Shown: positions 1 through 41,345 of the stretch, in pieces
Numbering within the stretch: the stretch's first letter is position 1
Layout of the letters: the number at the start of each line of letters is the position of its first letter
Assembly (NCBI GenBank): GCA_001655205.1
Contig: LPNZ01007498.1
Location: 1-41,345 of the forward strand
Direction: 5' to 3'
Length of the DNA: 41,345 nt
Source of the DNA: Lenisia limosa
Lineage: Eukaryota; Protista; Breviatea
The notes under the pieces: model-generated
What the model saw: only the letters and a program-made list of their open reading frames with translations
Database searches by the model: none
Told to the model about the DNA's origin: nothing
Translations under genes and position numbers: made by a program

Positions 1-305
1 CACCTTCCTCCTGGCCCACCTTCCTCCTGGCCCCACCCAAGCCCCAAACATAATTATTTGGCATATCAGTTGAAGTTATTTGAAGCCTGCCATGGTACTA
101 CTAACTACAGTAGAAGAAAGTTATAAAAGGCTTGCTTTAGTAGTATCTACTATATTTATTGAGTCTCTGGCCGAAGTATATATTCCAATCATTTTTGCCT
201 TTCAACTCTGTGCACACTGCTTTCTGTGTGCCTCCTGTATATATCATATAATACTACTACTATATATGATATAGTGTAGGAAATAATATATCTATTCCTC
301 CCAGA

Positions 306-420
306 TTATAAGACCGATTTTCGAGTCCAAATGAAGAATTACAAGAGCATGGTTGCAACAGGAGTATATCAGTACAATTGTAACTTATCAATCAATGATC
401 ACATTTTCACAAACGGATAG
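306..420 (+). CDS. Possible terminal exon of a gene starting before the window
   Basis: Pyrimidine tract plus ccag acceptor, then YKTDFRVQMKNYKSMVATGVYQYNCNLSINDHIFTNG*. There is no homology support. Confidence 0.3.
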
Positions 421-461
421 TTCACCCGTTTGAAACAAATGCGTCTGAGTTAGCCTGTCGC

Positions 462-2935
462 TCAGGTGAAACTCTCGATGATTTGATGGAGGCACTCCCT
501 TCCCATTGCAAAGTCCATTTCATCAGTTCCGTTGCAGGTGTAAGGTCGATGGAATGCCCTGTTTTGTTAGCGTACTAGTAACAAAATAACAAAGCACAAG
601 CACACTTTCTTCTCCACATAGCATCAAATTGCTCTGCAAGCGTTGTCCACATTTCCTTCATTTTTGGCCCATTAAGTCCAAGAGCAACGATATCTCCAAG
701 TGGGGGGTCTATCAGAACGTCAGATCCTTACATTCATTCAAAGCAAACCGAAATGACAAGCCATCCACTTATACCTATTGTTGGGATGACCGATACAAAT
801 CTTGACTCTAAGATGTGACATCATACTCAACAAAACAAAACAAAACACAGTGTTTATGGTTATTGGTGATTATTCGGTATTCACAGACCTTGACCACGGT
901 CAAAAGACCCACTGGAGGAAAATGCTCCAATTATTTGAGTCTGAGAAATAATAATAAAAAAAAACATAGGATGACATAAAGGACAGCACAGCTACCACCA
1001 ACTAACGACACTCATTCATCATGGGGTATACATGTCTAGGCTTAGAATGTCTACTTCCTATGGCAACCACAAACAATTGACGACCTAACCCAACTATCCT
1101 TGCCTTGCTCTGCACCACCAACTGAATTTTCGATGGCAATATCAGGGAGGCAGAAGAGTTCAGAACTTGAGACTGTTGACGATGACTAATCAATTAACCA
1201 TAAACATATCAACAGTCAAGAATTCAGTCTCACGAATCACATACGAGAGTGAATATAATATGATAGTATATCATATTATTTCTTTTTTGTACACTCGAGA
1301 TGAACCCTTGTGTTATCTTCGTTCATCATTTCGACTCTAAAGTCGGTCATACTAGTATGGGTCAACATATACTCAAACTTTTTTGGGACCAGAGGGAGGG
1401 AGTCATCATTACTCACCTCTTGTGCTTTTCTTTCCAGAAAGGGGCAGAAAAACATGCATTCAGCTTCACCTGGCAGATCCTTGGTGAAGTTGCAAGTTGG
1501 AACAAAAGGACGACGACACCTGAACGTTACCTCACTTATCGAAGAGGATTACTCGGGTTTTAGCCAACCTTGACATAAACGGTACCAAATGGTTGGCAAT
1601 TGCAGAGTTGACGTCTTTGAAACTCGGTGCCACAATGCCTTTAGCAAAGAGGTTACTGTATATTTTCTCCTAAAATATGATAATAGATCGAGTAAAAATC
1701 TACACCAAAACTTCAGAATTATGAATGAAGATCACCAACGCAAACCTGCTGGTAACAAAGCACTTGGGCTGCAGCAATGTCGAAATAGGGAAGCGACAGG
1801 ACGACATTGTAAGGTTCCACAACACATGATGTAGACTATGGGGATGGTCAGAAATGCAGCAAAAGTGTGGTATTAATAGTTGCTCAAGCCTTGCAATTTA
1901 ACAAAGGAAAAACGAGATTATTTGAACGAATCCCCTGCCATAGTGACACTGGTCATACATACCCCAACATACTCCACAGTGGGGATACGCAGCAGATGAC
2001 AGAACGTTGGCTTTGGGGTATATTTCTTCGAAGTGCTCAAGAATCTTTGACACTAACCCAGAACCTGAGAAAGGTCATGAAAACATCTATTCAATTCTGC
2101 TAATGATATCATGACTTTAACAAGATTAATACAGGTATCTAATAATTGCACTCACAAAATACCTGTGCCTCCACCCAAAGAGTGAAAAAGGTGAAAACCT
2201 TCAAAAGTATCGACTGTGGAATATTAGAGAAGGAAAGTGTACATTTTCAACGCAACTCCTACTTTTCTCAAGATGGGACCGGATGCCTTGGAGTATCTTT
2301 GGGATAAGCTAAAATATGAATCATTCAACCCTTCAACAAAATCTGTTAGCATATACAAGAAGGGTGGATGTAAACAGCATGCCGGACAAACCGTCTCATC
2401 ATCAGGGTAGTAGCCCTTGGTGAAGCAATTTCCAGCTGAAAATCCGTTTGTAGAATAAAAGTACTGACCTGAATGATTCATAAAACATATGATATACACT
2501 GACCTGAATGAATGAACCATATGATATATATATAAATATATATACAAACACTTTGTTGCATCCCATTCCCACCATCAATGGTATGTGGGAGCCTTCCCAA
2601 GTTGCCAGAGTTTTTATCTGTGTCAATAACTAGACCATTCAAATGCCAATTCCTACAACAGAATAAATAGAGCGGTATTTCCACATCGCCAACTAATCAG
2701 TTACCCACCCCGATTCCGTCTGATGATAGTACGCACTGTTATCTTGAAATGTAAGACAAGCGGAGGAACCACAATTCTGAGGTCAAGAATGCAAGATCCC
2801 GCCACCCTTTTGGCCGAGTCTCGAGAACACTTCATGACCAAAGCTGATGCCAGCCCCACCAACCTAGAGGAAATATGACAGTTTTGGGTTGTAATAGTTA
2901 GGAGTTAGAAACCAACGGACTTGTAAGGACAGCAT
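462..2935 (-). CDS. Highly divergent tubulin-superfamily protein (about 17 or more exons)
   Basis: Manually spliced exons give MLSLQ|VGGAGISFGHEVFSRLGQK|DNSAYYHQTESG|NWHLNGLVIDTD...|SQYFYSTNGFSAGNCFTKGYYPDDET|LIPKILQGIRSHLEK|IDTFEGFHLFHSLGGGT|GSGLVSKILEHFEEIYPK...|STSCVVEPYNVVLSL...|EKIYSNLFAKGIVAPSFKDVNSAIANHL...RFVSVIPTIGSDVLIDPPLG...EQFDAMWRRK|AFHRPYTCNGTDEMDF. The GGGTGSG signature, VVEPYN, AGN-x-x-KG and the C-terminal F-x-AM-x-RRKAF are colinear with tubulins. Exons between about 840 and 1520 are ambiguous, and the stop at 462-464 is tentative. Confidence 0.9.
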
Positions 2936-2958
2936 TACTTTCCCCTTCAATAGAGTAC

Positions 2959-2978
2959 AGAGAGAGAGAGAGAGAGAG
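2959..2978. repeat. (GA)n microsatellite just upstream of the tubulin start
   Basis: agagagagagagagagagag. Confidence 0.9.
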
Positions 2979-3229
2979 CAGGAATCTCCGGGAGATGAAG
3001 TTAAATTGTTTTGTTGAGCGAAGGACTTGTATATTTTATAACCAAGTGTGATGAAGTGTTAGATGCGTGGAGAGGAGGTCTGGAGGAGGTAAGCAAAGCT
3101 GCTGGGCTGCTGGGAGAGATGCAAACTGTGTCACCGGAGGTGTATACTTGCAATATACTTGGTATCAAGTGCGTAGGTGGTGTAAGGTGCAGCAGGGGTG
3201 CAGTAAGGTGGGGCAAATGGGGGGGGGGG

Positions 3230-3308
3230 NNNNNNNNNNNNNNNNNNNNNNNNNNNNNNNNNNNNNNNNNNNNNNNNNNNNNNNNNNNNNNNNNNNNNNN
3301 NNNNNNNN
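3230..3308. other. Assembly gap (N run); others at 7781-7838, 10317-10432, 18545-18624, 28658-28748 and 28895-28988
   Basis: N characters. Several gaps abut G/C homopolymers or (TA)n tracts. Confidence 1.
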
Positions 3309-3527
3309 TAATTAATTACTCCTATTATGCGTGGGTGGTGCATCCTGATGTCCAATCATGACTATGGTCTATTCTTAACTAACAAATGATGACGAGCCAC
3401 AATACGTATCTGGATCGAATAGAGGAATGGAATAAAAGAGTGAAATAACTAACAATATTTTCCCATCAAACGAAAACAAATATCAAGACAATCCTCCTCA
3501 AAGACAATACATTCGATATACAGAAAA

Positions 3528-6500
3528 TCACAAATCCTTTGCCTTTTGCTGTTTGCACAACTTCTTATGCTCTTTCCAAGCCTCCTTTTGACATATGGCT
3601 GAGCAGTAGAGGGCAGACCTGTACCTCATTATTGGAATGACATAACAGAGTCCATCTTCCTCACAAAAAACCGACGCAGCCACAACCACTTCCCCCAGAC
3701 TTGCATATTGAACACAATTTGAGTCGGACAGACGGTTCGTCAGCTGTTTTACCACAGTGCATGCAACTACAATGTCACCTAACATACATGTACAATTCCC
3801 AGAATAGATACTACAAAATATGTATCTGATTTTATAAAAAATAAAACTGACTTTTGAAATGAAACATAAAACAAATCACCATTTTAAAAGGACTATACAA
3901 TGATATGGACCACAATAATATCAACCTTTTGAGAGAGGGGCAGGCAGGGGTTGTCAGTTTCTTGACACCTTTGAGAGCGTTTTGTCTGTTTGCGAGAGCA
4001 GGTTGCTTGTGAGTCTTCTTATCAGGGTCGCTAGAACGAGTTAGAAAACCACAAGGTAATAGTTATCATCTTCTTGTATTGAGGCAGAGTCAGTCTACAT
4101 CATATCTTCATAATTGGCATTGCAGGGGGTGAAAGTGCCTACGGTGAGAAAATGACCGTGTCCGTTTCAAAGATGGTCTTAGGCAAAAGGGAGACTTTCG
4201 TGAGGCGTTCCATCGTCTATAATGTCAGAATAAGTGGGTAAAATCCTATCAAAACAAATAAACAATGATTTTCCATGTTAGCCCAAATTAATACAGCCCA
4301 CATACTTCCTTCTTTGCCTCCTCTGTAGCATCGCTTTGTACTCTAAATAGTTATCATGAAAATACCTTTCTTGTCACAAAATATGATTGAGGAGTGACTG
4401 GGATAAGTCATGACCAATTTACTAAGGAAAACAGGTTAAGACTTATCACGGTCATTGTACATTATATCAATAAAATAGCTGGATACTTTCTATTTTCATC
4501 GTCTACGCTTGATAAGGGGCGTTGCTCTATCACTTCTCTGTTCAGTACTGTCATCAAGTTCCATTGAGAATTTTCTGTCACAAATCTACATCATGAGAAA
4601 AGAGGTAAGGTTGAGTCTCTGTTCATTATTGAGGATTAACTTAGCCTACTCTGGACACCTGTTGACCTCTTCAAGGTTCGAAAAAGACTCAAACCAAGCA
4701 GTTTCTTAAGGACTTGCATGAGTTCCCGGATTGTGATCGCCTGGGTTGTCAATACCATAAATCAACTGAGTGCAGCGCAGGCCTACAAAATGTGCGTTAG
4801 ATTGAAGACAGGACAGTCGTAGGAATCTGGGGGAGTTGCGTAGTTCGGTACAAACCTGCATGACAAACACAGGCACTGTCTATGGGATCAGAGAAGGTCA
4901 CCAAGTGCAACTGAGGAAAACAGCTCCTACTTCTTGTTTTACGCATTGAGGAACAAGCGTTGCACCCTGCGAGAGGGAAGAAAGCTACATTATTAATTTT
5001 TGGAAGATGTAGGAAATATCAGTCCGAATCCTTCCACGCCAAGTCTGATAGCTGAAGGGAGGAGATACAGACAACTATTTTAAAATTACCAAGATGTTGT
5101 GCCAGTATTACAAGGGTAATGGAAGGAGGAGTTTGCCATCAAACAAACCCAAAAGAAGTTGTCGGAGTTGCCCTTCAGGAACAGCGCTTGCATTAAATTC
5201 AGTTTTGCCTAAAAGTGAATTGAAAGAATAAATCGAGCGCAGAGAAAGGACGTTTGTCATAATAACGTAAAGAGATACTATGTTGTTTTGTAATATCATA
5301 ATACTATTATAATATAATATATTGGATATGTGAAAATGAACAATTAGAAATGTTGGTACCAAGCAACTTGGTGCCAACCCACAATACATACTTCTCCGTC
5401 AGATGGCTGAATAAACGGTAGAAGGGGTTCAACGGAACAATTGTTCGCAATCAACTGCGGTACAAACTGCAGCAAGCCAATTTTCAGAACAATTGGGACT
5501 CAGACTTTTTGATAGCTGATAATAAGTCATTGTAGTGGAAGTCTCACCTTTTTGGACCTCAGGGTCATGCAGACAGTCGGCAAGGGCTGAAACCGTGCGT
5601 TGAGTGTAGTTGGAATATGCTGCGTCAGAAGGCTGAGGGTAAAGAAGGGAGTTTGGAATGGAGTTAGATATCAAAACACGCTACCCACTAAAGCACTTCG
5701 TTGGAGAATACTGAATATGGGAACTTCTGCATTTCTGATGCCAGCTAAAACAATGAGAGGGAAACGTTATTCTCGAAAACTCTAAATGTAAGTTCACTTG
5801 AGCTGGATAATAGAAAATACGATCTGGACACATACCCCAGCATTTCACAGCTTTATGCAAGAACTCAGGTTCAGTAGTCATCATCTCGATGGCTGGAAGC
5901 GATTTAAGCTCATACTGACGACTACAGAAAAGATCAGAATATAACCAGAACATTTAGTAATATAATCTATCGATCGATCGATCTATCATATTAAGATAAA
6001 CACTGGTGTTAAAAATATCACATTTTAAGTAGTGGATGGAAAGGCCTGTAAGTTTAGTGTATGTATTGTATTATACACTGCCTTGAGCTCACGTGTGGCT
6101 CCGCTGAAAGAATTCAATTTGTCCCAATGAGCGAGGTTGTAGGGGGCCGGTATTAAGAAAAGAATCTGGTACACCCATCTTACAATGCTTTGGGGATGAA
6201 AGAAATGTAGGGCCTGCTCCAAGAGGAAGCGGCTTATCCTGTCTGTGCAAAGGATCGGAATGAGGATGAGAGTACTGGAAGTTCTAAACAATAAGTTAAC
6301 GTAAGTTCAGACGCAAGAATAACACTTTCCCTCCACTATCAAACATTTAAAAATGGGGGCGCTACACAAACAATAGGATCCCCGCATTCGCATGCGCTGC
6401 TCTCATCACGGAGGATTTTTAATATTTCAAGAACATATTCTACTTGGTTTTTGTTGATTTCTATTTCCTCTTCCTCATCCTCATCATTATTTTCTTCTTC

Positions 6501-7129
6501 TATCCGGTTTTCAGGCTTACCTTTTTCTTGCACCTTCACTTCAACCTCAGTTTTTTCTTCTATCCCCAGCATATCGCTTCCTTGCTTCTTCACTTCAACA
6601 ACATCCTTTTCATTTTCCCCTTGCTTCTTCACTTCAACAACATCTTTTTCATTTTTTCCTTGCTTCTTCTCAAAGGCCATGTCTGATTTCGTATCTATCT
6701 TAAATGCGATCATGGGTTCAGGGACTTCATCATCATCTTCTTCATCATCTTCCTCCTCCTCACCACATGGGGTGACTCATTTTCACTCATGGCAATACTG
6801 CTCGCAACAGAAGACATATCTCCTTCCCCTTCTTCTTCTTCTTCCTCTTCTTCGTAATCATCATCGTATTCTTCATCAGAACAATCGTGGCAACCGCAGG
6901 TGCAGAACTCTTCATCGTCGCTTCCAGGAATTTCTTCAAAAATATTGGGAGCAGTTTCCAGAGGATTGCCAAAGACAGCAAGTTTCATTCTGGGTGGAGG
7001 TGATAATAGCTAATATAGTAGTATATTATATCATCATATGATACTAATATTGATTATATGATATATATTACGTGTATAATACACATATGATATACTATAT
7101 CGATATATATGGATAATATATCAATAAAA

Positions 7130-7169
<40 letters not shown>

Positions 7170-7347
7170 CAAAACCAAATATTATTATTTCTTAGTGTAT
7201 ATTATGGTAAATGAATGAGAGTTACCCACAAACCTCATTTTTTTGGTTTCTTCATCTCCTTCAATGTGGACCGAGGGTTTTCCGATATCTGAGAAAAAGC
7301 CTGTCGACGTAGGAGTCCTGACTCTCCCCGGGCAACATTTCGGTCAT
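3528..7347 (-). CDS. MYND zinc-finger protein with acidic, repeat-containing N-terminal region
   Basis: The C-terminal exons read HCSCMHCGKTADEPSVRLKLCSICKS|ALYCSAICQKEAWKEHKKLCKQQKAKDL*, a C-x2-C...C-x2-C...YC-x3-CQ-x3-W-x2-H-x3-C MYND pattern. A chain of minus-strand exons runs upstream through ORFs 5429-5674, 5681-5953, 6025-6291, 6339-6713 and 6710-6988. MTEMLPGE|NIGKPSVHIEGDEETKKMR|MKLAVF splices in frame from the ATG at 7347. Confidence 0.75.
6568..6670 (-). repeat. 39-bp coding tandem repeat (about 2.5 copies; EKKQG[K/E]NEKDVVEVKKQG)
   Basis: ccttgcttcttcacttcaacaacatc(c/t)ttttcatttt recurs at a 39-nt spacing, giving a 13-aa unit in ORF 6339-6713. Confidence 0.9.
7135..7168. repeat. 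(CA)n microsatellite in an expanded intron of the MYND gene
   Basis: acacacacac... run of about 34 nt. Confidence 0.95.
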
Positions 7348-7852
7348 CGGTTCATCCTGAGCAGATTAGCCCAACTTGATGGAATTCACATAAAGCAAAT
7401 CCATTAGAACTATTTTTGACAGCATTGTTTTCCAATCACTTTTGAGGACTAATTAACGAAATCTTGAAGTTCAAACTTATTTTTTAAAGTGCGAACTACA
7501 TAGTGCTCCTTTTAACAGTGCAACCTTAATTAGTACGAACATATTTAATCATAAAAATGATCAACAACACAGCCAACCATTGTGGTGTTTCTCTCGCTCT
7601 CGCCGTTCTTCTACCTTGACGAATAAACAGACAATACTATTATTGAATTATTTGGAAACAATTGGACCTGACGACCTGACTGGTTGGACCCGCTGGAAAA
7701 GCAGACCGCGATCCCGAGATCTGTCACCCCCCCCCCCTGGACTAAAATTTCCAGTTTTGAGCCCCAATTTGCTTTTCTTTNNNNNNNNNNNNNNNNNNNN
7801 NNNNNNNNNNNNNNNNNNNNNNNNNNNNNNNNNNNNNNCATAACTCATAAAA

Positions 7853-9411
7853 TGTCGGTTCCAGGGTCGGCAATACGCGGCAAAGGGAGTGATCGAAACG
7901 CTCAAGACTTTGCTGGAGGCGCCTTTCGCTACCTAAACCTCATGATAGAATAGTAAGGAAGAAATTAGGCAAATTGGTACATTTTGAGATTTTACTGACG
8001 TTTTCTCCCTATTGCGGGATTTGACAACCTCTAAACTTAAAGTGATGTGTTAAGGCTTTGAGGGTGTATCATTTTGTTCTTTATGTTTCTTTCACTTTAG
8101 TCAGACATAGTATGCACTTCCTAACACAGCAGCAAACGCCTGGCTGAGCAGCTTCCAAGCGGAGTCTACGTTCTACCTGAAACTAATAACTTCCGTCACT
8201 GGTATGGCGCCGTCTTTCCTCATCGTGGCTGTTACGCCGAAGGTTGGAGGATCCAGCGGATGGTACCTCTTCTCCTTTTTTTATTGACAGATGATAACTT
8301 AGGATCATGGTCTTATTTTTCTTTATCATTCGCCATTTGTAGCCTCCCTTCTTCAAGTTGTCCTCTTTTATTATTATTTTCATTAGGAGCTCTTGTTAAT
8401 TCTTCTTTCAGGAGTATTCAAGTTCATCGTGAAGATTCCTCGTGATTACCCCTCAAATACAGCTCCAGAAGTGTTTTTTACAACACCCGTGTTCCATCCT
8501 CTCATTAACTCGCAAACGTATGCTCTGTATCACTTGAATAATATTGTGGTGTTTTAACCGAGAATTTTCCCTTTACAATTTTAGTGGACAGGCGCTTTTA
8601 CCAAACCTTTCTTGGAACCACACAAAGCGACTTAATTTCGTCTTTCCTGCTGTATGCCTTTTTTATAGTTTTATTTCGGATTATGAACAGATAAGAAGGC
8701 TTATATTTAGATTAAGAACATGTTCTATTGCGTGGCCTCCGATTTGAGTGAAGTTCAAAACCCTGAGGCATACCAACTGTAAGGATATTCTTTCTATAAA
8801 TGTCTTGAAGCCAGATAAGTGCTGTACAACTGTTTGATAGGAACACTACTGCAGCTTCGCTCACCTTCCAGAATGGTCTCGAACGTGGACGCGTTCAAAC
8901 TCAAGGCTGCTGAATCTGTAGTGTTTGCGGTTCAGATCCATGTGAATGTTCTCGACCATCTCCCTACCCATTAATTGACATCAACAGGGAATCGAAGAAG
9001 CACTTATTTGATTCAAAAACCCCGGGTCCAATGCAGTTCCGAAATCCAACTGAAGAGCATGATGTCCTACTGACACTTCTCAAATCAAAAGCCAGGGTAC
9101 AATACTCTTTGCCTCACGTTTCTTTTCAACCAACCTTCTGTATTCTAGTCATTCTTTTGTATTTCTCCTCATGATCTTATCAGGAACAAAATAAGCGAAA
9201 TGATGATGTGAAGAAGGATATGGAAACCCTTCTTGATACTGAGCCTCAAGTTGATTTATTATCAACTCCAGTCGACCAAGTACAGTCGTTAGGGGTGGTC
9301 ATTTACTGTACTGTTTTGTTGTGTTTTTTATCATTGCAGGAAGCCTCCCTGGAACAAAGAAATAATGGACTCGCTGGTGTATCTCAACTCCCCAGCACGA
9401 CCAACTTCTGA
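7853..9411 (+). CDS. AKTIP: AKTIP/FTS/Crossbronx-like catalytically inactive E2 variant (UEV)
   Basis: Spliced: ...FRYLNLMIEY|SKRLAEQLPSGVYVLPETNNFRHWYGAVFPHRGCYAEG|VFKFIVKIPRDYPSNTAPEVFFTTPVFHPLINSQT. This matches the AKTIP pattern (LPGVYV-P...W-G-IF-R-G-Y--G-FKF---IP--YP...PVFHPL). It has HPL instead of HPN and no evident E2 catalytic Cys. First intron 7953-8129 has a CTAAC branch site. Confidence 0.8.
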
Positions 9412-9689
9412 GTTCGCTGATGTCGTCTCTAACCGTTGGGGGGAGGGGTATTTGGTAATATATTGCGCTCTCCATATGACAATATTAGAGCTGAACAAAG
9501 TATAATTTGCGTCCGCTTGTTTCTTTGCCTGGACTAATTAAAAACATGTGTGGTGTTGTTTCTTTTATTTAATTTCAGTTTTACAATTGTGCAGTATTGG
9601 TGCGTCAGGTGTCATATTTAAACTAAATTTGCATTGGATTGAAGCACTGAAACCCACAACAACAAGATTCTATCTTCACGCTCAAGCAA

Positions 9690-11315
9690 AACGAAAAGAA
9701 TCATCTACTTCTTATTTAAAGAGTGTTATTCAGGAAGAAGGCGGCTGTGAAACACTTGGAATCTAGTTTTGTCAATGGTCTGCCTTGAAATAGTAAGACC
9801 AACCTGAGTTGTGGGGTAACCATCCATCTCGGCACGGTGCTGAGGGTCCTGTAACACTGCTGAAGGGAGAAGAACATTGATAACGTAAAACATCCAAAGA
9901 TGAAGAACAACCTGACAATATGAGGGAAACTCAAAATATATAAACTTACCCCCCTCCTACAATATAAGCCAAAATTACAATCCTTGCTTTTGGGAAAGAG
10001 TAGAGGGTCTTTCCAAAAGAAATGGCGATTTTATCGACTATTCTTCCGAAATGCTGAAGTTGCACCAAAAATGTGTTCTCACTATCAATGGCTGGAAGAG
10101 ATTATGTGTTAGGTTTTAGGACATAATTTCAGATAGTGAAAGAATACCGAGATATATTTCATATCAGTTATGTAGTATGCCAATAAAAAACCAATATTAT
10201 ATATCATGTCATTATATGATATCACACCGTCCATATATCTGTAAATTTCCTCTATCTGTGAAAACAAGCCAAATGAACATTTTCCTTGATAGAATTAGTT
10301 GAGTATTACAGTATTTNNNNNNNNNNNNNNNNNNNNNNNNNNNNNNNNNNNNNNNNNNNNNNNNNNNNNNNNNNNNNNNNNNNNNNNNNNNNNNNNNNNN
10401 NNNNNNNNNNNNNNNNNNNNNNNNNNNNNNNNGACTACAATTCTCTTATATATATCATATGCCATATTATTTAGCAAAATTTTTCGTATATTTCAAAAAA
10501 ATTCACAGATAGAGGAAAATTCACAGATATATGGATGGTGTTATTATCATTCATGTACATATGATATGATATAGCTTCTCATATAGTATGTACAATATAT
10601 GATATACTATAATATATATACTATTTGTGTTGTGTGTGAAACTCACTAAAAATGGGAATTTTCCGCTTCTGCCCAATGTTGAAATTATCACCATGATCCA
10701 TCCTTGCTCTCCTGGAAGAATAAGGTAACTGGACAAACTGAAGAACAATGACAAACCTTAGGTTTCCTATTTCAGAAGACAAATGTTTGTTCTCAATATC
10801 CTTTGCTTCAAGAAGATTTGTTAAATTCTAGGATGTTATGTGATCAAACAATATACATACCGCAATCTTGGTATTGAGGTCAGTGCCGTCCACTGTATAC
10901 GCCGTTCGTGAGGCCAACTGAATTCAATAAAAGTGGTTCCAAGTTGTAACCATAAGCAATAGGTATCATTTTGTATTAAAGCGAGATGTGCACCGTTTGG
11001 TGATAATGCTACTAACCGCTCTACCCCCCTCCCCCCTTAAAAAACTGTTCAATTGAATAAAACTTGCATTCTCTGTTTCTGGATTTTGAAATTTTCTTCC
11101 TTTGATGAGGAAAATTCCTGATTTCTCGGTGTTCAATGTATCTAATCCATTTCTCTTTTGTCTTTTCAAATGATTGAATCTTTCAATTACAATCAATTGA
11201 GAGAGCAAAGGATAGACATGGAAATTGTTTGAGATCCTTCTTTTCTCTCTCATTTTATTTGTTTCGAGAAAAAAAAAAGCTGAACCCAAAAGGTTCGATG
11301 CACATCTTCTTTAAT
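9690..11315 (-). CDS. Hypothetical multi-exon protein (orphan; ends uncertain)
   Basis: Splice-bounded minus-strand segments include VERLVALSPNGAHLALIQND, LQLGTTFIEFSWPHERRIQWTALTSIPRLR, PAIDSENTFLVQLQHFGRIVDKIAISFGKTLYSFPKARI and YVINVLLPSAVLQDPQHRAEMDGYPTTQ. No family recognised. Confidence 0.5.
10224..10541. mobile_element. Putative MITE/foldback element with ~40-bp terminal inverted repeats, inside an intron and spanning an N gap
   Basis: Left arm 10224-10262 (acaccgtccatatatctgtaaatttcctctatctgtgaa) is the near-perfect reverse complement of right arm 10502-10541 (ttcacagatagaggaaaattcacagatatatggatggtgt). No clean target-site duplication was seen. Confidence 0.5.
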
Positions 11316-11363
11316 ATTATGTAGTATCACATTATATTATCATATGATATTGTGTGTTGGCAA

Positions 11364-11427
11364 TGGGAAATAAAAATCAAGATGTATCTGGCCGAAGCCG
11401 TCTACACCATCACGCTTATAAGAGATA
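11364..11427 (+). repeat. Interspersed ~65-nt repeat, copy A (most complete)
   Basis: tgggaaataaaaatcaagatgtatctggccgaagccgtctacaccatcacgcttataagagata. Related copies are at 15870-15945(-), 17245-17305(+), 20774-20832(-), 27541-27588(+), 36768-36809(+), 36828-36862(+) and 36978-37035. Confidence 0.85.
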
Positions 11428-11447
11428 ATGGATTGTAGTATAATATT

Positions 11448-14400
11448 AATTCACCCAATCATTTGCCATACAACTCTGTGCGCATAGCTTTTTGCGTGCC
11501 TCCCCAGCATACCTACAAGGATTAGATTCATGAATAAGGACAATAGTCCCTGCATAATAACCCAGGTAGGCCCTCATAAAATACACTCTATCATAGTACT
11601 GTAGTTAGGGTACAGTATAGTTTTATTTCAAATAACAAATTACAGAGATTACTGCGTTCAAGGAAAATCCCCTCTTACCTCATTTTCAAGATCTGCAATT
11701 TTGGCTTCAAACAATTCCTCAGTATTTGAAAGCTTCTGTATCACACTAAACAGTAACCAACCAGAAAGACCGGTGCAATTTAGAACAGGTATAAGTTTAT
11801 TCCAAGCCCAGCCAACTCTTCAGCCCGCTTATTCGACTGTTCAAGTGCTATTTGGGAGTCCTTTAGGGCACAGCTATCTGCAGCCTGAGCTGCCACTGTC
11901 ACTGCATTCGATGCCTGATAGATGATCAAAGGACGTAGGGACGACAAATACTTGGAATATATCATATTGTTTTGATTTACCCACTAATTTACGTTAAGAA
12001 ATTCAATAATAATAGAAAACGGTTCCCGCTGACTTCCAATGTTGCAACCACTTGCTCGACTTCTTGAACTCTATTCTGACACTGAGTCTCACATTTCTAA
12101 ACGGTATAAGTTGTGGAATATGAAGAAAAAACCCCAGAAACAATGAGGACAATTGATCACCCAAGCAACACTGTTTCCTTTCCCCATTACAATTAGCTTG
12201 TCCTGAAGAAGGGCAACCTCCTGTTCCAATGATACACTTCTCAAAAGGATGTCCGTCTTCTCTTCTGCCCATTGCTGCTGAGGCTGCAGTATCAAAGGAA
12301 TTGGCTTACATACTCAATTACAACAAGAAACAGCTCCTTGCCTACATTGGAAAGAGCCTCAGCAATTTGCTCCTCCTTGCCCTCCAAAGCAGCCATTGTT
12401 TTAAGTCGTAAGTCTTTTGTACTCATTTCTAGCTCACTTGCCTGTTGCCGGGCAGCTGAAATATTAATACTTTCATTAACAGACTTACATAACATACAAT
12501 AATATCATATGATATGATATAATAATGATAAGATTAGTATCTGATATGATCTATAGGCGTCCGTTCAAAATTCTGATTTATTTTTGAGGTTTGAAATAAG
12601 ATATTTTATGTTTATTTCAGCGTAAAATCTCAAACATGTTGAAATAGTCTTAGACGGTACAAAAATATCATTGTGTAAAATGAAACAACAAACCATCACG
12701 CTCATCAATAGTTCTCGTAAGATCCGCAGTAGCCACCTGTAGTGATGCCTGGGTCTGAACTGTTAACAGAGCCAACAGGGTGAAAGCCTCTCCTGAGAGA
12801 AGAACTCATTAACTTGATGACCCTCTCACTTCGGCTAACTGAACTGCAAGTGAAGAATTTGTGGACTCCAACTTATCAAAACGGTCTTCAAACTAACAAA
12901 ATGGTCAAAAGACTTTGTGAAGTTTTACAGGTTTATAAACAAGTGTTTTCCATAGCCCTACCAGTGACACGGTGTTGGTATGGCTGTCTTGCTCGTCAGC
13001 AAGCTCAGACCTCAGACTTTCTAACTGTGTTCTAAAGGAGTGACGAGATGGAAAGTGAGACAAGGCACGAGATGCACAACTCACTCCAAAGATAGCCTAT
13101 CATCTGTTGACTCTTGAGAAGCATTCTGAAGAAGGAGAAAGTGAAAATGAAAAACGCCAATGTGCTGTGAATACCAACATTGCACCTCCTACAAAGGCTT
13201 CAGCAAGACGGTCAACTTGAGCATGAGCTTCTGACAAGGCAATATCTTTTTGCCGCAACTGGTTTTCATCTACACTTTCAGTGGTCACGGAGATATGCCC
13301 AAATGGTCACTGAAAAGAGTATTATTACATACTTAGTATAGCTTGAGTTTTTTTACAATGATCATATGATATGTATGTATATTATTATATATGATATATA
13401 TAGATATATGATATACTATATCATATATATATATAATATAGTATAGCATCATATATAATCACAGTGCTATGTCAAGGTACCTTGCTCGCGTTGCGCTTCA
13501 ACAGCACGCAGGCGCTCATCTTTTAGTGTTACTTGAGACTTGAGTTGCGCAAACTCTTCAATCTGAAAATAAGGCAACTCTAAAATACTCTCACGTAGAT
13601 GATACCTACCTTGTCCATGAGATCTCTTTCAACAGAAGCGGCTTCTTCCTCAGTCGTTGCTAAAGATACCAATGCCTGGATAGTCAAATTGATTCAAAAA
13701 GAGGTATTATACGTAGGAAATAAGTACCGATCCGAACCTCTTCACGTTCCTGAACAGCGACGGCAAGGCTTCCTAGAATTATTATAAAATATGCTGGTAT
13801 TATCAATTAAACATTAATAAGTTCACCCCAAACCGGAAAGCGTCTGAACTTGAACTCTCAGCCTTTCGACTTCCTCAGTAGCTGCTAACACATGGTCAAG
13901 CTGTACTGGAGCTACTGGGGAGGATGGTGGTCTAGAAATAAAAGTTAGTGCAATAATAAGGTGTGAAGTAAAACACGGCGTACTCTGGGGATTGTTCAGG
14001 CACTGACTGTATGACCTAAGTAAATAAGATGTGAAGGAATAAAAGAAAACTGAGGAACACCAAAACAAACCTCTAGCTGAGCATCATCGTCATTCTCATT
14101 GAGGGATTCTTCTAATAAATAAAACTCTTTGTTTGAAACACAAGTAATATGATCAAAGCAAACCTTCTGCCTTTTCTGGAAGTTTTTCTTCCCTAAATAT
14201 CACAGCCTCCTAAACAATGAAAATCAATGTGAAAAGACAAAAAGATAAGATTGAATGCAACCCTTCAAACCTCATCCTGACTTGGACTGCTTGGAACACT
14301 GATGTCACTGTTGTTCGATTGCTCAGCAATGGCCCCATTAGGTTCCTAAGCGGTTGATTTGTTATAAAAGAGAGCCTTGAATAAGGAAACAATGAACGTG

Positions 14401-15196
14401 ATAAACAAGGGAGGTTTGCCCACCTCCTCAGCTGAATCAACTGACTCATCTTTGGTTTCTTCAGCTGTCGGAAAAGTCTCAACTGGAGGTATGAATGTTT
14501 CCAAGCTTTTTGTCCCATATGTTCCTAATGTTTTCATATTGAAGAATTTTCAATTTTGAATTGCCATGATGTTGTCACCACTTACGAGGGGGTGATATGG
14601 ATTTGGGTTTGATGGGGGTTGCCTTTAATCCTAAAGTGTCAATTGTTTGTTTAGGTTACAATAAACACCGCATAAAAATAAAAATAAAAATAAAGGTGAA
14701 AACTGGCTTCCACAAAAGGCAGTTGCAAGTTATGTGTTTTTTGAAAGCTACACTTGCCTTCTCATCATAATAAAATGTACTCATATTACCTGAGGGTTTC
14801 CTTGGAAGGCGGGATTCATGATTTTTCTGAAAACGAGGCTTATACTCTGCAGTCACTTCTGAGTGGTGAAATCAACAAAGCACAAAAAAACCCGTTTGAA
14901 AAGCATCCAGCCAGACCTTGTTCTTCAGAAATTCCCTTTCCATCCTTCTCATCCCAGGAAGACTCAACTGTTTTCTAGGAAAGAAGATAAAGTTGAGGAA
15001 AGCCACATAAACTGACAGTTATAACTTACTTTCTTTTCGGCAACCTTTTCAGGGGTGTTTCCAAAGACTTCGGCAGTGCGGTCGTCCAGAACCTATTTTG
15101 TATTAAAAATCCTAAATGAAAGCTGCAAGAGGCCATTAGAACAGCCTAGGTGGTTAACTAGCTACACACCTGGACAACATTGGCAAGCCATGACAT
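11448..15196 (-). CDS. Long coiled-coil protein, golgin-like
   Basis: Starts MSWLANVVQ|VLDDRTAEVFG, resembling the amphipathic N-terminal MSW motifs of golgin-84/GMAP-210-type golgins. A Ser/Thr-rich linker follows, then many heptad-like exons (HVLAATEEVERLRVQVQ; QLESLRSELADEQD; FEDRFDKLESTNSSLAVQLAEVR; LFEAKIADLENE). The 3' end is uncertain. Confidence 0.65.
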
Positions 15197-15676
15197 CTTT
15201 CAATAAGCTTCTGAGCTAAATATTGGTAGATCTGGGTAGCTGCGCAATAGCTGTGGAAAAAGGAAAAGGAGAAAAAAGAAACAGGGGGGGGAGGGAAAGC
15301 AGTGAACCAGATCCCTCGGATCTTTTTATTCTGGAAGTTTCTTCCGGCGTTTCAGCCCCTTCACCCACCCCCTGCCAACTTCCTAATCTTCCTGTCCTGT
15401 CCCTTCCAAAAAATTTGTCCTTCGTCGCCTCCGACACACGTCAGCCGTGCGTCAGCCCGCCAGCCCAAGCCCAGTTAACTCCCACCCAAGTTTCCACCCC
15501 TTCCCCTTCACATTCCCAGCTTTTCCAGTTCCAACCCAATTCTCTTCCACACTTCTTCATCGAACCAGCTGTGGTGAGCTAGCTGTGCTAAATTGCTAAG
15601 GTTGTGCATTTTTGCAGTGTGGTTGCATTTGTCGCAAAATCTTGTACTAAGTCACAAACCCGTTTTTTTCACTGTG

Positions 15677-16524
15677 ATGGACCCTTCTTTCCGCACAAAG
15701 TGCGACCTAAACGATCGATCCGCTGATATCATTGCCGATTTCATAGAAATCCCTAACAGTCTGAATGAAGGTGCATGTCTGAATCAAGTTGGGTGGATGG
15801 ACAATGATGGAAAGCTGTGTTGTAAGGCCAATGATTGGGTGACTTAGTATTTATTATAGTAGAATTCAATATCTCTTATAAGCGTGATGGTAGTGATGGT
15901 ATGGACGGATTCGGCCGGATAAAACCTTGTTTCATTTCTCATTTCAATATATTTTATTGATTTTTCTTCCTGTTTTTCATTATATAAACTTCAATAAGTT
16001 CGTACTTTGTTGTGTGAAATAATGCATTTCAGGATGTATTGAAAGTTATGAAGATGATAAGTAAACTGGACCCAATCTTCAAATACTATGGCCAACAGAT
16101 TGCGTTGATAGAGCGACAGACACACCAAGTTGTTCAAGGGTAAGATCTCTGCTTCAAGGATAGAGAAATGAAGGCTCAGAATAAGTATTGTTTTGTTTTT
16201 TTACAATACCCTTTATGAATATATTTAGTATTCCTAGGAATCAAAGCTCTTCTTATCACTGCTTTAGAAGTTAAAATTGTGATTTTTGTTTGATATATTT
16301 CAGAACATTAGCGATCCACCAGGCGCTGAAACCCATTTCTGCAATTCAGACAACTTTGAGTTCTCTCAAAAACCCAAGATTGATTTCTGCTCAAAAAGGT
16401 AGGGTGTTTATTCGTTGTTTTTGCTTTCGTTCACTGGCTGACTGTGTCAGGACCAGGATCACCTCTCAATCGAGATGGTGCTGCTTTCAAGGATGCCATG
16501 GCTAAGAAGTATCAGATGGACTGA
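15677..16524 (+). CDS. Small hypothetical protein (multi-exon orphan)
   Basis: ATG at 15677 (MDPSFRT...), then GT-AG-bounded segments (GCIESYEDDK, HTKLFKGIKALLITALE, GPGSPLNRDGAAFKDAMAKKYQMD*). The exon phases are not fully resolved. Confidence 0.45.
15870..15945 (-). repeat. Interspersed ~65-nt repeat, copy B (intronic, with internal duplication of ccatcac)
   Basis: tatctcttataagcgtgatggtagtgatggtatggacggattcggccggataaaaccttgtttcatttctcatttc is the reverse complement of the copy A pattern. Confidence 0.85.
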
Positions 16525-16869
16525 AAAGACCAACATTATTATGGTTGGTGAGTTGGTGAATCTATTTAGTGCATCATGTGACGATCTAATAATTGGGACG
16601 TTGATACGGAGTGGGGTTGCACCAGAGTTGAGGAGTTGCTTCATATTCAGGCAAGAAGGTGGCTCCCCGTTTGGATAGTGTGCCCGCGTTATTGTGTTTT
16701 CAATCGCACTAAGGAGTTTATCCGTGCATTTGCGGTTTTAGTTTCTTATTTGACCACTTCAGTTAAATGTGCAGTTTCGATCTGGTCGGCCAACTAAAGT
16801 GTTGGAGGTAGTTACATTTAATATACTAGTATGATTATTTAACTCAATTTACTAAAAATGGAATGCATC

Positions 16870-18240
16870 CTAAAGACCCATTCTACTTCCAAATTTGCGA
16901 CTTCTGCCTTGCTCAAACTGCCTCTCAAGCTGGTAGTTCATGGACGATGACTGGACTGCCGCTGCAGTGCTGCTCGACTGAAAAGGTCAAAGAGACTTGT
17001 GGCTTAATAAACCAAAACTTCAAGGATTCTTCAACCTATATAACCTCGTCTGAATACTGTATGCTCATTTTAAAAAAAATACCTGGTCCAAGCATACAGG
17101 GGTTGATGTTGCAGGCTTTTTTGAAGCGGCCGCACCAGCGCCCATTCTACACCCTGTTAGTCTGGAAAAAGACAAGATACAAGAGATTCCAGGAAAATCT
17201 TATGAAAAGTACTCTCCAACAACTCTGAAGCATTATAGAATAATGTGGAGAACTAAAACAAGGTAGAATGTCGAATCCGGCCGAAGCCGTTTACACTATC
17301 ACGCTAATTGAATTTTTATATTACTAATCACCAAATCTGTCTTAAAACTCTGCAGTATTATTGTTTCTCAAAATTGTTCGGTCATATTATAGTCATACGA
17401 TATTATCAAAAACTATATGAGGTATCCAAAAGCATGTTCCCAAACCCACAGTCTCATGAACTTATCATTTCTCGCCGAAGACCCTAGGTTGGCTGTATCC
17501 CACTGGTTGTATCCCCCGTATGAAGTATTTTTTGATGTAGAAGAGTCATCTTCAGCCTTGGCAAACATTGACGATAAGCCCTTCTTCTCCGTGGTAATTT
17601 GGGTTGACTTCTCAGAACCCTCCTTTTCTGCCTTTCCTGCCTTTTCTTTCTTTTTTCTCTCCCTTTTCTCTCCTTTTTCCTTTCGTTCCCTTCTTTCTTC
17701 CATTCTTTCATTGTCATAATCCCTGGAGAATGTTAAAATTATAGATACGATGTAAATGCATATTAAAAAATTTCATATATTATACAACATATCACATTAT
17801 ATACTCTGTATGTTAGTTGCAAAAGAGAAAGGGAGTATTACATATATACTATATGTGTGTGCTCAATATGTTTTAAAGCCGAATGAATCATCATTACCCC
17901 TTCCCTTGTGTATAAGTCATACAAGATGAAATGGTTTTATCACTCAAAAATACAAAACCCACCTTTCTCTCTGCTTTCTTTCTGGGGTTCTGGAGCGAGA
18001 GCGTTCTACCCTTTTCTTCTCCTTCCTCTCTTGTTTTTTTCGAGCATGGCGCTCCGCTTCTGTTTCTTCTTTTCGCACACTCTTTTCTTTCTTTTCAGTT
18101 TTTTTCTTTTCCTTCCTCTCCCTTTTGGATTCTGAATCACAAGAGCTCTTTGAACTATAGTGAAGATTAAAGGCAGAATAATATGTTGCAATTGTCTCAC
18201 GGTCACAAGTGTGTACTTTCGATTTAAAAGACAGTTCATC
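16870..18240 (-). CDS. Lys/Glu/Arg-rich protein with C-terminal SMAP (small acidic protein) domain, KNOP1-like
   Basis: KE-rich exons lead into YGGYNQWDTANLGSSARNDKFMRL|MGAGAAASKKPATSTP|SSSTAAAVQSSSMNYQLERQFEQGRSRKFGSRMGL*. W-x-x-A-x-LG---R--KF-RLMG and LE-QFEQG are SMAP hallmarks. The start codon is uncertain (about 18150-18240). Confidence 0.8.
17245..17305 (+). repeat. Interspersed ~65-nt repeat, copy C (intron of the SMAP gene)
   Basis: ...aaaacaaggtagaatgtcgaatccggccgaagccgtttacactatcacgct. Confidence 0.75.
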
Positions 18241-18689
18241 CCAAGTACCAAAGTTGCACTGCGATTATTCAGTCGATTATTATCAAAGTGGACACGTGTA
18301 GAAATATCAAGAGAAACAGTGAGCACGTGTGGTTTAAACGTGGTTAACAAAAGGTTATGAGGAAAGGAAAAGACGATTCACCATCACTTGTCAAAAATAG
18401 CTTTTTGTACAGTGTAATAACATATAAATCAAAAAGTAGGTGAAAAACAGATTCATAAACAGCTTCATAAACAGCTTCAGGTGTTGAAACTGTGTTGAAA
18501 TGGAAAAGGAATGTATCGTCACCCCCCCCCCACACACACACCCCNNNNNNNNNNNNNNNNNNNNNNNNNNNNNNNNNNNNNNNNNNNNNNNNNNNNNNNN
18601 NNNNNNNNNNNNNNNNNNNNNNNNACTGTGAAGGAAAACCAATGTTTAGATAGAATTAAATTTGAAGAGGAAAGTTGAATAATGATATG

Positions 18690-21600
18690 GTGCTGACGCC
18701 TTTCCCTGTCAGCCTACAAGTTTCTCCCTATCTTTCTTCCTCTCTGGTACACTCCCCCAGCAAATTCCCCAGTAGTAGTCAAGTACCCTGCGTAAAGAAA
18801 ACTGTAAATAATGTAACAAATGTGTATTGGCGAGCCCAAAAATTTGGATTCATTTGAACAACCCATACATATATCTTCTAATCTTCTATAGCACTTCTAT
18901 AGCCATATAATGCACATACACGCTTACAGAAAGAGCAAGGGAGGACGGTAAAAGCAGCTTCTACTGTTTGTCATTGGCGATACACCACTCTAGTTATGAA
19001 CTAGTTTTTTTTAGATTTATTAAGAACGGGCATGGGGATTCTGAAGGCCTGGGCTTCAGCCCTTGACTCTGCTGTTTCCAATATTGCAGAGGTTTGCCTG
19101 AGTCTTCGTCTTTTTCGCCAACCTTGTACAGGGAGCAGTTTGTGTGATCAATGAGTCATATTCGCTGTCTGGACGGGCGTTTGAATCGGCGGCGAGTGTC
19201 ACTTTAGATGTGAGTAATATCATTCAATGCATATTTCGCAACTTGGAATCAATCGAAGATATTATTCCCTCGCACCTTTTTTACGCTTCACACAGATGGT
19301 GGATGAGATTGAAAGACAAACTCAAGTCAGTCACAGACGAAAAAGGGTTTGTAGTCTCATCTCTCTGTTGCTTTTACTTATGTGGTGTTGATTATTAATA
19401 TTATAGTCTCGCCTTGTGTCTGGGGCTTTGACTTCATCTTCTCGAATTGTTGACCCTGTTGTAACCAGTGTCAAAAAGTAGGATACTGAGATATTCAAGT
19501 GACTCAGCTGTTTATCCGTGTTGACATTGGTCATTCCATAATTGTCATATACGACTCCAGACACATCAGATGTTTTTCTTGGTCTTCCTGCCAAAATATC
19601 ACCACTCCAGTTATCTTGGCAAAGTTTCTACAAAAGAACAAGTTCGGCATGACCATGCAATGTTGGTGGTCGCCCTACTCTTCTCAGTTTATAGTATACA
19701 ATCATATAGTATTACTATCTGGTCCAAGCCGTGTACAGAATCACATTTATGCAGGAAAAATATTATTCTCTCGATCATTGCTATTCACATTTCAGACACC
19801 CTCATGAACTCGGTGCGACAGGTTTGGTGGAAGACTTCCATATGTCGTCGTTGATGATTATCCGGTCGGCGGCGCAGGTCTCTCGAAGAGCTATTAATCA
19901 CTGTGGGCTTGGGAAGGATGTTTTCCCTTTATTAGGAGCCTCGATGCCCTCACCATTCTAGCTGTCAGGATGTTGGACACTAAAGGCGTCAGAGGGGTAT
20001 TAGAGGTTGTGGATGAGGCTATCGCTGCCGCCCCAGATGGTGGGTAGAGTTAGCAATTAATTGCTATGACAGATATTCCAAGACTACATATCATATCATA
20101 TATTACTCCACCCCCTTCGTTTTTTAATCAAAGCCAGCACTTCATGCGGTGCAGTACGGATGGCACTCCCTGTTTGAAAAGAGCCCCCACCTTCAAATAG
20201 ACCAACGTAGCGTACAAGTAAGCTAATCGTATCAGGCACTTTCAACGACGGTTTTTGGTAGCATTTAGGATTATCTCAATTTAGGATATTATTGTTGGAG
20301 CTGGGTACCCTTGCGAAAGTCATGACATTTTGACAGAAGACGGGTATATTCTGTCTGTCTACAGAATACCAATCCCTTTTTCGGTGAGTTGGCCTGGTAA
20401 TTCTTTTTATTTTTTAGTCCAAAGAACCAAAAGGAACATCAATCGCCCTCTTTCAACACGGAATTATGGACAGGTTGGGTATCATCTATTTTCTTTAAAC
20501 TGTTTAAGTGTTATACGTTGAGCCATGTTCCCTTGCCGTATTTGATCTGTTTAGTGCGTTTGGTTGGGTTGGAGGAGAGGCTACACAGTCAATGGCATTT
20601 CGTGCACATAGTCTTGGACAAGATGTGTGGTTATCAGAATTCAGAGGATCTGGTGGGTAGCTCTTTTGAAACAATATTGGTAGCACCTGTATTTTGTCCA
20701 TCCATCTCTCTCTCCTTACTTCACGCTGAATGCTGTGTGCACAGAGTTGTTGGAGTATTATACCATTATCCAATATCTCTTATAAGCGTGATGGCCTCGG
20801 CCAGATACAATCTTTTTTTATTTCTCATCTCCATATAACTTCTAAAGGTCGACGTCGTCATGTCCGCAAAGACACAACCCACTCGAGCTACTGGCAGTTT
20901 AGCATCAATGAGGTGAGTGCTTGCTTCATATACATATATATGTACTTATTTCTTAGCATGCAATCTATGATCTACCTGCTGTTGTTCGATATATTCTCGA
21001 CACCAAAAGTCGTGAGTACTGTGCTGCTACAGGCTCGGATTGCCCTTCCAGGGTATGTTGTGCATGATAAAATTGGGCTTTAAAGCACACCCTTTTTCAT
21101 GACTTGTAGAATGTCTTTGAAGTCAACCTTGTTGCTCACAGTATGGGTGCAGCTGCCAGTTTGTTCCACGTTGTATATTCCAAAATTCGTCATAGGCCGC
21201 ACAATGTTGATCGATGTAAGTGCCAAATGGCAGTTCTCGCTCTGACTGTTTAGTGATTCTTCTGTCTCCCGCAGGATACCATGCGTACCACCCCAAAAGC
21301 TTCACCTTATTGATGCCAGTCGCAAAGTTACTTATAAGTGCGTGATTCATCCAAATCTTGATGTGAACCTAACCCCATTAGGTTTGACCGGACTATGTGG
21401 AATTCCTCAATTTCCAAAAGTACAGTGGGGTTCTTTATGTACAGGTGCAAAATGAGACATCACCAACAGGATTGATGTAAAAGGTGACATTGTAGATCCT
21501 GCGTTTGTTTGTTGCAAAAGTCGTGGAAGACGTTCGTCGAAACCCTAGTTTAATGGCCCTTCTTAGTCGGGTGTGGTCCTATTGGCTCGGGTTGGCTGGA

Positions 21601-22652
21601 TTTATTGTGTCATGGGTTAAAATCCGCCTAGTACTCTGATGACATTTACAGAGGGTCCCCTGGAACATCACCGTTATCTGAAATCCGCTCCATTGGCTAC
21701 CATTTAATGGCAGGTGAGTGATTGTTGTGTCTCAGTGAAGGAACTTCTTAAGACTCATAGCTTAGGTGTTTCCATGACAGTTATTCGCCACTTTATTCAG
21801 CTCCATCAGTCAGGGAAATTCCAATGCTTTGATTATGGAAAAAGTTTGCACCACCAGCCGCCCTAAAATTATATTCTTTCATTTTGTTGATATGTTATGT
21901 TCCTGTGATTGCCATTGGAGAATGCTTATTGACAACCTTTAGTGCGTAATGAGGAAGTTTATGGAACCAGTTCACCACCGGATCTCCACCAGTATTTTCA
22001 CACCATTGATATTCCAGTTCACTTCATTATGGGTCTTGAAGTGAGTAGAGGACGCCATTTATTGTCTATCATCACTTTCATCAGGACCGGGTTATTGCAC
22101 CTGAAAATGTGCTGCGTCATTACCACGGTCTTGCGACCTTCCGACCCGACCTTGCTCATCTCAAGACGTTCGCATTTTCCGGCCATGTGGACTTTATTCT
22201 CAATTTATCTGATGAAGTCATCTGCCATGTTGCTGAAATCCTCTCTTCAAAGGTTTGACTTGCTTTTTCTAAGCTCTATGGTTTGGTTGATTTTTACCCA
22301 TTTTCAGGCAAGACACCTGAGCCCTTCAGGACGAAACACTCCGCATACCATAACCAGGGTTGGTCCTTTGGCCACGTCCCGAAATTCTTGACCATCACAA
22401 TATTACCCTGAAGGGATAACTATTATTAATATATTAATAGCTATTATTATGTAATAGTTATTAATAGCACTATAAATAGCACTATGTGTAATTTTTCAGC
22501 AACCCACTTGGCCGCAAATGGACCCCATGGACTACGCGACGGAAGTGGGGAGAACTGCGTCAATAGCTGGTAAGTCTTCCCTCCTTTCCCTTGGGATATT
22601 TATGAATTAAGGAGTAGTTCCATGGACCAACCAAGCCCTTGCGCCTTTTTGA
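18690..22652 (+). CDS. Alpha/beta-hydrolase lipase (abhydro_lipase, lysosomal/gastric lipase-like) with long N-terminal extension
   Basis: DIIVGAGYPCESHDILTEDGYILSVYRIP; ALFQHGIMDSAFGWV; GQDVWLSEFRGS; YWQFSINE|HAIYDLPAVVRYIL; nucleophile elbow LVAHSMG; LSPAG; YGTSSPPDL...IPVHFIMGLE|DRVIAPENV; FSGHVDF (catalytic His). In-frame plus-strand exons extend upstream to about 18700-19000. Start and last exons are approximate. Confidence 0.85.
20774..20832 (-). repeat. Interspersed ~65-nt repeat, copy D (lipase intron; internally deleted, hairpin retained)
   Basis: tatctcttataagcgtgatggcctcggccagatacaatctttttttatttctcatctcc. Confidence 0.85.
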
Positions 22653-22764
22653 GTACTCAGCCGGTTTATTGATTATGTTGTATCATTGTTTTTCTTTTCA
22701 AAAACATATGGACTGTTATTCTTTAATGTAATATTTGTATTAAATCTTCTTGTGCTTGTTTCCC

Positions 22765-25700
22765 TCTAACAACCACAAGAAGATTTGCCAAACCAAGCAC
22801 GAACAAGAAATCCCTTAAACAGCATTGGCATAATATCAAAACAAGAAACAGAAACACTACAGTCTACTCTCCCCTTCTCAAAAATGAGTCCACAGTTCCT
22901 GCATTAGCTGTAGCTCGAAGTACGCGAGCCAGCGCACTAAATACTATCAGATATTGAAACTTGCCAATAAGTGATTAATTTGTGTCTGTGAAAACAGAAT
23001 TGAAATTATGCTAATATCATTTCAAAACTGCAGCCTTATTAAAAAAATTCAGCCTTGTTTTTGCTCTCAAGACCCACGTGTACTCAGCTGAACCCAGGGC
23101 TTTGTGGTCGCCGAAAACCTCCATGATGGCACCTTCGGGAAGGCGGATAAACTGACGGTACAGTTCCTTGGTACTGAGCGGGATAAGTAGTCAAACAAGC
23201 CATTATAATGTAATAACAAACGGTAGGAAAGTTCAAATTGATCGCTCACCCATCAATGCCAAGAGTGAATATGCTCAAATGCGTGGTGATCTCATGGTAA
23301 GTCTCATCTTCAGGGTCCGTACTGTCATAGTCCCAGACCGCTACTTTTCGACGAGCACCGCTCTCTCCTCTCCAACTGGAAAATGAAAACACTAACAAAT
23401 GGGCTGCAACAACTTCGTCACTAGACCCCCCCCCCATCCCCCTTACCGCTCAGCCTTCTCACAAATATACCGCAGCTCCGAAACAGAGACTTCCTACACA
23501 AATGAGAAGAGGTAAAAAGTTATCAAATGAGAGTCCAGTTTGATATCGATAATAATATAACATGCCCCATACTGTATCGTGGGGAATGAAGAATGCACTT
23601 TGTCCTCCATAGAGGCGGCGATAAACATCCAAAAGCCGGCCGTCAAGATGAATCTGACAGAATCAACGGCATTCAAGGTATAATGAAGGGTATCACATGT
23701 GTATCTCACCTTCAAGAAGTACTGGTAGAGAATGAACAATGAGAACATGATCAAAAAGAGGAAAATGAAGATTGTGAGGAAGACTCCTGGTGCTCCATTG
23801 CCCTCACGCTCATCAAATCTGTGGGCAAATAAATACCTGAATCTCCAGTTTTGTACATGTAAAATATCATAGTCTACCTGTTATAAAGCTTGAAGGCGTC
23901 ACCTTCCCAATTCCGTGCAACTGACAAGTTTAAACATAACGTATAGAATGAAAAAACGAAAATAAAAAAGCCTCAAGTAGCAACATTTATTTCGCCTCTC
24001 ACTTATGTCACCCGCAAGAATAAGAAGAGGATCACAAACAACAACCAAACTCCAGCCAAGAATAAACTTCGAGCCTGCCTCGAAAAAGGTGTGCATCATC
24101 ACTGGAAAGTAAAATCTGGAAACGGTTGCACTCATTGTAGAAAAAGAGACAACTGACCCTGAGACAACACTGCGATGAGAATGAGGCCGACAAGAATGAG
24201 GATATTGAAGAGGGTACCCGCTGCCGTCATTCCAACTTCGTATTCAATGGACTAAATACGTGACTAAGGGTCTTCTGACGAGCATGTACTCCACGTTACA
24301 CTCCCCAAACCAGAACATCAGCACCATACTCCAGAATGAAGTGGTAGTAGTCAAATGAGAACTCGCCAATCGGAACCTTAAACGTCACCAGGCAGGCACA
24401 TGAAGGCACCAACCTCAGTCATCCAAAGGAAAGCGTACATGCCCAGGTAATGTGTGACCATGCGAAGGAATACAATGAGCTACAACAAGTGAAGACTACA
24501 GCAATGCAAATACGAAGATTGGAATTCGAAGACTAACATGGCACCCCCACAAACCCCAAGCATGACAATAATGGCCCAGAACTCCAAAGTTCTCCATTGG
24601 CTGAGGCCGATTTCAGCTCTCAATTGCCGACGCAGAAATTCAACCTGAACTGTCAATCCTAAAACTGCAGCTATCCACTTTTTGTAAGCAGAAATAAAAA
24701 AAATTAAGCTTTTTAACCCACCATCATTTATAAAGAAAATTGATCATGGGGTTACGATTTATACGACATACCTTCAGTCTGGCTTGCTTGTGTGGGGAGA
24801 TTCTCAACTGATCCATGCCCAAAGAGAACGTATGAGACTCCAATCTTTGCGCTTCAGTCAGAGGTTTGGACCTGCGTGGGGAGGGGTAAATGGGGGGAAA
24901 CTGTTGGCCAATGCCCCATAAAGATATAAAGACATCCCCCAACTTGAGCGCTAGATTTTTCGTTTTTGGAACAGAGAGGTGTGTTTCAAAGATGCTGTCA
25001 CCAGCTGGCTCATACTCCCGGGTTGTGATGCCAAGCTAGGGAATAAGTAGTGTTTGATGAATAGCTATGGAATAAGTAGGGTTTGAAGGAGTGTAGGACT
25101 AAATATTACGCCCCATTGCCAATCTTACCCCATCGACATCCACCCCATCAAGATCGAGGATAGGAGCACTGCTCTCTTCTCTCAGCAAATGGGTTTCCTC
25201 AGTATCATCATCTGAAAAATATTATATTGGGATAGCTATATGTATATAATAGTGAAAAAAACAAGCAATTACAAATAGAGAACAATTAACATTACTCAAT
25301 CATTCAGTTCCCTGTATCAGCTTAATCACCTGCTAACCTGAATTTCCATCTCTCTCAGGGAAGCCCATCAGCTTTGAGCTGTACTGAAGCTCGATTTCAT
25401 GTTCTTTCTGTCCGGCTGTGTATCGAGGAAGCGCTTTGGCTTCGAAATAGAGGTTTCCTTTTTAATAAATAGGGGAAATGAACTTATAGGCAATTTCCAG
25501 ATGAAGTAATAGTTCGACCACTCTCCCCCTCCCCCCAACCAAGCCAATGATCAAGAGATCGAGAATAGATTCGTTCGAACTTAGCATGAGAATCCACTGT
25601 TACATCAACCTATGGGAATAAAGTGGAGTAAACAAGAATACTGAGCACTTGGACAAAGATTTATACGAAATTAAGCTGATACCCAACAGAATTATGATGG

Positions 25701-28125
25701 AAAGATAGTGAATATCGACCCCTACCCTACCTCCCCTCTGAGCATTGGTACTTTGAATTTGCCTGTTGCTGCCTGGAATTCTGCTGAGACTGCCGGGAAC
25801 GCTCCCCACGCAACCACTCGATCCAGAGGACTGGCTGCTCCCTTGAGGAGGAAAAGCTCGAATACGTAAACCTGAAGGGTCAAATCGTCCCTGGTCAAGC
25901 TACTTCGGTACCAAAAAAGCCTGCTGTGCATCTCATCATTCAAGAAATATTGATATTTTTCTTAGATACAATATTAAACTATGACACACAGTATATACAT
26001 AGTATATATGATATCATACACTTTGAGCCTGAAAAGAAACAACAATTTACCATTCCAGGGTTGAGATTCGGCTGGGGTGGAAGGACGGTGTAGAGGTTTT
26101 GGTTGAAGTTGACTTCTCGATCATAGAACCGGCCTTCATGTCGAGTGGCCAACGTGGCTCCCGCCCACTCCTGCAAAATTAATATTGTTGCATTGCAATG
26201 ATTGGCCTCCTCACCTGTCCTTTCAGCTTGGACCATCTCAAAGCCGTACCACCAAGTCGGTCATAGAGCGATACAAGTAGAACGTATCTATACAATATTG
26301 AAAAAAAAAAACATACACCAAAACAATATGGTGACGGCCAAACCTTCCTCGAGGAACCCGGTCTTTCAATGCACGTATAAGTGAAACCTGTAGAGTTATA
26401 AGGAGGTGATATTCAATATTTGATTCAGTCTCGCTAAACCATGCACCTTGATTTGGACAGGCTGTGGGCTGAGCGCCCAGTCAACCTGCCATCTACGCCC
26501 CTTGACAGCACCGGAAGTACCGTCAGCGGACACGAGATCACCATACAGGGCTTGGACCTCTCCTTGTCGGACCTTGAGCACCGACTTCAGCTGGTCTTCA
26601 GCTCTTCGGAAAGCCTAAATGCAATTATTCAAAGAAGAAAAAAAAAGATTTAATCAAACTTTGCCAAGTTTTTCTGATCTGATTTTGTCTTGTTCAATAC
26701 GGCTCTTTTCGCGCTCCTGTGCTCTACGGAGGAAATAAGAATTAGAAGGGAGAAACACCAAATTAAGGCTCAAAACCCTCCTACTGCTGATCCATCCTTT
26801 TGGCTTCTCCCATAAGTCGAAGACGGGCTGTTCTTTCCTGAACTACAAAACGGTGAACAATGACAAGAACTGCTGATTGGAAGTGCATGCCAACCTTCGA
26901 CATTTTCAAGATCCATTCTCAGTCGCTCTTGCCTCTGGACCTCTTCTTCAAGTCGCTGGCGCTCGAGGTTTTGTTCCTTAAGCGTCACCAATATTATCCA
27001 AAACACGCCTGTGACATGAACAAACCTGTTCATGGGCGTCCTGAATTGAGATTGCTCCGATCATCAAAACATCATCCTCAACATCCTGGTCAAAGGATTC
27101 CGAAACATGGCGTGACATTGCTGAAATATATGAGGTAAAGCGGGCAAGTGAAAATCAGGGATCTTTCAACACAAAGTTCTTCTCACGTTTCTCTACTTCT
27201 CTCCGTAGGTTTTGGATTTTGTTTCTAAACTTTTGCTCTCTCAAACGCCGTCTAAAAAGGCATAAAAAAACATGATCCAGACATTGAGCAAATTAATTAT
27301 GTCATTTACAATTACAAAATTTGCTCAATGATATTCTCCTAACTTGTATCCTCTGCACTACAAAAGTAAAAACTCACTCCTGGATAATGGCATTGACAGT
27401 GGCCTCATCATCGCTTTCTAAAACCATTGGAACAAACGACATGGATAATAATAATAGATTAGGGCATTGTGTCATTTTGAAATGATCTAATTAAGAACAC
27501 AATTCAAGCAATTATACGTCATATAAAAAAAAGTTAAAATAAGAAATAAAACAAGGGAGTGTCTGGCAGAAACCGTCCACACCCATCACAGTTTTTTTTT
27601 TTGCAAAACAAAAACAAAAAATCGGAAACAAGATGTCATATAAACTTCCAAAAGAAAGTAATGAGACCATTATAACCAGCAACAGGACATACCACTTTGG
27701 TCACCATCGTGCTGAGACCTATAGAGTGAATAGAAAGCGCAGAAAATATACGCGATGAAAGTTAGCTGACGTATATGAATGGTTGCTTCATAAATCACCT
27801 CCAATATCAAGATGTTACAAACCTTTCGCTTTCTTCAGGTTCATTGACAAGAGGCTGAGCATTTGATATCCTCCGGCCGGATTGGGGGCGTGAGGCTGAT
27901 ATTGGCCGTTTGGCTGATGTTGGGCGCGGAATCGGAGATGGCCCTGAGGAACGCCGTAAGATTAAGAGTGTAAATCTGGATCTAGCCTTTCCGAACCACA
28001 ATACAATATCTCTTGGGACAGTTTGAAGGCGACGTACCTGATCGAGGCCCATCAAGCGAAGGTTCAGCCCTGGTTGCTGAAGTGGGCCGACTTCGAGTGC
28101 CAGATCCTGGCCGGCTGGCTTCCAT
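22765..28125 (-). CDS. OFCC1: OFCC1-like multi-pass membrane protein with N-terminal disordered and coiled-coil region
   Basis: Colinear OFCC1-type blocks: WQVDWALSPQPVQIK; RALKDRVPRGR; RHEGRFYDREVNFNQNLYTVLP; FELFLLKGAASPLDRVVAWGAFP; GKFKVPMLRG; SLDHWL|GNLYF; hydrophobic TM exons at 23700-24650; IHLDGRLLDVYRRL; EVSVSELRYICEKAER|WRGESGARRKVAVWDY; KELYRQFIRLPEGAIMEVFGD. ATG at 28125 (MEASRPGSG). The last exon is uncertain. Confidence 0.8.
27541..27588 (+). repeat. Interspersed ~65-nt repeat, copy E (OFCC1 intron; diverged)
   Basis: aagaaataaaacaagggagtgtctggcagaaaccgtccacacccatcac. Confidence 0.7.
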
Positions 28126-28523
28126 TTTCTGTTATAACTCGTTTGCTTCGTTAGTGAACCAAGGGGATGAGCAGGAGTCGAACTAATTCATTACATTACC
28201 GACAATTATTCTTCTACTAACGCAAGAATAATTTCAATATTTCAATATTTCTCAATACATAAATCGATAAATCTGATTTTTGAAATTTTAGTTTTTTTGG
28301 TGAGGCAGCGGTGATCATGATGATCCATCTGGTTGATTTGTAACAAATCCCCCCTCCCCCCCATTTGTCTATTCAATCCTAAGCCCCAGCCCGCTAGAAT
28401 CCCGGCCTACCAACCACCCACTTCAACTTCACCCCGCCCCTTCAACTGAACCAGTGAACCAGTAAAGGTTAAAGGGAAGGGATCCCCAGCTTGAGAGACC
28501 GGCCATAAATATAGACGCGTGCA

Positions 28524-31500
28524 ATGGATGTGAATTCTGAGCCCTTTGTACCTCAAAAGAAGGAGACTTGTAGGCGTTAAATCTCTTTCTTGGATGCTAT
28601 AAGGATATATCTGTCTTCATATAGTAGCTATATCATATATACATGTATATATATATANNNNNNNNNNNNNNNNNNNNNNNNNNNNNNNNNNNNNNNNNNN
28701 NNNNNNNNNNNNNNNNNNNNNNNNNNNNNNNNNNNNNNNNNNNNNNNNTAACTTGTCGCAAAATAGGTGTTTTTTTTTCTCAAAAGTATCTGAATATTAT
28801 TCTGCGCAAAAAAACACCATTTGTAATACCATGTAAAATCAGTGCATCAAAACGATGAAAATTCTAGTAATTAGTTGGCCTGCCCCCCCCCCCCNNNNNN
28901 NNNNNNNNNNNNNNNNNNNNNNNNNNNNNNNNNNNNNNNNNNNNNNNNNNNNNNNNNNNNNNNNNNNNNNNNNNNNNNNNNNNNNNNNTAGGTTTCTTAT
29001 CTCTTTTTGAGGTGATTTCTCGACAACCGTCTTCACCATATTCATATTTATCTTTATCTTTACCACCTCCATAATATATGTACACCACCTTTACCATCTT
29101 TTCCATCATCATCAAGCTGTTTTATAGTTGAAGTTGGTGAATGAAAAAAAAAAAGAAAAATCAAAATGTATGCCAAAACATACTCGTTTTTATACATATT
29201 TTGCGAAAGGTTATTTTAAACATTACTAATGTAGCTCACTCTGGTAATCTGCACTTTCTTTACATATTAGTCCGCATAGTGAAGAATATTTTGTTATTAT
29301 TTGTGTCATACCAATACCAAAGTACAGATTACTGCTACACTGTTCATTATTTGCTATATGGGTCTTATTAATGGTTTAAATCGAATAAAATTCACATTTC
29401 TATTTCTCACTTGTAGGCTCTGTCGAGAATGAAAGAGGAAGAGGTGGCTGGAGAGGAGGAAAAGGAAGAGGCGGAGGAAGAGGGAATCAATCTGCTAAAA
29501 AAGAAGAAGGCGAAGCCTCAGAGAAAGGAGGCCGGGGAAGGGGTCGCGGTCGTGGAAAGGGAAGAGGAAGGGGTGGGACAAGTTATCGTAACACTGCGAA
29601 ACCTGATAAAAACTCAGATTCCCCAAGGGGAAGGGGAAGAAATGATAGAGGAAGAGGTCGCGGCCGCGGAAGGAATTATCAGTCAAAGTCTAATGAAGTT
29701 GAGGAAGAGGAAAATGATGAAGTTAAAAAAGAATCCCGAGGACCCTCGAAGAGACAGGAAAGGAGAATGCAAAAGGATATGTGTGTTGAATCAGTAAGAG
29801 GGTCATATGTAAACTAGAATGGAGGGGGAATGCTTGTCTTGTTATCTTTTCAAGGCAGTTTTCATTTTGACAGTGTTTTATAATCACATGAAATTGATTG
29901 AGCTTTACTTCAAAGTACAATGTCGATATTATTCTTTACACGTTTTTGTTATCGAAGTGAAAGTCTTACTGATCTTGTAGAAGAAAGTCATCGAAAAGAC
30001 AGTTCCAAAGGTACCAAGAGAAAGGGTTGCACCATCACAAGCACCAATTGTAGGCTACATTTTCGGATATGGCGTTTTCACATATTTCTCAGCGAACGAT
30101 ATCTGCCGATATTAACTCACTGGAACTGTTCCATGATGAGAGGTTCACGAAAAATAGGTAAGATTTTCCTCTTTTTATTTATGAAATACCAGTGACACAC
30201 CCCTTGCCTTCACAATCCAAATTGAACCCGAGGATCCGGATTGGGATGAACTTGGTGTACCCATTGACTCCATAACTGTTAAGGTAGGCCTATCGCTATT
30301 CAAGTTCTATCTACCCGACAGACCTGAAATGAAAACCTGACCTTTGGATAAAAAAAAACAATAGAACTATTGTTTTATTCATTTGAGTTTTCAATATTCC
30401 TCGCTAAGATCAGGAAAATAGTTATTCTGTCAATGCTACCAAATACTGACGAGATCAGAGCTCTCTCCTGAAGAATTCTTCTCCTTTTAAACGAAGTTTA
30501 GTTTACGATTCCTGAGGAAGGCTTCCCTGTAGAAAAGATACCGAAAATTGTTGTTGATGATGAAGGTCTTCCGCCCCTACTTCAAAAGTGGGTGTTTCAG
30601 TTCAAATTTCACTTTTACACTCTAGTCGAGTTGCCATGAACCTCAGAGCACAGTGTCGCCTTTTGAAGTCCCCTTCTTCTTATCTTTTCAATTTAGTCAA
30701 CTGGGCAGCGAATAACCTTGCCGATTTGCTTCTTATGGAAAGCCAGGAAGAGAAAATGAAGGTTTGAAATGCAAATCTCAAAAAAGATTAATGATAGATA
30801 TTGATTGTTTTACTCCCCAGGTCTCTGCTGAAAGAGCGGGAATTTCTTTCGTTGACCCTAACCAAAAAAAGGTATGTTAGGGTTAGAGGAGCTGAGGAGG
30901 ATTTGACTGCCGACCTGTTTTTTTGAAAAAAACACTCTTTCACCATCCACTTAGAGCGTTGAAAAAACTATTAAAGATATTGAGCATTTGAAGGTTGGAA
31001 GACAAAAAAGTGGAATATGAAATGGCTTCAACATTTCATCAGAAGCTTATAACTTTTAGATTGAAGAGGAGGAGGAGCAAGAAGGAAGTTCAGAAGAAGA
31101 TGAAGAAGATGAAGAATCTGACTTGGATGAGTCAGCTGACTCTGAGAGTGAAGGCCAAAGCTCAGAGGAAGAGGACGTCAGCACCCGCGCGGTACCCCTG
31201 GATGTACCAAAGCTCTCAGCTACTGCAATGCGTATTATCTGTGATGGTTGGGTTAGAATAGTGTTACTTATTATTTTCAAGGATTTGAACTGAAGGATGG
31301 AATTGGAACTGTATCTTGCCCCAGATTGAGCATTATTGGCAGATGCAAACGGTTTGACTTACATGTTAGATATACTTTGTTTCACAAAGTTTGACTAATT
31401 TAATAACTCCTGACAGTTGTGGTGATTCTATTGATACTTCTCTTGATGCTGAAAATGAAAGTTTTCCGTGTCCACATTGCCAAAACAAGCTTGGGGCATT

Positions 31501-32594
31501 CTACTACCCCCGTATGTTGGAAGCTTTGATATTCTCCACTGAGCATCTTTGTCCACAATCGAGACTTATGTTCTAGAGTTGATGCATCATGCTTCTAATG
31601 TTGTTGGCTTCTTAGACCTTAAAGGATGGGCTCCTGTTGACCTCGCACCGTGTAACTGGATCGTGGGATTGGAACGTAGTTTGTACCAAGACGTCTTTAA
31701 AAAAATTTGTAACTTTGGCAGATTTCTTGTTTTGAGTGCAACAAAAAGAGGATTGCAGAATCAATATCAAAGACCTCCTCTTTCATAAATTCGAGTTGCC
31801 ACACATGTCACACGAAGCAGGTTTGAAGGATCTGATAGGAAACTAATATTTTTCTGAGGGTGTTAAGAAAGTACAAAGTGAACATTGTTTGCACCATTAT
31901 CCTCAGGTTATTCGTCTCTACGTTGCTGTCCGATTTGCAAAGGTTCCAGTTCAAGCATTTAGGTATTGGACTTTTTTAGTGACTTATTTTCACAAATAGA
32001 AAGAAGTCAAGCCTGACAGATGCGGAGATTGAGGCCAACAAAGCAAGGAGCAAAGTAAAGAAAGAGAACTCTTTGGGACTCGTCAAAGGGGAGCCGTTGG
32101 ATAAAAATGGTGAGTCACTGATACACATTACTAACTAGAGAAGGTACATGTAAACACTACTCAAAGTCTTACCGCTGGATGAGGTTCCCATGCTGTGGCC
32201 GTGCTTTCCCCTGTGATGTTTGCCATGACATTGCTACTGGTCATCCATGCGAGGTGGGTTATTTCCTGATGTTGAATGGCAATATAAGACTGCCAGTAAT
32301 ATTTTGATGTATTCAGAGGGCCAATCGGATGATTTGCGGATTTTGTTCATCCGAGCAGCAGTTTAGTGATAAGTCCTGTTCATACTGCAGTTCAAATACG
32401 CACAAATGTTAGTGGTTCATTACTATTTTATACATTACTATTCTGTCTTGGTATCATTTACCCCCACAGCTTCAAGCGGTACGAGGTACTGGGAAGGAGG
32501 TCAGGGTATGAGGGATGTTAGCCGCTTGGACAAAACAGATCAGAAGAGAAAACGAAAAGGTGCAGGCAAGACTACAAGCAACAAAGCAAAGTAA
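28524..32594 (+). CDS. RGG-rich, RWD-like, C-terminal CHY zinc-finger protein
   Basis: MDVNSEPFVPQKKET|C splices in frame into an RGG/RGR-rich exon (29419-29770). It continues with EPEDPDWDELG and FTIPEEGFP (RWD-like), an acidic tract, CPHCQNK, and C-terminal GTCKHYSKSYRWMRFPCCGRAFPCDVCHD...CE|ANRMICGFCSSEQ...CSYC|...YWEGGQGMRD...KGAGKTTSNKAK*. The CHY finger and WEGG-G-R tail match a widespread eukaryotic CHY-protein family. Confidence 0.85.
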
Positions 32595-32860
32595 GCTTGT
32601 GAACCTCTTGGTCTAACAGAATTGAGTTCAAATAATCCAATGTAGGAAAAGAAATGATATGCAAAAGGGTAAAAAAAGCCGAACACTTGTCAAAGCGAAA
32701 GCTGCTGAATCATAACATTGCATTCATGATGATAGAAAAAAGTAACTAACTTCTTGTTCTTACTCGACGTGAATAAACTGTTTTTTTTTGTTTCAAACCT
32801 AAGCATGTGAGTGTCAATCTTCCAAATGCTACAATACTCTCATACACCACCTCTTACTTA

Positions 32861-33928
32861 TTAACCGTTGGAGATCTCAGTCTTCTTTTGGTTTTGATTC
32901 AATTTGGGGAAGAACATAGCAACTAAATACACCAAGAAGGATGCCAAAGACAGCAGAGACAGAACACACCAAAGGGAGAACGCTCATAGGTACACCAAGG
33001 AAAAGGGGTTCTAAAACTAGGAGGTCAGGTCACATTCATAATATCTGATAATTGAAAAGGTAAAATTATTGCCGTACTTATATTATAAGGAACAGGTATT
33101 GATGAAGCGGTTGGATCTGAGCTGTAGCCTCTCCACGAAGAAGTTAAATGGATAATATTTCTTGGCATGCTAGACTAAACAAAGTGAGTGTTAATATTGC
33201 CAAAGTTCCTCATGAATCCCTAGCACAAGACTGGTTTAGGAGGACGTGGTTATTACGCATGGTCTTATGTACTTATTCATTAATCTACATATTCCCACTC
33301 CTTTGAAGCCTAAATCGTATTGACATCCTCGAGGGAGAATAGAATATGACTTATTCAATATGGATAGAATCTCCCTTGTCCAGTTTCAAGAGAGACTTTA
33401 CTGCAAAAAAAACCCCCAACTAAACTGAGGGTGCTCCAGAAACCTTACTGGATTCATAGGAACATAGTTGTTTTATAAATACATATTTGAAGTTGAAAAA
33501 TTGCCAGAATTTCACTTATCATGTTTAAAAATATAAATATTAGTTTTAAAGGGATAGGGTACATAAGATTTTACTCCCTTCTACTGAATGCTGACCTCAA
33601 TATTGCCATAACAGTCAGTATGGAAGATGGACTTCTCCACATCCAAGAGGGTCCTGCCAGGTACTCGCGGAATGTCCAACCGCATCTCAACGGGAAACTT
33701 AAAGGTGAACATCAATGACCTTAAATGCCATTATTTTGAACCTACTGTTGCAGGGTATGATATCTTGACTTCATAGGCTGAACTTGGCTCCATCCCAGCC
33801 GCTTCAAAAGACATTTGTGACCCGGGTACTATTTCCAGAGATAACTCTTTCCATGGCTCAATGAGAATATAAGTGGAAAAGCACTGTTTGAGGAGCACTA
33901 CTAGCAAGAAAGCGACAAGAGACTTCAT
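32861..33928 (-). CDS. Type I membrane protein, PGA1-like (GPI mannosyltransferase II accessory subunit)
   Basis: Signal peptide MKSLVAFLLVVLLKQCFS; GMEPSSAYEVKISYPAT, resembling the L-P---YEVKISYPA motif of PGA1-like proteins; C-terminal TM segment GVPMSVLPLVCSVSAVFGILLGVFSCYVL followed by a short tail. Confidence 0.55.
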
Positions 33929-34295
33929 CGTCTGTTATCCGTGGCTGTGGTGAATCTAGGGAAACTTGTTTATATTTATACCCTTATGGTGAATAGGGGG
34001 AGGGGGGAAAAGGGACGTGGAAGACGGAAACTCCTCCTCTACCCTCCTGCCTATAAAAACAACAACAACCAATCAAACTCAATCAAACTCTGGACTGCCA
34101 ATGGATCATATCTTGGGGGGGAAAGTCTTTTGGGGGTATAGCCCTAAATCCCTGCAGTGTACTCATTGTTTAGGTAAAAAAAAATTCTGGAAATTCCACC
34201 AGGATTCGAACAGGGATTACAATATAATTATCATTTTTGTATAGTTAAAGATAAATTAATCAATTACACCTTCATCTCAGCAAAGCAGCTCAAAA

Positions 34296-36351
34296 ATGGA
34301 GACCGTTCTCGACAACCTTCAGTTTGACTGTGGTCTTACACGTATGATTATTATTGCTGTGTACTATTGTTTACATTTATTCAGTTGATGCCCGTCAAGA
34401 GGCCTCTAAGAAAGCTTCTGATGTTTGTTGAGAGGCCATATTACTTTTTAAGTTGAATAACAGATTGAATTTTACTATATATAGGTTCTTAAGGAGCTCC
34501 GAAGCTCTTTTACTCAAGATCACCCTTCTTACAGAATTGTTGAGTATCATGTGAGCTCCTTTGTCTTGATTTTATTGGTAATTAATGATATAATGGTCCG
34601 CCAAGGGGTCCTTAGTTGATGGTATCAGAAGTCACGCTTCCTCCATTTTATATGTTCTCAGGTTGGTGGCTCTCAGTCACGCCGCAGTATGTCTCGTACC
34701 CACAACTCTTCTGACATTGTTCTCCTTATGAAGACTCCCCTTTCAACTCAGAACTGTGGTAAGTAGGGGTTGCAGAGGGCAAACCAGTCACACCTCTTTT
34801 TCAGTGTCAGGGCTAACACTTGCAGTTTCTATTCTCAACGACTGGAAGGACCACAGATGTGCCGATATTATCGGAATGTACAAAAGTATTGTCGAGAAAA
34901 TGGATAATGTAGAAATCCTTGATGATCAAAACAGAGAACTGAAGGTTAGAGAGAGGGTATTATCGTGATCTTTTTCTGACCTCCTCACTGTTTTACCCCT
35001 TAGTTCACCATTGGCGGACATATGATTTCTCTTATGCCAGTTCCCTACCTTGTAGCATTCCAGGAACCAAGCAACGAACATCTCTGCGAATGTGAGGGAT
35101 GATTTGTATTTTATTATGTTCAACATGACAGTGAAATCCCATTACCGTTCTAGTGGACCTCTTCATCCAACGCATGAACATTCTTGCCAAGCGTCTTGAC
35201 AAGGATACGATGTATCTTGCTGAACGCGCTTTTTCTATTATGACCGATAGAGTGAGTGGCAAAGTTACGTTTCAAAGTCACTTCTATCACCACCCCTTGT
35301 GTTTATTTAAATTAGCTTCTCCTCCGCCTTAACATGGACGTGATCGTGCAAAGAGTGTCAAGAATCGTCCATACATGGGCTGTGAAGCAGAGTGGGTAAC
35401 TTCGGGAACATAAACCTGGATTGTGCAAAAAAGTATAAGCAGGAATTGATTGACATAGAGCATGAACTGACGGACTACCATCTTGAACTTCTTGTTGCTA
35501 TGGAAACCAAGAAGCTGTTCCTTCGCCAAGGCTATGAATCACGAATTAACAAGTTTGTGGATGGTTCTTGTGGATTCATATATCGGGGACGTTGTTTTTC
35601 TAATGCATTAGTGAGGGGAAGAAGCCGATCAAGCTTGGTGATGTTTTGGTTGCAGTAATGGACGTTCTCTCTGGTGGCAAAATCGACATCCGTTGGAAGT
35701 ACCTTGATCTTAACAGACCATATGGTATGCCCTTAGGTCTATACAGCACCATCATTTACCCATCAGGCCAGGCCATGCTTGGAGATCTTTGCCGCATTAT
35801 TGATTCCAATATTTTCCGCTTTGACCCCTTCAACGCGGCGATCTCTCATGAGTATGTCCTTGTCCATCACTTACGAGTCTCTCATCAAACTTGACATATT
35901 ACCTAGGGCGTTTGCTGAGACACCTGAGGAGTTCAAGGCTGCTGCAGCCGGCCTTGCCAAGGCCATCCGTGATGAGAACAAGGAGGCCATTGAAGAGGTC
36001 TTCGGCCCCATCCAAGGCAGACCTGCTGAGTGCGAGAGGCTAAATTTGTCTATTTCCATTGCCAAATAAACGATTGGTTTTTGACCATTTTCAGCGCACC
36101 TGAGAAGCAGCGTGCCCCCAGACAACAGAGACAACGTCAGTCCAACAACAGCAATGAAGGCGGACAACGTTCTCGCCCCCAGGTTTGTATCACCACATCA
36201 AAAGACCAATTTAACAGCGATCCGGGAACACTTTTCACTCTGTAGACTACAATTGCAGATCATGAGATCAAGTACGAAACTAAGAGCAAGCGCAAGGGAA
36301 ACAAGAAGAAGACCACCCAGGAATAATTTAAGAGCGGCACATTATGGTTAA
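34296..36351 (+). CDS. OAS/DZF-like nucleotidyltransferase-fold protein, predicted catalytically degenerate
   Basis: Spliced: ...RIVEYH|VGGSQSRRSMSRTHNSSDIVLLMK...RELK|FTIGGHMISLMP...AFSIMTDR|LLLRLNMDVIVQRVSRIVHTWAVKQ...TDYHLELLVAME...VMDVLSGGKIDIRWKY...IIDSNIFRFDPFN. These blocks parallel OAS (GGS-GKGT...SDADLVVFL; FDVLP; KSLIRLVKHW; YALELL; LCIYW; ILDP). The stop is at 36326 or 36351 depending on the last acceptor. Confidence 0.65.
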
Positions 36352-36426
36352 GGTGTTTATGCATGATTAGAGCGAATCAATCAATCACCTTTCAATTTTG
36401 ACCCAACATTCTTTATTACACAATAA

Positions 36427-38661
36427 TTACAGTTTAAGGGTACAGGAAATTGGACAGTGATCACTGCCCATTACATCCCCATGAATTAGGCTCTCAGTAA
36501 CCTTCTTGTCGAAGCGGTTGGAGACAATGAAGTAGTCCAAACGCCAACCTACAAAGTCAGTTGATAGTATGGAAAATGAAAAGGGAGTACGAAATGAACA
36601 GCATCGACTTGGAATCCATGTAGCATTGGGGAAATGACATGGGATTCCCATATCAATAATGGAAATCCCAACTTATCCATAAGAACCACAAGTCAGCCTG
36701 TATCACATTCTATCATATGATAATGATATCCGATATGTATATTAGTAGTTTTATACATGACATATAGAGAGATGAGAAATAAAACAAGAGTATCTGGCAG
36801 AAGCCGTCCTTAGTGTATATCATGTAGAAATGAGAAACAATAAGAGTATCAGGCCGAAGCCTTTGTGTATAGCTATACTATGTCGAGATGGGGTTAAGAG
36901 CCACTCAATCTTTCTACGTGCCAATAACATGGGATTAAACTTAAATTTGAAAATGCACGATATAGTAGTATATTAATGAAATGAGAAATAAAAACACAAT
37001 ATTTAATATCTCTAATAAGCGTGATATTGTGGACGCCCAAGATTAGCGTGCAGAGGAGCTGCATTGGTACCACCCATATCACATTTCATTGCTTACCAAC
37101 ATTCTTGGCCCTCGCTCCACCGATGTAACTCCAGAAAGAGTATTTCTAAGTACAAATTAAAGACTACCAACGTTAACTTATATACTTGATGGAGGTGTCA
37201 AACCTTTGCATCTTCACCATTGCGTTTGCGCCAAGTATCAATAAAGCCTTCGGAGAGGAACTACAACAGTCAATTCAACCCACCACACCAACCTTCGTCA
37301 AACAGGCTCTTTCCTCTTTCGTGTATCCTGCGTTCTTTGCCTGGTTGCAGTTAATAATGTATAGTTGAATGTTATTCAAAAATATGAGTATGGTGACTTT
37401 TACGGTACAATATCATTATAAACCAACATTGGACTTTGGATTGGCAAGGTCATTGGGGCCATGGGCAACATTGGTATCTCCAGTCCAGATTACTGGTTTT
37501 TTCTTGTCTAGATTTTTCGCATTTTCCAGGAAGTCAGCTTCCCATTCTTGCCTGTAGTCTAATCTAAATGGAAAAGTAAGGTGAACGGCAAGATTTGATT
37601 TTTTGGGAGTAAAAAGGGTATTTTAAGGATAAATCAACCTGGCTACATTGAAAACAACACACCTCACAAGACCTCGACCGGAGTTTGGAATGTAGGTTGC
37701 AATTAAATAGAACTCTGGGAATTCAAGAGTGATCATTCGCCCTTCGTTGTCATGCTTATCCTTCCCTTGGGTATCAATAATTGGAAAAGGCCAACAGAAC
37801 TGACTATCTCAAAAGACATACCTAAGCCATATGTCACTGAAACTGGTTTGATTTTGCTTGCAATCAAAGTCCCAGCGTAGCTAATGAATAAATAAAGATC
37901 AAAATACAATTGATAATTTGTTTTTTCAAGCCTACCCTGCCTTTTCAGCAGCTGATGAATATATGTAGTAGCCAGGAAGAGATTTAATCATAAGTGCAAT
38001 ATCTGAAGACTTTGTCTCTACGCAGTGAATATGGTTGAGAAAGGGCCCATTTTTTTCCAAGTAAACGTCTTCCAACCTTGAAGGCAAACAATAGGGGGTG
38101 AGTCAAACTTATTAAGAAAAGCCTCGAGGGTGCCTTTCGAAGAGACGGCTTTGAAGCCAGCGATGTTCCAGGAGAATATCTTCAGATCTTTAGGGCTACA
38201 TAAGTAAGTTTTGCGTGTAATTCGCATTCTCACCCATAAATCACTCACCAGTCAACCATGTTATCTTTTTTGCCTCCTTGTTGATTGATACTGTTTCCGG
38301 TCTTATTGGTGACAGTTGTTGTGGTATTGCCAGCTCCTGAGAAAATAGGGGCAATTCTATTGCTATTAGAAATTATTAGCAACAAGATTCAATTTACTTG
38401 AACTCATATGGGATAATTTGCACCATTGCCTACTTTGTTGCCTTTGTTGAATTCGTGGCTTTAGCTAAAGGAATTATGGAAGCTACCAAAAGGACATCCG
38501 TTGCCATTTCTCCAATTCTAATCTCATCCATTCATTGCAACATACCATCCTTTTTGACTGCTGTGGCGGGCTTTGCAGCCTTTTTTGGTGTTGAATTTGT
38601 GCTTTTCTGAATACAATGAGGGGAAGATGTTAGAGAGGGCTCCAACCTTCTTGGCAACCAT
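36427..38661 (-). CDS. APEX1: AP endonuclease, APE1/exonuclease III family
   Basis: Lys-rich N-terminus (MVAKK|[13 protein letters not shown]...), [30 protein letters not shown]...[30 protein letters not shown]|[16 protein letters not shown]. Confidence 0.95.
36768..37035. repeat. Cluster of three partial copies of the interspersed repeat in the 548-nt last intron of APE1
   Basis: gagatgagaaataaaacaagagtatctggcagaagccgtcc (36768-36809); aaatgagaaacaataagagtatcaggccgaagcct (36828-36862); a head aaatgagaaataaaaacac (from 36978) followed by an inverted tail tatctctaataagcgtgatattgtggacg (37007-37035). Confidence 0.8.
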
Positions 38662-38968
38662 TTTGCAAGGATGTCTTCTAGCTGACTGTAGCTCGGGGGC
38701 AAGCAGGGAGGAGCTCAGAGGAGCTGCAATGCCTAGGCAAGTAGCATAGCCCATGCCCACCCCCATGTAAAAATAAGTAAATGAAAAAAAATTTGAGAAA
38801 AGAAGAAAGAATAATATTTGAATAGAGTTGTTTTTTAGAGCAGGAGGATGTTGAGAGGATGGATATGGTTGTCCAAGACACCATAAGTTGTTAAGTTGTT
38901 ATTCTTTGAGAGCTGTTATCGTGCAGTAGCCCTTCTTACTGGTGTATCCTATAACTAATTGTCACGAA

Positions 38969-41345
38969 ATGACGCCCAAAAAGGCCGCTGATCAGTTTGT
39001 TTCCCCAAATTCTCTTGTTTCTCACTGTTGTAGGAACCAGATTAGCACGGTGCTGAAAAGAAAGAAAGAAGTGCAAAAACTGCTCCAAAACAGCGAAGAT
39101 GAGATCGGTTGGCGGGAAGTATCATTGTTTTGGTTGCCTTTATTGTATTTATCGCACCCTTTCCTTCTTCCCGATGCTTCTTGGTTTGATGTTTTGAAAA
39201 ACTGCTGATCTCGCCTAGCCTCCAACAAGAAGCTTATTGCCATCTCCGATCCCTCGCTGATCGTCAGCCAGCTTCAAGAGATCAGTAATGCTGTCTTCGA
39301 GGAGTTCAAGAAGGAGATGGAGCAGGTTGGCGGCTTCGAAAAGGTACCTGGAAACAACCGAAGGAGAAAGTCGCATCTTCAAGAGATCAGGACGAAGACC
39401 TTCTCCGGAAGTGCTCTTGCGAACATCAAAGCTCGGCCGATGCCTTACTTTACCCGTCCTTCCGACAAGCTGAGGAATAAGACAGGAATCTCCACACATT
39501 TTAAACCTGCTGATGAGCCACAAAAGCTTCTTAACATCTACAACAAATCCGTTGAGAAGAAGGTTGCAGCTAAATCAGAAGCTGCTAAACCTACTGGCAA
39601 AACAAGATCAACTCGAAGCCGACCCAGCCCGGCTAAGTCACCATCGCCCTCTACCAATGGAACAAAACAGCTAAATCTCGTGCTTAATAAGCCGTTTGAA
39701 ACCAAGATCACGCTTAATCCGAGTTCTTCCGCCTCTCCCACACCAGGCCCTGAAATGTCCCCATCACCCCCTTCGCTTCCCCAGGTTTGGTTTGATATGA
39801 TATAGTATACTAATAATATTATATCATATATGATATCATATTATATATATATATATATACTACATGTATTTATGGATATCACTATATCATTATTTTTTTT
39901 TATATCATTTTTATATGAGATGATATACACTGACTGTGGTAAGCTTGACTGAAGGAAATCGAACCATGGTTACAACATACATGTATTCATTATCTCTATC
40001 AATGACCATATTTACAACCCCACAACAATGTTATTTTTTTTCACATTTTGAAACACATCGGTCCTTTTTCGGAGTGGGGTTGAAGTTTTAAAAAAATATG
40101 ATATCATATATATATTCAATATACATATAGTATACTATATATATATACTATATCAGAAAAAAGGCCAATGATAGCCCAATTTGGGATTCACCCAGATGTC
40201 TTTTTTTGATTCTGTGTTCAACTTTTGTTGCATATAATAGTGTTTTTTTTTATTATTATTATTTAATTTAATTTTTATTCCACAAGTCAAATTTCCATCG
40301 TTTTACTACATTTGGGTGATCAAGCAGCAGGAATCTTTAAAGGCTGGTTTGTTATTTATTTGTGTTTTTGTTTTTGTTATATGTATTGACTGTTTGGTTG
40401 AGGGCTTATGTTTGTGAGTTCTATTTTATTATTGTTATTATTATTTATCTTATTATTTTGGACCCCAAACGATATTTTGTTGGGAAATTCAGTATTATTC
40501 AGTGATGAAGCTTATTTTGCATTTTTTCAAAAAAAAAAACATTTCCACAGGCAGGTCTGCAACCCCGTTTTTCTCCTTTATTCAAAATACACCCTTGGAT
40601 TAATTTCCCCTTTCAAAGTATTGGTATGAGCTAGTATTCAATCCCGGATTTTTTTTTTTTTCTTACCCCCAAGGCCACCCTACCGAAAACTGCCCTCCCC
40701 AAGGCCAGCCACGTGTCAACATCTGATACGCTCACCCTGAAATTTCCGGCGGAAGAAACCGTGCGCAAGCGCAGGACGACAAAATCAAAAACCTCTGCTA
40801 AAACGCCCCCTGTCACGGTTTCTTCCAAGACCCCTCCCAGCCATGTCTCGTCTAAAACACCTCCACCATCCGTGTCGGCAAAAGTTCCTCCGGCAAGTGT
40901 GAGAAAAGAACCAACGCCGGTTAAGCCCAAAGAAGCGGTCAATTTCCATCCCATCAAAATGAACTCAACTTTTGCTCCATTACCACAGGTTGGTTTTCTT
41001 ATTATTGCAGGGGGTATTAGAATTATGCAATTTCAGTTTGAATCACATGATTCCCAAAAACGATGTTATCTTACTTTTTTTCAAAAAATGAATCATTTAC
41101 TGCACCTCAGATACACTCTTGATAGATGTCAATTTTTCCTGCACCCTCGATAAATAATATGGTCTTTAAACAAACAAATTATAACATCAGGGGCCAACTG
41201 TCAAGCAGACCCAGCCGCCAATCTCAGCATTCCTCCAGACAATATCCCCATCCCCTGCACGCTCCCCTTCTCAGCCCTCCCCGTCCTTGAAACTCACATT
41301 GAAAGATCACATAGATCTCCCTTCATCACCTCCACCACCGTCCCC
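38969..41345 (+). CDS. Hypothetical Lys/Pro/Ser/Thr-rich protein, truncated by the window end
   Basis: MTPKKAADQ|NQISTVLKRKKEVQKLLQNSEDEIGWRE|, then the long exon 39220-39785 (ORF 39317-39805), exon about 40670-40988 (KTPP repeats) and a further exon from about 41200. No family recognised. Confidence 0.6.

Follow-up and report, generated by a model that had tools for sequence, protein, structure and literature searches.

A shortened, transcribed orphan tubulin gene of the breviate Lenisia limosa shares intron positions with beta-tubulin

Tubulins are among the most constrained of eukaryotic proteins. Breviates branch close to the base of the group formed by animals, fungi and their relatives, and to our knowledge their cytoskeleton has hardly been studied; a literature search for tubulins of Lenisia limosa found none. 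Members of the tubulin superfamily carry the signature [S/A/G]-G-G-T-G-[S/A]-G in loop T4 (PMC10056924), and all known tubulins have been stated to be very similar in length (PMC4202323). Ciliates have very divergent alpha- and beta-tubulins that are lineage-specific, and other protists have tubulins without a tail; these are fast-evolved paralogues, tail-less or changed in their nucleotide loops, and have been suggested to be structural units rather than formers of dynamic polymers (Findeisen et al. 2014, PMC4202323). The protein described here resembles them in being fast-evolved, tail-less and altered in its loops, but phylogeny puts those proteins in alpha or beta, whereas this one is left unplaced by sequence. 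It also departs from the statement on length, being about 75 residues shorter.

The gene is encoded on the minus strand of a 41,345-nucleotide stretch of DNA (contig LPNZ01007498.1, hereafter the window), from an ATG at 2935 to a TGA stop at 464-462, coordinates identical to those of an earlier first-pass annotation, and comprises 16 exons with an open frame of 371 codons (1113 bases). The gene is genuine, and it is both transcribed and spliced. Ten of its 15 GT-AG splices are present in polyA RNA contigs (run X1), at the joints 557|605, 708|775, 807|889, 940|1123, 1185|1417, 1517|1567, 1668|1745, 1835|1973, 2062|2161 and 2742|2806, and every stretch skipped at these joints is GT..AG on the minus strand. 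RNA depth over the gene is low. Between the signature exon and the terminal TGA the joined frame is uninterrupted, and the RNA shows the structure from exon 7 to the stop as well as the exon 2-3 junction.

At the 5' end, the untranslated leader (2936..3100) belongs to an RNA contig (contig 2 of run X1) that is contiguous over 2806-3100 and extends about 79 bases past 3100, and the first AUG in the transcript serves as the start codon. An N-terminal extension was ruled out, there being an in-frame stop at 3061 and no ATG on the minus strand in the 294 bases 5' of 2935. Exon 1 contributes five codons from the first AUG (2921..2935, donor GT at 2920). Intron 1 (2920-2864, 57 bases) is unspliced in the sole RNA contig over it, and its retention would stop translation after 24 codons; the short N-terminus (MLSLQVG) noticed previously is present in the gene model, where it rests on removal of this intron. 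Exon 2 (2806..2863), with strand S1, the T1 loop and helix H1, is joined to exon 3 by a 3' splice seen in RNA, and exon 3 (2709..2742), a remnant of the H1-S2 loop, takes its start from that joint and its modelled end from the only frame-compatible donor. Introns 3 to 6 are modelled, without RNA cover: exon 4 (2552..2652; strand S2, T2 region and a nine-residue insertion) was placed by GT-AG sites and by alignment to alpha and beta, and exons 5 (2392..2468; T3 loop) and 6 (2263..2308; helix H3) are likewise modelled. A mini-intron hidden in the T2 insertion was ruled out, as the stretch has no GT. The acceptor of exon 7 is fixed at 2214 in phase 1, by the sole AG between an in-frame stop at 2226-2224 and position 2210.

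Exon 7 (2161..2213, with RNA over 2161-2210) carries strand S4 and the first five residues of the signature, and exon 8 (1973..2062, delimited by the joints 2062|2161 and 1835|1973) carries the signature end and helix H4. RNA joints likewise set exon 9 (1745..1835; T5 loop with VVEPYN, to the start of T6) and, with translation or alignment, exon 10 (1567..1668; T6 remnant and helix H7) and exon 11 (1417..1517; divergent T7/H8 region). A divergent intermediate domain occupies exons 12 (1123..1185, between the joints 1185|1417 and 940|1123) and 13 (889..940), a short exon 14 (775..807) follows the deleted H10, and exon 15 (605..708; RNA joints and translation) holds strand S10 and helix H11. The coding part of exon 16 (462..557, within one RNA contig over 348-557) comprises H11-H12 and the TGA, which is seen in polyA RNA directly after H12, and the 3' untranslated region spans at least 348..461 (RNA contig 1). 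Intron 11 harbours, outside the protein, a high-copy short repeat (1290..1351, no strand assigned) with at least 344 candidates in the genome and a DNA depth of 1000-4000x. An Rfam scan of the window found nothing.

The protein carries GGGTGSG, which agrees with the superfamily signature and is split GGGTG|SG between exons 7 and 8 by an RNA-confirmed intron, and by its sequence it is a member of the tubulin superfamily. Most motif readings of the first-pass annotation are borne out: VVEPYN (T5) is intact, the T1 loop reads GGAG, QQEKI stands in place of DNEAL and the C-terminal RRK|AF is present, the last two each spanning an RNA-confirmed splice; the acidic C-terminal tail is absent, and so is the GxxNxD pattern at T7, its Asn being retained. 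Compared with the canonical loops of beta-tubulin (T1 GQCGNQ, T3 GNNW, T6 DNEA, T7/H8 NLVPFPRLHF), those found here are GGAGIS, AGNCF (the second Asn being lost), YQQE and an unrecognisable T7/H8, and the base-contacting Asn and Tyr are replaced by Gln and Phe. From T3 to T5, on the other hand, the alignment is colinear with beta and free of gaps.

The protein is also reduced in size compared with beta-tubulin. It has 371 residues as against 446, a shortening of about one fifth, and has neither the length of about 445 residues nor the acidic tail expected of a beta-tubulin. By alignment it lacks the H1-S2 loop, helix H10, part of S9 and the tail; the beta residues lacking a counterpart are 25-34, 43-47, 291-299, 321-337 (the H10 deletion), 348-354, 360-364 and 424-446. 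The C-terminal deletions are visible in the spliced RNA itself.

Overall similarity gives a leaning toward beta. Identity is 29.0% to the genome's own beta-tubulin and 26.3% to its alpha, BLOSUM62 sums are 436 and 337, and identity in the C-terminal domain is 38% and 29%, respectively; residues shared only with beta number 38 and those shared only with alpha 27, a difference that is not significant (p 0.21). When the joined model was compared with its own genome by tblastn, the matches were gamma (E 3e-13), beta (E 1e-12, over residues 72-370) and the alpha C-terminus (E 2e-4). The phylogeny, proposed earlier with all classes from alpha to zeta, was run together with the AU test on this genome's own tubulins only, a set without delta or zeta sequences. 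In the best maximum-likelihood tree there is no grouping with beta: the protein, on a branch of 1.47 substitutions per site, pairs with a divergent alpha-like tubulin (L022) beside alpha, with weak support (45/53) and with both branches long. That pairing is also the best topology in the AU test, where a clade with beta costs 0.9 lnL (p 0.53), one with alpha is marginal (p 0.07) and almost nothing is rejected. Sequence methods cannot place the protein in a standard class, in agreement with the first-pass view of a tubulin that fits none of them.

The locus is easily overlooked. When eight exon pieces were scanned singly against Pfam, the one match was of exon 8 to Tubulin (PF00091), and a weak one (E 0.25), and exon-wise tubulin family scans of the whole genome miss the gene. 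A genome scan for uninterrupted GGTGSG gave 43 matches as against 46 in the control, the real ones being known tubulins only; two further matches (C586, C9749) were checked and rejected as tubulins. The genome has its own gamma (C3350) and epsilon (C10590) genes with class-typical motifs, and the protein is the orthologue of neither. Of the separate delta, epsilon and zeta genes whose presence had been raised as a question, epsilon was thus found, and no delta or zeta candidate was found by exon-wise family and pattern scans, which missed this very gene, in an assembly of 11,727 contigs. Exon 9 matches only itself in the genome, and the protein therefore has no close paralogue there. Further afield, exon 15 (34 residues) found no relative among 1.84 billion representative proteins, nor itself, the one match being spurious (4103 residues); a 50-residue open stretch around exon 15 had no match in JGI metagenomes, exons 9 and 10 had none in a PDB sequence search even at E 10, and exon 10 gave short meaningless matches only in the ESM Atlas.

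The best clue to class is the gene structure, which points toward beta. Four introns interrupt the genome's own beta genes (C11300, C11109), and two of the four fall here at the identical codon and phase, one in phase 1 at beta codon 127, five residues ahead of GF..HSLGGGTGSG, and the other in phase 0 between beta codons 174 and 175, four residues ahead of VVEPYN. A third beta intron has an equal phase and lies a few codons off, by two when read locally without gaps and by six columns in the MAFFT alignment. Both beta-shared sites lack an intron in the own alpha, gamma and divergent alpha-like genes, neither of the two is here a MAG|R proto-splice site, and by our own calculation, for 15 introns over 1113 positions, chance would give two exact matches of four with a probability of about 1e-3. 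Against the own beta and the mouse alpha to epsilon sequences, beta-like motifs are AGN..KG.Y in T3, HSL ahead of the signature, EQF.AM.RRKAF in H11 and DEM.F in H11-H12. The affinities are not uniform, however: the gene has twelve introns beyond those of beta, the intron before H12 (phase 0, K|A) coincides exactly with one of the own epsilon-tubulin gene, the first intron lies one base off alpha's first intron, the Ala of T1 is as in alpha, and helix H7 is closer to mouse delta and epsilon (read from a supplement) than to beta. The likeness to delta-tubulin noted at first pass holds in that helix only (6 of 13 residues identical to mouse delta, as against 2-3 to beta) and fails elsewhere, and a new class with delta affinity is not borne out by T3, T4, T5 and H11-H12, which are beta-like or alpha/beta-like, nor by the two exactly shared beta introns.

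The reading that we favour, with about even confidence, is that the gene encodes a functional, transcribed orphan tubulin, which would go back to a beta-tubulin gene duplicated within the breviate lineage, the duplicate then evolving very fast and shrinking to its present size. We favour it because two of the four own beta introns are at identical codon and phase. The same introns could nevertheless be ancestral rather than beta-specific, since, in paralogous families, copies that duplicated before LECA have about one third of LECA introns in common (PMC9120149), and the protein might then represent an ancient independent lineage outside the six classes, derived from neither alpha nor beta, that kept introns also kept in beta and epsilon. 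Such a lineage would suit the sharing of introns with two classes (beta twice, epsilon once) and the roughly equal distance to all classes by sequence; however, an ancient class should have members elsewhere, and exon 15 is without relatives in the protein and metagenome searches. The beta-specific motifs, and an intron sharing that is much higher with beta (two to three of four) than with epsilon (one of roughly a dozen), also speak against this origin, which we consider very unlikely. Still less probable is a decaying, functionless relic of a beta-tubulin gene that is still transcribed, even though the divergence is extreme, core secondary-structure elements are lost, RNA depth is low and the sole RNA contig over intron 1 retains it. 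Unselected drift to about 29% identity would be expected to break the frame, the 16 exons and the 15 splice-site pairs, all of which are intact, and the nearly perfect signature, T5 and H11 beside changed loops form a pattern of selection; the T3 to T5 segment, moreover, aligns to beta without gaps.

Two further readings attach the protein to other tubulins. It could be a strongly derived, shortened orthologue of delta- or zeta-tubulin, the partner of epsilon at the basal body, in a genome that has an epsilon gene and where scans found no separate candidate. Helix H7, together with an H1 without the Trp of alpha, beta, gamma and epsilon, is like mouse delta (read from a supplement), neither protein has an acidic tail or a canonical T7 loop, one intron is common to the own epsilon gene, and delta signatures drift in some lineages (PMC10056924). 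We nevertheless regard this as quite unlikely: HSLGGGTGSG, VVEPYN, EQF.AM.RRKAF and DEM.F are beta-like, whereas mouse delta (read from the same supplement) has MSMAGGTGSG, IVQNYN and KAWNMFSSKAF, and a fast-evolving delta is not expected to drift toward beta motifs. Delta moreover has about 455 residues with extra loops, epsilon can exist without delta or zeta (PMC4202323), and exon-wise scans of so fragmented an assembly are too weak to show absence. Alternatively, the protein may form one divergent family, alpha-derived or unplaced and lineage-specific, with the remaining orphan tubulins of the genome (C11109 near 49 kb, C3995); the tree and the top AU topology join it to L022 beside alpha. 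The protein has several oddities in common with L022, namely the 7-mer DTFEGFH before T4, AGN.F in T3 and ILEH in H4, besides the alpha-like Ala of T1 and first intron. From T4 to H7, however, identity is 27% to L022 and 34.5% to L008, as against 38% to alpha and 34% to beta, and a weakly supported pairing of the two longest branches suggests long-branch attraction. L022 also has alpha's intron just before GF and the alpha C-terminal WYVGEGMEEG, with a gene structure otherwise dissimilar to that of the present gene, whose introns and C-terminal motifs are those of beta; a common family is thus an unlikely explanation. The orphan alpha-like tubulins (C11109 near 47.5-50.4 kb; C3995) are likewise expressed, tail-less and divergent, but they have alpha's intron and C-terminal motif, keep H10, and stand no nearer to this protein than do canonical alpha and beta.

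Returning to a runaway beta paralogue, the protein probably still binds guanine nucleotide, because its N-terminal domain aligns with beta without gaps from T3 to T5; binding may be weaker because of the GGAG of T1, the second Asn lost from T3 and the substitution of Gln and Phe for the base-contacting residues. Sequence has been deleted or replaced both at the lateral contacts (H1-S2 loop, M-loop region) and on the minus-end face (T7/H8, H10, S9). The tail on which motors and modifying enzymes act is missing as well, and the protein would thus have no place in a normal microtubule wall. Its ability to build ordinary microtubules has probably been lost, in keeping with the earlier expectation of a non-canonically polymerising tubulin, since features needed for canonical polymerisation are missing in the alignment. 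The plus-end face and H11-H12 are better kept, which suggests head-to-tail docking onto an alpha-type partner; so docked, the protein would serve as a specialised subunit, non-lattice or end-binding, rather than as a polymer former. A more speculative and very doubtful idea is that it forms a private second tubulin pair with an orphan alpha-like tubulin, both members being tail-less, in a head-to-tail non-canonical dimer or filament that serves some lineage-specific structure, for instance a flagellar root or filopodial support. If true, such a pair would be a eukaryotic parallel to bacterial BtubA/B.

Genes like this one are overlooked by exon-wise family scans, and intron positions can give a class signal once sequence is saturated. 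An expressed tubulin with an intact frame that has kept the superfamily signature while losing about 75 residues, among them a whole helix and two loops of lateral contact, offers a natural test of the uses of the tubulin fold without polymerisation. Together with the orphan alpha-like genes, it suggests that breviates possess a hidden set of specialised tubulins.

The tubulin gene of Lenisia limosa contig C7498, one of the 11,727 contigs of a 49 Mb eukaryotic assembly, lies on the minus strand, with a reading frame that runs from the ATG at 2935 to the TGA at 464-462, precisely where the first-pass annotation had placed it. As read, it comprises 16 exons, 1113 coding bases and 371 residues. 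Two contigs of a polyA RNA run (X1), from the same study as the DNA, map to this locus. One, of 896 bases, joins positions 2161-2210, 1973-2062, 1745-1835, 1567-1668, 1417-1517, 1123-1185, 889-940, 775-807, 605-708 and 348-557, while the other is continuous from beyond 3100 down to 2806 and is then spliced to 2742. All ten stretches skipped by these contigs are GT..AG on the minus strand and the spliced sequence reads without interruption from the signature exon through the stop, meaning that the gene is transcribed and spliced, and that its shortened C-terminus belongs to the mRNA itself and does not stem from a faulty gene model. Introns 3 to 6 (2708-2214), where RNA cover is nil, were modelled on GT-AG sites, frame and homology. 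For intron 6, the position of the acceptor is nevertheless fixed, by RNA reaching 2210, an in-frame stop at 2226-2224 and a sole AG between them, at 2215-2214. That the frame has stayed intact over 16 exons, with 15 pairs of splice sites, speaks for a gene under selection and against a dead relic.

The first intron (2864-2920, 57 bases) is retained in the sole RNA contig covering that stretch, and with it the first AUG encodes only a 24-codon peptide. Since the 294 bases upstream of the start contain no other ATG, and an in-frame stop occurs at 3061, we infer that a productive message must remove this intron; the contig may stem from a transcript that was not yet processed, or the retention may be regulated. 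The 5' leader carries a (GA)n microsatellite at 2949-2986, and an N gap (3230-3308) separates the leader from the last exon of the upstream neighbour (3531-3785, minus strand), which codes for a MYND zinc finger at its end (Pfam PF01753, E 3e-7). Inside intron 11, a ~62-base element (1290-1351) with at least 344 first-look candidates genome-wide, at 89-95% identity, and a DNA-run depth of 1000-4000x resembles a high-copy repeat of the short interspersed or MITE-like type.

Single exons gave one weak match in Pfam and none in a PDB sequence search, and whole-genome family scans missed the locus. The joined model matches the gamma-tubulin of the same genome at E 3e-13 and its beta-tubulin at E 1e-12, so that membership in the tubulin superfamily can be considered safe. 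The genome also encodes alpha-tubulin (two tandem copies on C10309, one on C4454), beta (C11109 and C11300), gamma (C3350), epsilon (C10590) and two divergent alpha-like genes, one on C11109 near 49 kb (L022, about 47.5-50.4 kb) and the other on C3995. A genome pattern scan for the uninterrupted signature, which is blind to split signatures such as that of the C7498 gene, found no further tubulin. Short N runs with duplicated flanks occur at the C10309 alpha locus and at both beta loci, where gene models need patching from the sister copy; in the N-terminal exon of L022, an 11-base skip without GT is seemingly required to stay in frame.

Translation and alignment with the genome's own alpha (452 residues) and beta (446 residues), both rebuilt from their loci, recovered every motif listed in the first-pass annotation: GGGTGSG, divided between GGGTG and SG by an RNA-confirmed intron, VVEPYN, a GGAG T1 loop, QQEKI in place of the canonical DNEAL, and RRKAF in helix H11. 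The acidic tail is indeed absent, the stop following directly on H12. Relative to beta, the protein lacks residues 25-34 and 43-47 (H1-S2 loop), 291-299, 321-337 (helix H10), 348-354 and 360-364 (around S9) and 424-446 (tail); it has a nine-residue insertion after T2, and nothing of the conserved T7/H8 stretch can be recognised. The alignment to beta is entirely gap-free from T3 to T5, and identity to beta is 32% in the N-domain, 22% in the intermediate domain and 38% in the C-terminal helices.

Sequence alone does not place this protein in a class. It is 29.0% identical to the genome's beta and 26.3% to its alpha. Residues that it has in common with one of the two but not the other number 38 for beta and 27 for alpha (p 0.21), and the BLOSUM62 sums are 436 and 337, respectively. 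In a maximum likelihood tree of L. limosa tubulins, its branch, at 1.47 substitutions per site, exceeds all others in length, and it pairs weakly (support 45/53) with L022, the other long branch. AU tests on the same set put the cost of a clade with beta at 0.9 lnL (p 0.53), with epsilon at 1.1, with gamma at 1.5 and with alpha at 3.6 (p 0.07). We take the pairing with L022 as probable long-branch attraction, because identity over T4 to H7 is 27% to L022, compared with 38% to alpha and 34% to beta. The two proteins have a DTFEGFH 7-mer, AGN.F and ILEH in common, despite their 27% identity in that region.

Motifs were compared with the genome's own alpha and beta and with mouse alpha, beta, gamma, delta and epsilon as read in a paper's supplement, the delta/zeta comparison being by reading against one mouse delta sequence. 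T3 (AGN..KG.Y), the HSL before the signature, H11 (EQF.AM.RRKAF) and H11-H12 (DEM.F) are beta-like, whereas mouse delta reads MSMAGGTGSG, IVQNYN and KAWNMFSSKAF where the protein resembles beta; VVEPYN fits alpha and beta alike. The T1 alanine agrees with alpha, and helix H7 is nearer to delta and epsilon than to beta (6/13 matches to mouse delta, 5/13 to epsilon, 2-3/13 to beta). The earlier description of a mosaic of alpha/beta-like and delta-like features is fair, but most pieces are beta.

Gene structure gives a class signal. Each beta gene of the genome has four introns, located inside codon 1, at codons 88 and 127 (both phase 1) and between codons 174 and 175 (phase 0); that of codon 127 sits five codons ahead of the GF that introduces the signature, and that of 174/175 four codons ahead of VVEPYN. 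The C7498 gene has introns exactly at these last two places, in identical phases and with no alignment gap between either intron and its neighbouring invariant motif; RNA shows one of them spliced, and for the other only one acceptor is possible. We calculated the chance of two exact hits among the four beta introns, given 15 introns and 1113 positions, as ~1e-3, and neither site has the appearance of a proto-splice site in the C7498 gene. A further phase-1 intron falls near beta codon 88, where alignment is ambiguous (two codons off in a local gap-free reading, six columns with MAFFT). None of the alpha introns (codon 8, phase 2; directly before GF, phase 0; between VVE and PYN; after codon 302) coincides with an intron of the C7498 gene, the first being one base off that gene's own first intron, and the gamma and epsilon frames are uninterrupted across both beta-shared places. 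L022 shares with alpha the phase-0 intron immediately ahead of the GF at the entry to T4, and also carries alpha's C-terminal motif.

Intron 15 (phase 0, between K and A) coincides exactly with an epsilon intron, a 49-base phase-0 intron at 3646-3694 of the epsilon locus L021 (C10590), between K and A of RKAH, and this shared intron may be older than the tubulin classes. In a published survey of paralogous families (PMC9120149), paralogues that duplicated before LECA have about one third of their LECA introns in common, with parallel gain accounting for about 5%. Together with the epsilon match, such sharing leaves some room for an ancestral origin of all three introns, the two shared with beta included; with roughly a dozen epsilon introns, however, one chance match is not unlikely (about 16% by our calculation). 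The suggested affinity to beta draws on intron positions and motifs.

Guanine-nucleotide binding is likely, as the nucleotide-binding core is colinear with beta and the phosphate loops are kept, though binding could be weakened by the T1 change, by the missing second Asn in T3, and by the replacement of the base-contacting Asn and Tyr with Gln and Phe. The elements responsible for lateral contacts (H1-S2 loop, M-loop region), as well as the minus-end face (T7/H8, H10, S9), are deleted or rewritten, and the protein lacks the tail that serves motors, MAPs and modifying enzymes; a normal position in the microtubule wall is very unlikely. The plus-end face and H11-H12 are the best-kept parts, and head-to-tail docking on an alpha-type partner is plausible.

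Exon 15 found no relative among 1.84 billion representative proteins, nor in JGI metagenomes, a 34-residue query that detects close kin only, and our literature search returned no paper on tubulins of L. limosa. The gene is a beta-like orphan, distinct from the genome's alpha-like orphans. Its kind is already known, since ciliates and other protists have divergent, tail-less or P-loop-less alpha and beta paralogues (PMC4202323). The tubulin family is stated to be very similar in length throughout (PMC4202323), and what is new here is the degree of reduction in a family otherwise so uniform.
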